64,000 nt of DNA from an uncultured Coprobacillus sp. (GTDB taxonomy: Bacteria; Bacillota_I; Bacilli_A; RFN20; CAG-826). The DNA is taken from NCBI GenBank assembly GCA_964583155.1, contig CAZOUY010000004.1, positions 35,538-99,537 on the forward strand. Reading direction: 5' to 3'. Made by a program: the position numbers and the translations under genes. Numbering within the stretch: the stretch's first letter is position 1; every line of letters begins with the position of its first letter. The notes under the pieces were generated by a model. The model did not search any database. It saw nothing but the letters and a program-made list of their open reading frames with translations, and was not told where the DNA came from. Shown here in pieces: positions 1-64,000 of this stretch.

Positions 1-117
1 GCGGGAGTGAGCTCCAAACTGGCCACCATGCCAGAACCGGTTAAGCAAAAAATGCAACAGCTACTGAAAACCATTACCAATAAAGGTAAAGGAAATCTTA
101 TTGCCTTTGTCTTCTAA
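1..117 (+). CDS. spoIVA: Stage IV sporulation protein A, C-terminal fragment (partial, runs off window start)
   Basis: Frame 1 reads AGVSSKLATMPEPVKQKMQQLLKTITNKGKGNLIAFVF*, resembling the SpoIVA C-terminus (..KL..MPE..KL...L..I.N.G.G.LIAIIL). It sits directly upstream of HU, as spoIVA-hbs does in B. subtilis. Confidence 0.8.
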   Translation, partial: AGVSSKLATMPEPVKQKMQQLLKTITNKGKGNLIAFVF

Positions 118-139
118 AAGAGGAGAAATCCTCTTTTTT
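116..139 (+). terminator. Intrinsic terminator after spoIVA
   Basis: AAAAGAGG-agaaat-CCTCTTTT followed by a T run. Confidence 0.7.
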
Positions 140-238
140 GTTTTTATTTTCGATTTGGATGAGCGACAATTGAAGGCTTGCACTAATATAAAAATTATGA
201 TAATGTAAAATAAATTAGATTCATGGAGGAGATAAAAA

Positions 239-511
239 ATGAATAAAGTTGAGTTAGTTGATATGATTGCTAATGATGCTCATCTCACAAAAAAAGATGC
301 CACTAATGCTTTAGAAGCCATGCTCGAAGCAATGGCGGGCGCTTTATCAAAAGGTGAAGATGTTAAATTGGCGGGCTTTGGTAATTTCACGGTCAAAGAA
401 CGCGCGGCTCGTAAAGGCGTTAATCCTGCGACCGGCGAAACCATCGAAATTGCGGCGACAAAGGCCGTTGGATTTAAGGCTGCTAAAGCTCTTAAAGACA
501 AAGTTAACTAA
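239..511 (+). CDS. hup: HU family DNA-binding protein
   Basis: MNKVELV..IA, GFGNF, R.GVNPATGE.IEI motifs; 90 aa; GGAG RBS. Confidence 0.97.
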   Translation: MNKVELVDMIANDAHLTKKDATNALEAMLEAMAGALSKGEDVKLAGFGNFTVKERAARKGVNPATGETIEIAATKAVGFKAAKALKDKVN

Positions 512-519
512 TGAAAAAT

Positions 520-548
520 AAAAAAGTTGACGGAAGTCAGCTTTTTTT
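520..548 (+). terminator. Intrinsic terminator after hup
   Basis: AAAAAGTTGAC-ggaa-GTCAGCTTTTTTT. Confidence 0.75.
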
Positions 549-599
549 ATGCTTATTTTTCTTTGCCATAACATAACCTGTATCATAAGGAGAAAGCAT

Positions 600-1253
600 A
601 TGAAAATTATTTTACAGGGATATAGCGGAAAAACAGGAAATGAAATTTATCGTTTAGGAAAAGAAAGAGGATATGAGATTATCGGCGTTGATGAAGAAAT
701 ACCTCTTTGGAAGTATGAAGATCGTCATGATATCGATGCTTTAGTGGATTTTTCATCACCGAAAGGGAGTGAATATGCTTTTGATTTTGCCTATCGACAT
801 CATATTCCTTTGATTATCGGCACTACGGGAATCAATGAAGAGATAATTGAGCAATGGCATCAAAAGGCTTTAAATGGTCATTTGCCGGTTTATTTATTGG
901 AAAACTATTTACCTTCCATGGAAATAATATGCTCTTTTTTGAAGGAGTTGGATCCGTTGTTTGACAAAATTGATATTAGTGAAACACATCATGAGTCGAA
1001 AAAGGATAAGCCGAGTGGAACCGCAAAAATGCTACAAAGAAGCTTTAATAAAGATAAAAAGATTCCTATTTTATCAAATCGCGTTAAAATATATGTGTAT
1101 GAACATGAGGTTCATTTGCAAAACGACTATGAAGAAATCACGATTACTCATCATTGCCTTTCAAGAAAGGCTTATGCTGAAGGGGTTTATCAAATCATCG
1201 AGCAACTGAGTCATGATAAACGTGTTGGAATTATTCGAAAGAGAAAGGAATAA
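600..1253 (+). CDS. dapB: 4-hydroxy-tetrahydrodipicolinate reductase (DapB-like, compact)
   Basis: G.SGKTG nucleotide-binding start, VDFS, IIGTTG, E.HH..K.D.PSGTA. Start moved to ATG 600 after an AAGGAG RBS. Precedes cca as in B. subtilis. Confidence 0.85.
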   Translation: MKIILQGYSGKTGNEIYRLGKERGYEIIGVDEEIPLWKYEDRHDIDALVDFSSPKGSEYAFDFAYRHHIPLIIGTTGINEEIIEQWHQKALNGHLPVYLLENYLPSMEIICSFLKELDPLFDKIDISETHHESKKDKPSGTAKMLQRSFNKDKKIPILSNRVKIYVYEHEVHLQNDYEEITITHHCLSRKAYAEGVYQIIEQLSHDKRVGIIRKRKE

Positions 1254-1257
1254 CAAA

Positions 1258-1920
1258 ATGATTGATGCTAAATTCCTATCATTAGCGGAGCAATTTCGTA
1301 AACGGGGCTTTAACCTATATATGGTAGGGGGAACCGCGCGCGATTATCTTTTAAAGCATCCGATTATGGATATGGATTTAGCAACCGACGCCTCTCCTGA
1401 GGCGCTTATCGAAATCTTGCCGAATGCGGACAAATCCTTTTTAAATTATGGTGTGATACGCTTAAAGGAAGACGAATATCATATTGATATTGTCTCTTTT
1501 CGGCTTGAAAGCAATTATGAAGATTTTCGCCATCCTCAGAAGATCAGTTTTACTACTTCAATGATGGATGACGCCAAAAGACGCGACTTTACCATCAATG
1601 CGTTATACATTGATAGTGAGGGCCGGATATATGATTTTTATCATGGAATGGATGATTTAAATCATGGCCTTATCAGGACAATCGGCAATCCGTCTATCCG
1701 CTTTCACGAGGATCCTTTACGGATTTTGCGATGTCTGCGCTTTTCTTTAACGCTGGGATTTAATCTTGAAGAGCATACGGAGAAAGCGCTAATTGATTCT
1801 ATTCCTTTATTGGCGCATCTCAATCCGCATAAGGTGCAGGAGGAAATCACGAAAATGGAACGGATTTCGAAAACGAAGACGCAAGAAATATTGGAAAAAT
1901 ACAATATCCATTTTTCATAG
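1258..1920 (+). CDS. cca: Class II tRNA nucleotidyltransferase (CCA-adding family), short 220-aa form
   Basis: YMVGGTARD, DMDLAT, RRDFTINAL, EDPLRILRCLRF motifs; ends shortly after the body domain. Confidence 0.85.
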   Translation: MIDAKFLSLAEQFRKRGFNLYMVGGTARDYLLKHPIMDMDLATDASPEALIEILPNADKSFLNYGVIRLKEDEYHIDIVSFRLESNYEDFRHPQKISFTTSMMDDAKRRDFTINALYIDSEGRIYDFYHGMDDLNHGLIRTIGNPSIRFHEDPLRILRCLRFSLTLGFNLEEHTEKALIDSIPLLAHLNPHKVQEEITKMERISKTKTQEILEKYNIHFS

Positions 1921-1977
1921 TATATGGCACTACAATTTTCATAATTATGGTAGAATATAACAAGGGAGATGAATGGT

Positions 1978-2637
1978 ATGGAAAGCAATTTGTATAGTGG
2001 CATTGATATGCGCTATTTACTTCTAGAAAAATATAAGAAGCTGGGCATTACGGAGAATGAACTGGCGGTCCTCTTGATGATTGATCATCTTTTAAAACAG
2101 GGGAATAGTTTTATTACGCAAGAGCTTTTAGCGCTTAAAATGACCCTTTCCATTCAAGATATCGATCGGGTTTTGACTAATTTATTATCGAAAAAATTGA
2201 TTGAGTATGATAGCTCTTCGCAAGAAATGAAAACGACATTGCGTCCGCTTTGGGCACGCTTATATCGTGAATTTGAAATCGATTTTCTGAAGCATCGCGA
2301 GGAAAGCTTGGATCGGGGATTGGACGATCAGATTCAAAACATTTATAGCATTTTTGAAAAGGAATTAGCGAGGACTTTATCGCCCGCCGAATTCCAAAAA
2401 ATCAGAGAGTGGATTAGCTTCGGCTATTCTGATGAGACGATTTTGGATGCTCTTCATGAGGCACTAGATAATAATAAGCGTTCAATCAGAGCGATCGATA
2501 AAATCTTATTAAAAAAGACGACGCGCGATGATATGAAAAAAGAAGGCTATTCGGCGATTAGTGATCAGTGGGATAAAGATATCGAAAAAACGATTGCGAT
2601 TGTTTCCGAAAAATGGGTTGATCGTCATGAGGACTAA
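1978..2637 (+). CDS. dnaD: DnaD domain replication protein
   Basis: LLEKYKKLGITENE N-terminus and FEKELARTLSPAEFQKIREW DnaD motif; dnaD-nth order. Confidence 0.85.
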   Translation: MESNLYSGIDMRYLLLEKYKKLGITENELAVLLMIDHLLKQGNSFITQELLALKMTLSIQDIDRVLTNLLSKKLIEYDSSSQEMKTTLRPLWARLYREFEIDFLKHREESLDRGLDDQIQNIYSIFEKELARTLSPAEFQKIREWISFGYSDETILDALHEALDNNKRSIRAIDKILLKKTTRDDMKKEGYSAISDQWDKDIEKTIAIVSEKWVDRHED

Positions 2638-3256
2638 CGATAAGGAAAGAATACTCGCTTTTCTTAATGAGCTTTATCCGAATGTTGGCTGTGAGCTGAT
2701 CTATCATAAGGATTACGAATTATTGATTGCGGTTATGCTCAGTGCCCAAACAACCGACAAAAGTGTCAATGCGGTTACCCCTAAATTGTTTTCTTTATTT
2801 CCTTCTTTAGAAATGCTAGCGGAAGCGCCTATTGAAGAGATTGAAAAATGTATTCAATCAATCGGAATGTATCATCAAAAGGCGCGAAATGTTAAGGGTA
2901 TCGCTTCTGGATTGATAAATAGATTTCAAGGTCATGTTCCTTCATCCAAGGAGGATCTGATGTCACTTCCGGGTGTTGGAAATAAAACCGCGAATGTCGT
3001 GCGAGCTGAATTATTTCAAATTCCCGAAATAGCGGTTGATACGCACGTGGCCCGTATTTCCAAAAGACTATACTTTGCCAATGAAGATGACGATGTAGGT
3101 CAAATTGAAAAGAAGCTGCGCCAAGCTTTAGAACCTGCACTTTATATCAAGCTTCATCATCAAATGATACATTTTGGTCGTTATTTCTGTAAAGCGATTA
3201 ATCCGCAATGTATGCGATGTCAATTATCGGATATCTGCCGCTACAAAAAGAAATGA
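2627..3256 (+). CDS. nth: Endonuclease III
   Basis: LLIAVMLSAQTTD, HhH LPGVGNKTANV, VDTHV, C-terminal C-x6-C-x2-C-x5-C FeS motif. Confidence 0.95.
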   Translation: MRTNDKERILAFLNELYPNVGCELIYHKDYELLIAVMLSAQTTDKSVNAVTPKLFSLFPSLEMLAEAPIEEIEKCIQSIGMYHQKARNVKGIASGLINRFQGHVPSSKEDLMSLPGVGNKTANVVRAELFQIPEIAVDTHVARISKRLYFANEDDDVGQIEKKLRQALEPALYIKLHHQMIHFGRYFCKAINPQCMRCQLSDICRYKKK

Positions 3257-5556
3257 TATGATGTCCCTGTGACATCTTTTTTTTGTAAAAAACAGGGAAT
3301 TATTTCAATAGATAGCAGGTTGGTTTCATAAGGAAGGGTGATTTTTTGTGCCTTGGTAAACACCTCATATTCTTCCTCATCAAGCGTATATTTGATTAAA
3401 AAGCCACGTTCGCCAAATATTTTTGTGTAATCGAAAATTTCCTCATTGAGATCCTTACATTCCCATTCGATTTGCAATTCATCGCCAAGTATAAAAGCAA
3501 TCGCATTATTGATAAATGGGAAGGATGGATCGGGTAGGACATTAGTAGGTATTTCATCGGGATAAAAATATCCCGAAACCGTATAATATGCGGGAATAAA
3601 CCTATTGGGAAGATAATATCCTTGGCAGCCTTTCACCACTGTAACTTGTCTTAAAGAAGGCGGAACACTGATGTTTTGATTTTTTAAAGAGATGGTTTCC
3701 ATGACATTTTGAAATATTTTCTTCGGGATTTGGCGACGATTATCGCTCTTCGCAAAATAATGATTATCGCCCTTTTGAGCGGTATCAAAGCCACTCCAAA
3801 CCGCCATCGAATAATCATTAGAAAAACCCGCCAGCCATGAATCTTTATCAGCGGTTGAGGGATAGTTTAAGCTGGCTGCGGCCTTTTTATCATAGCCATT
3901 GGTGCCGGTTTTGGCGCCAATAGCTACATTTTTAACGCGTACTACGCCGATATGATAGTAGTCTTTATTAACCACATCAATTAACGTTGAAGCGATTTGA
4001 AAGGCGCTATTCTCGGAGACTATCTGCTTGCCACTCAATGATCTTTGATAGATGATTTCTCCGGTTTCGAGATTTCGTACATAATCGATCGTCGAGGGCT
4101 CAATATAGCAGCCCTTTCTCATAAGCATCGAATATGCCCCGGCAAGAGCGGTGGGGGATACGCCATAAGTCATCCCGCCGATACCATACGGATATGAAAA
4201 AACACCTTCATCCATCAAACCGATATCGTTTAAATAAGCTTCGGCTTTTTGCCATCCGATTTGATTGATGACTTTTTCAAGAGTATAAAGGGCGGCGGTG
4301 TTTTTGGAATAACCGAGAGCATCCACTAACGGCATATATCCGCTATAAGAATGATCGGCATTTTGGACGGTAATATTCGTATGAGGATAAGTATAAGGAG
4401 CGTCCAAAACACTGGTGGCCTCATTATAATGAAGATATTCTGCCGCTAATAGGTAGCCGAAAACCGGTTTAATAGTTGAAGCCGGTTGCCTTTTAAGAGA
4501 ATAGGCGCGGTTAAAAATGCGAGAGCCGCGATAATCTCTTCCCCCAATAACACCGACGAGAGCCCCATCGGAATTCCGGACCACGCTAGCACCGATTTGT
4601 TGATCATCATCACTGAAGGCAATGATTTTGCCATCTTGTATTAGATCTAAATGAGTTTGGAGGGAAGAGTCTAGATAGGTGTGTATTTCAAGAGGAACAT
4701 TATAAGGATCTAATCCGGTGAATTTAGCCAATTCTAAATAGACAATGTCTAAATAGCTTTGAAAACGATAGGTGGGTTCATTATAATTCTCGCCCGGGGC
4801 AATCACTAAATCCTGAACATGAACATGCTGAGCCGCCTGATGCTCATTTGGAGTAATAAATCCATATTCTAGCATTTTATCAAGAACAAGATTTTTACGG
4901 CTGTTAATTCTTTCCGGATATTTGAAGGGGTTATAGTAGCTGGCGGATTTAACTACTCCTGCTAAGATAGCGGCCTCGGGTAGGGTAATTAAGGAGACAT
5001 CTTTGCCGAAATATCGCTTGGATGCATAACGGACACCCGGAATGGATTGCTCAAAATAAACATAATTGAAATATAAGGTTAAAATTTCATTTTTTGTCAA
5101 TTCTTGCTCGATCTTTAAGGATAAATATGCTTCCTGGATTTTACGACGATAGGTTTGTTCACTACTCAAAATGGTATTTTTTATCAATTGCTGCGTAATA
5201 GTCGATCCACCTTGAGTTGAAGATGAGACCATATTGTGTAAAAAGGCCTTGAAGGTTCGACTGATATCCACCCCATGATGGTGATAAAAATTAATGTCTT
5301 CGATGCTTAGCAGGGCATTTATCAAAATGGGCGGAATGTCCTCAAAGGAAACATATTCCTCTTTCGTTTCTCCAAAGACTTCAACCACATTGCCACTTTC
5401 ATCATAGATGAGCGAACGCGGCTTATTTTCGAGGGCTTTGAAGCTGATGGAGGGAACATCTTTTAACGAATTGTAAATAAAATAGCCGGAGAAACCGGCT
5501 AATAATATCGTAAGAGCAGAAAAAGAGATCACAAGTGTTTTAATAATTTTTGTCAT
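3241..5556 (-). CDS. ponA: Class A penicillin-binding protein (PBP1A)
   Basis: N-terminal TM; transglycosylase EDxxFxxHxG, QGGSTITQQ, RKIQE; transpeptidase QPASTIK (SxxK), SKN, KTGT; downstream of recU. Confidence 0.9.
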   Translation of the reverse strand: MTKIIKTLVISFSALTILLAGFSGYFIYNSLKDVPSISFKALENKPRSLIYDESGNVVEVFGETKEEYVSFEDIPPILINALLSIEDINFYHHHGVDISRTFKAFLHNMVSSSTQGGSTITQQLIKNTILSSEQTYRRKIQEAYLSLKIEQELTKNEILTLYFNYVYFEQSIPGVRYASKRYFGKDVSLITLPEAAILAGVVKSASYYNPFKYPERINSRKNLVLDKMLEYGFITPNEHQAAQHVHVQDLVIAPGENYNEPTYRFQSYLDIVYLELAKFTGLDPYNVPLEIHTYLDSSLQTHLDLIQDGKIIAFSDDDQQIGASVVRNSDGALVGVIGGRDYRGSRIFNRAYSLKRQPASTIKPVFGYLLAAEYLHYNEATSVLDAPYTYPHTNITVQNADHSYSGYMPLVDALGYSKNTAALYTLEKVINQIGWQKAEAYLNDIGLMDEGVFSYPYGIGGMTYGVSPTALAGAYSMLMRKGCYIEPSTIDYVRNLETGEIIYQRSLSGKQIVSENSAFQIASTLIDVVNKDYYHIGVVRVKNVAIGAKTGTNGYDKKAAASLNYPSTADKDSWLAGFSNDYSMAVWSGFDTAQKGDNHYFAKSDNRRQIPKKIFQNVMETISLKNQNISVPPSLRQVTVVKGCQGYYLPNRFIPAYYTVSGYFYPDEIPTNVLPDPSFPFINNAIAFILGDELQIEWECKDLNEEIFDYTKIFGERGFLIKYTLDEEEYEVFTKAQKITLPYETNLLSIEIIPCFLQKKDVTGTSYHFFL
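3260..3284 (+). terminator. Terminator after nth (antisense to the ponA 3' end)
   Basis: GATGTC-cctgt-GACATC plus T8. Confidence 0.6.
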
Positions 5557-6148
5557 GGAAATATACCTCATCAACAACGTCTAAATATTGTAGACGGGGA
5601 GTGTAGCTTTGAGGTACTAAATGTCCAATGCTTTTAAGATCTTGAAAAGGAATAGACTTTCTTTGACCATGCAGATATTGTTCAATAATATAGTGAGCAT
5701 CCACGAGATATACTTCGTCATAAACGGCCAAATCGATTAAAAAGAAGGCGATGCCACCATGCTCAATCACACCTTGCAAATGAGTTATTTGATGGGGGGT
5801 GATGTTATGCAAAGGAAAGGATGTTTTGCTACGACAACTTTTGGCTTCGAAATCGATATACCGGCTCCGATAAACTCCATTATAATCGGTAGTGGATTGA
5901 GCTTCAAAGTAGGCATCGACAATGTGTGCGCCATGAGAATAGTCGACTTTCACAATATTAATGGGGGTTGGACGCTTAGTAATTAACGCTCTATGATTAT
6001 CGCAATAGAAGATATTACTTAAATTAATATCAGCCTCAAAGTCCATACCGCGATTGGAAGCGCTCAGTATGGTTTTATGCTTTTGGGGCTTCTCATCGAT
6101 AGGCTGATCTTTGGGGGTGGGAGCGGTACCGTTTGGGTAACGAATCAT
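5540..6148 (-). CDS. recU: Holliday junction resolvase RecU
   Basis: MIRYPNG, NRGMDFE, KRPTPI, STTDYNGVY, DFEAK motifs. Confidence 0.95.
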   Translation of the reverse strand: MIRYPNGTAPTPKDQPIDEKPQKHKTILSASNRGMDFEADINLSNIFYCDNHRALITKRPTPINIVKVDYSHGAHIVDAYFEAQSTTDYNGVYRSRYIDFEAKSCRSKTSFPLHNITPHQITHLQGVIEHGGIAFFLIDLAVYDEVYLVDAHYIIEQYLHGQRKSIPFQDLKSIGHLVPQSYTPRLQYLDVVDEVYFHDKNY

Positions 6149-6191
6149 AGATGTTTCCTCCTTACTTTCCCGTTAATATTATGAACGGAAA

Positions 6192-6917
6192 TTATTCAAT
6201 ATATGCGTGTATTAACTTCATAAAATCACTTGATGTGACGTCATGACCGTCGAGCAATTGATGAACAACGGTTTTGATCGGTAGTGGCAGGGCTTTCCAA
6301 TTTTTGAGAGTTTTTTGATATAGCATGAATATGACTTCGGTTTGAGTCATCATCGCCTCATATAATAGCATCAAATGATGGGCATCAGTTAAAGGATCAT
6401 GAGGAGCGCCGATTAAGGAAATGTTAAATATTTCCAGACAATGAATCAACGATAACGGATTTCCGTTTTCATCACGCACAAACTGTGAAAATGTCGCGGA
6501 TAAATCGATGGTGTTTTTTAAGATGTAATTGCAAAATGAAAGATCAGCATCGTTAGAGGCCTCCATGGATTTGGCGATAATTCGTAAATCATGGGATCCG
6601 AAGGTCATGAAGACCGTCCGCGATAAAAAATGACCACAATATCTTCGAAGCTTTTTCATTGCATCTTTAAACGATATTCCTTGCTGCTCGAGAGTCTTTT
6701 CATCGATTCCTGTTAAGTTTTTAACGATTCTTCCGATAGAATGATGGGCTTTGACATATAATTTGAGCCCTTCATATCGTTTTTTGATTTGAAAATGCCG
6801 ATCAAGGTCAACGCGAATTGCGCCAAGGGCAATCATCTCATGTGAGAATTGGGTTCCTTCTAAATCCAAAAATATAATGGTTCTTTTTTTGCCTATTTGC
6901 TTCTGTAAACTCTTCAA
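6192..6917 (-). CDS. DEDDh 3'-5' exonuclease (KapD/ERI1-like)
   Basis: FLDLEGTQ (ExoI), D in ExoII, HDPLTDA (ExoIII); TTG start. Confidence 0.75.
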   Translation of the reverse strand: MKSLQKQIGKKRTIIFLDLEGTQFSHEMIALGAIRVDLDRHFQIKKRYEGLKLYVKAHHSIGRIVKNLTGIDEKTLEQQGISFKDAMKKLRRYCGHFLSRTVFMTFGSHDLRIIAKSMEASNDADLSFCNYILKNTIDLSATFSQFVRDENGNPLSLIHCLEIFNISLIGAPHDPLTDAHHLMLLYEAMMTQTEVIFMLYQKTLKNWKALPLPIKTVVHQLLDGHDVTSSDFMKLIHAYIE

Positions 6918-6982
6918 AAATCAACACCAGACTTCCTACTTTTTTTATTATAGCATAATTAGAAAAATCATTCCTCAAAACT

Positions 6983-7009
6983 CACCGCGTTTTATTAATC
7001 GCATATATA
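6983..7009 (+). promoter_or_regulatory. Candidate sigma-K (late mother cell) promoter
   Basis: cACc at 6983-6986 with 16 nt from AC to CATATATA at 7002, matching the B. subtilis sigK consensus AC-N16/17-CATANNNT; lies before a Cys-rich coat-like gene. Confidence 0.45.
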
Positions 7010-7049
7010 TAATTGAACTCCATTTGGAGGGAAGAATGTAGGTGATAAA

Positions 7050-7523
7050 ATGAGAAATAGACGCTGTTGCTGTTGCCCAGAGGTTAGACCGCAGATGCCT
7101 AATTGTGGTGTGGATGTAACGCTGGATTCAAATGTCCATTGCACCCGCGTTTGCGAAACCATACACTATACTGTCACTATTGCGAACAATACATGCATGA
7201 CGTTAAACTGTGTAACGCTCGATCTTAATGTTAATCCTTCATTGTGCATTGATCCTGATCATATTACGGTGAATGGAACATTAGTAGAAAATGCTGATCC
7301 TAATTGTATTAATATTGGAACGATATGTGCGGGAGAAAATACAGTTGTTACCTTCTGTGCCACGGTCATGGAATGCAAACGCTATATTCGTTCTAAAGTA
7401 ATTGCAAACTATATGGTTTGTTGTTGTTTAGAGCCTCGCTGTGTCACAACACCGAGCAATATTGATTGTGTGCAAGTGTGCTGTTGCTGTGGTTGCTGTT
7501 GCAACAATCAACATCATGATTAA
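7050..7523 (+). CDS. Cysteine-rich DUF11-like protein, probable spore coat/exosporium component
   Basis: 26 Cys in 157 aa with poly-Cys ends; central I.YTVTI.N...ITVNG...INIGTI..GE..VVTF.A.V pattern typical of DUF11 repeats. Confidence 0.6.
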   Translation: MRNRRCCCCPEVRPQMPNCGVDVTLDSNVHCTRVCETIHYTVTIANNTCMTLNCVTLDLNVNPSLCIDPDHITVNGTLVENADPNCINIGTICAGENTVVTFCATVMECKRYIRSKVIANYMVCCCLEPRCVTTPSNIDCVQVCCCCGCCCNNQHHD

Positions 7524-7531
7524 TCTTTTCT

Positions 7532-7560
7532 AAGGACTGTAAATACAGTCCTTTCTTTTT
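7532..7560 (+). terminator. Intrinsic terminator
   Basis: AAGGACTGT-aaat-ACAGTCCTT then TCTTTTT. Confidence 0.75.
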
Positions 7561-7634
7561 TTATAAAACGTTGGTTTTAGTTGTTTCTTGAGCCTATTTA
7601 CGATATAATACAATCAATGGAAGGAATGCACGCC

Positions 7635-8087
7635 ATGAAACTAAAGTACTCAGCAAAAAAAATTGCCAAACAACAATTCACCGGTGTGGAAAAGGGCTAT
7701 GAGCCCTTGGAGGTTGATGAATTCTTAGATGGCATTATCGAGGATTACTTGAAGATTGATGGTTTGGTTAAAGAATTAGATACGGCTCTTCAAGAGAATA
7801 AGGAACAATTAAGCACAATTGAAAGCCTAAATAAACAAATTCAATCTTTCCAAGAACGCATTAAAGAATTAGACGACTTGCGCATTCAAGCACAGACAGA
7901 GCTCGCTTTTCAAAAAAGTCGAATTGAGAAGGCCTTAGGAAATTTTCGGGGCTTTGATTCATCAATCGATGAATTGAACTATATTAAAGCCCTCGAAACG
8001 GAATTGGTGCAATTAGGTGGCGATCCGGATAAATGCCGTAAGCATCTGTACAAGAAGTCTATTGACCTTTCACGAATTAAAAAATAA
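7635..8087 (+). CDS. gpsB: GpsB/DivIVA family cell-cycle protein
   Basis: AKKI..QQF....KGYEPLEVDEFLD.II.DY DivIVA N-terminus followed by coiled coil; directly before rnpB. Confidence 0.85.
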   Translation: MKLKYSAKKIAKQQFTGVEKGYEPLEVDEFLDGIIEDYLKIDGLVKELDTALQENKEQLSTIESLNKQIQSFQERIKELDDLRIQAQTELAFQKSRIEKALGNFRGFDSSIDELNYIKALETELVQLGGDPDKCRKHLYKKSIDLSRIKK

Positions 8088-8431
8088 ATATTCGATCCGG
8101 ATAATTGCTGGTGCTTCGGCATTAGAGGAAAGTCCATGCTCGCACCATCTGTGATGATGGTAGTGTTTGTGCTAGCGGAAAAAATAACGCTAGGTATATG
8201 GGAGCATATAACGGCGGATAGAGACCTAAGTCCTAGGATATGGTGGATATCCTGAAAGTGCCACAGTGACGTAGTTTATTGGAAACAATAAAGTGGAACG
8301 CGGTAAACCCCGCAAGCGAGAAACCCAAATTTGGTAGGGGAAGTTGTCTGAAAGAAACGAATGGAAGACAACATGCGAAACGCATAGATAAATAGTTATC
8401 CTAGACAAAACATGGCTTATAGGATCGAATA
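8088..8431 (+). ncRNA. rnpB: RNase P RNA, bacterial type B
   Basis: GAGGAAAGTCCATGCTCGCAC, GAAAGTGCCACAGTGACG, GTGGAACGCGGTAAACCCC, GAAACCCAAATTTGGTAGGGGAA and ACAAAACATGGCTTA conserved segments; P1 TATTCGATCC/GGATCGAATA. Confidence 0.97.
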
Positions 8432-8450
8432 CTCATTAAGGGAGGAAAAG

Positions 8451-9101
8451 ATGAATTTACCAAATAAGATTACAACTTTTCGAATGGTAATGGTGGGCGT
8501 TATCTTTATACTCTTGTTGGTACCTAGCTTTATCGGGAATAGCGGACCAATGATTGATATCTACAAAAACGGCCAAGTTATTTCACAGTTGAGTGTCATC
8601 AATTTAGTTATTTGTGGCCTTTTTTTGATTGCTAGCTTTTCAGATTATTTTGATGGGCATTTGGCACGAAAATATAACTTAGTAACCACTTATGGAAAAT
8701 TTATGGATCCGATTGCGGATAAATTATTGGTCGATACCGTTTTATTGTTCTTTGTTCTACCTATGAGTAGTCATGGCTTTGCGTTTAAAGGTGAAACAGG
8801 GGTTCCGATGGTTGTGTGCATTTTGATGATTGCCCGTGACTTGGTGGTTGACGCCATTAGATTGATTTCCATGGAAAAAAGGGTGGTTGTAGCCGCAAAT
8901 AAAATCGGCAAAGTCAAAACGGTTTTGCAAATGATTGCTTTAACTTGTGTGCTGCTTAATAATTGGCCCTTCGTCTATTTGGAGCTTCCATTTAATATGA
9001 CAAATGTCTTGTGCTATCTGGCTGGCGTGGTATCTCTCATTTCAGGGGTTACTTATTTATTGAATAGTCGGAAAGTATTTGAGGATTCGAAGGATGATTG
9101 A
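8451..9101 (+). CDS. pgsA: CDP-diacylglycerol--glycerol-3-phosphate 3-phosphatidyltransferase
   Basis: MNLPNKITTFR, SDYFDGHLAR...GKFMDPIADK motif. Confidence 0.95.
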   Translation: MNLPNKITTFRMVMVGVIFILLLVPSFIGNSGPMIDIYKNGQVISQLSVINLVICGLFLIASFSDYFDGHLARKYNLVTTYGKFMDPIADKLLVDTVLLFFVLPMSSHGFAFKGETGVPMVVCILMIARDLVVDAIRLISMEKRVVVAANKIGKVKTVLQMIALTCVLLNNWPFVYLELPFNMTNVLCYLAGVVSLISGVTYLLNSRKVFEDSKDD

Positions 9102-9582
9102 AAAAGATTTGGTTGATATTTTAAAAAAGCATAACTTGACGATTGGATCTATCGAATCATTTACCGGCGGTCTTTTTGCCTCGACGCTCACAAATGTCCC
9201 CGGAGCCTCAAAGGTCTACTTGGGATCGATAGTCACTTATGCGACCGATATGAAGATTAAACTTCTAGGAGTGGATAATCTGACAATTGCTTCCTATGGG
9301 GTTGTTTCTAAAGAGGTGGCCCGGGAAATGGCGGAAAAGGGACGCCAAAAATTAGGGGTCGATATTTGTGTATCCTTTACGGGAAATGCCGGACCTGGCA
9401 CATTGGATAATTTGCCTGTTGGTCGTGTGTGTATGGCCATTGCGGCATCGTCTAAAACATTATCCTACGAGGTCCAGATTGAGGCGCATGACCGACAAAG
9501 AGTGCGCGAATTAGCGGTCGAAAGCGTTATGAAGTGGGTTATTGAATATATTCGTCAAGAAACGAATATGTTAGGTAAATAA
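9094..9582 (+). CDS. cinA: CinA C-terminal domain protein (NMN deamidase family)
   Basis: [27 protein letters not shown]; sits between pgsA and recA; C-terminal domain only. Confidence 0.85.
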
Positions 9583-9619
9583 AAGATTAAAACGTATTAA
9601 TTATGAAGGGAGAATTATT

Positions 9620-10627
9620 ATGGCACAAGAAAAAGAAAAAAGCCGCGAAGAAGCTCTGAATGATGCTTTAAAAAGCATCGAAAAAATATATGGTAAAGGA
9701 TCGGTTATGAAATTGGGGGATCGCCCGAATGTCGATATCGATTCAATTCCTACCGGATCTTTGCTTTTAGATAGCGCTTTGGGGATCGGAGGCTATCCTA
9801 AAGGCCGGATTATTGAAATATTCGGACCGGAATCATCCGGCAAAACAACCCTCGCTCTACACGCCATTTCCGAATGTCAAAAAAAGGGTGGAAGAGCGGC
9901 GTTTGTTGATGCTGAGCATGCGATTGATCCGGTCTATGCCAAGCATTTAGGAGTTAATATTGATGAACTAATCTTATCGCAGCCTGATAATGGCGAGCAA
10001 GCGCTGGAAATTGTGGAATTATTGGCTAAATCAAATGCGATCGATATTATTGTGGTCGATTCAGTGGCGGCTTTGGTTCCACAAGCGGAGATTGAAGGCG
10101 TGATGAGTGACAATCAGGTTGGCTTGCAAGCGCGATTGATGTCAAAGGCAATGCGGAAATTGGCGGGCGTCTTGAATAAATCATTATGCACCGTCATATT
10201 TATCAACCAATTGCGTGAAAAGGTTGGAGTCATGTATGGAAATCCGGAAACGACTACCGGGGGAAGAGCGTTAAAATTTTATGCGTCTGTCCGAATTGAT
10301 ATTCGGAGATCTGAGGTTATCAAAGATGGAACTGACATCGTTGGTAACACCGTCAACATCAAAATTGTGAAGAATAAAGTTGCTCCCCCATTTAAGAGCT
10401 GCAAAATTGATTTGATATATGGTGAGGGAATTTCCAAATATGGTGAAATATTGGATTTAGCAGTGGAAATGGATCTTGTGAAAAAATCGGGATCTTGGTA
10501 TGAGTATAAAGGCGAACGGATGGGACAAGGCCGCGAAAACGCTAAGCAATATTTAAAAGAAAATCCCGAGGTTTTTGAAGAACTACAGCAGAGCATCCGC
10601 GAACAATTTTTAAATAAGGGCGAATAA
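9620..10627 (+). CDS. recA: Recombinase A
   Basis: [40 protein letters not shown]. Confidence 0.99.
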
Positions 10628-10665
10628 TAAAATACATTATAGTCTACTAGGAGGTGCATGCTTTA

Positions 10666-10881
10666 ATGAGAAGTGGAACCTGTCCAAAATGTGGCGGAAC
10701 TAACATAAAGAAGATTAAGCTGCAATCAATTGCTAGTGATTCTGCAGTTTGGGATTATGAGTATTATGGACTATTTCAGTGTGCATTCATGACGAGATAT
10801 GTATGCTAGGACTGTGGCTATAGTGAAAGATATTTTGAAGATAAAGATTTGGAAAAGGTGAAAGGAAAAAGCAAAAAATAA
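10666..10881 (+). pseudogene. Small zinc-ribbon protein interrupted by an in-frame TAG (10807-10809)
   Basis: AGGAGG RBS. Frame reads MRSGTCPKCGG...RYVC*DCGYSERYFEDKDLEKVKGKSKK*; the stop falls inside the second CxxC. Not in the ORF track. Confidence 0.75.
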
Positions 10882-11054
10882 AGGGCAAAGGCTCAATGTT
10901 TTTTGCTAAATAATTCCGAGAATTTTCGCATTCTCATATCAAAAAACAATTGAAAAGAGCAATGCCTTGACAAATGGTGAGATATGAAAGTTGGAATTTG
11001 CTTTTAAAAACGGAATGAAAGTTGAAACTAAATTCATCTTTTCTATTTTAAAAT

Positions 11055-11077
11055 GCCTTTACTTTGTCACTTAACGC
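11055..11077 (-). repeat. Copy C (inverted) of a three-copy intergenic element
   Basis: Minus strand GCGTTAAGTGACAAAGTAAAGGC matches 53511-53533 at 21/23; weaker similarity continues toward ~11021. Confidence 0.75.
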
Positions 11078-11130
11078 TTTTTTAGAGATGAGAAAATTAT
11101 GTTTTTTTCCTTTTATAAAGTAATTCAATT

Positions 11131-11139
11131 TGGTATACT
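11131..11139 (+). promoter_or_regulatory. Candidate extended -10 sigma-A promoter for rny
   Basis: TGgTATACT about 210 nt upstream of the rny start; weak -35. Confidence 0.45.
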
Positions 11140-11347
11140 ATAAATGTGCTCTATGCACTTATACCTTGTAAATATAGATTTCAACATTTAATTAGAGGCG
11201 TAGTCCTTATCATATAATTATTTGGATCAAGAAAACACACCTACAGGGAATATTATGGTCTTTTTATGACTATTTTTATCACTTTTTAGTTGATAATGTA
11301 ATTTTTGATTACTCTAAAAAAATATTGGAGAAGGGGGATTTTTTATC

Positions 11348-12925
11348 ATGATTATTTTAGAAACGGCAAAAAGTATGCCGTTATGGTTAGCTATTTTGCT
11401 AATGTTTGTTATGTTAATTCTCGGAGCTGTCATAACTCTTTTAGTGCCTTTCTTTAAGATCAAAGCATCTATGAAAAAAAGCGAAAAGATTTTAAAGGAC
11501 GCAGAAACAAAATCCGATCATTTACTGAAAACTGCGCAATTGGATGCCAAACAGCACGCTTATGAAATGAAAGTCGAAGCGGAAAAAGAAATAAAGGAGA
11601 AAAAGGCGGAATTAGCGGTTCAAGAGAATAAATTGTTACAACGTGAGCAAGGAATCGATCGCCGCGATATCGCCTTACTCGCTAAAGAAAACACGTTGGA
11701 AGAAAAAAATGAGGCCCTGAATAAGCGAATGAAAGAAATTGATCGCAAAGAGGCCGTACTCCAAGAAAAAATTGACTCTATTTTATCGGAATTAGAGAAG
11801 GTCGCGAATATGTCGGTAGGAGAAGCAAAAGAGGAGATTTTCCGCCGTGTCGAAAGCAAAATATCGCGCGAATTAGCGGCCTATGTCAAAAATAAGGAAG
11901 AAGAGGCTCGCGATACTGCTGATACAACTGCGAAAGAAATTTTATCATTGGCAATTTCCAAATATTCTCAAGATGTCACTTCGGAAAGAACCGTTTCCGT
12001 GGTAGCGTTGCCAAGCGATGAAATGAAGGGCCGAATCATCGGACGTGAAGGTCGGAATATTCGTTCTTTAGAGCAATTATTAGGGGTTGACTTAATCATC
12101 GATGACACTCCTGAGGTCATCACGGTTTCTTGCTTCGATCCGATTCGTCGAGAAATCGCTCGTTTATCATTGGAAAATTTGATTAAAGATGGTCGTATTC
12201 AACCGGGTAGAATAGAAGAAGTAGTGGAAAAAGCGAAAAATGAAGTGGCTGAATCGGTACGTAAGACCGGTCAAGAGGTTGCCTTTAAGCTTGGTCTACC
12301 GCGCATTAACAAAGAATTATTAGATTATGTTGGACGATTGAAATATCGAACCAGCTATGGCCAGAATGCTTTGGATCATTCCATTGAAGTCGCTTACTTA
12401 GCCGGAATTATGGCCGCTGAGTTGGGCTTGGATCAAAATCTCGCTAAAAGAGCAGGATTATTGCATGATATCGGTAAAGCGGCTGACTTTGAATTAGATG
12501 GCAGTCACGTGGAAATTGGTGTTCGTTTGGCGAAAAAATATGGTGAGCCTGATGTGGTGATTAACGCTATCGAATCGCATCATGGCGATGTGCCTTCGAA
12601 ATATTTTATCTCTAATTTAGTAGCGGCGGCCGATACCTTATCGGCGGCACGCCCGGGCGCACGCAGCGAAACCTTAGAGAATTATGTGAAGCGAATTGAA
12701 AAATTGGAAACTATTTGTAAATCTTATGAGGGTGTCAGCCAATGCTATGCTATGCAATCCGGACGTGAGGTCCGAATCATGGTTGTCCCTGAAAAAGTTG
12801 ATGATTTAGGAGCCTTTAAGTTAGCCCGTGAAATTCGTGAAAGAATCGAAGAGGAAATGACTTATCCGGGTCAAATTAAAGTATCTGTAATTCGAGAAAT
12901 GCGAGCTATTGAACTCGCTAAATAA
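11348..12925 (+). CDS. rny: Ribonuclease Y
   Basis: N-terminal TM, coiled coil, KH ([13 protein letters not shown]), HD domain (GLLHDIGK). Confidence 0.97.
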
Positions 12926-12928
12926 TTT

Positions 12929-12954
12929 AATAGGACCATTGGTCCTATTTCTTT
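12929..12954 (+). terminator. Hairpin between rny and ymdB
   Basis: AATAGGACC-att-GGTCCTATT then TCTTT. Confidence 0.55.
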
Positions 12955-12975
12955 ATGGAAAGGAGGGATGATCTC

Positions 12976-13764
12976 ATGCGTCTTTTATTTATCGGTGATA
13001 TCGTAGGCAAAAGTGGACGGAGCGTTGTAAAAGCCCATTTACCGGAGCTGATTAAAAAATATCAAATCGATTTTGTGATTGCGAATGGTGAAAACGTCAC
13101 TCATGGAAAAGGATTAATTGAGCACCATTATGAGCAATTGCTGCAGATGGGAATTGATTGTATCACATTGGGAAATCATTATGAATCAAAAAGCGAGATT
13201 ACGGAGTATCTTGAAGGTGCTGAGCATTTAATTAGACCCTACAACCTAAAGAAGAATTATCCTGGTGTTGGCACTGCTGTATTTGAAGTCGATAATTTCC
13301 GGATTCGTGTCACCAATTTATTAGGACAGGCCTTCATGCTCGAAGAGGTAAATAATCCCTTTGACGCTTTAAAAGAGATTATTGAACAAGAGGAACCGGC
13401 GGACATTCATATCGTTGATTTTCATGCCGAAGCTACCGGAGAGAAGCAAGCGCTCGGTTGGGCTTTTGACGGAGAGGTGACTGCGGTTATCGGCACGCAT
13501 ACTCATGTCCAAACCCATGATGAACGAATTTTAGCAAAGGGAACGGCGTTTATGTGCGATGTTGGAATGTGTGGGCCCTTAAATAGTGTTCTCGGGGCCA
13601 AAAAAGAGACGATGATCGCCCGTGCTTGGAAAGGCGAAAAGGTGCGTTATGAATTGTCACCAGAAAAAGGCAGTGTTTTATCGGCTGTCCTTATCGATGT
13701 CAATCCCGATTTGGGTTTAGCCACCGCGATCAAGTCAATTATTTTGTTTGATGAACATATTTAG
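12976..13764 (+). CDS. ymdB: YmdB family metallophosphoesterase (TIGR00282)
   Basis: LFIGDIVG, IANGEN, TLGNH, VDFHAEATGEK, GTHTHVQT. Confidence 0.95.
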   Translation: MRLLFIGDIVGKSGRSVVKAHLPELIKKYQIDFVIANGENVTHGKGLIEHHYEQLLQMGIDCITLGNHYESKSEITEYLEGAEHLIRPYNLKKNYPGVGTAVFEVDNFRIRVTNLLGQAFMLEEVNNPFDALKEIIEQEEPADIHIVDFHAEATGEKQALGWAFDGEVTAVIGTHTHVQTHDERILAKGTAFMCDVGMCGPLNSVLGAKKETMIARAWKGEKVRYELSPEKGSVLSAVLIDVNPDLGLATAIKSIILFDEHI

Positions 13765-13801
13765 ATTTCCTTCTTCATAAACATTTGAAGAGGATAAAAA
13801 A

Positions 13802-14071
13802 ATGATTCAAACAATTAAAGTACGAAAAGATTCAAATGTTAATGCAGTGGCCGGTTCAATTAGCAATATTTTGCGTGAACAGGCAAGTGTTGAGGTGCAA
13901 ACGGTAGGCGCTGGAGCTCTCAATCAGGCCATTAAGGCGATTATTATTGCTCGGGGCTTTTTAGCACCATCAAATATCGATGTCACCGTTGTCCCTTCTT
14001 TTCAAGAGATCACCATTGAACATGAAATGAAGACTGCTATTCGCTTAAAGGTCGAAAAGCATTATATTTAA
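13802..14071 (+). CDS. spoVS: Stage V sporulation protein S
   Basis: VAGSI, VQTVGAGALNQAIKAIIIARGF; follows ymdB. Confidence 0.93.
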   Translation: MIQTIKVRKDSNVNAVAGSISNILREQASVEVQTVGAGALNQAIKAIIIARGFLAPSNIDVTVVPSFQEITIEHEMKTAIRLKVEKHYI

Positions 14072-14135
14072 TGAAGAAAGGAATATCATAAGATTAGCGC
14101 TAATGGATATGGTTTTATGATATAAGGAGTTTAGT

Positions 14136-15578
14136 ATGAAAGGCTGCATCATCAAAAGCAAACCCTCGCTCGAAATGGCAAGGAAACGAAACCCAAATGA
14201 CCAAACAACGATTATTAAAGAGGACTTTATTGTTTCGACTTATATGCAAGAAATGGCTAGTGGCAAGAAGTATTTTATTCGAACCTATGGTTGTCAGGCT
14301 AATGTTCGCGATGAAGAAACAATGGCGGGGATGTTAGAAAAGGCCGGATATGTCAAAGCGGATAATGTCAAAGACGCTGATTTAGTGATTCTAAATACCT
14401 GTGCGGTACGTGAGAATGCCGAAGATCGCGTCTATGGTGAATTAGGACAGTTAAAAGGGCTGAAAGGTCAGAAAAAGGATTTAATCATCGCTTGCTGTGG
14501 CTGCATGATACAGGAAGAGCATATCGTGGACACTATCGAAAAAAGCTATCGTCAAGTGGATTTGCTTTTCGGAACCCATAATATTCAAGATCTTTTGTCG
14601 CTGCTCGAAGAAGTATATCGCAGTCAAAAACGGATTATCGCGGTAGAATCGAAAAGTGGCGAGGTAATAGAAAATCTCCCATCCACTCGCTTGGAAAGCA
14701 AAAAAGCTTTCGTAAATATCATGTATGGATGTGATAAGTTTTGCACTTATTGTATTGTTCCTTATACTCGTGGCAAGCAGCGGAGTCGCGCTTTGGATGA
14801 TATTCTTCAAGAAACCAAAGAATTGCTGGCGAAGGGATATATGGAAATCACATATTTAGGGCAGAATGTCAATGCCTATGGCAAGGATTTAGATGAAGGT
14901 GTGGATTTTGCAACTCTTTTAGAAAAAGTAGCCCTTTTAAACGTTCCCCGGATACGTTTTACGACTTCCCATCCTTGGGATTTTAGCGATCGTATGATTG
15001 AAATCATCGCCAAATATGATAATATCATGCCCTTCATTCATTTGCCGTTGCAATCGGGAAACGATGAGATTTTGCGAAGAATGGGACGTCGCTATAGCGC
15101 TGAACAATACTTAGAGTTGGTCGATAAAATGCGAAAAGCGATTCCTTCTTTAGCGCTCTCGACCGATATTATTGTCGGTTTTCCTAACGAAACCGAAGAG
15201 CAATTTCAGGATACTTTGAAGATGGTGGAGAAGGTTGGCTATGATAGCGCCTTTACCTTCATTTATTCGCCACGTGTGGGAACGCCGGCTAGCTTGATGG
15301 AGGATAAGGTCTCATCTCAAGAGAAGCATGATCGCTTTGATCGCCTCGTTTTAGCGGTGGAAAAAGGAGCTATAGAAAGAGCGAATCAGATGATCGGAAG
15401 GGTTTATGACGTGTTAGTGGATGGCTACTCCAAAAAGAACAAGAGCGTTCTTTCGGGATATACCGATACTAATAAATTGGTGCATTTTTCAGGGGATGAA
15501 TCCTTGATCGGAAAAATAGTCAAAGTCAAAATCATCGAATCGCATCTTTATTCCATGATTGGAGAATTGTGCCTATGA
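14136..15578 (+). CDS. miaB: tRNA methylthiotransferase MiaB
   Basis: TYGCQAN, NTCAVRE, radical SAM GCDKFCTYC, C-terminal TRAM domain. Confidence 0.95.
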   Translation: MKGCIIKSKPSLEMARKRNPNDQTTIIKEDFIVSTYMQEMASGKKYFIRTYGCQANVRDEETMAGMLEKAGYVKADNVKDADLVILNTCAVRENAEDRVYGELGQLKGLKGQKKDLIIACCGCMIQEEHIVDTIEKSYRQVDLLFGTHNIQDLLSLLEEVYRSQKRIIAVESKSGEVIENLPSTRLESKKAFVNIMYGCDKFCTYCIVPYTRGKQRSRALDDILQETKELLAKGYMEITYLGQNVNAYGKDLDEGVDFATLLEKVALLNVPRIRFTTSHPWDFSDRMIEIIAKYDNIMPFIHLPLQSGNDEILRRMGRRYSAEQYLELVDKMRKAIPSLALSTDIIVGFPNETEEQFQDTLKMVEKVGYDSAFTFIYSPRVGTPASLMEDKVSSQEKHDRFDRLVLAVEKGAIERANQMIGRVYDVLVDGYSKKNKSVLSGYTDTNKLVHFSGDESLIGKIVKVKIIESHLYSMIGELCL

Positions 15579-15886
15579 CCTTCGAAGAGGCTCTTCAAGA
15601 ATGTCATCAGGAATTGCTCAAGCAAAAAGAGGTCGTATGGTATTTAGAATTAAAGGAAAGAATAAAGAACAATCCGGAAATCCAAGAATTAGTATCGAAG
15701 ACCCATTACTATCAGCGGCAAATGACATTGAATTATGATAATAATGAAAGATATCAAGAGATGCGTCGGCAGTTTCTTGATTATCAGCGGAAATATGATG
15801 AGCACCCGTTGATCCAGAATTTGAAGGTATTGCAGGAGCAGATTTATGATTTGTTAATGCAAATAAAGACGATTATCGAAAACTAA
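15575..15886 (+). CDS. ymcA: YlbF/YmcA (Ric) family regulator
   Basis: Helical 103-aa protein ending ..HPLIQN; lies between miaB and cotE as ymcA does in B. subtilis. Confidence 0.6.
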   Translation: MTFEEALQECHQELLKQKEVVWYLELKERIKNNPEIQELVSKTHYYQRQMTLNYDNNERYQEMRRQFLDYQRKYDEHPLIQNLKVLQEQIYDLLMQIKTIIEN

Positions 15887-15892
15887 AGATAA

Positions 15893-15918
15893 ATAAATAT
15901 CACTTTCTTTCATATATT
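15893..15918 (+). promoter_or_regulatory. Candidate sigma-E promoter of cotE
   Basis: ATA-N15-CATATATT; B. subtilis cotE is sigE dependent. Confidence 0.4.
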
Positions 15919-15935
15919 GAAATGAGGTGATTTTT

Positions 15936-16451
15936 TTGTATCGAGAAATAATCGTGAAGACAATGATTGGTAAAGGCAAATATTTGGGATATGAAACGAA
16001 GCAAATTGTTTTACCAGAGGCAGCCAGTAAGACCTTGGGCTGTTGGATTATCAATCATCAATATGAAACAGAAGAAAGCAAACGGACCGTCGTTATCAAG
16101 GGACAATATGATGTGCAATTGTGGTATGCGACCGATCATGATCAAAAAACCAATGTATACAATGAAACAATTCCCTTTTTTGGCCCATGCCAGATGTCAT
16201 GGCGGAAGCTTAAAACGATCGATGATCAATTATTGCTGAAGGTCCATGTAGTCAAATATCCGACGGCAGTGGGTATGCGATTGGTGGATGACCATACTAT
16301 GGAAATTCGCATTGAGAGTGAGTACATAATCGATGCCTTTGCGGATGCAATTGTCACAGTGGATTGTAAGGATGATGATTCTATTGAAAGCGATATCGAT
16401 GAAGAAATCGTCATGAATGTTAATCCTAATTACCTTGAAGAAAAGAAATAA
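15936..16451 (+). CDS. cotE: Outer spore coat morphogenetic protein CotE
   Basis: YREIIVK..IGKG, LGCWIINH.Y, G.YDVQLWY, acidic C-terminus with ..VNPNYLEE. TTG start after GAGGTG (ORF track starts at 15927). Confidence 0.9.
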   Translation: MYREIIVKTMIGKGKYLGYETKQIVLPEAASKTLGCWIINHQYETEESKRTVVIKGQYDVQLWYATDHDQKTNVYNETIPFFGPCQMSWRKLKTIDDQLLLKVHVVKYPTAVGMRLVDDHTMEIRIESEYIIDAFADAIVTVDCKDDDSIESDIDEEIVMNVNPNYLEEKK

Positions 16452-16540
16452 TGCCCGTTATTTAGAAGTGAAAGGTGCAAAAAACCTTCATTGTCGATAA
16501 GCTGAGTCTTAATATTTGTCTATGTGCGTATTAAATAATT

Positions 16541-16570
16541 TGCTGAGGATGATCGTTCTCAGCATTTTTT
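16541..16570 (+). terminator. Intrinsic terminator after cotE
   Basis: TGCTGAGGA-tgatcg-TTCTCAGCA plus T6. Confidence 0.7.
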
Positions 16571-16647
16571 ACATGAAAAAAATTATAAATCCTATTGGAT
16601 TTATGATATCATGTAAATGATACCAAAATGAAGTTTGAGGTGATGGT

Positions 16648-19164
16648 ATGAAACCAAAATATACCCCAATGATGATGCAATATTTAGGAATTAAAGAGAA
16701 ATATCCCGACACTTTAATTTTGTTTCGTCTAGGTGATTTTTATGAATTATTCTTTGAAGACGCTAAAGTTGCCAGTCGGGAACTGCAACTGGCTCTAACA
16801 GGAAAAAATGCCGGAGCGGAGGAAAAGGTTCCCATGTGCGGGGTTCCGCATCACGCTATCAAATCCTATATTGCTAAGCTGATTCAAAAAGGCTATAAGG
16901 TTGGTATTGTCGAACAATTGGAAGACCCGGCCTTGGCTAAGGGCATCGTCGAACGGGATGTTGTGCAGATTATCACTCCCGGGGCGGCTATGGATGTCTC
17001 AAGCACGGATAATAATTATATTGTGGCGTGTGATGAAACAGATCTAAACTATGTTCTGGCGTACGCCGATTTATCGACCGGTGAAATCAATGTGATGAAT
17101 ATCGAACGTGATTTTACTTCCTTATTGAGCGAATTAGATAATCTGTTAACCCGGGAAATAGTCGTGAAATCATCATTCAACTCCAAAACTTTGGATGAAA
17201 TTGTCAATAAAAGAAAATTGTTAATTTCCTTTGAGGATGAAGATCAAATTGATTTGGAATATGAAAATATCCTATCAGAAGTTCAAGATTTATATCAAAT
17301 GCGCACGGTGGTACGCTTGATTTCTTATTTGAAGAAGACGCAAAAAAGAAAATTGGATTATCTGCAAACAGTCCGTGTTATTAAAGCGGCTAAGAGTCTT
17401 CAAATCGATTCATATTCGCGGCTCAATCTTGAATTGGTTCGGACCATTAGAAGTGAAGAAAAATACGGTTCATTATATTGGCTTCTTGATCACACCAAGA
17501 CCGCGATGGGAGGAAGATTACTAAAGAATTGGATTCAAAAGCCATCGTGTGATTTAGCGGAGATTATTTCCCGCCAATTGATGGTCAAGGCCCTGATAGA
17601 TAATTTTATGATTCGGGCCGATATTCAAAATCAATTAGATGAGGTCTATGATTTGGAACGCTTGATTGCGCGCATCAGCTTTGGTAATGCGAATGGCCGC
17701 GATTTATTGCAGTTAAGGACCTCTTTGAAGGCGGTTCCGCCTTTAAAATCACTTCTCAATTCTCTGGGAAATGATGATTTTCATCGCTTAGGAAATAATA
17801 TGGATGCTCTTGAAGCCTTAACGCAGATTATCGATGAGGCGATCAGCGATGATGCTCCGATCACCATCAAAGAAGGCGGAATCTTTAAGCGTGGATATAA
17901 TAAAGAGCTAGATGAGCTGATTGAATTATCCCATGGAGGTAAATCCTGGGTAGCATCCCTAGAAGCCAAAGAACGGGAGCGAACCGGTATTAAGACCTTA
18001 AAGGTCGGCTATAATCGCGTATTCGGTTACTATATTGAGGTTTCTAAAGGCAGCAAAGATCTCATCAAGGACGAATGGGGCTTTGAGCGTAAGCAGACAA
18101 CGGTCAATAGTGAGCGCTATATCACCCAAGAGCTCAAAGAAAAAGAAGCGATGATTTTAAACGCGGATGAGCGACGGATGAAGCTTGAATATGAATTGTT
18201 TTTAAATCTTCGCATGATGGTTCAGGAATCAACGCAAAGGATTCAGCAATTAGCGAATCAAATTGCTTTTTTAGATGTGATTGTTTCTTTGGCGGAAACA
18301 AGCGCCGGACCAGGATATGTCTGTCCGACCTTTAATCAAAAGCGAACGATCGATATTAAAAAGGGACGTCATCCCGTTATTGAAAAGGTCATGAAGAACA
18401 ATCGCTTTGTGGCTAATGATGTTTATTTGCCGGAGGGCAATGATATCTTATTGATTACCGGTCCTAATATGGGCGGAAAATCGACATATATGCGCGAGCT
18501 GGCTCTCATCATCGTGCTAGCACAAATAGGATGCTATGTCCCGGCAGAATCCGCTTCGTTGATGGTCTTTGATCGCATTTTTACCCGCATTGGAGCGTCG
18601 GATGATTTAGTATCGGGTCAATCGACATTTATGGTGGAAATGTGTGAGGCTAATCACGCTTTACGACACGCGAGTGAAAATTCCTTATTGATTTTTGATG
18701 AAATAGGGCGCGGAACCGCGACATTTGATGGCATGGCTTTGGCGCAAGCGATCATTGAATATATTCATTCGCGCCTTCATGCCAAAACTCTATTCAGTAC
18801 GCATTATCACGAATTGACCTCATTGGATAAAGAAATATCCTCTTTGCGAAATGTGCAGGTTTCAGTATCTGAAGAGGACGATCACATTACTTTCCTTTAC
18901 AAGGTACTTGATGGGGCGATGAATAAATCATACGGAATAAATGTCGCACGTTTGGCCCATTTGCCCGATGAGCTTTTAAATCGGGCGAAAGAAATATTGG
19001 AAAATCTCGAAAATAAAGATATCCCACGCGATGTTCATGTTTTGCAGCCACGCGAAGAAAAAGAAGAAGCTTGGATTCAAGAAGTACGTCATCTCGATCC
19101 CTTATCGATGACGCCTCTCGAGGCTCTTAATTTTCTCTATGATTTAAAAAAGAAGATAAAGTAG
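16648..19164 (+). CDS. mutS: DNA mismatch repair protein MutS
   Basis: TPMMMQY, FRLGDFYELF, ITGPNMGGKSTYMR, STFMVEM, DEIGRGT. Confidence 0.98.
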   Translation: MKPKYTPMMMQYLGIKEKYPDTLILFRLGDFYELFFEDAKVASRELQLALTGKNAGAEEKVPMCGVPHHAIKSYIAKLIQKGYKVGIVEQLEDPALAKGIVERDVVQIITPGAAMDVSSTDNNYIVACDETDLNYVLAYADLSTGEINVMNIERDFTSLLSELDNLLTREIVVKSSFNSKTLDEIVNKRKLLISFEDEDQIDLEYENILSEVQDLYQMRTVVRLISYLKKTQKRKLDYLQTVRVIKAAKSLQIDSYSRLNLELVRTIRSEEKYGSLYWLLDHTKTAMGGRLLKNWIQKPSCDLAEIISRQLMVKALIDNFMIRADIQNQLDEVYDLERLIARISFGNANGRDLLQLRTSLKAVPPLKSLLNSLGNDDFHRLGNNMDALEALTQIIDEAISDDAPITIKEGGIFKRGYNKELDELIELSHGGKSWVASLEAKERERTGIKTLKVGYNRVFGYYIEVSKGSKDLIKDEWGFERKQTTVNSERYITQELKEKEAMILNADERRMKLEYELFLNLRMMVQESTQRIQQLANQIAFLDVIVSLAETSAGPGYVCPTFNQKRTIDIKKGRHPVIEKVMKNNRFVANDVYLPEGNDILLITGPNMGGKSTYMRELALIIVLAQIGCYVPAESASLMVFDRIFTRIGASDDLVSGQSTFMVEMCEANHALRHASENSLLIFDEIGRGTATFDGMALAQAIIEYIHSRLHAKTLFSTHYHELTSLDKEISSLRNVQVSVSEEDDHITFLYKVLDGAMNKSYGINVARLAHLPDELLNRAKEILENLENKDIPRDVHVLQPREEKEEAWIQEVRHLDPLSMTPLEALNFLYDLKKKIK

Positions 19165-19173
19165 GTGACTATC

Positions 19174-20997
19174 ATGGGAAAAATACAAGTTTTAAATGAT
19201 GATCTTGCGAACATGATAGCGGCTGGAGAAGTTGTCGAAAGGCCAAGCAGCGTTATCAAGGAATTAGTCGAGAATAGCATCGATGCGCATTCCAAACAGA
19301 TTTGCGTGCGCATTTATGAAGCCGGAAGAAAATTAATTTCGGTTGAAGATGATGGTGATGGCATGGATCGTGATGATGCCATTATTGCTTTTCAGCGCCA
19401 TGCGACAAGCAAAATTCATTCTTCATTTGATCTTTTCCGCATTAAAACATTGGGATTTCGAGGCGAAGCTTTGCCCTCTATTGCTTCCGTTAGTCGTTTG
19501 ACTTTAACGACTTCGAATGAAATTGGCGTTGGGACGCGCATTTTTATTCAAGGCGATAAGATGCAAATTAGTGATGCTCCCTTAAGAAAAGGGACAATTA
19601 TCGAAGTGGAAGAGCTTTTTTATAACACTCCCGCACGCCTTAAATACTTAAAAAAGGACTATACTGAAAACGCCAATAGCATAGAAGTGATGACCCGTTT
19701 AGCCTTGGCCCATCCGGATATTGCTTTCCGTTTTTATATCGATGATCGTTTGCAATTTCAAAGCAATGGCCGTGGTGATTTATTAGAGACCATTGCGCAG
19801 ATATATGGAATAGAAGTTGCTAAGAAGATGTTGCCCTTTCATTATGAGCAGCATGATTTCCGCGTCCATGGATTTTTAGGTGCGCCTGAATTAGCTAAAT
19901 CAAGTCGTTATTATATGATAACTTTATTGAATGGTCGTAATGTCTATATGCCGAAGGTGCAGGCTGCCATTATCGATTCCTATCATGATTTTATTCCGCC
20001 AACGCGCTTTCCGTTTGTGATTTTATGCTTGGATATTGATTGTGCTTTAGTGGATGTGAATGTGCATCCTTCAAAGAAAGAGGTGCGTTTTTCAAAGGAA
20101 GAAGAATTGCGCTTAGCCCTTCTTGAAAACATTCCGCAAGCCTTAAACAAGCAGCAAAAATTAGCTGATGCGGTTATCTCACGAAGCGTGCTTTCACAAG
20201 TCAGCGATTTTGAGGATAGATCTCCGATAATGGAAACCAAGGCGGAACAATTGCATATTCTCCATGATTCACAAATTGATCCTTTAAGTCGACGTGTGGA
20301 TGAAGATTTCTCGATTACGGATTCGTCTTCCGATCATCTTGAAGAAAAGAAGATGCCTTTTAGGGAAGAAGAGCAAAAAGACACCCCACCGGTATATGAG
20401 GCTCAAAAAGAACCAATGCATTTAAGAGCGCTCGCGCAAATGCATAAAACATATATTATTGCGGAAGATAATGAAGGAGGCTTTTATTTGGTTGATCAAC
20501 ATGCCGCCTATGAAAGAATTAATTATGAGCGTTTTCAGCGCCTTCTAAATCAAGAATTACGCGTTCATGAGCCCTTGATACCTCAGGTGATTCAATTATC
20601 ACCATCCGATGCTTTGCTTTTCAATGATCAAAAGCGAGAATTATTAGCGGAGATTGGTCTTCGCTTTGAAAGCTTTGGATTGCAGGCCTGGAAGGTAACG
20701 CAGGTTCCTTCGTGGCTAAATGAAGCGGATGAAAAGGAATACATCGATACCATTATGGAACAAGCGCTGCATGGTGATAAGGTCGATATTCAAAAGCTGC
20801 GCACGCATGTTATTGCGACCATGAGCTGTAAGGCCTCGATCAAAGCCAACGATTATTTAGATTTGAAAGAGATGCAATATCTCTTAGATACTCTTTTCTT
20901 GTGTGATAATCCGACATGTTGCCCCCACGGAAGACCCACTATCATTCATTTTAGTAAATATCAGTTGGAGCATCTTTTCAAGAGGACCGGTGTATGA
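19174..20997 (+). CDS. mutL: DNA mismatch repair endonuclease MutL
   Basis: IAAGEVVERP, KELVENSIDA, GFRGEAL, DQHAAYERINYE, SCKAS, CPHGRP. Confidence 0.98.
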   Translation: MGKIQVLNDDLANMIAAGEVVERPSSVIKELVENSIDAHSKQICVRIYEAGRKLISVEDDGDGMDRDDAIIAFQRHATSKIHSSFDLFRIKTLGFRGEALPSIASVSRLTLTTSNEIGVGTRIFIQGDKMQISDAPLRKGTIIEVEELFYNTPARLKYLKKDYTENANSIEVMTRLALAHPDIAFRFYIDDRLQFQSNGRGDLLETIAQIYGIEVAKKMLPFHYEQHDFRVHGFLGAPELAKSSRYYMITLLNGRNVYMPKVQAAIIDSYHDFIPPTRFPFVILCLDIDCALVDVNVHPSKKEVRFSKEEELRLALLENIPQALNKQQKLADAVISRSVLSQVSDFEDRSPIMETKAEQLHILHDSQIDPLSRRVDEDFSITDSSSDHLEEKKMPFREEEQKDTPPVYEAQKEPMHLRALAQMHKTYIIAEDNEGGFYLVDQHAAYERINYERFQRLLNQELRVHEPLIPQVIQLSPSDALLFNDQKRELLAEIGLRFESFGLQAWKVTQVPSWLNEADEKEYIDTIMEQALHGDKVDIQKLRTHVIATMSCKASIKANDYLDLKEMQYLLDTLFLCDNPTCCPHGRPTIIHFSKYQLEHLFKRTGV

Positions 20998-21905
20998 TTA
21001 TTGTTATTTGTGGCCCTACCGCCAGTGGAAAAAGCGCATTGGCGTTAAAAATTGCGGAAAAATTTGGTGGCGAAATCATCAATGGTGATGCTTTTCAGGT
21101 TTATAAGGAGTTTAATATCGGTACCGCTAAACCGTCGCTTGCGATGCGGGCTAAGGTTCCGCATCATCTTTTTGATTTTTTAGAACCTACAGATCGCTAT
21201 TCACCATACCAATATCAACAGGATGGTCGAAGAATCATTCAGGAAATTGAGAGTCGAAAGGCTATGCCTATCATCGTCGGTGGCTCAGGGAATTATCAAA
21301 AGGCCCTCTTGTTTGATTATACATTCGAAGAGTATGAAGAGCCCGATTTATCGCGATATGATCAGATGACTAATGAAGAGTTATATCGAATATTATTGGA
21401 GATCGATGAAGAAACCGCTCATCATCTTCATCCCAATAATCGTCAAAGAATCTTAAGAGCTCTGGCAATATATCATGGAACCGGTCAAAAGAAGAGCAGC
21501 TTGGAAGCCAAGCAAAAGCATCAATTGCTGTTTGATACGCTGTTTGTAGGGCTTGATTTAGAAAGAGAAGAATTATATCATCGTATTGATGATCGTGTTA
21601 TCGAGATGCTTGCGAATGGCTTACTGCAAGAAGCAACCGATTTATATCAAAAATATGGTCCTGAAATTCAAGCGTTTCAGGCGATTGGATATAAGGAATG
21701 GAAAGAATACTTTGACCATTGTCTTTCCTATGATGAGGTTGTCAGAAATATTCAAAAGCATTCGCGGAATTATGCCAAAAGACAAATGACATATTTCCGC
21801 CACCAATTGCCGATCAATTGGTTTACGGATATTGAAGCGGCTTATCAATTTATATCCAAGATCATCATGAATAGGAGAAGAAAAGTATGGAAAGAATCGA
21901 ATTAA
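20994..21905 (+). CDS. miaA: tRNA dimethylallyltransferase
   Basis: GPTASGKS, IGTAKP, VGGSG.Y, HPNNRQRILRAL, YAKRQMTYF. Confidence 0.96.
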   Translation: MIIVICGPTASGKSALALKIAEKFGGEIINGDAFQVYKEFNIGTAKPSLAMRAKVPHHLFDFLEPTDRYSPYQYQQDGRRIIQEIESRKAMPIIVGGSGNYQKALLFDYTFEEYEEPDLSRYDQMTNEELYRILLEIDEETAHHLHPNNRQRILRALAIYHGTGQKKSSLEAKQKHQLLFDTLFVGLDLEREELYHRIDDRVIEMLANGLLQEATDLYQKYGPEIQAFQAIGYKEWKEYFDHCLSYDEVVRNIQKHSRNYAKRQMTYFRHQLPINWFTDIEAAYQFISKIIMNRRRKVWKESN

Positions 21906-23491
21906 TTGCCAAGAAGGCCGGAATAGATGAAGAATATGTGGAAATGTATGGCAAATACAAAGCCAAGATCAATTTACGAATTATGGATAAATTGCATCAT
22001 CATGCGGATGGGAAGCTTGTTTTAGTCACCGCTATTACACCGACCAAAGCGGGGGAAGGTAAAACAACGACCTCCATTGCTTTGGCTGACGGCCTAGCGA
22101 AAATCGGACAAAAAGCCATGCTTGTTTTGCGCGAACCATCATTAGGCCCCGTTTTTGGAATCAAGGGTGGTGCTACCGGTGGAGGCAAGGCTTGCGTCGT
22201 TCCGAGTGAAGATATCAATCTTCATTTTACCGGCGATATGCACGCTTTGACTTCATCAATCAATTTAATTGCCGCGATTATCGACAATCACATTTTTCAA
22301 GGCAACTCCTTGAACATCGATCCGAACCAGATTGTTTGGACACGAGCGATGGATATGAATGATCGGGCTTTGCGCACTATTGAAGTAGCTCTTGGAGAGA
22401 AAAATGGGGTGGCAAGGGAGGATCATTTTGTCATCACAGTAGCGTCTGAATTAATGGCGATTCTTTGTTTAAGCAAAGATGAAGAGGATTTTATGAAGCG
22501 TACGCAACAGATTATTGTTGCTTATACCTATGATGGCAAGCCGATTCGCGTTCAGGATCTACGGATTTCTAAGGCCATTTTAAAATTGATGAAGGAGGCC
22601 TTGAAACCCAATTTAGTGCAAACTCTGGAAGGAAATCCTGCTTTGATTCATGGGGGTCCCTTTGCAAATATCGCTCATGGCTGTAACTCACTCATTGCGA
22701 CGAGGATGGGATTAAAGCTCGCGCCGATCGTTGTTACCGAAGCCGGCTTTGGGGCCGATTTAGGAGCCGAAAAGTTTTTGGACATTAAATGTCGGATTGG
22801 TGATTTGCATCCCGATATGGTTGTAATGGTGGCCACCATTCGCGCACTTAAAATGCATGGCGGTCAAGATTTAGCACAGATTCAAGATGAAAATCTTGCG
22901 GCCTTGGTGGAAGGATGCGCCAATTTGAAACGCCATGTCGAGAATATGAAGCAATATGGTTTACCGGTCGTTATTGCCATCAATCACTTTTCTACTGATC
23001 ATGATAGTGAAGTGATGGTACTGACAAAATGGTGTCATGATGAGGGATATGAAGTGGCGTTTTTAGATGGTTATCTTCAAGGTGGTGAGGGCTCCAAGGA
23101 GCTAGCGGAATTAGTGGTTAAAACCTTGAATTCGATGGTTTCTAGTTATCACCCCCTTTATGAATTGGAAGACACGATTGAAAATAAAATAAAGACAATT
23201 TGTCAAAAAATATATCACGCTGACCATGTGATTTATACCAAAGAAGCACAGGAACAAATAGAAAAATACACGCGTTTAGGATATGCTCATCTTCCTATTT
23301 GTATCGCCAAGACACCACAATCATTCAGTGATGATCCGAAGGTCTTAGGAGCGCCGAATCATTTTACGATTATGGTTCGTGAAGTTCGATTATCAGCGGG
23401 AGCAGGATTCATTGTTCCTTTAACAGGCTCCATTTTGACGATGCCTGGTTTGCCCAAAATTCCTGCTGCCATCAAGATGGAAGAGGAATAG
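21887..23491 (+). CDS. fhs: Formate--tetrahydrofolate ligase
   Basis: TPTKAGEGKTT, KGGATGGG, HGGPFANIAHG, TEAGFGADLGAEKF, MPGLP. Confidence 0.97.
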   Translation: MERIELIAKKAGIDEEYVEMYGKYKAKINLRIMDKLHHHADGKLVLVTAITPTKAGEGKTTTSIALADGLAKIGQKAMLVLREPSLGPVFGIKGGATGGGKACVVPSEDINLHFTGDMHALTSSINLIAAIIDNHIFQGNSLNIDPNQIVWTRAMDMNDRALRTIEVALGEKNGVAREDHFVITVASELMAILCLSKDEEDFMKRTQQIIVAYTYDGKPIRVQDLRISKAILKLMKEALKPNLVQTLEGNPALIHGGPFANIAHGCNSLIATRMGLKLAPIVVTEAGFGADLGAEKFLDIKCRIGDLHPDMVVMVATIRALKMHGGQDLAQIQDENLAALVEGCANLKRHVENMKQYGLPVVIAINHFSTDHDSEVMVLTKWCHDEGYEVAFLDGYLQGGEGSKELAELVVKTLNSMVSSYHPLYELEDTIENKIKTICQKIYHADHVIYTKEAQEQIEKYTRLGYAHLPICIAKTPQSFSDDPKVLGAPNHFTIMVREVRLSAGAGFIVPLTGSILTMPGLPKIPAAIKMEEE

Positions 23492-23494
23492 AAT

Positions 23495-23686
23495 ATGGAA
23501 GAATATCAGCTGCATGATATCGTTGAAATGAAGAAGGCTCATCCATGCCAAAAGCGCTGTAAGCAATTTGAAATTGTGCGTTTGGGCGCCGATGTCAAGA
23601 TAAAATGCTGCGGTTGCGGAGCGGTGATCATGATGGATCGTTATTCCTTTAACCAAAAGATAAAAAAAGTGATTGGACAGCAATAA
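23495..23686 (+). CDS. DUF951 family protein
   Basis: D.VEMKKAHPC, R.GAD.KIKCCGCG. Confidence 0.9.
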   Translation: MEEYQLHDIVEMKKAHPCQKRCKQFEIVRLGADVKIKCCGCGAVIMMDRYSFNQKIKKVIGQQ

Positions 23687-23706
23687 ATTTAGGAAATATT
23701 TTAATG

Positions 23707-23735
23707 CTCCCTAATAATTATTAGGGAGTTTTTTT
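23707..23735 (+). terminator. Terminator-like hairpin containing the RBS of the next gene
   Basis: CTCCCTAAT-aatt-ATTAGGGAG plus T7, immediately followed by ATG 23736. Confidence 0.6.
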
Positions 23736-24407
23736 ATGGATTTAATCTTGCTTATCGACATCATGAAGGAATTTATTGAACCTAACCATCAAAAAAAGGT
23801 GGTCCTTAGAAATATTAATATTGCTTTTCCATCCAAAGGCTTCTATGTTATCGAAGGACAATCGGGAGCGGGAAAGTCCACATTGATTAAAATTATGGCA
23901 CAAATCATGACGGCAACCAAAGGCGTTTATCTTTATCAAAACAAGGATTTAGGAGCGGATGAAGTGAGTCGCGCCGTTTTTCGCAATGATAAGGTTGGTC
24001 TTCTTTTTCAAGATTATCAATTGATAACGAGCTTAAGCCCCATCGAAAATGTGATGTTACCGCTTTTGATGCATGGTGAAAATCATTCTAAAGCGTATTT
24101 TAAAGCGTTGATGCTTTTTGAAAGATTTAATCTGAAAAGCAAGATTCATGCGAAGATAGAGACCCTTTCCGGTGGCGAAAAACAGCGAATTGCCTTTTTA
24201 AGAGCAATGATCAACGATCCCGATTTTTATCTATGTGATGAGCCGACCGGAGCGTTAGATGAAAATAATGCTCATTTGCTATTAGATACCTTAAAGAGAT
24301 TATCGAATGAAAAATTGGTTATTGTCGTCACCCATAATCCGATTGTTTCGCATCGGTACGCGGATGGAACATATGTTTTAAAAGATGGTGTTCTGTATGA
24401 AAAGTAA
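23736..24407 (+). CDS. ABC transporter ATP-binding protein (LolD/MacB-like)
   Basis: GQSGAGKS, LSGGEKQR, LCDEPTGALD, VVTH. Confidence 0.92.
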   Translation: MDLILLIDIMKEFIEPNHQKKVVLRNINIAFPSKGFYVIEGQSGAGKSTLIKIMAQIMTATKGVYLYQNKDLGADEVSRAVFRNDKVGLLFQDYQLITSLSPIENVMLPLLMHGENHSKAYFKALMLFERFNLKSKIHAKIETLSGGEKQRIAFLRAMINDPDFYLCDEPTGALDENNAHLLLDTLKRLSNEKLVIVVTHNPIVSHRYADGTYVLKDGVLYEK

Positions 24408-25728
24408 ATGGATCTTTTTCTACGTTAAAAAGATGATTTTCCATAAATATAAAAGATATGTTTTGGGAATATTATCGCTATGCCTTTCCTACATAACATT
24501 AATGCTCCTATGCTTTGCCCAAAAAGGGAGCGATATGCAATTAAAAGAAAATATTTATAAAAGAGGAGATGCCTATTGTTTCACCCTATATAAAAAAGCA
24601 ACTCAGGAGAATGCTTCCTCTTTTATTGGAATCACCAGAACGATTTCGCCATCCTTTCAAGAAGCATTATCATTACAAAAATATGTTCCATCATTAAGCG
24701 TGGAATTGAATCTATCCTTTTTTTTACCATCACAGATACCTGTCGTATATCACCAACAGAGCATGATTGCTAACATTAAAGTAATAAAATCTTTTGATAA
24801 TGCGCTTTTAAAAGCAGGATCATCATGGCATGCTAATAAGCAAGAGGGCGTTTTCATCAATCAAAGCATGAAAGAAAAGCTTGAGATTATCGATCATAAT
24901 ATTTTGAATAGCTATCTCTCATTGAAAATCGAAAAGCAGGTTCATAATTACGTGAATAGCCAAACGATTAATGATACTTTTCTTTATTCTCAAAACCATC
25001 GCATCATTGGAATAATCGATGAATTCGCGTGGCAAAATCAGCCAACGGTTTATCTTTCATTCAATTGGGTGTCGACCTATCTAAAAAACCATTATCTATA
25101 TCATTATTCGCTCGCTAAGCAGGAAGTCATATCTTGGTATCGGTTTATCGATGAAAGTGCTGTTGATTCGGTATATCGCCATTACAGTGTCTGGCTTTTT
25201 GTTGATAGCAAAGAAGATATCGTCAATCTTTTATTGCTTTTCCAAAATCTATCATCAAGTCCTTATATTTTAGAATCAAGTGTTCAAGATAATTATCTTC
25301 TATTCGATAGCGTTACGCAAATCATTACCTGGGTGATGGAAATCATGATCGTCTTTATTGCTATCATCGTCAGTGCAACCGTGGGGTATTTAACCACGAT
25401 TCATCTGATTCAGGATGAACATGAATTAGGGATAATCTATGCTTTTGGGGCGCGCTCACACCATATTATGCTTATTTATGGCCTTGGCATCTTTATGATC
25501 AATGCAATCGCCTTAGGAATCGCCGTCGTTGCTTCATGGATTTTAGGATCAGTGATTAATGTCATCTTTAGTTATCATTTCAATCTTGCAATTTTATCAT
25601 TTAAAGCAAGTGGCCTTATTTTAAGCATCTTAATAGCGGTCACGAATGCTTTGCTCCTATTGACCACGATCTTCGTGACCAAAGGCTTTCATAAAAAAGA
25701 TGTCGATTATTTAATTAGGGAGATATAA
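24397..25728 (+). CDS. FtsX/MacB-like ABC permease
   Basis: One N-terminal TM, large soluble loop, three C-terminal TMs with ELGII.A.GA motif. Confidence 0.75.
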   Translation: MKSKWIFFYVKKMIFHKYKRYVLGILSLCLSYITLMLLCFAQKGSDMQLKENIYKRGDAYCFTLYKKATQENASSFIGITRTISPSFQEALSLQKYVPSLSVELNLSFFLPSQIPVVYHQQSMIANIKVIKSFDNALLKAGSSWHANKQEGVFINQSMKEKLEIIDHNILNSYLSLKIEKQVHNYVNSQTINDTFLYSQNHRIIGIIDEFAWQNQPTVYLSFNWVSTYLKNHYLYHYSLAKQEVISWYRFIDESAVDSVYRHYSVWLFVDSKEDIVNLLLLFQNLSSSPYILESSVQDNYLLFDSVTQIITWVMEIMIVFIAIIVSATVGYLTTIHLIQDEHELGIIYAFGARSHHIMLIYGLGIFMINAIALGIAVVASWILGSVINVIFSYHFNLAILSFKASGLILSILIAVTNALLLLTTIFVTKGFHKKDVDYLIREI

Positions 25729-25730
25729 AA

Positions 25731-28367
25731 ATGCTTAGATTTCATAATGTGTCATATGGTTATCAAAAAGATGACCTGATTCTCGATACGATAAATATCC
25801 AATTACCTAATTGCGGATTGATATTGATTACCGGACCATCGGGATCAGGTAAAACGACCTTTTTATCGTTGATTCAAGGAATTATCAAGCCACAAAAGGG
25901 CGACATCATCTTTAATGGCCGAGTAATCAATCGTATGAGTGTGAAGGAAAATCAGGATTATCGTTTATTCACTTGTAGTATGGTCTATCAATCGGATGCT
26001 TTAATTAATGATCTTTCGATCGAGCAGAACTTTAATCTTTTTAGGGAGTGCACGACCAAAGAAACGCCTAACTATCAAGCGCTTATCGATCAAGTTCATT
26101 TGCCCAAAAGTCTGCAAACGAAGGTTGGGTTACTATCAGGAGGAGAAAAACAAAGAGTCGCTATTGCCCGTAGCTTATTGTTTGCACCACAGATTTTCCT
26201 TTTGGATGAGCCGACTTCTTCTTTAGATGACCAAAATGCATGCCAAATAATGGATCTTTTAAAAGAATTGTCGAAACGATGTCTCATCATTATGGTTACA
26301 CATGATATGCGATTTATCGATAAGTATGCCGATTATCACTATGAGTTAAAAGAAGGAAAACTAGTATTAACTTATCAAAATACTAGTACAATAGTAGAAA
26401 GAAAATTAGTACCTAGTGTTGTATATCATCGGAAAAATCCGCATCGCTTTCTTTTGACATATGTCTTTAATAAAATCAAAATTAAGAGAGGTCGCACGCT
26501 TTTTTCTGTTTTTTTCTTGATGATAACCATTTTATTTGGCTTAATGAGTGTAACCATCATCGAGAGCATGGAAAAGGAGCTTTTAACCAGCTTTTCATCA
26601 TTGACCGAAAAGGCGCAATTTCAAATGTATGTGACGAATGATAATGAAGAGGACAATCGTTATAGCGTTTCTCTTGATTACGCTCAAGAGCTAAGAAAAA
26701 ATGTCACGGAAATAGAAGATATCATGACCTTTTATGAAGACGATTTATCCTTATTTTTTCCTGATCGCAATGAGTGTCGCTTACTGGTTGAAGGTAAACC
26801 ATTACTACCGGGCATTAGAATGCAAGAGATCAATGAATTTCATCTTTTAAAGGAAAAAGAACATGAATGTTATCCTTATCTTCATAGCTTAGCGGACGAT
26901 GAAATTGTTTTAGGATTACCTTCGGATGTTATGAAAAGAATCGGTCAATATTTGGATATTCCCTTTCCGACCTATGAAAAAATCGGTAAACGACTACAGA
27001 ATGACAATATTAGCATTGTTTTTTATATGAAAAATATAGATTGGGACTATGAAAATGAAGAAATATTCCGGATCTGTGGCATTGTGGAAAGCACTAAGCC
27101 CAGTATTTTTCATAGCAATCCCTTCTTTAATGAGTGCGTTTTGGAGGAGCGTTTACGCCTGCTTTCGACGCTTTCATGGTTTGAAGAAATTGAATTTCCG
27201 TGGACCTTAAGGAAAAGATATGTAGCTTTATGTCAACAAAATTTGGAATCAATTATTTTCAATCATCCGATATATTACACCTGCTTGGTCGATGAAATTA
27301 ACAAGAGCTACACGGAATGGCGCCATTATGCTTTGAGCTACAATAACATCTCCTATATCGCAAGCTATGATGTGCTACGCATACTAAATCAAGAAGAGTA
27401 TATTACTGGCGCCCTTTATGGATCGAGCAAAGGCTATCAAATTATCAACGAAACCATCGTTCAAGGTATGCCAGGATACTTTTTTCTGTCCGATGATTTA
27501 GAGCAACTAAATGATGTCGAATATAATATTATGCATGAAAGCCATTATTCGCTTCCGGAGACGATATTTTCTAATAGTATTCTCACACCCAGCAATAATA
27601 CTTTGCGGATATGCGCAAATAAGAATAAACCAGAGCTCTTTGGAATATCAAAAGCCCTAGCGGATTATTACCATTTGCAAGAAAAGGACACATTATACTA
27701 TCTTTATGTTGATCTTAACGCACAGCCGGAATTCATCTATGGAACGGAACAAGTGGATTACATTGATTTCACTCGGACAGAAGAGCTTTATGTTGATAAT
27801 CAATGGCTGAACTCTCTTTTTTTACAAGCCAAAAGCATCACATCATCATATCTAAGACCAATGACAATCAATTTTTATGTGGATGACGTAAATCATGTCG
27901 ATCATGTGATCGATCATTGCCGTCAGCTTTATAATAATTATACCTTTTCCGATGCGGTAAGTATTTTTCAAAATCGGATTCAAAAGACAACATCTTCAAT
28001 TGAAAAGGTGATGCTTGGCATTATTGTATGGATGATGGTTTTAACCTCCTTTCTTATCCGCGTGGTTCATCGGCTTTATCTGATGGAAATGGATCATGAT
28101 ATCCGATGGATGGTAAAATTGGGAATCGGTTCATCAATTCCTAAGAAGGTGGCGTTTATAGCCCATTTGTTGATTTTTGGAGGCGCTACGATTTTGGCGC
28201 TTATCTATTTTGGATTCATCGTGATGATTTTTAAAATACCGCGCTTTTTAGCGTTACTACCTTTTGGAATAGTTATAAATGGTCAAACTATAGGCTCTTT
28301 AATATTGTTTTTATCCATATTATATGGTGTTACTTTTCCTTTTTATTTCAAGAAGGTGCGTACATGA
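25731..28367 (+). CDS. Fused ABC ATPase-permease (MacB architecture)
   Basis: GPSGSGKT, LSGGEKQR, LLDEPTSSLD, then TM, ~480-aa loop and three C-terminal TMs. Confidence 0.8.
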   Translation: MLRFHNVSYGYQKDDLILDTINIQLPNCGLILITGPSGSGKTTFLSLIQGIIKPQKGDIIFNGRVINRMSVKENQDYRLFTCSMVYQSDALINDLSIEQNFNLFRECTTKETPNYQALIDQVHLPKSLQTKVGLLSGGEKQRVAIARSLLFAPQIFLLDEPTSSLDDQNACQIMDLLKELSKRCLIIMVTHDMRFIDKYADYHYELKEGKLVLTYQNTSTIVERKLVPSVVYHRKNPHRFLLTYVFNKIKIKRGRTLFSVFFLMITILFGLMSVTIIESMEKELLTSFSSLTEKAQFQMYVTNDNEEDNRYSVSLDYAQELRKNVTEIEDIMTFYEDDLSLFFPDRNECRLLVEGKPLLPGIRMQEINEFHLLKEKEHECYPYLHSLADDEIVLGLPSDVMKRIGQYLDIPFPTYEKIGKRLQNDNISIVFYMKNIDWDYENEEIFRICGIVESTKPSIFHSNPFFNECVLEERLRLLSTLSWFEEIEFPWTLRKRYVALCQQNLESIIFNHPIYYTCLVDEINKSYTEWRHYALSYNNISYIASYDVLRILNQEEYITGALYGSSKGYQIINETIVQGMPGYFFLSDDLEQLNDVEYNIMHESHYSLPETIFSNSILTPSNNTLRICANKNKPELFGISKALADYYHLQEKDTLYYLYVDLNAQPEFIYGTEQVDYIDFTRTEELYVDNQWLNSLFLQAKSITSSYLRPMTINFYVDDVNHVDHVIDHCRQLYNNYTFSDAVSIFQNRIQKTTSSIEKVMLGIIVWMMVLTSFLIRVVHRLYLMEMDHDIRWMVKLGIGSSIPKKVAFIAHLLIFGGATILALIYFGFIVMIFKIPRFLALLPFGIVINGQTIGSLILFLSILYGVTFPFYFKKVRT

Positions 28368-28617
28368 TGATATATTAAAAACACATAGAATCAATAATGC
28401 ACACCTGCTTTATTTTGAAAAATTCTCGTCCTTTGCTTTTTTATAAAAGACAAAAAATGCTCTTCATAATAGGCTTAATACCGACGATTTTGCCAAAAAT
28501 ACACTATAAAAAATAATATTTTGGTGATTTTTATGGTATTTTTATTTGAATAGTGCTAATATAATATTACAAGTAAAAGAGGAAACTCTAAGATTTGAGA
28601 AAGGTTTTTAGGTAGAT

Positions 28618-28815
28618 ATGAAGGGTAAAGTCAAAATGTTTAATGCGGAAAAGGGCTACGGTTTCATTCGTACTGAGGAAGGCAAAGACGTCTTTTTCCA
28701 CTACACATCCTTAGTTATGGACTCCTATAAGACTGCAGAAGCAGGCGAAGAGGTCGAATTTGATGTTGAAGAATCCGAACGCGGTCCAAGAGCAACAAAC
28801 ATTCATAAGTTATAA
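28618..28815 (+). CDS. Cold-shock domain protein
   Basis: KGKVKMFNAEKGYGFI (RNP1), DVFFHY (RNP2). Confidence 0.96.
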   Translation: MKGKVKMFNAEKGYGFIRTEEGKDVFFHYTSLVMDSYKTAEAGEEVEFDVEESERGPRATNIHKL

Positions 28816-28838
28816 GCTATAATTAACTAACAAGTGTT

Positions 28839-28864
28839 AAAAAGTCGCGGAATGCGACTTTTTT
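28839..28864 (+). terminator. Terminator after csp
   Basis: AAAAAGTCGC-ggaat-GCGACTTTTTT. Confidence 0.75.
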
Positions 28865-28911
28865 ATTTCGACTAATTACGATATACTTATACATGAAAAG
28901 GAAGTGTCTTT

Positions 28912-30018
28912 ATGTCTTACAAAGCAGGAATTGTTGGATTACCAAATGTCGGTAAATCTACTTTATTTAATGCCATTACCAATTCACATGTTGAAGCGGC
29001 TAATTATCCCTTCGCGACGATTAAACCAAATACTGGTGTCGTGGCGGTTCCTGATCAAAGATTGGATCATCTATCAAATCTATTTAATCCCCGCCGAACC
29101 ATTTATACAACCTTTGAGTTTTATGATATTGCGGGTTTAGTTAAGGGAGCTAGTCAAGGTGAAGGATTGGGAAATCAATTTTTAGCCAATATCCGCGAAT
29201 GCGATGCTATTGTTCATGTTGTTCGCTGTTTTGAAAATAATGAAATAATCCATGTTGAAAATACAATCGATCCTCAACGTGACATCGATATTATCAATTT
29301 AGAATTAGTGATGGCGGATTTAGAATCGGTCAATAAAAGATTAGGCAAAGTCGAGAATAAGGCACGAGTTACCAAAGATAAGGAAGCAAGCTATGAGGTG
29401 TCCTTGCTTAAGCCCTTAAAAGAGGCCTTAGAAAAGGGGCTACCGGCACGTTTTATTGATTTTCCAAAGGAAGATGCTCAATATGTAAAAAGCAATTTCT
29501 TCTTATTAACCATGAAGCCGGTCATCTATGTCGCTAATATTGCCGAGGATGATTTAGCTTCTCCAGAGCAATGCGGATATTTTAAAGTGGTCCAAGAGAT
29601 CGCTAAAAAAGAAAAAGCGATTGCGATTGCTGTTTCTTGTGAAACAGAGTATCAATTATCTTCGCTTTCGAAGGAAGATAAAAAAGAGTATTTAGATGCT
29701 ATCGGTGCTCAATATTCGGGTCTTGAATTAGTTATTCAAAGTGCGTACTCCTTGCTTGATTTATCCACCTTTTTTACGGTGGGTGAGGATGAATGTCGGG
29801 CGTGGACTTTTAAAAAAGGAATGTTAGCTCCGCAATGCGCCGGGGTTATTCATAGCGATTTCGAGAGAGGATTCATTAAAGCGGAGGTTTATACCTATGA
29901 TGATATGATGAAATATCAAAGTGAGCAAGCGGTACGTGAAGCGGGTAAGCTAAGGATTGAAGGCAAGGATTACGTAGCGCAAGATGGCGATATTATGCAT
30001 TTCCGCTTCAATGTTTAA
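28912..30018 (+). CDS. ychF: Ribosome-binding ATPase YchF
   Basis: GIVGLPNVGKSTLFNA, ANYPFATI, DIAGLVKGASQGEGLGNQFL, ends HFRFNV. Confidence 0.98.
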   Translation: MSYKAGIVGLPNVGKSTLFNAITNSHVEAANYPFATIKPNTGVVAVPDQRLDHLSNLFNPRRTIYTTFEFYDIAGLVKGASQGEGLGNQFLANIRECDAIVHVVRCFENNEIIHVENTIDPQRDIDIINLELVMADLESVNKRLGKVENKARVTKDKEASYEVSLLKPLKEALEKGLPARFIDFPKEDAQYVKSNFFLLTMKPVIYVANIAEDDLASPEQCGYFKVVQEIAKKEKAIAIAVSCETEYQLSSLSKEDKKEYLDAIGAQYSGLELVIQSAYSLLDLSTFFTVGEDECRAWTFKKGMLAPQCAGVIHSDFERGFIKAEVYTYDDMMKYQSEQAVREAGKLRIEGKDYVAQDGDIMHFRFNV

Positions 30019-30030
30019 GAGGAAAGAACT

Positions 30031-30510
30031 ATGTATAGAATAGGATATGCCAAAGATATTCATGCTTTAAAGGCTCATCGCGCGCTTATTTTAGCCGGCG
30101 TGAAAATTCCTTTTTCCTTAGGACTAGATGGGCATAGCGATGCGGATGTCGTTTTTCATGCGATTACCGAATCCATTTTTGGTGCTTTAGCGGTCGGTGA
30201 TTTAGGAAGCCATTTTCCAACCAACGATGATCGATATTTAAATTGCGATTCATCATATTTTGTTGAGCAAGCCTTTAAAATAATGGATGAAAGAGGTTAT
30301 CAAATCAATAATATCGATGTCATGATTGTCGCCGAAAAGCCAAAATTAGCGCCTTATATTCAACAAATGCGTGAAAATGTTGCGCGTTTGTTACAAACGG
30401 ATCTTCAAAATGTTTCCATTAAGGCGGGCACTAACGAAGGGCAGGATGCTCTTGGCCGCAATGAAGCGATAGAAGCGATTGCCATTGTGATGTTAAAAAG
30501 AAAAGACTAG
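30031..30510 (+). CDS. ispF: 2-C-methyl-D-erythritol 2,4-cyclodiphosphate synthase
   Basis: RIGYAKDIH, GHSDADV..HA, GDLG.HFP, KPKLAPY. Confidence 0.95.
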   Translation: MYRIGYAKDIHALKAHRALILAGVKIPFSLGLDGHSDADVVFHAITESIFGALAVGDLGSHFPTNDDRYLNCDSSYFVEQAFKIMDERGYQINNIDVMIVAEKPKLAPYIQQMRENVARLLQTDLQNVSIKAGTNEGQDALGRNEAIEAIAIVMLKRKD

Positions 30511-30799
30511 GAAGACTCTATTTTTTAGAGGCTTGATGATTATAAATCATTATAAGTACTAATAAAAACGGGAAAATATTGTATTTCACCGTGTTTCCCC
30601 GTTTTTTTATATTTTTTCATATTGCCGCGTAAGTAGATTTTTTAAATTTGATAACTATTTTAGCACCATAATTAAGACAATATACATAAGCATAGGAAAG
30701 TGGTGCCTTTGCTATAAAAATGATTCATTTCTATCGACGATAATAAGAGATATTTTGCTTGATGGGAATATCTCATACCCTTATGCAAATTTGCATTTA

Positions 30800-31381
30800 C
30801 TATCTATGTTCTTCTCCATTAAAGAAGTAGCCTAGATTGATTCTTACTTCTCGTCTTTTAATATCATTGTTTGTATAACAACATGTGTCAAAACCAATCA
30901 ATTCAAAGCCTTCGTGAAGATAAAAACCTATTGCGTTCGTATTACATGATTGTGTTTCCAAAATTATGGCCCGCTTTTTTTGGCATATGGCGATCTCTTT
31001 GGCTTTATCTATCAGCCTTTTTCCGATACCTTTATTGCGGATTTCATCGGATACCCATAATTCCGTTATCATAAGTCGGTTTGACCATTCTTCAGGGCAG
31101 ACCTCTATGCAGGCTAGCAAGTCCCCACCATCACTTACCACACCATAGGCTTCCGCCTTCTCCCAATGCTCCTGATATAGGGAATCAGGAAAATCATATT
31201 CCTCTGGAGTATGAACTATTTCCTTTTCTGCCATCTTTCTAGTCAATGAAATCTTGCACCCGTTATAATCAAGGGGGTCAATTATCAAATCATAGAAACT
31301 ATCGTTTTTAGTTACTAATGGTATGGCTACACCTTTCCAGGTTTCCTTAGGTAATTCTATTATTTCAAAATTGCTATCCAT
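30800..31381 (-). CDS. GNAT family N-acetyltransferase
   Basis: LWVSDEIRNKGIGKRL motif A, LETQSCN.NAIGFY..EGF motif B. Confidence 0.9.
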   Translation of the reverse strand: MDSNFEIIELPKETWKGVAIPLVTKNDSFYDLIIDPLDYNGCKISLTRKMAEKEIVHTPEEYDFPDSLYQEHWEKAEAYGVVSDGGDLLACIEVCPEEWSNRLMITELWVSDEIRNKGIGKRLIDKAKEIAICQKKRAIILETQSCNTNAIGFYLHEGFELIGFDTCCYTNNDIKRREVRINLGYFFNGEEHR

Positions 31382-31757
31382 CAGGCTACCTCCAAATTAT
31401 GATTTATCCGTTTGTATGTCAAATATCATAGCATTCATTCATGAATTTTTCAATTATAGTACTATCCTATATAAAATAGCCAAATCGTTTATACTCGTAA
31501 CGGTTAAGAAGAGCAGGCTATAACTGCCATTGATAAGTACGGAGATCACTACTTATATTGCGGACAAGATTGTATAAGCAACGAATTATTCTGCGATCGA
31601 ATATTATAATATTTTTCATCTGTTTATAGCAATTTTATATCATTATGGGAAATCTAGGAAAGCATAAAGAATATTGTAATTTCAAATTCCTTAATAGGTG
31701 CAAAAGATGGTACTTACCATGATTTTCAAGATGTAATGATTTTAAGCAAATCAAATA

Positions 31758-33617
31758 CTACTTTTTATAATATGTAAATGATTTTACACCCGTGGCAGAT
31801 TGGTAAAAAAATGGCGTAAATTCAGTATTAGGATAGAATATATCTTTATGACGTTCCATCAAGGAATTGGCTAAATCTTGGAAGATGGTTTTGGCTATTG
31901 TGCCATCAGTGAATGGCTCATTTTCATCGTGTCCCATCCAAACACAAATGGTGTATTGAGGGTTATATCCGACTACCCAACGATCAGTATCGGTGGTTCC
32001 GGTTTTGGCGCTAAAACGATATTTGGGAGCAAATCCCAACAAGGAAGGCGTCGCATAGCTTTTAAAGGCCGGGTCAAATGGTGAGCGTAGCATATAATTT
32101 AATTGCAAGACACTCTTCCGAGATAATGTAAAAAGCAATTGAGGTGCTTTTTGATAGATAATATTGCTATTCTGCATCGTTACTTTTCGGAAGAATCTAG
32201 GAGCATAATATGCTCCTTCACTGGCGAGTGTGTTGTAAATGCTCGCTAATTGGAGGGGAGTCATCGAATTGGTGCCTAATCCGATCGTCGGATTAGCTTG
32301 TACATCCGCGATTCCAAATAGATTCAATAGTGTTTGTAGCTTTTGTGACCCCAGTAAAAGGGTTGTTTTAGTCGCATATATATTGTCGCTCAAAGCGATC
32401 GCTTCTAGCATAGTTATTTCCTTGTTGGCATAAAGATTGCCGGCATTTTGCGGAGAATATTCCCCCACACCATTGATATAAAATGTCGTTGGCTCGCTTT
32501 TCATTTTGGTCAAAGGGGTCATTCCACTTTCAAGTCCTAAATAGTAGAGAAGGGGTTTGATCGTTGAGCCGGTCTGACGAAAGGCGTTAGTCGCCCGATT
32601 AAAAGAGCTTATTCCATAATCTTTCCCACCGATTAACGCTATTACATCTCCTGAGTATGGTTTCATAACGATAACGCTTATTTCTGAGGAAAAATGATAT
32701 TTCTGAACTGTTTTTTCAACAATATTTTGAACTTCTTCATCCAGGCAAGAATAGATGCTATAACCTATTTTTTGAAAAGAATTAGTAAGAAAACCGCTAT
32801 TTTCCAGTTGTTTAATCATAGCATCATAGTAGTAAAGAATTTGTTGAGAATAAGTATTGGCAAAATAAAAGTAGTAGGTTAGTTCTTGATTGGTAGCCGT
32901 TAAGTATTCACTTTCGGTTATCATTTTTTGATTCACCATTTGTCGTAGAACCAGTTGCTTTTGTTTATTGGCGGCGTTAATATCCACTTCCGGTGAATAA
33001 TAGTTCGGAGCCTTAATAATTCCTATCAGCATCGCGGCTTCCGGAAGCGATATATCGCGTGGATGTTTATGAAAGTAGTAATTACTTGCGGCATGAATTC
33101 CGTAGATATTTTGTCCAAAATAAGCACAATTTAAGTAGCCTTCTAGTATCTGCTCTTTATCGAAGGTCATTTCCAATTTTTTAGCGATCCAAGCCTCCTT
33201 TAATTTGCGCGCTAATGATTTCTCATTATTGAGATAAAGAGTTCGGGCATATTGTTGAGTGATCGTCGATCCACCTTGGGTGATTTCACCCTTGAATAAA
33301 TTAGTGATGGCGCTTTTGATTATTCGTTGATAATCAAGACCATGGTGCTTATAAAAGCGCTTGTCCTCCGATGCTACCAAGGCATCAACTAAATAAGGAC
33401 ATATATCATCCATTTCGACATAAGATGCATATTCATTGAAATGTCGGGTAAATAATAGCTTGTCTTGTTGGTTATAAACAATGGTTTCGTGAGGATGGAA
33501 AGGATAAAACGAGGGACCAATAAAGATAACAAAATTGATGAGGATTGCGATAATAAAAAGAAGGGCGGTTCCTAAAAGACCAAAGCGCCATAGAATTTTA
33601 AGCTTTTTGTGTTTCAT
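31758..33617 (-). CDS. Class A penicillin-binding protein (PbpG/YwhE-like position)
   Basis: SEDKRFYKHHG, QGGSTITQQ, RKLKE, QTGSTIK, SDN, KTGT; divergent from ywiB-argS, near which pbpG lies in B. subtilis. Confidence 0.85.
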   Translation of the reverse strand: MKHKKLKILWRFGLLGTALLFIIAILINFVIFIGPSFYPFHPHETIVYNQQDKLLFTRHFNEYASYVEMDDICPYLVDALVASEDKRFYKHHGLDYQRIIKSAITNLFKGEITQGGSTITQQYARTLYLNNEKSLARKLKEAWIAKKLEMTFDKEQILEGYLNCAYFGQNIYGIHAASNYYFHKHPRDISLPEAAMLIGIIKAPNYYSPEVDINAANKQKQLVLRQMVNQKMITESEYLTATNQELTYYFYFANTYSQQILYYYDAMIKQLENSGFLTNSFQKIGYSIYSCLDEEVQNIVEKTVQKYHFSSEISVIVMKPYSGDVIALIGGKDYGISSFNRATNAFRQTGSTIKPLLYYLGLESGMTPLTKMKSEPTTFYINGVGEYSPQNAGNLYANKEITMLEAIALSDNIYATKTTLLLGSQKLQTLLNLFGIADVQANPTIGLGTNSMTPLQLASIYNTLASEGAYYAPRFFRKVTMQNSNIIYQKAPQLLFTLSRKSVLQLNYMLRSPFDPAFKSYATPSLLGFAPKYRFSAKTGTTDTDRWVVGYNPQYTICVWMGHDENEPFTDGTIAKTIFQDLANSLMERHKDIFYPNTEFTPFFYQSATGVKSFTYYKK

Positions 33618-33636
33618 AATGTTTCCTCCTTATTGA

Positions 33637-33665
33637 TATTGTGGGATAAATTCTTGGCGATATAC
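33637..33665 (-). promoter_or_regulatory. Possible forespore (sigF/sigG-type) promoter for the PBP
   Basis: Minus strand GTATA-N17-CACAATA, one mismatch to the GHATR-N17/18-CATWHTA consensus. Confidence 0.25.
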
Positions 33666-33721
33666 ATTAATATTTCTTTTCTTTATACTTTAATTAAAGT
33701 ATAATATTGACGGTGAAATTC

Positions 33722-34108
33722 ATGGAAAAGAAAAGCGTACGACTGACACGAAAGCAAATTATTGATTCGGATATTACTACGGAAACGCAAATAATGGAAG
33801 CGTATGAGTTGAGTGATAATCTGAAGGTGTTTGAGTATGAGCTTGATCAGAAAAAGGTGACATTATCGATCTTGATGGAGGATGATAGTGTTATGGTGAA
33901 GATCTTGCATGATGATTACCGCGCTATAATTCCTTTGCAAATGAAAAAAATGACCGATGGAAGCTATGTCTTGAATGATAAAATTTTTCAATTTCAATTC
34001 TTTTTACACAAAATTGTTTGCAAAGGGGTTGAAATTTATATGGAATATGATATATTTTCAAAGCAAAGTGTTATTTCCAATAACACATGGAAAATCGAGG
34101 TGATTTAA
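33722..34108 (+). CDS. DUF1934 (YwiB-like) protein
   Basis: Beta-rich 128 aa directly upstream of argS, the ywiB position; sequence similarity judged weak by eye. Confidence 0.5.
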   Translation: MEKKSVRLTRKQIIDSDITTETQIMEAYELSDNLKVFEYELDQKKVTLSILMEDDSVMVKILHDDYRAIIPLQMKKMTDGSYVLNDKIFQFQFFLHKIVCKGVEIYMEYDIFSKQSVISNNTWKIEVI

Positions 34109-35734
34109 ATGTCAGTCGAAATGGAACTTAAAAAATGCATTCAAAAGGCTTTAAATCAATTAGGAATAATCTTACCATTTGAGCAAATTATTATTGAGCG
34201 CTCGAAGGAAAAAATTCATGGTGATTACGCTACTAATATTGCGATGCAAATGGCTCGAACACTGCGTCAGAATCCTTTATCAATTGCTGAGCAAATCGTT
34301 TCTCAAATAGATCAAAGCCTTTTTGAAAAGATTGAAGTTGTTCGACCGGGCTTTATTAATTTTTTCATGAAAGCAGAATCCCTTAGTGATGTCGTCAACA
34401 TCATTTTGCAGGATGGTGAGCATTATGGCGATTCCGATTATGGTAAGCATGAAAAAATCAATGTTGAATTTGTGTCGGCCAATCCGACGGGCGACCTGCA
34501 TTTAGGTCACGCTCGCGGAGCGGCTATCGGCGATACAATCTGCCGCTTATACCAAAAGGTTGGCTATGATGTGACAAGAGAATACTATGTTAATGATGCG
34601 GGAAATCAGATCACCGTTTTAGGTAAATCAATTCGGGCTCGTTATCATCAATTGTTTGGTGATATGATCGATGTTCCCGATGATGGATATCATGGCGAGG
34701 ATCTCATTGAAATTGCCGCCGCTATGAAGGAAGAAGTTCAAGATCGTTACTTAGTGGATTCTTTGGAATCCGAAAACTATTTTAAAAGACGCGGGGCTGA
34801 ATTGGAGCTTCAAAAGCTCGACCGGGATTTAAAGAATTTCCGTGTCACCTTTGATCGCTATTCCTATGAAACCAGTATTCGCGAAGCCGGCGGGGCGGAA
34901 AGAGTTTTAGAAGCCACGAAGGATAAATGCTATCTTGAAGATGGAGCGCTATTCTTAAAAACAACGGATTATGGCGATGATAAGGACCGCGTTTTGGTTA
35001 AAAGCGATGGAAGCTATACTTATCTTCTTCCGGATATTGCTTATCACCTCGATAAGTTATCGCGAGGATATCATAAATTGATCGATGTTCTTGGTGCCGA
35101 TCATCATGGCTATATTAATCGCATGAAGGCGGCTTTAATGATGTTTGGTTACGATCGTGAGGTTTTGGATATTGAGTTAATTCAAATGGTTCGGCTTTTT
35201 AAAAATGGGGCTGAATATAAGATGTCTAAGAGGACAGGAAATGCTATTTCCATGCGTGAGTTATGTGATGAGGTCGGCATCGATGCCGTTCGTTATTTCT
35301 TCATCAGTCGAGCCGCCAGCGCCCATTTGGACTTTGATTTAGATCTCGCACTTGAAAAATCAAGTGCTAATCCTGTCTATTATGCCCAATATGCCTATGC
35401 GCGGTTACGAAAAGTTTTAAATTTGGCACGTGATATTGAAATTAAGCTCAATGGTAAATGCTTAACTCACGTTAAAGAAATGGATTTGATGAAGCATTTA
35501 AGTGATTACCCAAAAGAGGTTTTAGATGCTGCGATTACACGGTCACCATATAAAATGACCAATTATATTCAAAGATTAGCGGTGTTAATTCATGGCTTTT
35601 ACACAGAATGTCGTTTAATTGATTATAATAACTTAGAGATTACGTCTTCACGGTTAGCGCTTGCTAAAGCGGCGATGATTGTAATGCATAATGCTTTATC
35701 ATTAATAGGTGTTGAGGCGCCTGAAGAAATGTAA
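34109..35734 (+). CDS. argS: Arginine--tRNA ligase
   Basis: HGDYATN, EFVSANPTGDLHLGH (HIGH), GADHHGY, MSKRTG, NPVYYAQYA. Confidence 0.98.
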   Translation: MSVEMELKKCIQKALNQLGIILPFEQIIIERSKEKIHGDYATNIAMQMARTLRQNPLSIAEQIVSQIDQSLFEKIEVVRPGFINFFMKAESLSDVVNIILQDGEHYGDSDYGKHEKINVEFVSANPTGDLHLGHARGAAIGDTICRLYQKVGYDVTREYYVNDAGNQITVLGKSIRARYHQLFGDMIDVPDDGYHGEDLIEIAAAMKEEVQDRYLVDSLESENYFKRRGAELELQKLDRDLKNFRVTFDRYSYETSIREAGGAERVLEATKDKCYLEDGALFLKTTDYGDDKDRVLVKSDGSYTYLLPDIAYHLDKLSRGYHKLIDVLGADHHGYINRMKAALMMFGYDREVLDIELIQMVRLFKNGAEYKMSKRTGNAISMRELCDEVGIDAVRYFFISRAASAHLDFDLDLALEKSSANPVYYAQYAYARLRKVLNLARDIEIKLNGKCLTHVKEMDLMKHLSDYPKEVLDAAITRSPYKMTNYIQRLAVLIHGFYTECRLIDYNNLEITSSRLALAKAAMIVMHNALSLIGVEAPEEM

Positions 35735-35750
35735 TGGAGGAAATGGAATT

Positions 35751-36161
35751 ATGACAAAATCAAATTTAGATGTCGCCTATGATTTAATCAGCTCGAAAAG
35801 TGAGGCGGTCAGTTTTAAAGATATTTGGGAAGAGGTTGTTCGCGTTCAAGGATATGACCAAGAATTGGCAAGACGTTTAATGGGCCAATTCTATACCAAT
35901 TTATCTTTGGATGGTCGTTTCGTGACCTTGGGAGAGAATACCTGGGATCTTCGTTCTCGCCATACTTTTGATAAAGTTCACATCGATATGAATGATGTTT
36001 ATTCCGATGTTGAAACGGTATCGGATGAAGAGGCTGATGAAGAAGAGGTTGAATACAATAAGATTCTTGATGACACCGACACGGATGTTGATGAAGAACT
36101 TAATGATGAAGATGAAGATGATGACATTCAGGATGCAAATTCGGAAGAATCCGAATATTAA
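35751..36161 (+). CDS. rpoE: RNA polymerase delta subunit
   Basis: [21 protein letters not shown] plus acidic tail. Confidence 0.93.
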
Positions 36162-36181
36162 ATAAAAAAGGAGAGAAAAAT

Positions 36182-37039
36182 ATGGCATTAGTTAGTATGA
36201 AAGAGATGCTTGAAAAAGCACGTGCAGGCAAATACGCTGTTGGCCAATTTAACATTAACAATGTTGAATGGACTTCCGCTATTCTTGATGAGTGTGAGGC
36301 TCTGAGAGCTCCTGTCATTTTAGGTTGTACTAGTGGAGCTGCAAAGTACATGGGAGGATGGAATACGGTTGTAGGCATCGTGAAGGGTCTTATGATGGAT
36401 CATAAAATTACCGTTCCGGTTGCCCTCCATTTGGATCATGGCGACTCAGTAGCAACTTGTAAGGCGGCGATCGATGCTGGCTTTACATCTGTGATGATCG
36501 ATGCTTCGCATTTTGAATTGGAGGAAAACATTCGACAAACCAAAGAGGTTGTTGAATACGCTCATGCTCGCGGAATATCCGTTGAGGCGGAGTTAGGTCG
36601 TGTCGGCGGACAAGAAGACCATGTGGTCGCCGAAACGATGTATGCGATTCCCGAAGAATGTGTACGCTTGGTAAAAGAAACAGAGCTTGATTGCTTAGCT
36701 CCCGCTCTTGGATCAGTACATGGCCCATACCATGGCGAACCTAAATTGGGATTTGATGAAATGCAAAAGATCGCTGATTTAGTGAAGCTTCCTTTAGTGC
36801 TTCATGGCGGCTCAGGAATTCCTGATTTCCAAATTCGCATGGCCATTGAACGTGGAACTTGCAAAATAAATGTCAATACTGAATCACAACAAGCATGGAC
36901 CAAAATTGTTCGTCAAGTGATTGCTACCGATAGCAAAGTGTATGATCCACGTAAGATTATCGGCCCTGGTAAAGAAGGAATCCGTCAAGTGGTGCGCGCC
37001 AAATGTGAAGTTTTTGGATGCGTTGGCAAAGCCGATTAA
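36182..37039 (+). CDS. fba: Class II fructose-1,6-bisphosphate aldolase
   Basis: [40 protein letters not shown]. Confidence 0.97.
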
Positions 37040-37052
37040 TTTAAACAAAGAC

Positions 37053-37083
37053 AAGCTTTCGATATTATTCGAAAGCTTTTTTT
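37053..37083 (+). terminator. Terminator after fba
   Basis: AAGCTTTCGA-tattat-TCGAAAGCTT plus T run. Confidence 0.75.
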
Positions 37084-37129
37084 GTAGGTTGTATCCGTTT
37101 TATGATATAATGACAAAAAAGGGGTATTT

Positions 37130-38086
37130 ATGATCGATTTGTCAACATTTGTTAAAAAAATAGAAGGTTATGATTCGATTGTTATTTTTGGACACGTGAA
37201 TCCCGATGGCGATTGCTATGGATCACAAATCGGACTAAAAGAAGCAATCAAAATGAATTATCCTGATAAAAAAGTCTATGCTATTGGAAGCGGCTTTCAG
37301 AAGATGATTCCGTATTTATGTCCTATGGATGAAATCGATGAGGAAACAATAAAGCAAAGCCTTGCTATAGCCGTCGATTTTGCACAATTAGGACGAGCAG
37401 AGGATAGTCGGATATCCTTAGCTAAGGATCAAATTGTAATTGATCACCATGTTCTGATCGATACTTTTGGATCATGGCAATGGATTGATGATGGACGGAT
37501 AGCAGCCTGTGAGATGCTTACCGAATTAATTAAAGTATTGAATTGGAAAATTTCCAAGCTTGGTGCCAATGCGCTTTTTTTAGGACTGACCACGGATTCC
37601 GGTAGATTTCAGTATCAGCCAACTACGGCTTCAACCTTTCATTTGGCTGCGTTTCTTTTAGAAAATGGCGCTGATCCGAACTATTTATACTTACCGCTTT
37701 ATGAAATTAATGAAAGCAGTCTGCATTTTCGAGGCTATATTTATTCGCACTATCAGAAAACCAAGAGTGGTGTAATCTATAAAATATTTACGGAAAAAGA
37801 ATTGGAAAAGTTTGGGTTAACACCACAACAAGCGGTCAGTAGCGTTAACCTGCTTGGAAATATTAAAGGATTCCCTATTTGGCTTTGTGCCGCTGGTAAT
37901 GAAGAAATAATCCGCGTGGAAATCCGCAGCTCATGCTTTAATGTTCAGACAGTTTGTGCTAATCATGGTGGCGGTGGCCATCCTTTGGCAGCGGGCTGTC
38001 GAGCCACTGATTTAGAAGAAGTAAAAGCGATTATTGATGAATTAAATGATTTAATTAAAAAAGGAGAAAAGGTCGATGGAAAATAA
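37130..38086 (+). CDS. nrnA: DHH family nano-RNase / pAp phosphatase
   Basis: GHVNPDGDCYGS, IDHH, TDSGRF, GGGGHPLAAG. Confidence 0.9.
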   Translation: MIDLSTFVKKIEGYDSIVIFGHVNPDGDCYGSQIGLKEAIKMNYPDKKVYAIGSGFQKMIPYLCPMDEIDEETIKQSLAIAVDFAQLGRAEDSRISLAKDQIVIDHHVLIDTFGSWQWIDDGRIAACEMLTELIKVLNWKISKLGANALFLGLTTDSGRFQYQPTTASTFHLAAFLLENGADPNYLYLPLYEINESSLHFRGYIYSHYQKTKSGVIYKIFTEKELEKFGLTPQQAVSSVNLLGNIKGFPIWLCAAGNEEIIRVEIRSSCFNVQTVCANHGGGGHPLAAGCRATDLEEVKAIIDELNDLIKKGEKVDGK

Positions 38087-38867
38087 TTGGGAAAAGGAAC
38101 TTGAAATTGCGCTCTTAGCCTTGAAAGAAGCCCGCGATGCCATTTTAAAAATATATCATGGCCATTTTGATGTTGTTATGAAGAGCGATCATTCTCCCGT
38201 AACACTGGCAGATCAAAATGCGGATCGCATTATTCGGGAAATTATCCATCATCATTTTCCGCATCATGCCTTTTTGACAGAAGAATCGGAGGATGATTTA
38301 AACAGACTGAATAACGATTATTGTTGGATCGTGGACCCGGTTGATGGAACGAAAGATTTTGTCAATCGCGATGATGAATTCACCACTAATATTGCTTTAG
38401 CATATAAGCACCAGCTGGTATTAGGAGTAGTGGGAATTCCGGTAAGCGGAGAAATATATTACGCTGTTAAAGGTCAAGGCGCGTATTATATCTCGGAAAA
38501 AGGCGAAAAAGAAAGAATCCATGTTAATGACAAAACTTCGGAATTAACGATGTTAACCTCACGATTTCATGTCTCAAAGGAAGAAGAGGAGTATTTTAAT
38601 CTTCATCGCGATCTTATTACATCGCGCGAAGCCTATGGGAGCGCCATTAAAGCATGTCGCATCGCACGGGGCTTAGCAGAATTGCAATGTAAATTCGGCC
38701 CGGGAACTAAGGAATGGGATACGGCCGCTAGCCAGATTATTGTGGAAGAGGCGGGCGGTGCCTTTATTACTCCCAAGGGGGAAATAATGCAATACAATCG
38801 TGTGGATGTTTATAATCATGATGGCTTTGTGGCGGTTAATCGTTTGGAAAACTACATTAAGCCATAA
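38076..38867 (+). CDS. cysQ: 3'(2'),5'-bisphosphate nucleotidase, CysQ/IMPase family
   Basis: SPVTLAD, TEES, WIVDPVDGTKDF, TKEWDTAA.QIIVEEAGG. Confidence 0.8.
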   Translation: MENNWEKELEIALLALKEARDAILKIYHGHFDVVMKSDHSPVTLADQNADRIIREIIHHHFPHHAFLTEESEDDLNRLNNDYCWIVDPVDGTKDFVNRDDEFTTNIALAYKHQLVLGVVGIPVSGEIYYAVKGQGAYYISEKGEKERIHVNDKTSELTMLTSRFHVSKEEEEYFNLHRDLITSREAYGSAIKACRIARGLAELQCKFGPGTKEWDTAASQIIVEEAGGAFITPKGEIMQYNRVDVYNHDGFVAVNRLENYIKP

Positions 38868-38971
38868 GTGAAAAGGTGTTATTATATTGCTCGATTAAAT
38901 GGCATTTATGCCATTTTTTTCTTCTTTCTTAAGGAACTAAGACATAAGATATGTTAAGGGGAGGAAAAAAC

Positions 38972-39874
38972 ATGCGCGCCTTTTTATTTGATCAATACGG
39001 GTACTATCCCCCAAATGAAGATGATGTTGAATTTGATTTAGATGGATGGCATTTTCGTCTTGAAGAACTGCGCGATCAAAACGAGGATGAATTAGCCAAT
39101 CTAAACGCCTTTTCACAGGAAGTCGTGCGAATGTTTCCTTCTTTTGGAGTGCAAATAATAGCTAATCGGAACGGCCAACTCATCAGTCAAGATGATTATG
39201 GAAAAGTCGCATTAGTGGCGACCACCAAGGGAAAGGTTGGTCTAAACGAAATCATGCAAATACATCAGCAGTTTATGAATTCTCCTTCAGCGACTCCTTA
39301 TACTATCCGTCATCTAATCGATCTTTGGGAAGAAAAGGTGACCATCATTGAAGAGAAGGCCCTTCCTTCCATCAAGGTTGATGATTTTGCTTATCAAAAA
39401 ATCATGGTTGCTGCCATCCATGCTTTGGGATTGGCGGAAAATGCGATCCAATATTTAGCGGAAATTGAAATGGATTATGGGGGAGAAATAACGCCTTTAA
39501 CACTTTCACATCGTCGCTTGGATTCGCTTGATACGATGTGTGTTTTTGATCCTCTTAATTTTTTATTGGATTCTCCGGTGCGTGATTGGTCTGAATTATG
39601 GAAAGCACGATTAATATCTAGTGACGATATGATTAGAATTCTGCCAAGTTATTCTTTAAATGTTAAAGATGCGAGCTTATTGTTGGCCCGCATCATTTAT
39701 CCGACCCGACTATTTGATTTATTGGAAAAGCATTATAGCGAAAGAGTGGATGTCCGCAGCCAAATATTGGCCTATTATCGAATGATGAAAACGCAGATGC
39801 AAGAATTGAAAAAAATGGAAAAGTATTTGGTCAGTTTCTATGGAGTGAGGCCGATTTCTTGGCTTGATTCATAA
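38972..39874 (+). CDS. yutH: Spore coat kinase-like protein, YutH/CotS family
   Basis: LWEEKV, GLAENAIQY, SHRR, DSPVRD.SE segments; convergent with a NifU-C gene as yutH/yutI in B. subtilis; CATAAGAT -10-like box at 38943. Confidence 0.7.
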   Translation: MRAFLFDQYGYYPPNEDDVEFDLDGWHFRLEELRDQNEDELANLNAFSQEVVRMFPSFGVQIIANRNGQLISQDDYGKVALVATTKGKVGLNEIMQIHQQFMNSPSATPYTIRHLIDLWEEKVTIIEEKALPSIKVDDFAYQKIMVAAIHALGLAENAIQYLAEIEMDYGGEITPLTLSHRRLDSLDTMCVFDPLNFLLDSPVRDWSELWKARLISSDDMIRILPSYSLNVKDASLLLARIIYPTRLFDLLEKHYSERVDVRSQILAYYRMMKTQMQELKKMEKYLVSFYGVRPISWLDS

Positions 39875-39896
39875 AAAAACTAAGGGCTTCCGCTCC

Positions 39897-40148
39897 TTAG
39901 TTTTGATTCTTTTGACTTGTTAGCTTAACCCCTAAAATCCCGGGGACCTCTTCCATTAATATGACCTCAATACCCTCGGAAATGGTGTTGTCAATCAGCA
40001 TGCAATCAGCACAAGCGCCATGCATCGTAATATAGACGATTCCATCTTCAAATGAGTCAAATTGGACATCCCCTCCATCTCTTTTGATGAATGGGCGGAT
40101 TTTATCTAAAACAATTTGGATTTGTTCTTCAGTCGTTAGTTCAATCAT
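39897..40148 (-). CDS. NifU C-terminal / Nfu Fe-S scaffold (YutI-like)
   Basis: LDKIRPFIKRDGGDV, GAC.DC. Confidence 0.92.
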   Translation of the reverse strand: MIELTTEEQIQIVLDKIRPFIKRDGGDVQFDSFEDGIVYITMHGACADCMLIDNTISEGIEVILMEEVPGILGVKLTSQKNQN

Positions 40149-40284
40149 CTTTTGTCAAACTCCTTACGTCGTTTATATATTATACCACAACTTTCAATAA
40201 ATAAAATAAATGTGATAAGTCAGTTCATCATATGCAAAACAATAATCAGTTCCAGCTATCGCAATGATAAAAAGCGAAAGGCTT

Positions 40285-40656
40285 TTAAAATGGAAACAAT
40301 CCCCAAATTAATCGGATAACATAGCATCCAATAAAAAGCGATATGATAATAATCCAAATCAAATTTTTACGATACAGAAAGCTAAGGCTCTTTAGATGTC
40401 TTAAAAAGAAGAGGATGACACTGATCGGAACAAGAAGAAAGAGTGGGTGATAAGAAAAGGCACTCTTCAAATCTCCTTGAAAGAGACTGATAAAAGCTCT
40501 AGATAGGCCACATCCAGGACACGGAATAGCGGTCCAGTGATAGAATAAGCAGTTCTCAAAAGAAAAAACTCTTAGTAGAAATAAAGATAAGATAATTAAA
40601 AAGACCCACCAGTATTTTTTAAGATCTTGGATTATTAAAGAAAGGTAATTTCTCAT
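40285..40656 (-). CDS. DUF2752 family membrane protein
   Basis: C.F...T.IPCPGCG.SRA...L..GD...A..YHPL. Confidence 0.9.
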   Translation of the reverse strand: MRNYLSLIIQDLKKYWWVFLIILSLFLLRVFSFENCLFYHWTAIPCPGCGLSRAFISLFQGDLKSAFSYHPLFLLVPISVILFFLRHLKSLSFLYRKNLIWIIIISLFIGCYVIRLIWGLFPF

Positions 40657-40664
40657 ATAAGAAA

Positions 40665-41057
40665 CTATTCCATGAGGTTTCCGTTGCTATCTTTAAAGTT
40701 ATTATTGCAAAGAATTAGGATGCCGTCGATCAATCCCCAAATAGCTCCGGCACCACAACCGAAGATCGTTAAGAAAAGCTGGGCTAAGGCGATGCCAGTG
40801 TGCCCGGAATAAAATCTTCCGACACCAAAGCATCCTAGAAATATCTGCAATAAACCACAAACCAATTTGTTTTTAGTTGATTTGCCACCAGTAGTGGTAT
40901 TGGTGGTGTTATTCGCAGTATTACCAAATTTTGGAGCAATCAAATCGGAAAGCGATTTACGATAATTAGGATTTTTACTACCGCAATATTTACATGTTTC
41001 GTCATAAGGACTCATGTCATAACCGCAGTTTTGACATTCATAGTTGTTTTCAGCCAT
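40665..41057 (-). CDS. TM2 domain protein with N-terminal zinc ribbon
   Basis: CQNC...CKYCG ribbon; KNKLV.GLL.IFLG.FGVGRFY.G...W.LIDGI.IL TM2 motif. Confidence 0.9.
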   Translation of the reverse strand: MAENNYECQNCGYDMSPYDETCKYCGSKNPNYRKSLSDLIAPKFGNTANNTTNTTTGGKSTKNKLVCGLLQIFLGCFGVGRFYSGHTGIALAQLFLTIFGCGAGAIWGLIDGILILCNNNFKDSNGNLME

Positions 41058-41477
41058 CTACTTGTCCTCCACAACTTCAATTTCATGTCCTTGGTATTTG
41101 GTCTCAGCCTTCAGCATTTTCTTGTTCATCGTGATGATACCACCGCTAATAGCGATGTAAACAATCAGCGCCACTCCCAAAAAGATGATGCTCCATAATA
41201 ATTGGCGATTCTCAAGTCTAAATAATCCCCGAATGACCAAGGGAATAAATTGGGTGATGACATTTAAAACAATCAAAGATAGGCTAATACCATTAGCGGT
41301 ATTGGCTAAAAAGCAATATGCGATGCTAGAAAGAAACAGGACTCCGAATAAAATTTTGCTGATTAGATAGACAGCCATGAAGGTATCGCCGAGATTATTG
41401 TTTAAAAAGAAGGGAATAGCAATAACCAAAGCGAGGGAAATTAAGGCAATAAGTAAGAAATAAATGTTCTTTTTCAT
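41058..41477 (-). CDS. Four-TM hypothetical membrane protein
   Basis: Four hydrophobic segments; GGAGGAGG RBS within the SPFH gene end; stop abuts the next ATG. Confidence 0.75.
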   Translation of the reverse strand: MKKNIYFLLIALISLALVIAIPFFLNNNLGDTFMAVYLISKILFGVLFLSSIAYCFLANTANGISLSLIVLNVITQFIPLVIRGLFRLENRQLLWSIIFLGVALIVYIAISGGIITMNKKMLKAETKYQGHEIEVVEDK

Positions 41478-41482
41478 AATCG

Positions 41483-42529
41483 TTATTCCTCCTCCTTGAC
41501 GAGCTTTTCGCCACATTCGCCACAGAATTTAGCGCCAGGCAAAACCTGCGTTCCGCATTTTGGGCAATGAGCCATCATTTTTTGTCCGCAATGAGGGCAA
41601 AACTTAGCGGTTCGAGGAATCACGTTTCCACAATGAGGACACTTAACCTCAGTGGAATCGGATGAAGCGCTGGGAGGGATGATCGTGCTCGAAGCGTTAT
41701 TGGCCATGTTGACACCTAATCCGACACCCATAAAGGCCCCAGCGGCATTGTTATTTTTGGCGCCTTCTTCCAAAACATCATATCCTCTTGTGGTGCGATA
41801 GACGGTATCACCCAATTGCTCATACTCCGCTTTCTTATGAAGAATCTCATTTAATTTGCGTAGATCATCTTCAGGAACATTGATAGATTCGATGCTTAAG
41901 CTCGCGATTTCAAAGCCGAATTTAGTGACTTCATCTTTCATCGCACTTTCAAATTCACTTTGGATTTCATCAATGCGAGTGTCGATTTCAAAAAATGTGA
42001 TCTTATTGGAAATGATAAAGCTCGATAATACCTTTTTTATTTTTTGGTTCAATGAGCCGCGAAAATAATTGCAGATTATATCAAAGTCAATATATGATCC
42101 TTGCATTAATGTCCCCACTAATGTTTGTAAAAAATACTGATAATTAACTAGCTTAATACCCATCTGACCGCGCGCTCGCACGCGTAATTGGATTTTATAG
42201 ATTGGATCCAAAATGCTAACAGGATCAGTGGTGCCCCATAACAGATCCAACTTCAATCTTTTGTTGATGAAATATACTTCAATAGGATAAGGATTCTTAC
42301 CACCGTGAACGCCTTTGACAAAGGTCTTAACGATAGGCAAAAGCTCGCTATTCATCACATAATTACCTTCTTCACAAATTCGTTCGATTTTTCCATTGTG
42401 AACGATGATTGCTACTTGACCGGTAGAAACAACAAGCTTTGATTTGGAATTAAATTCGGTATTTGGATACTTATAAATAAGCCAATCACTATTAGTTCCA
42501 GAAAAAGAGACTACGCTATAAAGTGCCAT
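41483..42529 (-). CDS. SPFH/band-7 domain protein with C-terminal double zinc ribbon (YdjI-like)
   Basis: L.YKYP, LVV...Q.AI....G, EVYFIN, WGT..P...DP, RA.G, ..GAFMGVG.G; CPHC..CPHC and CPKC..CGEC. Confidence 0.85.
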   Translation of the reverse strand: MALYSVVSFSGTNSDWLIYKYPNTEFNSKSKLVVSTGQVAIIVHNGKIERICEEGNYVMNSELLPIVKTFVKGVHGGKNPYPIEVYFINKRLKLDLLWGTTDPVSILDPIYKIQLRVRARGQMGIKLVNYQYFLQTLVGTLMQGSYIDFDIICNYFRGSLNQKIKKVLSSFIISNKITFFEIDTRIDEIQSEFESAMKDEVTKFGFEIASLSIESINVPEDDLRKLNEILHKKAEYEQLGDTVYRTTRGYDVLEEGAKNNNAAGAFMGVGLGVNMANNASSTIIPPSASSDSTEVKCPHCGNVIPRTAKFCPHCGQKMMAHCPKCGTQVLPGAKFCGECGEKLVKEEE

Positions 42530-42710
42530 AATAATTCTCCTTTATTCTTAATATAATTAGAATATATTTAATTATATTAAATTTATAATTTATTTACAAT
42601 AGTTAGAGAGTGGGTTCCATGATGACCAGATGCTTCTATAGAGCGTTCATTTTGAGGCTTGAGATTGATTTATAAATCGACAATTGCTATTATGATAAAG
42701 GGTAATAAGT

Positions 42711-43568
42711 ATGAACGAACTACAAAAAGTTGAACTTAATTTATTAAAAATATTTATCGATTTTTGTGCTAAGCACAATTTACAATATTTTCTGGTAGCA
42801 GGCTCCGCCTTAGGAGCGGTCCGCCATCAGGGCTTTATTCCTTGGGATGATGATGTTGACGTGGCTTTACCAAGAAAAGACTACGATCGCTTTATTGAAT
42901 TGGCGAAGGATGAGTTTACGGGGGATATCTTTTTACAGACATATGAAACCGATCCGAACTATCCGTATAATTTTGCCAAATTGCGTGATTCACGGACCAC
43001 TTTTATTGAAAGAACATATAAATTCAATCGAATGAATCATGGCGTTTGGATCGATATTTTTCCATTAGATGGAATCTCCAAAAAACAAGGAAAGATCACT
43101 TTTGCAATGAAATGGCATATTATAAGAGTTTGGCCGCGTATGTGGTTTATTTATCCGCGATGCTCGACCAGAGTGCCTCGAAAGCATTGGTGGCCTCTCG
43201 ATATTCTTTTAGATATTTTTATGTATCCGAATTATATTTGGAATATCGGTCATTATCTCAATCATCGTATTGATAAAATAATGAAAAAGAAAAAATATGA
43301 AGAATGCTACTATGTGGCTAGTATGCAGGGAGGATGGCTCGGACGCGAAATCATGAGGCGTGATTATTTCGGTGATGGTATAACCGCCAGTTTTGAAGGA
43401 ATAGAAGTTCGAATTCCTGAAAAATATGATGAATATCTTCGAAGTCTTTATGGCGATTACATGAAGCTTCCGCCTGAAAGCAAGCGTGTCGTTCGGCATA
43501 AGCATGCCGGTATGGATTTGAATTGTCCTTACTATGAGTATTATAAAGATTATAAAAGACACCAATAG
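42711..43568 (+). CDS. licD: LicD family nucleotidyltransferase (phosphocholine transferase-like)
   Basis: GSALGAVRHQGFIPWDDDVD, IDIFPLD, FEG...IP..YDEYL..LYGDYM. Confidence 0.9.
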   Translation: MNELQKVELNLLKIFIDFCAKHNLQYFLVAGSALGAVRHQGFIPWDDDVDVALPRKDYDRFIELAKDEFTGDIFLQTYETDPNYPYNFAKLRDSRTTFIERTYKFNRMNHGVWIDIFPLDGISKKQGKITFAMKWHIIRVWPRMWFIYPRCSTRVPRKHWWPLDILLDIFMYPNYIWNIGHYLNHRIDKIMKKKKYEECYYVASMQGGWLGREIMRRDYFGDGITASFEGIEVRIPEKYDEYLRSLYGDYMKLPPESKRVVRHKHAGMDLNCPYYEYYKDYKRHQ

Positions 43569-43577
43569 TGAATTAAT

Positions 43578-43604
43578 TACCTATCATAATGATAGGTATT
43601 TTTT
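43578..43604 (+). terminator. Terminator after licD
   Basis: TACCTATC-ataat-GATAGGTA plus T run. Confidence 0.65.
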
Positions 43605-43684
43605 TACATAGAATTAAGGAAAAGGCTTTTTCATGCGTAATAAATAATAAAGCAATATTGAAAACTGCTTGGAAAGGAAAAAAC

Positions 43685-44689
43685 ATGAAAAAAAATAACA
43701 AATTTAAAATCGGTGTAACGATGCTTATTTTGATAGCCTTTGTCATTGTTGGGATAGGCTTGAAGAAAAAAATTCAATCAACAAATGAAGAAATCTATCA
43801 AGGAAATCAAATCAATTTATCCATTAATAGTACAGAAAAAATAGAAATTAAACAATTAACACATGCCACCAATGATCAAGGCCAAGAGGTAATTTCATTT
43901 AATTTCAATATCTATCCTCAGGAGGCGAACGATCAAAGTGTATTGATTTCCTTAAAGTGGATTGATGAAGAGGTAAGTGAGAGTATTGATAATTATTTGC
44001 ATTATGAAAGGGTAAAATACGATACGATTGCTATTACATGTTTAAAAAGGGCTAATTATCAGGCGCAAATGACCATTGCATCACAAAGCAATAAAAATGT
44101 TCAAGCATCAATTAAAATTGACTTTAATAAGCAATTTCAAGGCTTTAAAACTAGCGAAATACGCTTGATTAGAGAAATTGAAAGTATGGATAATCCAACC
44201 ATATCACTTGATGAAGTTAAAACCGCAATTCTCAATGAATCACAGGGCTTTGGTGATGGAACCCGATACTCGGCGGCGTTAGATATTCAGAAATTAGTGA
44301 TAAGAAATGATCACGATAATCATACCTTTTTAAACGATATAGCCGTTCTCAGTGATGATCTTTCGCAATTAATGCGTGAGGACATTATTATAGCCTCCCA
44401 ATTTTTAGAAACTCTTTCAACATGCTCGGGGAAATCGTTTTATGATTTGTTTATTAATTCCGATGCCGAGAACGCTTTGATCACGGAATCAATTCCGGGA
44501 AGAGATGAAATTGCGAACTTCAATTATTTAACTTTTTCATCGAAAATACATATCGATTTTGAATATTATGGTGAAGATTTTACATTTTCCTTTAATCTGA
44601 TACATATGGTTAAGACATCGCTCTTACACAATTATTTATTTATTCCGGTAAGTAGCATTACCATTGAAATCCCTAATATTGTGTTTTGA
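43685..44689 (+). CDS. Hypothetical membrane-anchored surface protein
   Basis: Basic N-terminus plus one TM, then IYPQEANDQSV segment resembling bacterial Ig-like domains; start moved to ATG 43685 after a GGAAAGG RBS. Confidence 0.6.
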   Translation: MKKNNKFKIGVTMLILIAFVIVGIGLKKKIQSTNEEIYQGNQINLSINSTEKIEIKQLTHATNDQGQEVISFNFNIYPQEANDQSVLISLKWIDEEVSESIDNYLHYERVKYDTIAITCLKRANYQAQMTIASQSNKNVQASIKIDFNKQFQGFKTSEIRLIREIESMDNPTISLDEVKTAILNESQGFGDGTRYSAALDIQKLVIRNDHDNHTFLNDIAVLSDDLSQLMREDIIIASQFLETLSTCSGKSFYDLFINSDAENALITESIPGRDEIANFNYLTFSSKIHIDFEYYGEDFTFSFNLIHMVKTSLLHNYLFIPVSSITIEIPNIVF

Positions 44690-44790
44690 ATTATTTAAGA
44701 TCTTTATTTTTAAAAGTTGGTTAATGCGATAAAATAGCCAACTTTTTATATTATTAAACGGACATATTTCGGCCTTTTTCAAAGTAGCGT

Positions 44791-44829
44791 GAAATAAAAA
44801 AGTTCCGAATAACGGAACTTTTTTATTTC
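44791..44829. terminator. Bidirectional terminator at the tRNA cluster 3' end
   Basis: Perfect 17-bp inverted repeat GAAATAAAAAAGTTCCG-aataa-CGGAACTTTTTTATTTC. Confidence 0.85.
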
Positions 44830-44831
44830 GA

Positions 44832-44918
44832 TGGTGCCCGGGACCGGACTTGAACCGGTATGGTATCGCTACCGAGGGATTTTAAGTCCCTTGCGTCTAC
44901 CTATTTCGCCACCTGGGC
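44832..44918 (-). tRNA. tRNA-Leu(TAA)
   Basis: AGGGA-CT-TAA-AA-TCCCT anticodon arm, long variable arm, GGTTCAAGTCC, encoded CCA. Confidence 0.96.
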
Positions 44919-44927
44919 AATGACAAA

Positions 44928-45003
44928 TGGTGACCCGTATGCGATTCGAACGCATGACCCCTTGATTAAAAGTCAAGTGCTCTACCGACTGAGCTAACGG
45001 GTC
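44928..45003 (-). tRNA. tRNA-Lys(TTT)
   Basis: CTTGA-CT-TTT-AA-TCAAG, GTTCGAATC, encoded CCA. Confidence 0.96.
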
Positions 45004-45008
45004 GAAAT

Positions 45009-45084
45009 TGGCTGGGGTACCTGGGATCGAACCAGGGAAATGACAGAGTCAAAGTCTGTTGCCTTACCTCTTGGCTATACCCCA
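45009..45084 (-). tRNA. tRNA-Gln(TTG)
   Basis: ACAGA-CT-TTG-AC-TCTGT, GGTTCGATCC, encoded CCA. Confidence 0.96.
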
Positions 45085-45089
45085 AAAGA

Positions 45090-45173
45090 TGGTGGAGGAG
45101 GGTGGATTCGGACCACCGAACCCGAAGGAATTGATTTACAGTCAACCGCGTTTGGCCACTTCGCTACTCCTCC
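45090..45173 (-). tRNA. tRNA-Tyr(GTA), T-loop TCCGAAT
   Basis: GTTGA-CT-GTA-AA-TCAAT, variable arm, encoded CCA; C at position 55. Confidence 0.93.
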
Positions 45174-45192
45174 ATATTGACATTAACACGAA

Positions 45193-45268
45193 TGGTGGAT
45201 GTTGACGGGATCGAACCGCCGACCCCCGCCGTGTAAAGGCGATGCTCTCCCAGCTGAGCTAAACATCC
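45193..45268 (-). tRNA. tRNA-Val(TAC)
   Basis: TCGCC-TT-TAC-AC-GGCGG, GGTTCGATCC, encoded CCA. Confidence 0.96.
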
Positions 45269-45287
45269 ATGGGATACGCGCTTATTT

Positions 45288-45316
45288 AATATATCATTGT
45301 TGATTTTTTTAGTCAA
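45288..45316 (-). promoter_or_regulatory. Sigma-A promoter of the Val-Tyr-Gln-Lys-Leu tRNA operon
   Basis: TTGACT-N17-TATATT on the minus strand. Confidence 0.75.
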
Positions 45317-45359
45317 TTGTTTATTACTCATTTTTTAAAAAAACCTCTCGTTTACAAAT

Positions 45360-45410
45360 TGACAAAGTAAAAGCAACAATAAAACCAAGATAGTGAATTT
45401 TACCTTTTCA
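45360..45410 (+). repeat. Copy A of the three-copy intergenic element
   Basis: 44/51 identical to 53519-53569, first 18 nt (TGACAAAGTAAAAGCAAC) identical. Confidence 0.85.
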
Positions 45411-45530
45411 TGTAACGAAAAACCTCTTGGAATCACCGAAGAAGAGAGGATGAAAGAAAAAATAAGATTGCTAAAATGATTTTCTTTATTTAGGAAAAAG
45501 GAAGGGAGATTGGTACTAAAAAAAGACTAA

Positions 45531-45569
45531 TGAATGCAGAGAATAAACACTAATTACTCTCTGCATTCA
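45531..45569 (-). terminator. Inverted repeat after pgi
   Basis: TGAATGCAGAGA...TCTCTGCATTCA 12-bp stem. Confidence 0.6.
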
Positions 45570-45582
45570 ACGCATTTTATGA

Positions 45583-46863
45583 CTAATATCCTTTTTTCCC
45601 CAATAAATGGAACATATTCTTCTTATAGATTTCGACACCAGGTTGATTAAAGGGATTTATTTCTAGTAGATATGCACTCATGGCACATGCCTGCATAAAG
45701 AAATAGAAGAGATGACCAAGGTGATGCGCATCCATTTTGTCGACATGAATCACCATAGCGGGCACATTACCACTTTCGGCATGAGCATCCAAAGTTCCTA
45801 AAAAAGCTTTTTCATTGACAAAAGAAAGCTTGCGACCCTCTAAATAATTGAGGCCATCCAAATCCTGTTCATCATGCGGAACAGTTAGATCAAGCGACGG
45901 ATTATCAACATAGAGGATTGTTTCAAATAAAAGAGGTGTTCCATCTTGAATGAATTGTCCCATTGAGTGGAGATCGGTTGAAAAAGTGACCGATGCTGGT
46001 AAAAGCCCCTTCTTTTCTTTGCCTTCTGATTCGCCGAATAATTGTTTCCACCATTCGCCGATTTGCGTTAGGGAAGGCTCATAGGTGACGAACATTTCAA
46101 CGCCTTTTTGGTGACGATAGAAATAATCACGCATAATAGCGTATTGATAACAAATATTATCCTCTAAACGATCATTGTTATATAATTGTCGTGCTTCGGC
46201 AGCACCCTTAAGCATTTCGCGAATATCAACACCGCTACAGGCGATTGGGAAAAGGCCAACCGCTGTTAAAACGGAATATCGACCGCCGATATCATCCGGT
46301 AAAACATAGGTGCGATATCCTTCTTGGATAGCGAGCGTTTTCAAAGCGCCACGTTTTTTATCGGTGGTGGCAAAGATGGCCTTTTGAGCACCTTCTTTAC
46401 CGATTTTTCTTTCTAAGAGTTCTTTTAATAAGCGGAACGAAATCGAGGTTTCCGTAGTGGTTCCTGACTTAGATATAACGTTGATGGCAAAATTCTTATT
46501 TTCCAAATAATGAAGGACCTGGGCCAAATAATTAGGAGAGAAGGTTTGTCCCATATAAATTATTTCTAGCTTGCTTTGTGGCCATAATCCGTTTAGCGCT
46601 TCAATAGCGGCTCGCGCTCCTAAATAAGATCCTCCAATACCGCAGACTACCAATACCTCATAATTATTGCGAACGTACTGAGCGTCTTTGATCATTTGCT
46701 CTAATTCTTCCTTATCATAGTCGATAGGCCAGGTGGTCCAGCCCAAAAAATCATTACCGGCCCCTGTCCTTTCCTGAATCATCTTGTGAATAATAGAAAC
46801 TCTTTCTTGATAAGAAGAAAAATCAATTTGTGCATGTGTGTGTGTTGTGTCCAATTTAATCAT
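45583..46863 (-). CDS. pgi: Glucose-6-phosphate isomerase
   Basis: GIGGSYLGAR, ISKSGTTTET, GGRYSVL, QLFGESEGK, NPFNQPGVE.YK. Confidence 0.97.
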   Translation of the reverse strand: MIKLDTTHTHAQIDFSSYQERVSIIHKMIQERTGAGNDFLGWTTWPIDYDKEELEQMIKDAQYVRNNYEVLVVCGIGGSYLGARAAIEALNGLWPQSKLEIIYMGQTFSPNYLAQVLHYLENKNFAINVISKSGTTTETSISFRLLKELLERKIGKEGAQKAIFATTDKKRGALKTLAIQEGYRTYVLPDDIGGRYSVLTAVGLFPIACSGVDIREMLKGAAEARQLYNNDRLEDNICYQYAIMRDYFYRHQKGVEMFVTYEPSLTQIGEWWKQLFGESEGKEKKGLLPASVTFSTDLHSMGQFIQDGTPLLFETILYVDNPSLDLTVPHDEQDLDGLNYLEGRKLSFVNEKAFLGTLDAHAESGNVPAMVIHVDKMDAHHLGHLFYFFMQACAMSAYLLEINPFNQPGVEIYKKNMFHLLGKKGY

Positions 46864-47251
46864 TTTGTTTATCCTCCCTTTTCCATGCTTCCTCAATCCA
46901 CCCTTCTAAGTGATCTTGAAGTATTTGAAAACCCTTTTTTTCATCAGGTATCGCTTTTTTTCTTTTCAAAAGTGGCGGTCTTCGAATCGTTTGCCGCTCG
47001 CGTTCAACGGTTTGTTTAAGCGATAATCGCAAATAATGACTGGTTTCGTCAATATCGATAATCTTAACACGGACATTCTTTCCTAATTGCAAATAATCGG
47101 TGATGTTTCGCACAAATCGTGAAGATATTTCAGAAATATGAATCAGACCTTGCTGTCCGTTAGGAAAGGAAATAAAAGCGCCATAGGATTGAATTCCCGT
47201 AACTTTTCCTTCTTGAATTTCGCCGATTTTATAACCGTTTTCTATCGTCAT
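46856..47251 (-). CDS. S1 RNA-binding domain protein (YugI/GSP13-like)
   Basis: GKVTGIQSYGAF, GLIHISEIS, LSLK; adjacent to pgi as yugI is. Confidence 0.85.
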   Translation of the reverse strand: MTIENGYKIGEIQEGKVTGIQSYGAFISFPNGQQGLIHISEISSRFVRNITDYLQLGKNVRVKIIDIDETSHYLRLSLKQTVERERQTIRRPPLLKRKKAIPDEKKGFQILQDHLEGWIEEAWKREDKQND

Positions 47252-47357
47252 ATCATTTCATCTCCATAATTTGTCCTCATTTGTAATTTATGCAAAAAGT
47301 CATGAAATCACCTTCATATTATACAACATTTAATTATCTTATTATAGAATTTACGAT

Positions 47358-48059
47358 TTATTTTTTGATTGATAGAATGGCCTTTAATAGTGTCAAATCT
47401 TCGGGAGTGGTGATCTTGAAATTTATTTTATCGCCCGTTACCAAAAAAACATTGCCATTATTTTGCAAAACCAATTGTGTATCATCGCTGGCATCTTTAT
47501 TATTGGATGATAATGCATGAAGATGAGCATCCATTATCACTCGGTAGCGGAATGATTGCGGCGTTTGCAAGGCGTAAAGAGTGCTTCTATTAAGTGTCAG
47601 ATTAATTTGATAGCCATCTAAAGAATTGATAATCGTGTCGGAGACCGCTATTGCAGTTGTACAGGCATCGTGTAAGCAGGCTACTTCAATATTTCTTGAT
47701 ATTATATCATCAGTTACGAGGGGACGAGCGCCATCATGTATAAGAACGATGTCATCATCCTTGATATGGGTGGAAAGGGCATTAAGAGCTTTAAACACCG
47801 ATTCTTGGCGTGATAAGCCACCTTCGATCACGTATGCAATTTTTTTTAAATGGTATTTCTCAATCCATAATCGGATTTCTTCGACATATTCTGAAAGCGT
47901 AACGACCATGATTTTATCAATTTGAGGATGATTATTAAAGGTGGTAATGGTCTTTACCAAAAGAGGCGCGCCGTTCATCATTATAAATTGCTTTGGAGCA
48001 GTGGAAATATCTCGCATTCTGGTTCCATTTCCCGCTCCTAAAATAATTGCGATATTCAA
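47358..48059 (-). CDS. ispD: IspD/TarI cytidylyltransferase
   Basis: AGNGTRM, PKQF, GG.SRQESV, IHDGARP, QTPQSF, KITTPEDL. Confidence 0.9.
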   Translation of the reverse strand: MNIAIILGAGNGTRMRDISTAPKQFIMMNGAPLLVKTITTFNNHPQIDKIMVVTLSEYVEEIRLWIEKYHLKKIAYVIEGGLSRQESVFKALNALSTHIKDDDIVLIHDGARPLVTDDIISRNIEVACLHDACTTAIAVSDTIINSLDGYQINLTLNRSTLYALQTPQSFRYRVIMDAHLHALSSNNKDASDDTQLVLQNNGNVFLVTGDKINFKITTPEDLTLLKAILSIKK

Positions 48060-48149
48060 TTTGCTAACCTCCTTTAATCAATTTTGATTTTATCATTCTC
48101 GGTCTTTAAATACAATTCTATGCAAAAATAAAAGGGCTTTAATGCCCTT

Positions 48150-48989
48150 TTAACGATCCTTAGTGTATAAACGCTCTTCTTTTATTGATAATTGATTATT
48201 CAAAGAAATTTTTTGGAGGATAAGCTTGACGACGTTTTCAAGATCGCTGCCTTTACTATAATCGGCCAGACTGACAAAGTTTACCCGTCCATCTTCATAT
48301 AATTGATTGACCTTATCCTTTTTGCCTTCTTGATAAATGGCAATGGAGTGACCACCATTATTTTTGACCAAAAGCATGAAAGGAATATCGGTCATTCCGT
48401 CGCCAAAATATAGCATGTGAGAATACGAAATACGACGTTCTCCGGTTTTTTCATTTACTTTGGTATCATCGGTCTGATCCAAAACACCCTTGGCGATGCG
48501 AAATAAGTATTGCGTTTTAGCGGTATAATTAATGGAATTCTTGGGCCAAATTGCCTCGCCATTTTCATCGTAATGGAATTCGCAACCAAAAATGGCCTTA
48601 AACTCATTGACTATTTTACAGCCATCGATTATTTCTTTGGTTCCCGAAGAGACTATGTAATGCTCGATTTGAAGCCCTAAAGAAGCGCCGTACTCGTTGA
48701 TGCGCTTAAACCAAGTTTCAACACCGCGATAAAAGACAATATCTTTTCCAAGTGAGTTCAGATACTCTTTTGTCAAAGGAATATTCTTTTCATGACATTT
48801 CAAAACCATCATATACATATATGATAATATTCTCTCAATATGATATTTTTCGGATAATTTCCCAGTTTCACCCCAGAACTCACCAGGAGTCATTCCTAGG
48901 TTAGGAATAAAACTATAGTTTTGCATATCATCGGTGCAAAGGGTTTTATCAAAGTCGTAAATTAGTGCAATAATCGGTTTTTTTGCCAT
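48150..48989 (-). CDS. HAD family hydrolase
   Basis: YDFDKTL (motif I), IVSSG, YFGDGMTD. Confidence 0.85.
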   Translation of the reverse strand: MAKKPIIALIYDFDKTLCTDDMQNYSFIPNLGMTPGEFWGETGKLSEKYHIERILSYMYMMVLKCHEKNIPLTKEYLNSLGKDIVFYRGVETWFKRINEYGASLGLQIEHYIVSSGTKEIIDGCKIVNEFKAIFGCEFHYDENGEAIWPKNSINYTAKTQYLFRIAKGVLDQTDDTKVNEKTGERRISYSHMLYFGDGMTDIPFMLLVKNNGGHSIAIYQEGKKDKVNQLYEDGRVNFVSLADYSKGSDLENVVKLILQKISLNNQLSIKEERLYTKDR

Positions 48990-49191
48990 ATAAATTCCTC
49001 CTTTTTATATATTATATAAAAAAATTTTTGTTGTCAAATATTGGTAATTAATATCGCTTCTTTGGCATGATTTACGATGATCATTTTCAAAAAATGCGGA
49101 ATATTGAGATGATCAGTGAAAATTAATAAAATCATTTTTCTTTTCTTTTAGAAAAGACATCGCTATAATGAAAGCGATAAAGGAGGAGTTT

Positions 49192-50793
49192 ATGATGAAA
49201 AAACCTATTATTTTATGTATTTTAGATGGATTTGGTTATCGGAAAGAGACGCATGGTAATGCAATCTATGAAGCCAAGAAGCCGAATTTAGTTCGGTATA
49301 TGAATAAATATCCAACCACATTAATCGAAGCCTCGGGAATGGCGGTAGGATTACCACGTGGTCAAATGGGTAATTCTGAAGTCGGCCATTTGAATATTGG
49401 AGCCGGCCGCATTGTTTATCAATCTTTGACACTGCTTAATAAGGCGGTGGAGGATGGAAGCTTTTATCGTAATGAGCATTACTTAAAGGCTATTGAGCAT
49501 GTTAAAAAGAATCACTCCAAATTGCATATTATGGGGCTCATAAGCGATGGTGGCGTACATAGTCATTTAGATCACGTAATTGCCATGCTTCATTTGGCAA
49601 AAAAAGAAGGATTAACAAAAGTTTATGTGCATGCCTTTATGGATGGTCGGGATGTTGATCCCCAAGCGGGTGTAACTTATATCGATCGTATTCAGCAAGT
49701 GATGGATGAAATTGGATGCGGTGAATTAGCTGACATCAGTGGACGATATTACGCCATGGATCGTGACAAGAATCTTGATCGAAATGATGTTGCTTATCGA
49801 ATCATGGTTGATCACGATGGTCCATCTTTTGATGATTATCATGAATTCTTTAAAGAACAATACGAATCTTTACCCAAGAGTGGTAAAGATCCAAGCGATG
49901 AGTTCATTATTCCTCATTTTCATCGCGGAGTAGATGGCACTATTAACGATAACGATGCGGTTATTTTTATGAATTTCCGCCCGGATCGTGCAATTCAAAT
50001 CGGAACGATTATTACCAATCCATATTATTATCAAAATCCTCCAATGAATGATATGGGCCAACCGGCATATAAATCGTATGTTCCCCAACATGTTTTAAAA
50101 AATATTTGCTTTGTAAGCACCATGAAATACGCTGATTCTGTTAAAGGAGAAATTGCTTTTAGTTTACCAAGCTTACACAATGTATTAGGAGTTTTCCTTG
50201 CGGATCATGGATATCGACAATTACGAATCGCGGAGACAGAAAAATACGCCCATGTGACTTTCTTTTTTGATGGGACCGTCAACTATGATGGCGTGACTCA
50301 GCCAGAATTAAAAAATTGTCATCGAATTCTTGTCAATTCTCCTAAGGTTCCAACCTATGATTTAAAGCCTGAAATGTCCGCGTATGAGGTGACCGATCGT
50401 TTACTAGAGGCTTTGAATAAGAACGATCTTGATGTAGTAATTTTAAATTACGCGAATTGTGATATGGTGGGCCATACGGCCGTTCATGATGCGGTGGTCA
50501 AAGCGGTTGAAGCTGTTGATGAATGCTGCGGAAGATTGATTAAATGGGTCGAAGAAAATGATGCAACATTAATCATAACAGCCGATCATGGAAATGCGGA
50601 ATTGATTGAGGATGATGAAGGAAAGCCATTTACCGCTCATACAACCAGTCTGGTGCCTTTTTCCATCAATTTACCGGGAGTAACATTACGAAAAGACGGG
50701 AAGCTATCAAATATTGCTCCGACGATTATTTCGCTCTTAGGTGAAGATATTCCTGAAGAAATGACTGAACCCAGCATGATTATCAAGCAATGA
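49192..50793 (+). CDS. gpmI: 2,3-bisphosphoglycerate-independent phosphoglycerate mutase
   Basis: ILDGFG, GQMGNSEVGH, GRYYAMDRD, NFRPDR, AETEKYAHVTFF, DMVGHT, TADHGN. Confidence 0.97.
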   Translation: MMKKPIILCILDGFGYRKETHGNAIYEAKKPNLVRYMNKYPTTLIEASGMAVGLPRGQMGNSEVGHLNIGAGRIVYQSLTLLNKAVEDGSFYRNEHYLKAIEHVKKNHSKLHIMGLISDGGVHSHLDHVIAMLHLAKKEGLTKVYVHAFMDGRDVDPQAGVTYIDRIQQVMDEIGCGELADISGRYYAMDRDKNLDRNDVAYRIMVDHDGPSFDDYHEFFKEQYESLPKSGKDPSDEFIIPHFHRGVDGTINDNDAVIFMNFRPDRAIQIGTIITNPYYYQNPPMNDMGQPAYKSYVPQHVLKNICFVSTMKYADSVKGEIAFSLPSLHNVLGVFLADHGYRQLRIAETEKYAHVTFFFDGTVNYDGVTQPELKNCHRILVNSPKVPTYDLKPEMSAYEVTDRLLEALNKNDLDVVILNYANCDMVGHTAVHDAVVKAVEAVDECCGRLIKWVEENDATLIITADHGNAELIEDDEGKPFTAHTTSLVPFSINLPGVTLRKDGKLSNIAPTIISLLGEDIPEEMTEPSMIIKQ

Positions 50794-50943
50794 TTTAGTT
50801 TTTATATAATAAGGATGAAAAGTCTCCTAAATCCTAATATCCAGGAAAGGAGACTTTTTTTGATGATAAATACACATATATAGTTTTTTAAGTCAGATGA
50901 TTAAGCAGACGCTTTCAATATCAATGAATCCATCGATATTTTG

Positions 50944-51558
50944 CTAAGAATCTTTGCGGATATTGACATAATCCTGATCGGTTATTTCGCGAATAACATG
51001 ACAAGGATTGCCAACAGCTACCACATTTGAAGGAAGGCTTTTAGTGACAACACTACCAGCCCCAATGACGACATTATCACCAATAGTGACTCCTGGCAAA
51101 ATAACAGTGCTTCCACCAATCCAGACATTGCTTCCGACGCTTATGGGCTTAGCATATTCTAAATCATCAAGAACACCTTTATCATTGATAAATTGATTAC
51201 GATCTAAATAATGAATTGGATGACAGGCAGTATAAAAACAAACGCGGGGACCGATAAATACGTCATTACCAAAGGTGATCGGTGCACAATCGAGAAAGAT
51301 GCAATCAAAATTAGCGTAGAAGCGATCACCCAAAAAGACATTTTGACCATAATCAACGCGGATATTAGGCTCAATCCAACAATTTTTACCGACTTTTCCT
51401 AGCAATTCTTTTATAAGCTGACTTCTTTTTTCTGTTTCATATTCTTGAGTATTATTAAAGTCAATGGCCAATTGGTGAGCCTTTTTTCTTAATTCTCCTA
51501 ATTCAGGATCATTAGCGTGGTAATATTGACCGGCAATCATTTTATCAAATTCTTTCAT
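50944..51558 (-). CDS. maa: Sugar O-acetyltransferase (maltose/galactoside family)
   Basis: KMIAG..Y, DYG.N, HP, hexapeptide WIGG...ILPGVTIG, GAGSVVTK, GNPC. Confidence 0.9.
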   Translation of the reverse strand: MKEFDKMIAGQYYHANDPELGELRKKAHQLAIDFNNTQEYETEKRSQLIKELLGKVGKNCWIEPNIRVDYGQNVFLGDRFYANFDCIFLDCAPITFGNDVFIGPRVCFYTACHPIHYLDRNQFINDKGVLDDLEYAKPISVGSNVWIGGSTVILPGVTIGDNVVIGAGSVVTKSLPSNVVAVGNPCHVIREITDQDYVNIRKDS

Positions 51559-51707
51559 ATCTTATCCCTCATCGCATTTTCACTATCGTTTATGCTTTAA
51601 TAATATAACGATAGCTATTCTTTTTCTAGATAATGTAGATTGTAAATTTCATTAGGCGATCTAAGAATTATGTTTTTTAATATTTACAGATCATAAGCTA
51701 TTGATAT

Positions 51708-52262
51708 TTATTTAATCGCATCAATTATCAAGGAAACCATTCCTAATTTTCCATCCATGTTTCTGGTATCAAATCGCAACGAGCGCCCTATTTTACCATA
51801 GTCCAAATTGTAATAATTGAAATGAAAGTCACCATTATCATCACACCATTCAAGCAATTTACATGTAAATCCGGCTAAAGTAAAAACTTCTATCAAAAGA
51901 TGATAATCATAAAACACTTTATGCGTAAAAGCAGGATGATCCATTGGTCCGGGGCCGCCTGGTTTACACATGTTTTGATACCATTCATTCCGGAAATTAG
52001 CATCAGGGACCGCCACTCTTATTCGCCCATTCTTTTTTAAGTATTTATAGATAATTTTGGCTGCTTTTATGCCTTCATCGAAAGTCAGGTGTTCGAAAAC
52101 ATGCTCCGCTAAAAAAGCATCTACGGAATTTTCTTCCAACATATTTTTAAAAGTTTCTTCGTCTAAAAGATTGAGTTCATTCGCTTGCGTCGAAATCCAA
52201 CCATCATACGTGATATTACCGGCACCGATAATTATTTTTTTCACATTAAGCACTCCATTCAT
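51708..52262 (-). CDS. Class I SAM-dependent methyltransferase (type 11-like)
   Basis: IIIGAG, AEHVFEHL, LKKNG.IRVAVPD; true start possibly GTG 52244. Confidence 0.75.
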   Translation of the reverse strand: MNGVLNVKKIIIGAGNITYDGWISTQANELNLLDEETFKNMLEENSVDAFLAEHVFEHLTFDEGIKAAKIIYKYLKKNGRIRVAVPDANFRNEWYQNMCKPGGPGPMDHPAFTHKVFYDYHLLIEVFTLAGFTCKLLEWCDDNGDFHFNYYNLDYGKIGRSLRFDTRNMDGKLGMVSLIIDAIK

Positions 52263-52428
52263 TAATCGTTTTATTAATTGAAATATTGATTATAAGATAT
52301 AATAAAAATATTTTTTTGTCTAACTATTGATTTCTAACATGTAAACAGATTTCAGATGGATTAAGGATAATGAAAAGACACATTACCATGTGTCATTTTC
52401 TAAATTGATTGTTTTATTAATAAACATA

Positions 52429-53115
52429 TTATTTACTTCTAATAACAGGACGAACGTATTTAAAAAAGCGTTTGCAGTCGTGAAAGAAGTAGAATATACG
52501 TCCAGGTGTGGTGTCTATTATATAGCCACTTTTCTCATAATCAAATCTTTTCATTACTAATTCAATGCTTTCTTCTACTTTTTGACTTTGCTTTTTCCAA
52601 AAATCTTAGTAGCCGATGCTTTCATAGTTTCTGATATGTAAAAACTTATGCTCGGGGATTTTCACAAAATAAATTTTGATTTCTTCTGTACTTACTTGAT
52701 CATTCATTTTATTTTTTTCTCCTTCCATCAAGAAACAATCGAAAGGTTTTATCAAGGTTTGCAAAACGACCGGCCGCGGCTTTTTGCGATATTCACTTGG
52801 AGTAATGCCATATGCTTTTTGAAAAGCACGAGTAAAAGACTCATGTGAAGAATATCCATATTTTACGGAAATATTCAAAATACTATTATCGAAATCGCGA
52901 ATTTCTTTGAAGGCAAAAGCCAGTTTTCTTAATCTAATATAATCCTTTAATCGCATTCCTGAGATAAATGAGAATTTTCGTGATACATAGAATTCGGAAT
53001 AGCCAAGTTTACTTGCTAATGATTTTAATGTCATTGATTCATCTTTTTCATCACGAATACATGAGTCGATTTCATCTATAATGATTTGGACTTGTCGATG
53101 CCAATTTGATAGCAT
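52429..53115 (-). pseudogene. AraC-family regulator with effector domain, disrupted by an in-frame TAA (52606-52608) and probable internal deletion
   Basis: HTH GYS.ESFTRAF...YG.TPS. After ESIGY* the same frame continues DFWKKQS...SGYIIDTTPGRIFYFFHDCKRFFKYVRPV, which looks like the normal C-terminus. Confidence 0.75.
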
Positions 53116-53364
53116 ACTGAATTCGCCTTTCGATTGCTAATAAAATCTTTTAAGAGCAATAAAGAGCATATTTGACATTACTTGCAATTATTTCAAAATT
53201 TAAGGACAAAAGCGTGTTTAAGATAATAGACAATATTAGAAAACCTAGTGATTATGTGTTGTCCATATTAAGTGAAATTTAAATTGCTTAATAGATGACA
53301 TAGATTTATATTAAAAAAAGAAACTTAATATAAAAAGTCCCATCATGGGACTTTATTCTCTAAA

Positions 53365-53448
53365 TGGTGCAGTCAATGAGACTTGAACTCACACGGGTCT
53401 CCCCATACGCCCCTCAAACGTACGCGTCTACCATTCCGCCATGACTGC
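53365..53448 (-). tRNA. tRNA-Leu(GAG)
   Basis: TACGT-TT-GAG-GG-GCGTA, variable arm, GTTCAAGTC, encoded CCA; terminator hairpin at 53334-53354. Confidence 0.95.
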
Positions 53449-53458
53449 AATCGTGTTT

Positions 53459-53486
53459 ATTATATCAAATTTCAAGAAACTTGCAA
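53459..53486 (-). promoter_or_regulatory. Sigma-A promoter of tRNA-Leu(GAG)
   Basis: TTGCAA-N16-TATAAT with TG extension on the minus strand. Confidence 0.7.
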
Positions 53487-53510
53487 TAATAAAAGGTAAA
53501 AATAATAAAA

Positions 53511-53569
53511 GTGTTAAGTGACAAAGTAAAAGCAACGATAAAGCCAAAAGAGTAAATTTAACTTTTTCA
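53511..53569 (+). repeat. Copy B of the three-copy intergenic element
   Basis: Matches 45360-45410 (44/51) and inverted 11055-11077 (21/23). Confidence 0.85.
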
Positions 53570-53615
53570 CAAAATATGTAAAAATAAAAGAGCCTGGTCT
53601 TAGAAAGGAGTAAAT

Positions 53616-53999
53616 ATGAAAAAGAAATATATATTATTAATAATAAATATTTTACTTACATTAAGTGTTTTTTTGCCTTTGAAAGTGAAGACTGTTAATC
53701 CGGAGATAGGAGTTGTAACTTCGTATTATAGTTGTTTTGATTTATTGATAGATGGACATTATGTTTTTACTTTGCCATATATATTTTTACTTTTGATTTT
53801 TGTTGTAACATCTATATGTTTTAATAAAAACAAAATAATAAAAGTGATTAATCTGATCTCAATTCTTATGATGACACTTATAGGTATGATTGCATTTATT
53901 AATTTTTTCAGCATTGCCGCGATTTATGCTTTTGTATACTTATTCAGTATTATAGCGATTTTAAAAATTTGGAAGGAAGAGAATATTAAAGGCATTTAA
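53616..53999 (+). CDS. Small AT-rich multi-TM hypothetical protein
   Basis: AAGGAG RBS; three to four hydrophobic segments; much more AT-rich than its neighbours. Confidence 0.65.
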   Translation: MKKKYILLIINILLTLSVFLPLKVKTVNPEIGVVTSYYSCFDLLIDGHYVFTLPYIFLLLIFVVTSICFNKNKIIKVINLISILMMTLIGMIAFINFFSIAAIYAFVYLFSIIAILKIWKEENIKGI

Positions 54000-54149
54000 T
54001 AATGCATTTATTGACATTTGCCAAAAATATAAATTGAAAAAAAGTTCAAAGATTTCTTAGATTTCAATCAGAAAACATAACATATTAAGTTGCATTTTTG
54101 ATTTAAGTTCAAATCCATTTCTTACTAGAGAGTGTTGAATTACAATAAA

Positions 54150-54178
54150 TTGACAATATATTAATTTTCTTTTATAAT
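54150..54178 (+). promoter_or_regulatory. Consensus sigma-A promoter of the glycosyltransferase operon
   Basis: Perfect TTGACA-N17-TATAAT. Confidence 0.8.
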
Positions 54179-54213
54179 AACGATAATTTGTTGAAAAGGG
54201 AGATGACCTGCTA

Positions 54214-55407
54214 ATGCCGAATGACACATCCGGTTTGCGTGTGGTTCAATATTGTGACAACTATTATCCACAAATAGATGGTGTAGTCAAAGTTGTTCAT
54301 AATTGTGCACGATTTTTAAATGATATGGAAGAGTGTAAAGTAGTTGTTCCAGGCTATAAAAACCATCCATATGATGATAGTGTTTTCTCATATGTTGTGT
54401 TGCGACGACCAACTTTCACCATCACCATTAATAAATTTGAAGTACCATTACCAAGAAATAAACGTTCCATTACTAAGACAATTAAGAATTTTAAGGCAGA
54501 CATCTATCATGTCCATTCGCCTTTTTTCTTGGGTCATTATGCGTTGAAACTTTCTAAGCGATATAAAGTTCCTATTGTTGCCACTTTCCATAGTCAATTT
54601 AAAGAAGATATTATGTCAACAACGCACAGTAAAATTTTAACCAAATGGATTTTACGATATATTGTTCGCTTTTTTAATCGCTGTGACGAAGTTTGGGCGC
54701 CATCGCAAAAATCAGCGGAAACTCTCCAGTCTTATGGGTTCAAAAAAGATATTATTGTAATGGAAAATGGAACAGATTTTACATTTCCCAATGATCTCGA
54801 TGAAGTAAGAAAAGAAGCCAAAGAGGCGTTTAAGATCGATACTGACAATAAAAATCTTTTATATGTTGGACAATTGCGTTATGTAAAAAATATAAAATTG
54901 ATCTTACAAACTATGCAAGAATTAATAAAAGAAGATGCCTCATATCAGCTATATCTAGCTGGTGAGGGTTGTGATGAAAAATCAATGCGAGAATTTGTAG
55001 CCGAAAACAATTTAGAAAGTAATATCCATTTTGTTGGTAAAATTGCAAATACTAGGTTACTGCAGGGTTTATATAGCTTAAGTGATCTATTTTTCTTCCC
55101 ATCAACATATGATAATTCTTCGATAGTTGTTCGTGAGGCGAGTGTCATGCAATTACCTAGCTTATTGACTATCGGATCTAATGTCGCTGAGCCTTTCATT
55201 GATTGGGAAAACGGGCTTTTGGCCGATGAAAGTGTTGAGGCGATGAAGACTAAAATTATCGCCGCTTTTGCGGATGAAAAAAAACTTGCGAATGTCGGTA
55301 AAAGGGCATCAGAAACCATCCCGATTTCGTTTAAGACCATGGCGGAGCGTACTGCTGATCGCTACCGGATTGTTATCGATAAATATCGGCAGAAACATCA
55401 TAAATAA
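54214..55407 (+). CDS. GT4 glycosyltransferase (glycolipid synthase-like)
   Basis: DNYYPQIDGV, HVHSPFFLG, V.TFHS, LLYVGQL..VKN, FPSTYDNSSIVVREA. Confidence 0.9.
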   Translation: MPNDTSGLRVVQYCDNYYPQIDGVVKVVHNCARFLNDMEECKVVVPGYKNHPYDDSVFSYVVLRRPTFTITINKFEVPLPRNKRSITKTIKNFKADIYHVHSPFFLGHYALKLSKRYKVPIVATFHSQFKEDIMSTTHSKILTKWILRYIVRFFNRCDEVWAPSQKSAETLQSYGFKKDIIVMENGTDFTFPNDLDEVRKEAKEAFKIDTDNKNLLYVGQLRYVKNIKLILQTMQELIKEDASYQLYLAGEGCDEKSMREFVAENNLESNIHFVGKIANTRLLQGLYSLSDLFFFPSTYDNSSIVVREASVMQLPSLLTIGSNVAEPFIDWENGLLADESVEAMKTKIIAAFADEKKLANVGKRASETIPISFKTMAERTADRYRIVIDKYRQKHHK

Positions 55408-55516
55408 TCATTATTTTTGGCATATTGGTGATAGTATTCAATATGCCTTTCTTTAGATTGCATTTTGATTTATATTATTTTATAATATACGTACTGCTTT
55501 GGAAAGGAGATACATT

Positions 55517-58186
55517 ATGGACTCTAATAACACGCAGTACGTTTTTAATTCGAAAATCATTGATCCTAATAAAAAAGAAAAAAAGAGCAAAAAAAGCTTG
55601 ATGATCATTTTTCTTTTTTTGATTATAAACATTGGCATTATCGTTTATATCGGTTATACATCTTTTGTCGGACAAGGAAGCGTTATCGACCAAAGCGCCG
55701 AAGTATTTGCGGTCTGGAAGAAGAATATTAAATATATTTTAATTGCCTTGGCTTTGCCTTTTTTGGCGATTTTTTCGGAAGCAACAAAAATATCCATTTT
55801 ATGTCGTCATAAAACCGGAATATGGAATTTTCGTTTATCAATACGTTCGGTGATTATGGGAAAGTATTATGATAATGTTACTCCTTTAAGTAGTGGTGGA
55901 CAGCCCTTTCAAATCTACTATTTGAATAAGGGAGGTGTCCCTCTAGGAACTGCAACGTCCTTCCCATTCATTTCTTTCTTTTTGAATCAATTAGCACTAG
56001 TCATTATTTCAGTGGCGATTATTATTTATCTTTCTTTCAATGAGTTGGGCTCTGCCAGCACGACCATTAGAACATTTCGAATTGTCACATATATCGGCAC
56101 CTTGACATCTATTTTAGTACCCGCCGCCATCATCGGAATTTCGGTGTGGCCACGATTAACGAAAAAAATTGCTGATGGCATCGTTAAAATCATGAATAAG
56201 ATTAAATTTATTCGCCATAAAGAAAAGCACGCCAATACACTTTATCGGACTTTAGGCGAATATCAAGAGGGAATGTCGCAATATAAGAACAAAAAATCGG
56301 TTTCGATTCTCTTTATTTGTTTCTTTTTCTCATTCATTTATAAAATCGCTTTATTATCAACACCCTTTTTCATTATCAAGGGGTGCGGTATTAATCCAAA
56401 CTTTTTTGAAATCTTCGCATTGACCGTCATTATTACCGTTTCTGTGTCCTTTATTCCTACACCAGGTGGATCGGGCGCAGCGGAATTATCTTTCCAAGCT
56501 GTCTTTGCTTCCGCTCTTGCAAGTGCAGGATTAGGAGCTGCTTTTACTTTCTGGAATATGCTTTATTGGCGGTTTCTTGTTTATTTCTTCTTTATCATTT
56601 TAGGAATTGTGGAGATGATTATTCTTTCACTTAAACATAAGAGAAAGAAAGCCTACATTCCCATTCCTATTATGGAGACCTTATATCAAGTGCCAATCAA
56701 GGGAGTGCGCGTTATTCATAAAGATCGTTCATCAACACTTATTCCTTTGACAGACGATGAGGCAAAGATATATATTTCCGATTCTGATAAGCCACATGAA
56801 ATTACTCCTCGGAAGCCGATGCTTTTAAAATCCAATCAAGATTTTTCTTGCTTGAATGAAGATTCATATGTTTTTATTTCCAAATCGTGCATTCAGCGTT
56901 TAATTTCAAAATTAGATCATACGAGATTATATGGTCTATCTTTCGTGGTTGATAAAAATCGTAAATTAGGACCAACGATCATGGTTGACACGGGACAAGA
57001 GAAATCACCATTAGATGAGCCTGATGCTCGTATTTCATCGGTCCAATTTACCGATTATTATTATCCGATCAATGGCTATACCGCGAAGTGCACTGACCAA
57101 TATGCAACCATCTTGAATCAAGAGGGCATTTCCACCCGTGTTCTTACCCCTCGATTAAAGAAGAAATTAGGAAAATATGAAAGCGACTATCCAATTGTTC
57201 ATACACCATCATTGCGGTTTTTCTTTACCGATTATGCTTGGGCGGTTCCAAAATATAATATTAAGCTCAAAATGTCCTTGGAGCCGGAGTCTTTATTGGT
57301 TTTCCATGCTCAAACTCCATTCCTTATGGGAAGATATGCTTTAAAAATGGCCCGAAGATATGATGTCCCGATAGTGGGATCATTCCGACACTTATATTAC
57401 CATGGCCTCAAGCGACCGCTTAAGAGTCGATTATTGGCGCGGATTTTCGAAAAATATGGAATGAGCCTTTATAAACGATGCGATGCTGTTTTTGTTCCTA
57501 GTGTCGAAACAGGCGAGCTTTTGAAACGACATGGCTATAAAGGAAAATATATGGTTGTTCCTGATGCTTATGAAGCGTATGATGATGAAACGATTCAAAA
57601 GAATCGCATTATTTTAAGAGAGCACTATCATCTTGCTAACGATGAATTTACGATTTCCACTATCGTTCGAGGGAAAGCGGAAAAAGAACAAATATTAAAG
57701 ATTTTATTAGCGTTAGAAGGTCAATGTCGTAAATCATTAACAATCATTATTTATGGCTTTTCTTTTTTAGAACGAAATAAGATTAAGAAGGATTACCAAT
57801 TTCAGAATTTGCGGCTCATTATGTTAGAGCATAGTTGTGATTACTATCCCATGATTATGGCCTCTGATTTATTGTTGCTTTTAAGACCACGTCAAGATGC
57901 TATTCCTTATGAAAGAATCGCTGCCGGCTATCGAATTCCTTCTATACTGCACGGATTTGAAGATAACGGGGAGTATTTAGTTGATAAAAACTGCTTTTTA
58001 CTTGATGAAAACCCCAATCAACTAGCGTTGCATATTAAAAGAATAATTAACCATCGTGATATGTTAAAATCGGTAGGGGATAATGCCTGGGCATCATTAA
58101 CGATTTCTTTGGAAAAGGCCGGTGCGGCTATTATTCAAGCATATCAAAAGGTAATTCGGATTTATTACGAGGGCGAAAAGAAATGA
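55517..58186 (+). CDS. Fusion: LPG-synthase-TM/UPF0104 flippase-like domain plus degenerate GT4 domain
   Basis: YYDNVTPLSSGGQP and IPTPGGSGAAE..F motifs with multiple TMs; C-terminal DYYYPINGY, HAQTPFLMG GT4-like fold. Confidence 0.8.
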   Translation: MDSNNTQYVFNSKIIDPNKKEKKSKKSLMIIFLFLIINIGIIVYIGYTSFVGQGSVIDQSAEVFAVWKKNIKYILIALALPFLAIFSEATKISILCRHKTGIWNFRLSIRSVIMGKYYDNVTPLSSGGQPFQIYYLNKGGVPLGTATSFPFISFFLNQLALVIISVAIIIYLSFNELGSASTTIRTFRIVTYIGTLTSILVPAAIIGISVWPRLTKKIADGIVKIMNKIKFIRHKEKHANTLYRTLGEYQEGMSQYKNKKSVSILFICFFFSFIYKIALLSTPFFIIKGCGINPNFFEIFALTVIITVSVSFIPTPGGSGAAELSFQAVFASALASAGLGAAFTFWNMLYWRFLVYFFFIILGIVEMIILSLKHKRKKAYIPIPIMETLYQVPIKGVRVIHKDRSSTLIPLTDDEAKIYISDSDKPHEITPRKPMLLKSNQDFSCLNEDSYVFISKSCIQRLISKLDHTRLYGLSFVVDKNRKLGPTIMVDTGQEKSPLDEPDARISSVQFTDYYYPINGYTAKCTDQYATILNQEGISTRVLTPRLKKKLGKYESDYPIVHTPSLRFFFTDYAWAVPKYNIKLKMSLEPESLLVFHAQTPFLMGRYALKMARRYDVPIVGSFRHLYYHGLKRPLKSRLLARIFEKYGMSLYKRCDAVFVPSVETGELLKRHGYKGKYMVVPDAYEAYDDETIQKNRIILREHYHLANDEFTISTIVRGKAEKEQILKILLALEGQCRKSLTIIIYGFSFLERNKIKKDYQFQNLRLIMLEHSCDYYPMIMASDLLLLLRPRQDAIPYERIAAGYRIPSILHGFEDNGEYLVDKNCFLLDENPNQLALHIKRIINHRDMLKSVGDNAWASLTISLEKAGAAIIQAYQKVIRIYYEGEKK

Positions 58187-59403
58187 AAAAGTTTTTAAGA
58201 GCATTATTGCATTATCCAATTTATATTATTTTAAGGCCATTTTTATGGATTTATGTTGTTATTTTTCAACATGTCCGTTTCAAAAAGAATAAGATAAAAG
58301 TTCCGAAAGGCCCCGTTTTGATATTATCCAATCATTTAACGGATTGGGATGGATTGTACTTGTTATGTATGTTTTATACTCGTAATATTCACTTTATTGT
58401 TCATGATGAAATGTTCAAGAATAAAGTATATAGTTTTGTAAGTGGCACGATTTTCGGTGAAGTAAAAAGAGGAATGACGACCAGCGACATATCGGATATT
58501 TTGACTATGAAAAAACTGGCGAAACAAGGTAAAACCATCGGAGTATTCCCAGAAGGTGATATCGATATGTTTGGACGCACTTTGCCGATCCCTGATAGCA
58601 TTGCTAAATTTGTTAAGATGATGAATATTCCTGTTTTATTATTACGCGTTGAAGGAGCTTATATTCGCGCACCACGTTGGGGAAAATACGCTCATCATAG
58701 CCATATCACTTACTCCTTGCGGAAATTATTGACCGTGGAAGAAATCAACAATACGGAAGTAGCGGCTTTACATGAAATAATCATCAAGGAAATATCCGGT
58801 GATGATGTCGCTTATCAAGTCAAGAAAATGTACAAGCAGTGGCCGAGCTTTCAAAGAGCGAAATGGTTGGAATTAGGGCTTTATATGTGTCCTTCTTGTC
58901 ATCAATTTGAAACTATGAAATCAAAAGGAAGTCGCGTTTTTTGTACAAAATGCGGTTTCGAAGTGAAATACAATCGACACTGCCTACTTGAATCACATGG
59001 CAAATTAGCTTTTAATACGCTCACTGCCTGGGATGATTTTCAATATGAAGGCCTTAAAAAGAAAATTGATCTAGCCTCTGATGATACGATCATTTTAGAG
59101 GCGTGTGATCTTGATTTTTATTTAACTAAGCAAACTTCTTATTTTCATAAACCGATCGGTAAAGCTATTTTACGTGTTTATAAGGACCATATTACCTATA
59201 AATTGGACAATCAACCGGAAGTTCAAATTTTAATAGCCGATTTGGTGCGAATTAGTTTACAATATAAAGATGTTCTGGAGCTCCATTTTGGAGATGATCG
59301 GATTCGTTTTCAAACAAAAAAGCGAAAGTGGTCGGCTTATCTATACTTTAAGGCCTTAAAATACATGAAATCATGTGAAATAAAAAAGATTAAACGATAT
59401 TGA
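58183..59403 (+). CDS. Lysophospholipid acyltransferase family protein with zinc-ribbon insert
   Basis: NHLTDWD (NHxxxxD), FPEG, YMCPSC...CTKCG. Confidence 0.88.
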   Translation: MKKFLRALLHYPIYIILRPFLWIYVVIFQHVRFKKNKIKVPKGPVLILSNHLTDWDGLYLLCMFYTRNIHFIVHDEMFKNKVYSFVSGTIFGEVKRGMTTSDISDILTMKKLAKQGKTIGVFPEGDIDMFGRTLPIPDSIAKFVKMMNIPVLLLRVEGAYIRAPRWGKYAHHSHITYSLRKLLTVEEINNTEVAALHEIIIKEISGDDVAYQVKKMYKQWPSFQRAKWLELGLYMCPSCHQFETMKSKGSRVFCTKCGFEVKYNRHCLLESHGKLAFNTLTAWDDFQYEGLKKKIDLASDDTIILEACDLDFYLTKQTSYFHKPIGKAILRVYKDHITYKLDNQPEVQILIADLVRISLQYKDVLELHFGDDRIRFQTKKRKWSAYLYFKALKYMKSCEIKKIKRY

Positions 59404-59417
59404 GGAGGAATTACATT

Positions 59418-59987
59418 ATGAAAGATATTATCGTTGAAACATCAGCGCGACACGTCCATGTCGATCAAGAAACATTGGAAGTTCTTTTTGGAAAAGGATA
59501 TTCTTTGACCGTGAAAAAAATGCTATCACAGCCCGGACAATATGCTTCCAATGAGAAAGTTAAAGTGGTCGGACCTAAGGGGGAATTGACGGCCTCTATT
59601 TTAGGACCTGTTCGTAGCAAAAACCAAGTTGAATTGTCATTGACCGATGCACGCTCCATCGGAGTCACAGTTCCGGTTCGTGAATCGGGAGACATCAGTG
59701 GTAGTGGCGCATGTCGTTTGGTCGGGCCCTGTGGTGAGGTCGAAATAAAAGAGGGCGTTATTGCTGCGAAAAGACATATTCATATGACACCCGAGGACGC
59801 TCTTTCTTTTGGAGTAAAGGACAAAGAGATAGTTCAAGTCGCAGTGGCGTCAAACGATCGTTCGTTAATCTTCCAAGATGTAGTAGTGCGTGTTAGTCCG
59901 AAATATGCTTTAGCAATGCATATTGACACCGATGAATGCAATGCGGTGGGATTATCCGGTAATGCAGTCGGACACATCGTTCGATAG
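59418..59987 (+). CDS. pduL: PduL-type phosphate acyltransferase
   Basis: SARHVH, LSQPGQYA, ILGPVR..QVELSLTD, AKRHIHM, MHIDTDE.NA. Confidence 0.93.
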   Translation: MKDIIVETSARHVHVDQETLEVLFGKGYSLTVKKMLSQPGQYASNEKVKVVGPKGELTASILGPVRSKNQVELSLTDARSIGVTVPVRESGDISGSGACRLVGPCGEVEIKEGVIAAKRHIHMTPEDALSFGVKDKEIVQVAVASNDRSLIFQDVVVRVSPKYALAMHIDTDECNAVGLSGNAVGHIVR

Positions 59988-59997
59988 GTGTAAATCG

Positions 59998-60258
59998 ATG
60001 AAGTGTTTTGTTTATCATCCAACCGGGACCTGCTCCCGTGAGATGAAAATATATTATGAAGACAATCGAATTGTGGATTTAGAGGTGGTTGGAGGCTGCT
60101 CTGGCAATTTGCAAGGCATCAAATCACTTTTAAAGGGAATGGAATTATCCGAAGTAGAGGAGCGTTTGGCGGGAATTAGATGTGGCTTTAAATCAACATC
60201 TTGCCCCGATCAAATAGCGAAAGCGGTGCACCAAATTCGAGAAAATGAATCTAAGTAG
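59998..60258 (+). CDS. TIGR03905-type stand-alone TSCPD domain protein
   Basis: P.GTCSREM, GGCSGNLQGI..L.KG, GIRCG.KSTSCPDQ.A. Confidence 0.9.
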   Translation: MKCFVYHPTGTCSREMKIYYEDNRIVDLEVVGGCSGNLQGIKSLLKGMELSEVEERLAGIRCGFKSTSCPDQIAKAVHQIRENESK

Positions 60259-60305
60259 TATAAAAAATTAAAAACAACTCATACTTTTAAATAAGGTGAG
60301 TGTTT

Positions 60306-60521
60306 ATGAAAACAAAAAAGAAAAAAGAGCAATTTGATGTAGCGGATGTCTTATTTGAAATGGGGATGGATTTTGATGTCATTCAGGACATTTCCGGTGT
60401 GACGCCGCAAGAACTTTTATTGAATAAGATCAATATTCTTGACTTTGAAGAAGATATCGATAATAATAATGAAGACTCTTATCAAGAATCGCGTCATAAA
60501 GGGAACGGACAAGCGCGATAG
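60306..60521 (+). CDS. Small hypothetical protein overlapping the metK promoter and riboswitch
   Basis: AGGTGAG RBS; helical VADVLFEMGMDFDVIQDISGVTPQEL segment; 3' end runs into the riboswitch. Confidence 0.55.
   Translation: MKTKKKKEQFDVADVLFEMGMDFDVIQDISGVTPQELLLNKINILDFEEDIDNNNEDSYQESRHKGNGQAR
60439..60467 (+). promoter_or_regulatory. Candidate sigma-A promoter of the metK leader
   Basis: TTGACT-N17-AATAAT, placing the start site at ~60474, right at the riboswitch 5' end. Confidence 0.55.
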
Positions 60522-60580
60522 CAACCCTGAAAATCAGACGGTGCTTTTCCCGAGCGGAGCCCACTCCGAACGATGAGAGT
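60475..60580 (+). promoter_or_regulatory. SAM-I (S-box) type riboswitch
   Basis: P1 ACTCTTATC/GATGAGAGT, ATCAAGA, GCAACC-P3-ACGGTGCT core, P2 ATCGCG/CGCGAT, pseudoknot GGGAA/TTCCC, P4 CGGAG/CTCCG; upstream of metK. Confidence 0.88.
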
Positions 60581-60594
60581 GAGGTAAAGTAATA

Positions 60595-60623
60595 AGGCTT
60601 TCCAAAAGTGGGAAGTCTTTTTT
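60595..60623 (+). terminator. Riboswitch expression-platform terminator
   Basis: AGGCTTTCC-aaaagt-GGGAAGTCT plus T run. Confidence 0.75.
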
Positions 60624-60657
60624 ATATTTTATAGGGAATTATAGGGAGAAGTATGGT

Positions 60658-61830
60658 ATGGAAAGAATTGTTTTTACAAGTGAATCGGTTTCTGAAGGGC
60701 ATCCAGATAAGGTTTGCGATCAAATAAGCGATGCTATTTTGGATGCATGCTTAAAGGCTGATCCTCACGCACATGTCGCCTGTGAATGTTTTATAACCAC
60801 AGAGTATTTAGTAATTGGTGGAGAAATTACCACCACGCATCCGGTTGATTATGAAAAAATTGCGCGCAATGTTTTAAAAAGAATCGGCTATACTCATCCG
60901 GAATTAGGCATTGGAGCGGATAGCTGTCGCATTGATATTCGCGTTAAAACACAATCTCCCGACATTGCGCAAGGAGTAAATCGAGGCAATTTAGTTCAAC
61001 AAGGAGCCGGTGACCAGGGAATAATGTTTGGTTATGCCTGCGATGAAAGTGATGGCTATATGCCTTTACCTTTAGTGGTGGCCCATAAATTAGTGAGAGT
61101 AGCCAGTACGTTAAGAAAGCAAGGAAAGTTTAAATACGCTCGTCCCGATATGAAATCACAAGTGACAATCGATTATACCGATCCGCAAAATTTAAGAGTC
61201 GATACCATTTTAATGTCGATACAGCACGATCCGGATGTGAATTTTGAGGAGTTTAAAAAGTTTATCATCGATAATATTATGCATCCGGTGGTTGATTCCT
61301 TTGGATTGAATCAGGACTTCAAAATTTTAATCAATCCGACCGGTCGCTTCGTTGTTGGTGGACCGATGGGTGATACCGGTTTAACGGGGCGAAAAATAAT
61401 CGTTGACACCTATGGTGGTATCGCGAGCCATGGCGGCGGATGTTTTTCTGGCAAGGATCCTTCGAAGGTCGATCGTTCTGCGGCCTATATGGCACGATAT
61501 ATCGCGAAGAATTTAGTAGCGGCCGGGATAGCTAAACGCATGGAAATTCAATTGAGCTATGCTATCGGAGTGGCGGAGCCTTTAAGTATTGCGGTATTGA
61601 CATATGGTACTAGCCAATATTCGAATGAGTATATTTTGACATTAATCAAGACCATTTTTGATTGTCGCCCGGGCTCAATTATCAAAAACTTTGCGCTTTT
61701 AACCCCCTCTTTCAACTATGAAGATTTAGCCTGCTATGGTCATTTTGGCCGTCCTGATTTGGATTTGCCGTGGGAGCGGCTTGATAAGATAGCGGTCGTT
61801 AAGGAATATCTGACGACCCATAAGATTTAA
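60658..61830 (+). CDS. metK: S-adenosylmethionine synthase
   Basis: FTSESVSEGHPDK, GAGDQG, GLTGRKIIVDTYGG, GKDPSKVDRSAAY. Confidence 0.98.
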   Translation: MERIVFTSESVSEGHPDKVCDQISDAILDACLKADPHAHVACECFITTEYLVIGGEITTTHPVDYEKIARNVLKRIGYTHPELGIGADSCRIDIRVKTQSPDIAQGVNRGNLVQQGAGDQGIMFGYACDESDGYMPLPLVVAHKLVRVASTLRKQGKFKYARPDMKSQVTIDYTDPQNLRVDTILMSIQHDPDVNFEEFKKFIIDNIMHPVVDSFGLNQDFKILINPTGRFVVGGPMGDTGLTGRKIIVDTYGGIASHGGGCFSGKDPSKVDRSAAYMARYIAKNLVAAGIAKRMEIQLSYAIGVAEPLSIAVLTYGTSQYSNEYILTLIKTIFDCRPGSIIKNFALLTPSFNYEDLACYGHFGRPDLDLPWERLDKIAVVKEYLTTHKI

Positions 61831-61986
61831 ATTTAAGAATACTCTTATTAAAATAAAATAAATTGAGCCATAATATTTATGGATTATGAATAATTGCCAA
61901 GAAAGTGCAAATGAATTGTTTATAGTCATGATCTTAATTATAATATTTATGTAGTTTAATTTTTCGAAATAGGAGGATGAAGAGAA

Positions 61987-63018
61987 ATGAGAAAAATTAG
62001 AGTCGTGCAATACGGATGCGGAAAAATGTCAAAGTATATTTTACGCTACTTACATGAAAAGGGTGCTGAAATTGTCGGAGCGATTGATGTTAATCCGAAA
62101 ATTGTCGGTATGGATGTCGGTGACTTTGCTGATTTAGGCGTCAAAACAGGTGTTTTAATTTCGAAAAATGCCGATAAAGTTCTCGATGAATGTGATGCCG
62201 ATGTCGCTATTGTGACTTTATTTAGTTTTGTTTCTGATATCTACAAGCATGTTGAAAAATGTGTTAGCCGAGGGATAAATGTTATCACCACTTGTGAAGA
62301 GGCTATTTATCCATGGACTACCGCGGCTGCCTTGACTAATAAATTGGATCGCATTGCCAAAGAAACCGGATGCACTGTCACCGGTTCAGGAATGCAGGAT
62401 ATTTTTTGGATTAATATGGTCGCCATGGTTGCCGGTGGGTGCCATGATGTGAAAAAGATTAAGGGAGCTTACAGCTATAATGTCGAAGATTATGGCTTAG
62501 CATTGGCCGAAGCCCATGGCAGTGATTTGAGCGTTGAAGAATTTGAAAAGACTTTAGCGCATCCTGAAGAAGATGTTCCTTCTTATGCTTGGAACGCTAG
62601 TGAGGCTCTCGCTAATAAATTAGGATTGACAATTAAATCGATAACGCAACGCAATGTTCCTTATGTTATTGATAAAGATCTTTATAGTGAGACGCTTGGT
62701 CGGACGATTAAAGCTGGCCGCTGCATTGGTATGTCGGCCGTAGTAACCATCGAAACGATCCAAGGCATAACTATTGAAGAGGAGACAATCGGAAAAGTTT
62801 ATGGTCCGGATGATGGCGATATGTGTGATTGGAAGATTGAAGGCGAGCCCAACACGGAATTTCATGTGGTGAAGCCGGCAACAGTGGAACATACCTGCGC
62901 GACTGTCGTAAATCGTATTCCATCGTTGTTACGTGCCAATCCAGGATATGTTACCTCTGATCAATTAGATGAGATTTCTTACTTAACATACCCAATGCAA
63001 TTTCATATTGAAGATTAA
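61987..63018 (+). CDS. 2,4-diaminopentanoate dehydrogenase (Ord)-like / DapB-like NAD(P)-dependent dehydrogenase
   Basis: [41 protein letters not shown]. Confidence 0.7.
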
Positions 63019-63023
63019 ATAAT

Positions 63024-63050
63024 AAAAAGGTCAATGAAAATTGACCTTTT
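63024..63050 (+). terminator. Terminator
   Basis: AAAAAGGTCAAT-gaaa-ATTGACCTTTT. Confidence 0.75.
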
Positions 63051-63181
63051 CTTTTATATCCGTAAGTATTATATCATATATTTAATGACAAAATAAGACT
63101 ATATTTTTTCATTGATTCATGCAACAATAATAATGTAGGAAACTACCGGATCTTATTAATTTGGAAAGGAGCAGATATATT

Positions 63182-63739
63182 ATGAAATACCAAATTATCG
63201 GAAAGAATATTGTTGTAACTAAAGGGATTAGCGACGCTTTAATCAAAAAAATGTCGCGAATGGACAAATACTTTTTAATTGATGAAGATGTGGAATGTCG
63301 GGCGGTTGTCAGGACTTATAAAAATAGTGGACAAAAAGTGGAAATTACCATCTTTACAAATATGATGACTTTTAGAGCCGAAGTAGTTGATGCGGATTTA
63401 TATGCCGCCTTTGATTTAGCGATTGATAAGCTCGAGGGGCAGATGCGAAAGCTAAAAACGCGCTTGGATCAAAGAACGAATGGTGGCCATGGCTTAGGTA
63501 AAGCGATTGCGTTTGAGAATTTCGAAGCGGATTTAGAAGAAGAAGAGAATGAAGAAGTGGTTCGAACCAAAGGCTATCATTTGGAACCGATGAGCATCGA
63601 TGAGGCTATTACGAGAATGGATGCCCTAGGCCACGATTTCTTTATGTATCTTGATGAAGAGGATGAACTTATTTCCGTTGTTTACCATCGTGCTGATGGA
63701 GGATATGGTATTATTCAGGCGGAAAATAAATTAGCGTAA
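63182..63739 (+). CDS. hpf: Ribosome hibernation promoting factor (long HPF)
   Basis: GKNI.VT, DLYAA.D...DKLE.Q.RK.K, PMS.DEA...M..LGHDFF.Y, VVY.R.DGGYG.I. Confidence 0.93.
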   Translation: MKYQIIGKNIVVTKGISDALIKKMSRMDKYFLIDEDVECRAVVRTYKNSGQKVEITIFTNMMTFRAEVVDADLYAAFDLAIDKLEGQMRKLKTRLDQRTNGGHGLGKAIAFENFEADLEEEENEEVVRTKGYHLEPMSIDEAITRMDALGHDFFMYLDEEDELISVVYHRADGGYGIIQAENKLA

Positions 63740-63746
63740 TTATCTT

Positions 63747-63775
63747 AAACGGTTGCCAATGGTAACCGTTTTTTT
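63747..63775 (+). terminator. Terminator after hpf
   Basis: AAACGGTTGCC-aat-GGTAACCGTTT plus T run. Confidence 0.75.
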
Positions 63776-63903
63776 AATGCTCTATTGGAACAATATGCGA
63801 AAAATCATTATTCTAAATAACTTCTTTTTTTCATTTATTAAAATGTGGAGGAGAAGGATAAATTACTTTTTATTATATATTAGTAATTTATCGTGGAAAA
63901 AGT

Positions 63904-64000
63904 ATGAAAATCTATAAATTTGGAGGTAGTATTCTAGCTACAGCCTCCTCAAGAGACATCGCTATTAAGCTTCTTCAAGAACAGAAAGAAGAACGAATTA
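63904..64000 (+). CDS. Amino-acid kinase family protein, probably aspartokinase (partial, runs off window end)
   Basis: MKIYKFGGSILATASSRDIAIKLL..., KFGG(S/T) N-terminal motif. Confidence 0.7.
   Translation, partial: MKIYKFGGSILATASSRDIAIKLLQEQKEERI

What the first reader, a model, noticed from the sequence alone, without database searches (positions are those of the whole stretch)
45288..45410. Unannotated three-copy element at a near-fixed position upstream of housekeeping promoters
Seen: 45360-45410 and 53519-53569 are 44/51 identical, and a third inverted copy lies at 11055-11077. The core is TGACAAAGTAAA(A/G)GCA, and all copies are intergenic. Each points away from an adjacent sigma-A-like promoter. 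Its TGAC lies 67 bp (tRNA operon), 55 bp (tRNA-Leu GAG) or 65 bp (rny) from the -10 box, differences of about zero or one helical turn. It has no hairpin, and I do not recognise it as a REP, dif, IS end or riboswitch. Inference: either a binding site for an unknown activator or nucleoid factor of stable-RNA/RNA-turnover genes (Fis-like function in a lineage without Fis), or the footprint of a small mobile cassette or recombination site targeting promoter-upstream DNA. Each copy borders a small accessory or decayed ORF, which fits the second reading.
Basis: partly seen in the sequence, partly recalled or inferred. Interest (0 to 1): 0.75.

Follow-up and report, generated by a model that had tools for sequence, protein, structure and literature searches.

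The report
Young three-copy block upstream of promoters
A short non-coding DNA block sits in three copies at nearly the same distance upstream of two tRNA promoters and the RNase Y promoter; close relatives lack it, so it is a recent copy-and-paste addition to older promoters, not an ancient shared control site, and what it does is unproven.

Summary
C1 (45357-45410) and C2 (53516-53569) are 85% identical over 54 nt. C3 (11030-11081) is inverted and 75% identical to C2 over 52 nt. The 16-nt core occurs exactly 3 times, against 0.12 expected. Each copy lies 32-43 nt upstream of the -35 of a sigma-A-like promoter with a TG-extended -10, in one orientation. A random oriented intergenic point does this with p about 0.0075.

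The block is not conserved. Syntenic relatives (PGI 86% and 81% identical; Rny 94-86%) keep the tRNA-Val, tRNA-Leu and rny promoters but lack it. A profile of the three copies found nothing in 40 relatives' loci or in any collection scan.

The copies do not share common ends or target duplications, show no significant fold, and match no Rfam, phage or plasmid sequence. A sigma-54-like match is at chance level. The nearby AraC/Rob-like gene is a pseudogene.

Best reading: a young, lineage-restricted upstream block of the "putative mobile promoter" kind, written in next to existing promoters. Its invariant asymmetric core is probably a protein-binding site, which is inferred. A functionless scar of a mobile element is nearly as likely. 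The Fis-like reading is not supported. Interest is modest.

The parts
45357..45410 (-). Copy C1. It reads TGAAAAGG...GCTTTTACTTTGTCA toward the tRNA-Val operon promoter. The core is at 45360-45375.
   Evidence: (D1), (E = 4e-15). Absent at the orthologous site in L499 and L376.
53507..53569 (-). Copy C2, the fullest copy. 53516-53569 is shared with C1. 53507-53558 is shared with C3 and includes CTTAACACTTTT on the promoter side. The core is at 53519-53534.
   Evidence: (D1, I1), (E = 5e-15). Absent in L376.
11030..11081 (+). Copy C3. It reads ...ATGCCTTTACTTTGTCACTTAACGCTTTT toward the rny promoter. The core is at 11054-11069. The well-matched tract TTTACTTTGTCACTTAACGCTTTT (about 11058-11081) is 23 of 24 identical to C2.
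   Evidence: (I1), (E = 1e-10). The core is not conserved in L368, L369, L370 or L121.
45288..45316 (-). Sigma-A-like promoter of the tRNA Val-Tyr-Gln-Lys-Leu operon (TTGACT-17-TATATT, with TG before the -10).
   Evidence: Nearly identical in relatives L499 and L376, which lack C1.
53459..53486 (-). Sigma-A-like promoter of tRNA-Leu(GAG) (TTGCAA-16-TATAAT, with TG before the -10).
   Evidence: Conserved in L376.
11112..11139 (+). Sigma-A-like promoter of rny (TTTATA-16-TATACT, with TG before the -10).
   Evidence: Conserved in L368, L369, L370 and L121.
44832..45268 (-). tRNA operon Val(TAC)-Tyr(GTA)-Gln(TTG)-Lys(TTT)-Leu(TAA).
53365..53448 (-). tRNA-Leu(GAG).
11348..12925 (+). rny (RNase Y, 525 aa).
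   Evidence: Pfam RNase_Y_N, KH_1 and HD; sources name relatives 'ribonuclease Y'.
53616..53999 (+). A 127-aa hydrophobic ORFan, divergent from tRNA-Leu. It starts 47 nt beyond the distal end of C2. GC is 24%, against 38% for the window.
45531..45569 (-). Intrinsic terminator of pgi. It bounds the pgi-tRNA spacer that holds C1.

Best explanation
The three sites are paralogous copies of one short non-coding block. C2 is the fullest copy, at about 63 bp. It shares 54 bp with C1 and about 30-52 bp with C3. The block arose recently in this uncultured Bacilli lineage by copying DNA between promoter-upstream regions. Each copy was written in next to an older promoter, 32-43 nt upstream of the -35 hexamer of a sigma-A-type promoter with a TG-extended -10: the tRNA-Val operon, tRNA-Leu(GAG) and rny. 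The orientation is the same in all three.

Shown: the copies are homologous, restricted to this lineage, added to pre-existing promoters, and placed non-randomly.

Inferred: the invariant asymmetric core (AAKTGACAAAGTAAARGCA; read toward the promoter, TGCYTTTACTTTGTCA) is a protein-binding site. It sits at about -75 to -95 from the transcription start, on one face of the helix. It would work like a far-upstream, class-I-type activator site or a nucleoid-protein site, and it has been spread by copy-and-paste instead of evolving separately at each promoter. The binding protein and the copying mechanism are unknown.
For: Homology: D1 54 nt at 85%; I1 52 nt at 75%; 3 exact cores against 0.12 expected; profile E = 1e-10 to 4e-15.

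Placement: searches give the promoters. In one search the window has only 23 TG-extended promoter-like sites, all three copies lie 31-46 nt upstream of one in the same orientation, and the background is p = 0.0075 per copy. The spacers of 43, 32 and 42 nt differ by about 0 or 1 helical turn.

Late addition to older promoters: in A3 and A6 the tRNA-Val -35, -10 and upstream A/T-rich stretch are almost identical in L499 and L376. Those two relatives share another block (roughly GCTWTAGAA..CGC.AAAA) where the window has C1. In A4 the tRNA-Leu promoter is kept in L376 without C2. In A2 the rny promoter and leader are kept in four relatives without the C3 core.

Core protected: the 8 mismatches between C1 and C2 all fall outside the 16-nt core that C3 also keeps. 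My own count on the sequences gives C(38,8)/C(54,8) = 0.047.

Known precedent: families of upstream sequences at least 80% identical over at least 50 nt, in front of unrelated genes, are common in bacteria ('putative mobile promoters', PMC3575422).
Against: No binding protein is identified. The only regulator-like gene nearby is a pseudogene, and its intact relatives carry no such motif nearby.

A 54-nt stretch at 85% identity is far more than a transcription factor needs, so identity by recent descent explains most of the similarity. The evidence that the core is protected is marginal (p about 0.05).

Relatives run the same promoters without the block, so it is not required.

Only three copies could be examined, and the rest of the genome could not be reached. 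There is no expression or binding data.
Confidence: 0.4

Rival explanations
1. The block is a functionless scar: leftover ends of a small mobile element (a solo IS or MITE end) or of inserted cassettes that prefer the A/T-rich DNA just upstream of strong promoters. It persists because it is young and harmless.
For: The block is lineage-specific, and relatives have 'empty' sites. Lineage-specific DNA lies on the promoter-distal side: an ORFan of 24% GC beside C2, and a recA-rny spacer about 400 nt longer than in L369 and L370 beside C3. C1 has a 13-nt, 85% inverted repeat at its ends. The tRNA-Leu locus is a hot spot for foreign DNA. Target preference would explain the fixed position.
Against: The copies do not share common termini. 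C1-C2 homology stops at ...TTTGTCA, while C2-C3 homology runs 12-14 nt further toward the promoter. There are no target-site duplications. The inverted repeat is not kept in C2 or C3. No transposase or recombinase gene was noticed next to any copy. There is no match in plasmid or phage records or in other genomes.
Confidence: 0.3
2. The block is the regulatory region (divergent promoter or 5' UTR) of small accessory genes such as the 127-aa ORF next to C2. On this reading C1 and C3 are remnants of such cassettes whose genes have decayed.
For: At C2, a + strand TTGCAA-16-TAATAA site (my reading of the sequence; the scan did not list it) would start transcription at the edge of the block, 100 nt before the ORF. 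Beyond C1, by eye, there is a ribosome-binding-site-like AGAAGAGAGG followed by ATGAAAGAAAAA..., which resembles the ORF start at C2.
Against: The extended C1/C2 similarity beyond the 54 nt is not above shuffled controls (61 of 300 shuffles score as high). No conserved -10 follows the TTGACA/GTGACA in the block. The ORF has no homologue anywhere and no paralogue in the window. The small ORF near C3 has a different position and orientation.
Confidence: 0.08
3. The block is an old, conserved upstream activator site of stable-RNA and RNA-turnover genes, bound by a Fis-like factor.
For: Both tRNA loci of the window, and rny, carry the block at a constant phase.
Against: The block is absent upstream of the same genes in every relative examined. 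It is absent upstream of RNase P RNA. The extended pattern has no true match among the species-representative genomes.
Confidence: 0.03
4. C1 and C2 carry a sigma-54 (-24/-12) promoter: TGGYTTTATYGTTGCT fits GG-N10-GC and TTGCW.
For: C2 matches TGGC-N7-TTGCT and C1 matches TGGT-N7-TTGCT.
Against: The pattern occurs 3 times in the window against 2.2 expected, and 39 of 100 shuffles do as well. C3 lacks the GG. The part of the block conserved in all three copies lies outside the -24 element. No rpoN gene or enhancer-binding protein was seen.
Confidence: 0.02
5. The block is a structured RNA (an sRNA, a leader or a riboswitch-like element).
For: None beyond the sequence conservation between the copies.
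Against: Fold z-scores are -0.2 to -1.7 on both strands. No Rfam match at E of 1 or less overlaps the conserved block at any copy. No promoter or terminator frames it in a consistent way.
Confidence: 0.03

Closest known systems
Putative mobile promoters (PMPs; Matus-Garcia, Nijveen and van Passel 2012, summarised in PMC3575422)
   Same: Highly similar non-coding sequence lies upstream of unrelated genes in one genome. The C1-C2 pair meets their operational cut-off of at least 80% identity over at least 50 nt. Most of their families are also pairs, of unknown function and unknown means of spread.
   Different: Here the -35 and -10 are not part of the copied block. They are older and are conserved in relatives that lack the block. 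What spread is a far-upstream module, not a promoter. The downstream genes include tRNA genes, whereas their screen used the region -150 to -50 from translation starts.
Promoter-associated MITE-like repeats (Correia elements of Neisseria, ERIC, REPIN)
   Same: They are short, intergenic, lineage-specific dispersed repeats that can alter transcription of nearby genes (as described in PMC3575422).
   Different: Those have defined ends, terminal inverted repeats or hairpins, and usually tens to hundreds of copies. Here no shared termini, no conserved inverted repeat and no significant fold were found, and only three copies were seen.
Fis sites upstream of E. coli rrn P1 and tRNA promoters (my own knowledge)
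   Same: They are upstream activator sites for stable-RNA promoters, placed on one face of the helix at about -70 and beyond.
   Different: Fis sites are degenerate 15-bp motifs conserved across species, and Fis is absent from Bacillota. This block is a long, near-identical copy that is absent from close relatives.
Class I MarA/SoxS/Rob sites (marbox; my own knowledge)
   Same: It is an asymmetric site of about 20 bp upstream of the -35, and its action depends on orientation and helical phase.
   Different: The core does not fit the E. coli marbox consensus on inspection by eye. The only Rob-like gene nearby is a pseudogene with no motif near its homologues.

Membership tests
Putative mobile promoter (PMP) family | At least 80% identity over at least 50 nt between upstream regions within one genome | tested here: met
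   C1-C2 are 85% identical over 54 nt. C2-C3 are only 75% over 52 nt, so C3 would fail the strict cut-off. The criterion is taken from PMC3575422.
Putative mobile promoter (PMP) family | The downstream genes are not paralogues, so this is not a segmental duplication | tested here: met
   The downstream genes are tRNA-Val, tRNA-Leu(GAG) and rny. Similarity does not extend significantly beyond the block for C1-C2.
MITE or solo IS end | All copies share the same two termini | tested here: not met
   C1-C2 homology ends at TTTGTCA. C2-C3 homology continues through CTTAACRCTTTT and fades on the distal side.
MITE or solo IS end | Terminal inverted repeats | tested here: inconclusive
   A 13-nt, 85% inverted repeat is found in C1 only. 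It is not reported for C2 or C3.
MITE or solo IS end | Target-site duplication flanking each copy | tested here: not met
   The flanks are TTACA/ATTTG at C1, TTTTG/CTTAA at C2 and AAAGT/CTTAA at C3. None is a direct repeat (sequences).
MITE or solo IS end | Many copies per genome and a cognate transposase | not testable with these tools
   Only the 64-kb window of the source genome is readable. Other contigs of the same strain add nothing new.
REP/REPIN | A stable hairpin formed by inverted REP units | tested here: not met
   Fold z-scores are -0.2 to -1.7, within the range of shuffled sequences.
Any Rfam RNA family | A covariance-model match | tested here: not met
   No gathering-level hit. 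At E of 1 or less, the only matches are chance microRNA or sRNA models far below their thresholds.
Sigma-54 promoter | GG-N10-GC with TGGCAC/TTGCW in every copy, and enrichment over chance | tested here: not met
   Present in C1 and C2 and absent in C3. There are 3 matches against 2.2 expected.
Conserved upstream activator site of stable-RNA promoters (Fis-like) | Conservation at orthologous promoters in related genomes | tested here: not met
   Alignments A2, A3, A4 and A6. The profile search of 40 relatives' loci found nothing.
Conserved upstream activator site of stable-RNA promoters (Fis-like) | Fixed orientation and helical phase relative to the promoter | tested here: met
   The spacers to the -35 are 43, 32 and 42 nt, in the same orientation. 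The background is p = 0.0075 per copy.

The most novel reading that the evidence does not exclude
A lineage-specific regulon caught while forming. An unidentified DNA-binding protein of this uncultured gut Bacilli species recognises the asymmetric core TGCYTTTACTTTGTCA. Its site has been spread by copy-and-paste to one helical face upstream of tRNA promoters and the RNase Y promoter. This would newly couple tRNA synthesis and RNA turnover, a coupling that close relatives lack.
Probability: 0.15. Interest if true: 0.6.

Novelty: new member of a known kind. Interest (0 to 1): 0.3.

Why it matters
If the core is a working binding site, this would be a clean natural example of regulatory rewiring by copying an upstream module onto existing housekeeping promoters. 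Close relatives preserve the state before the change. That makes the effect of such a module directly testable, by comparing promoters with and without the block. If it is only a scar, it is one more of the several thousand unexplained duplicated upstream sequences already catalogued in bacteria, and it is of little consequence. Either way, it is not a conserved control element of stable-RNA genes in Bacillota.

Tried and rejected
2. The 19-nt pattern gave 51 hits in genome contigs, none homologous beyond the core.
4. The source genome is not on record for Rny. Contigs of the same strain (SRR6824193, SRR6824180) are 100% identical to the window where compared and add no useful new sequence.
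5. I tested whether the neighbouring AraC-family gene, whose nearest solved relatives are SoxS, RamA, Rob and MarA, is the regulator. I rejected this: the gene is a pseudogene, and its 60%-identical Lachnospiraceae relatives have no such motif within 5 kb.
6. The sigma-54 reading was rejected.
7. C1/C2 homology running on to an ORF start is visible by eye but is not significant.
8. A terminal-inverted-repeat, REPIN-like structure is seen only in C1, and the fold is not significant.
9. I compared the block by eye and from memory with integron attC, the CtsR, Spo0A, CodY, cre, ComK, LytTR and OmpR-family boxes, IHF, B. subtilis Ter sites and IS6-family ends. None fits. These were not tool tests.
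10. A literature search for the 12-mer found only a primer.
11. BLAST against plasmid and phage records found nothing relevant.

Full report
**1. Observation**

The repeat is real and sits at the stated coordinates. C1 (45357-45410) and C2 (53516-53569) are 85% identical over 54 nt and are the strongest direct repeat in the window. C3 (11030-11081) pairs with 53507-53558 at 75% over 52 nt and is the strongest inverted repeat. The core TGACAAAGTAAARGCA has exactly three perfect matches, against 0.12 expected. An nhmmer profile built from the three copies scores them at E = 4e-15, 5e-15 and 1e-10 and finds no fourth copy in the window.

The genes are as described. There is a tRNA Val-Tyr-Gln-Lys-Leu operon and a lone tRNA-Leu(GAG), both on the minus strand, and rny on the plus strand. 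The consensus scan places sigma-A-like promoters, each with TG before the -10, at:
- 45316-45288 (TTGACT-17-TATATT);
- 53486-53459 (TTGCAA-16-TATAAT);
- 11112-11139 (TTTATA-16-TATACT).

The spacers between the core and the -35 are 43, 32 and 42 nt, so they differ by about zero or one helical turn.

**2. Is the placement more than chance?**

Yes. The window holds only 23 promoter-like sites that score at least 9 of 12 and have TG before the -10. All three copies lie 31-46 nt upstream of such a site, in the same orientation. A random oriented point in non-ORF DNA does so with p = 0.0075. The distance window was chosen after seeing the data. Even so, three out of three is far beyond chance.

**3. 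Anatomy**

Read toward the promoter, the block is TGAAAAGGTAAAATTCACTATCTTGGTTTTATTGTTGCTTTTACTTTGTCA in C1. C2 is the fullest copy. It shares the whole 54 nt with C1. It shares the promoter-side part, TGCYTTTACTTTGTCACTTAACRCTTTT, with C3; within this, a 24-nt tract is 23 of 24 identical.

The copies therefore do not share common ends. There are no flanking direct repeats. Only C1 has a 13-nt, 85% inverted repeat at its ends. Folding of either strand is no better than shuffled sequence, with z from -0.2 to -1.7. No Rfam family matches.

All 8 mismatches between C1 and C2 lie outside the 16-nt core that C3 also keeps. My own count on the sequences gives a probability of about 0.047 for this. 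It is a weak hint that the core is protected.

**4. Organism and relatives**

The window comes from an uncultured Bacilli lineage. Its relatives are labelled Bacilli, Bacillales, Erysipelotrichia or Erysipelotrichaceae in their records. The nearest species-representative genome has Rny at 86% identity. The exact Rny is not on record. Contigs from runs SRR6824193 and SRR6824180 are 100% identical to the window where compared (contigs of the same runs).

- **rny.** The promoter and a long 5' leader are well conserved in relatives with Rny 94%, 90%, 88% and 86% identical (L368, L369, L370, L121). The C3 core is not. L368 has about 11-12 of 22 matching bases at the aligned position, and the profile does not detect it.
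- **tRNA-Val operon.** In L499 (PGI 86%) and L376 (PGI 81%) the -35, the -10 and the A/T-rich stretch upstream are almost identical to the window. C1 is missing. The two relatives share a different block (roughly GCTWTAGAA..CGC.AAAA) at that place.
- **tRNA-Leu(GAG).** In L376 the promoter is kept without C2.

So the promoters are old and the block is a recent addition in this lineage.

**5. Searches elsewhere**

- The 19-nt pattern that covers all three copies gave 51 hits among the species-representative genomes. None was similar beyond the pattern.
- The metagenome scan was swamped by an unrelated repeat.
- Plasmid and phage records and the literature gave nothing.

These scans need an exact core, and several were cut short. 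They show no close copy elsewhere. They do not prove that none exists.

**6. Specific mechanisms tested**

- **Sigma-54.** C1 and C2 fit GG-N10-GC with TTGCT. The pattern is at chance frequency in the window and C3 lacks it.
- **Regulatory region of the neighbouring small genes.** The 127-aa ORF beside C2 is an ORFan of 24% GC. The apparent similarity of the C1 flank to its ribosome-binding site and start codon is not above shuffled controls.
- **A nearby regulator.** The AraC-family gene downstream of tRNA-Leu has SoxS, RamA, Rob and MarA as its nearest solved relatives. It is truncated at residue 169 of about 320 and has lost part of its C-terminal domain. Its closest intact relatives, at 60% identity, are in Lachnospiraceae and carry no such motif within 5 kb.
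- **A discrete transposable element.** The copies lack shared termini, target duplications and a conserved inverted repeat, and no transposase gene was noticed next to any copy.
- **RecA-type gene conversion.** This is also unattractive. The present flanks of C1 and C2 share no significant homology.

**7. Interpretation**

Shown:
- three homologous copies;
- restricted to this lineage;
- added 32-43 nt upstream of the -35 of three older promoters;
- one orientation, and roughly one helical face.

Inferred: the invariant asymmetric core is a protein-binding site that acts from about -75 to -95, spread by copy-and-paste. I put this at 0.4.

The main rival is a harmless scar of a mobile element or cassette with a preference for promoter-upstream DNA. 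I put it at 0.3. It explains the lineage-specific DNA next to C2 and C3. It needs an unknown target preference, and the differing ends do not favour it.

Identity levels (C1-C2 85%, C2-C3 75%) and the nested boundaries suggest a chain of copying events, not independent insertions of one element. The direction of the chain cannot be settled.

**8. Comparison with known systems, and novelty**

By the operational definition of Nijveen, Matus-Garcia and van Passel, the C1-C2 pair qualifies as a 'putative mobile promoter' family. That definition asks for at least 80% identity over at least 50 nt upstream of unrelated genes. More than 4000 such families are known, most of them pairs of unknown function (PMC3575422).

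The difference here is that the promoters themselves are ancestral and only a far-upstream module was copied. The block is not a member of any MITE, REP or Rfam family tested, and it is not a conserved Fis-like site. I rate it a new member of a known kind, with modest interest.

**9. Limits**

Only 64 kb of the source genome could be read, so the copy number per genome is unknown. Three copies in 64 kb could mean dozens genome-wide, or none beyond these three. This single missing figure would separate the two leading explanations.

Noticed in passing
window 11140-11347 (also L368, L369, L370, L121 and L122-L130 upstream of rny): The rny 5' leader is conserved. It has a 5' hairpin GTGC...GCAC followed by TTAYC..TATAGATTY, and it is kept in relatives with Rny down to about 72% identity. 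It has no Rfam match, and a consensus-structure prediction on a rough alignment gave no pairs. It may be an unannotated cis-regulatory leader of RNase Y.
   Followed up: partly
window 52444-53115 (-): An AraC/Rob-like regulator gene is a pseudogene. It has a stop after residue 169 of about 320, similarity continues past the stop, and about 50 residues are missing. The nearest intact relatives, at 60% identity, are in Lachnospiraceae and Acetatifactor. This suggests horizontal acquisition followed by decay.
   Followed up: yes
window 50944-53333: A small accessory islet lies directly downstream of tRNA-Leu(GAG). It holds the AraC pseudogene, a 184-aa methyltransferase-like ORF and a 204-aa hexapeptide acetyltransferase. 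It is absent from the syntenic relative L376.
   Followed up: partly
window 53616-53999 (+): A 127-aa hydrophobic ORFan with 24% GC, against 38% for the window. Among 5.8 billion proteins it matches only itself.
   Followed up: yes
window 53552-53567: Two contigs of the same strain (L374 and L502, run SRR6824193) both end inside the distal arm of C2 and overlap by only 16 nt. This may reflect strain heterogeneity or a coverage drop at that point.
   Followed up: no
L376 4810-4840 and 11975-12005: In the relative L376, the sequences just downstream of tRNA-Leu(GAG) and of tRNA-Leu(TAA) are 81% alike over 31 nt. They look like terminators (a GC-rich inverted repeat followed by a T run). So tRNA loci of this group share flanking signals by paralogy.
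   Followed up: no
window 10654-10809 (+): A small ORF (51 aa from GTG; MRSGTCPKCGGTNIKK... from the internal ATG) with a good ribosome-binding site lies in the recA-rny spacer. That spacer is about 720 nt here, against about 280-320 nt in L369 and L370. The ORF has no Pfam match.
   Followed up: partly
L264, L292, L334, L338, L344, L346, L351, L355, L363, L364 (metagenome contigs, several from Ga0307514 and Ga0307515): An unrelated high-copy repeat, ...AAGTGACTGTTAAGTGACAAAGTAAAAGCAATATTAGTGACGAAATGAGC..., happens to contain the 19-nt search pattern. It filled much of the single metagenome scan.
   Followed up: no
window 240-512 (+): An HU-type DNA-binding protein gene (90 aa; Pfam Bac_DNA_binding in the same-strain contig L503) lies just upstream of dapB.
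   Followed up: no
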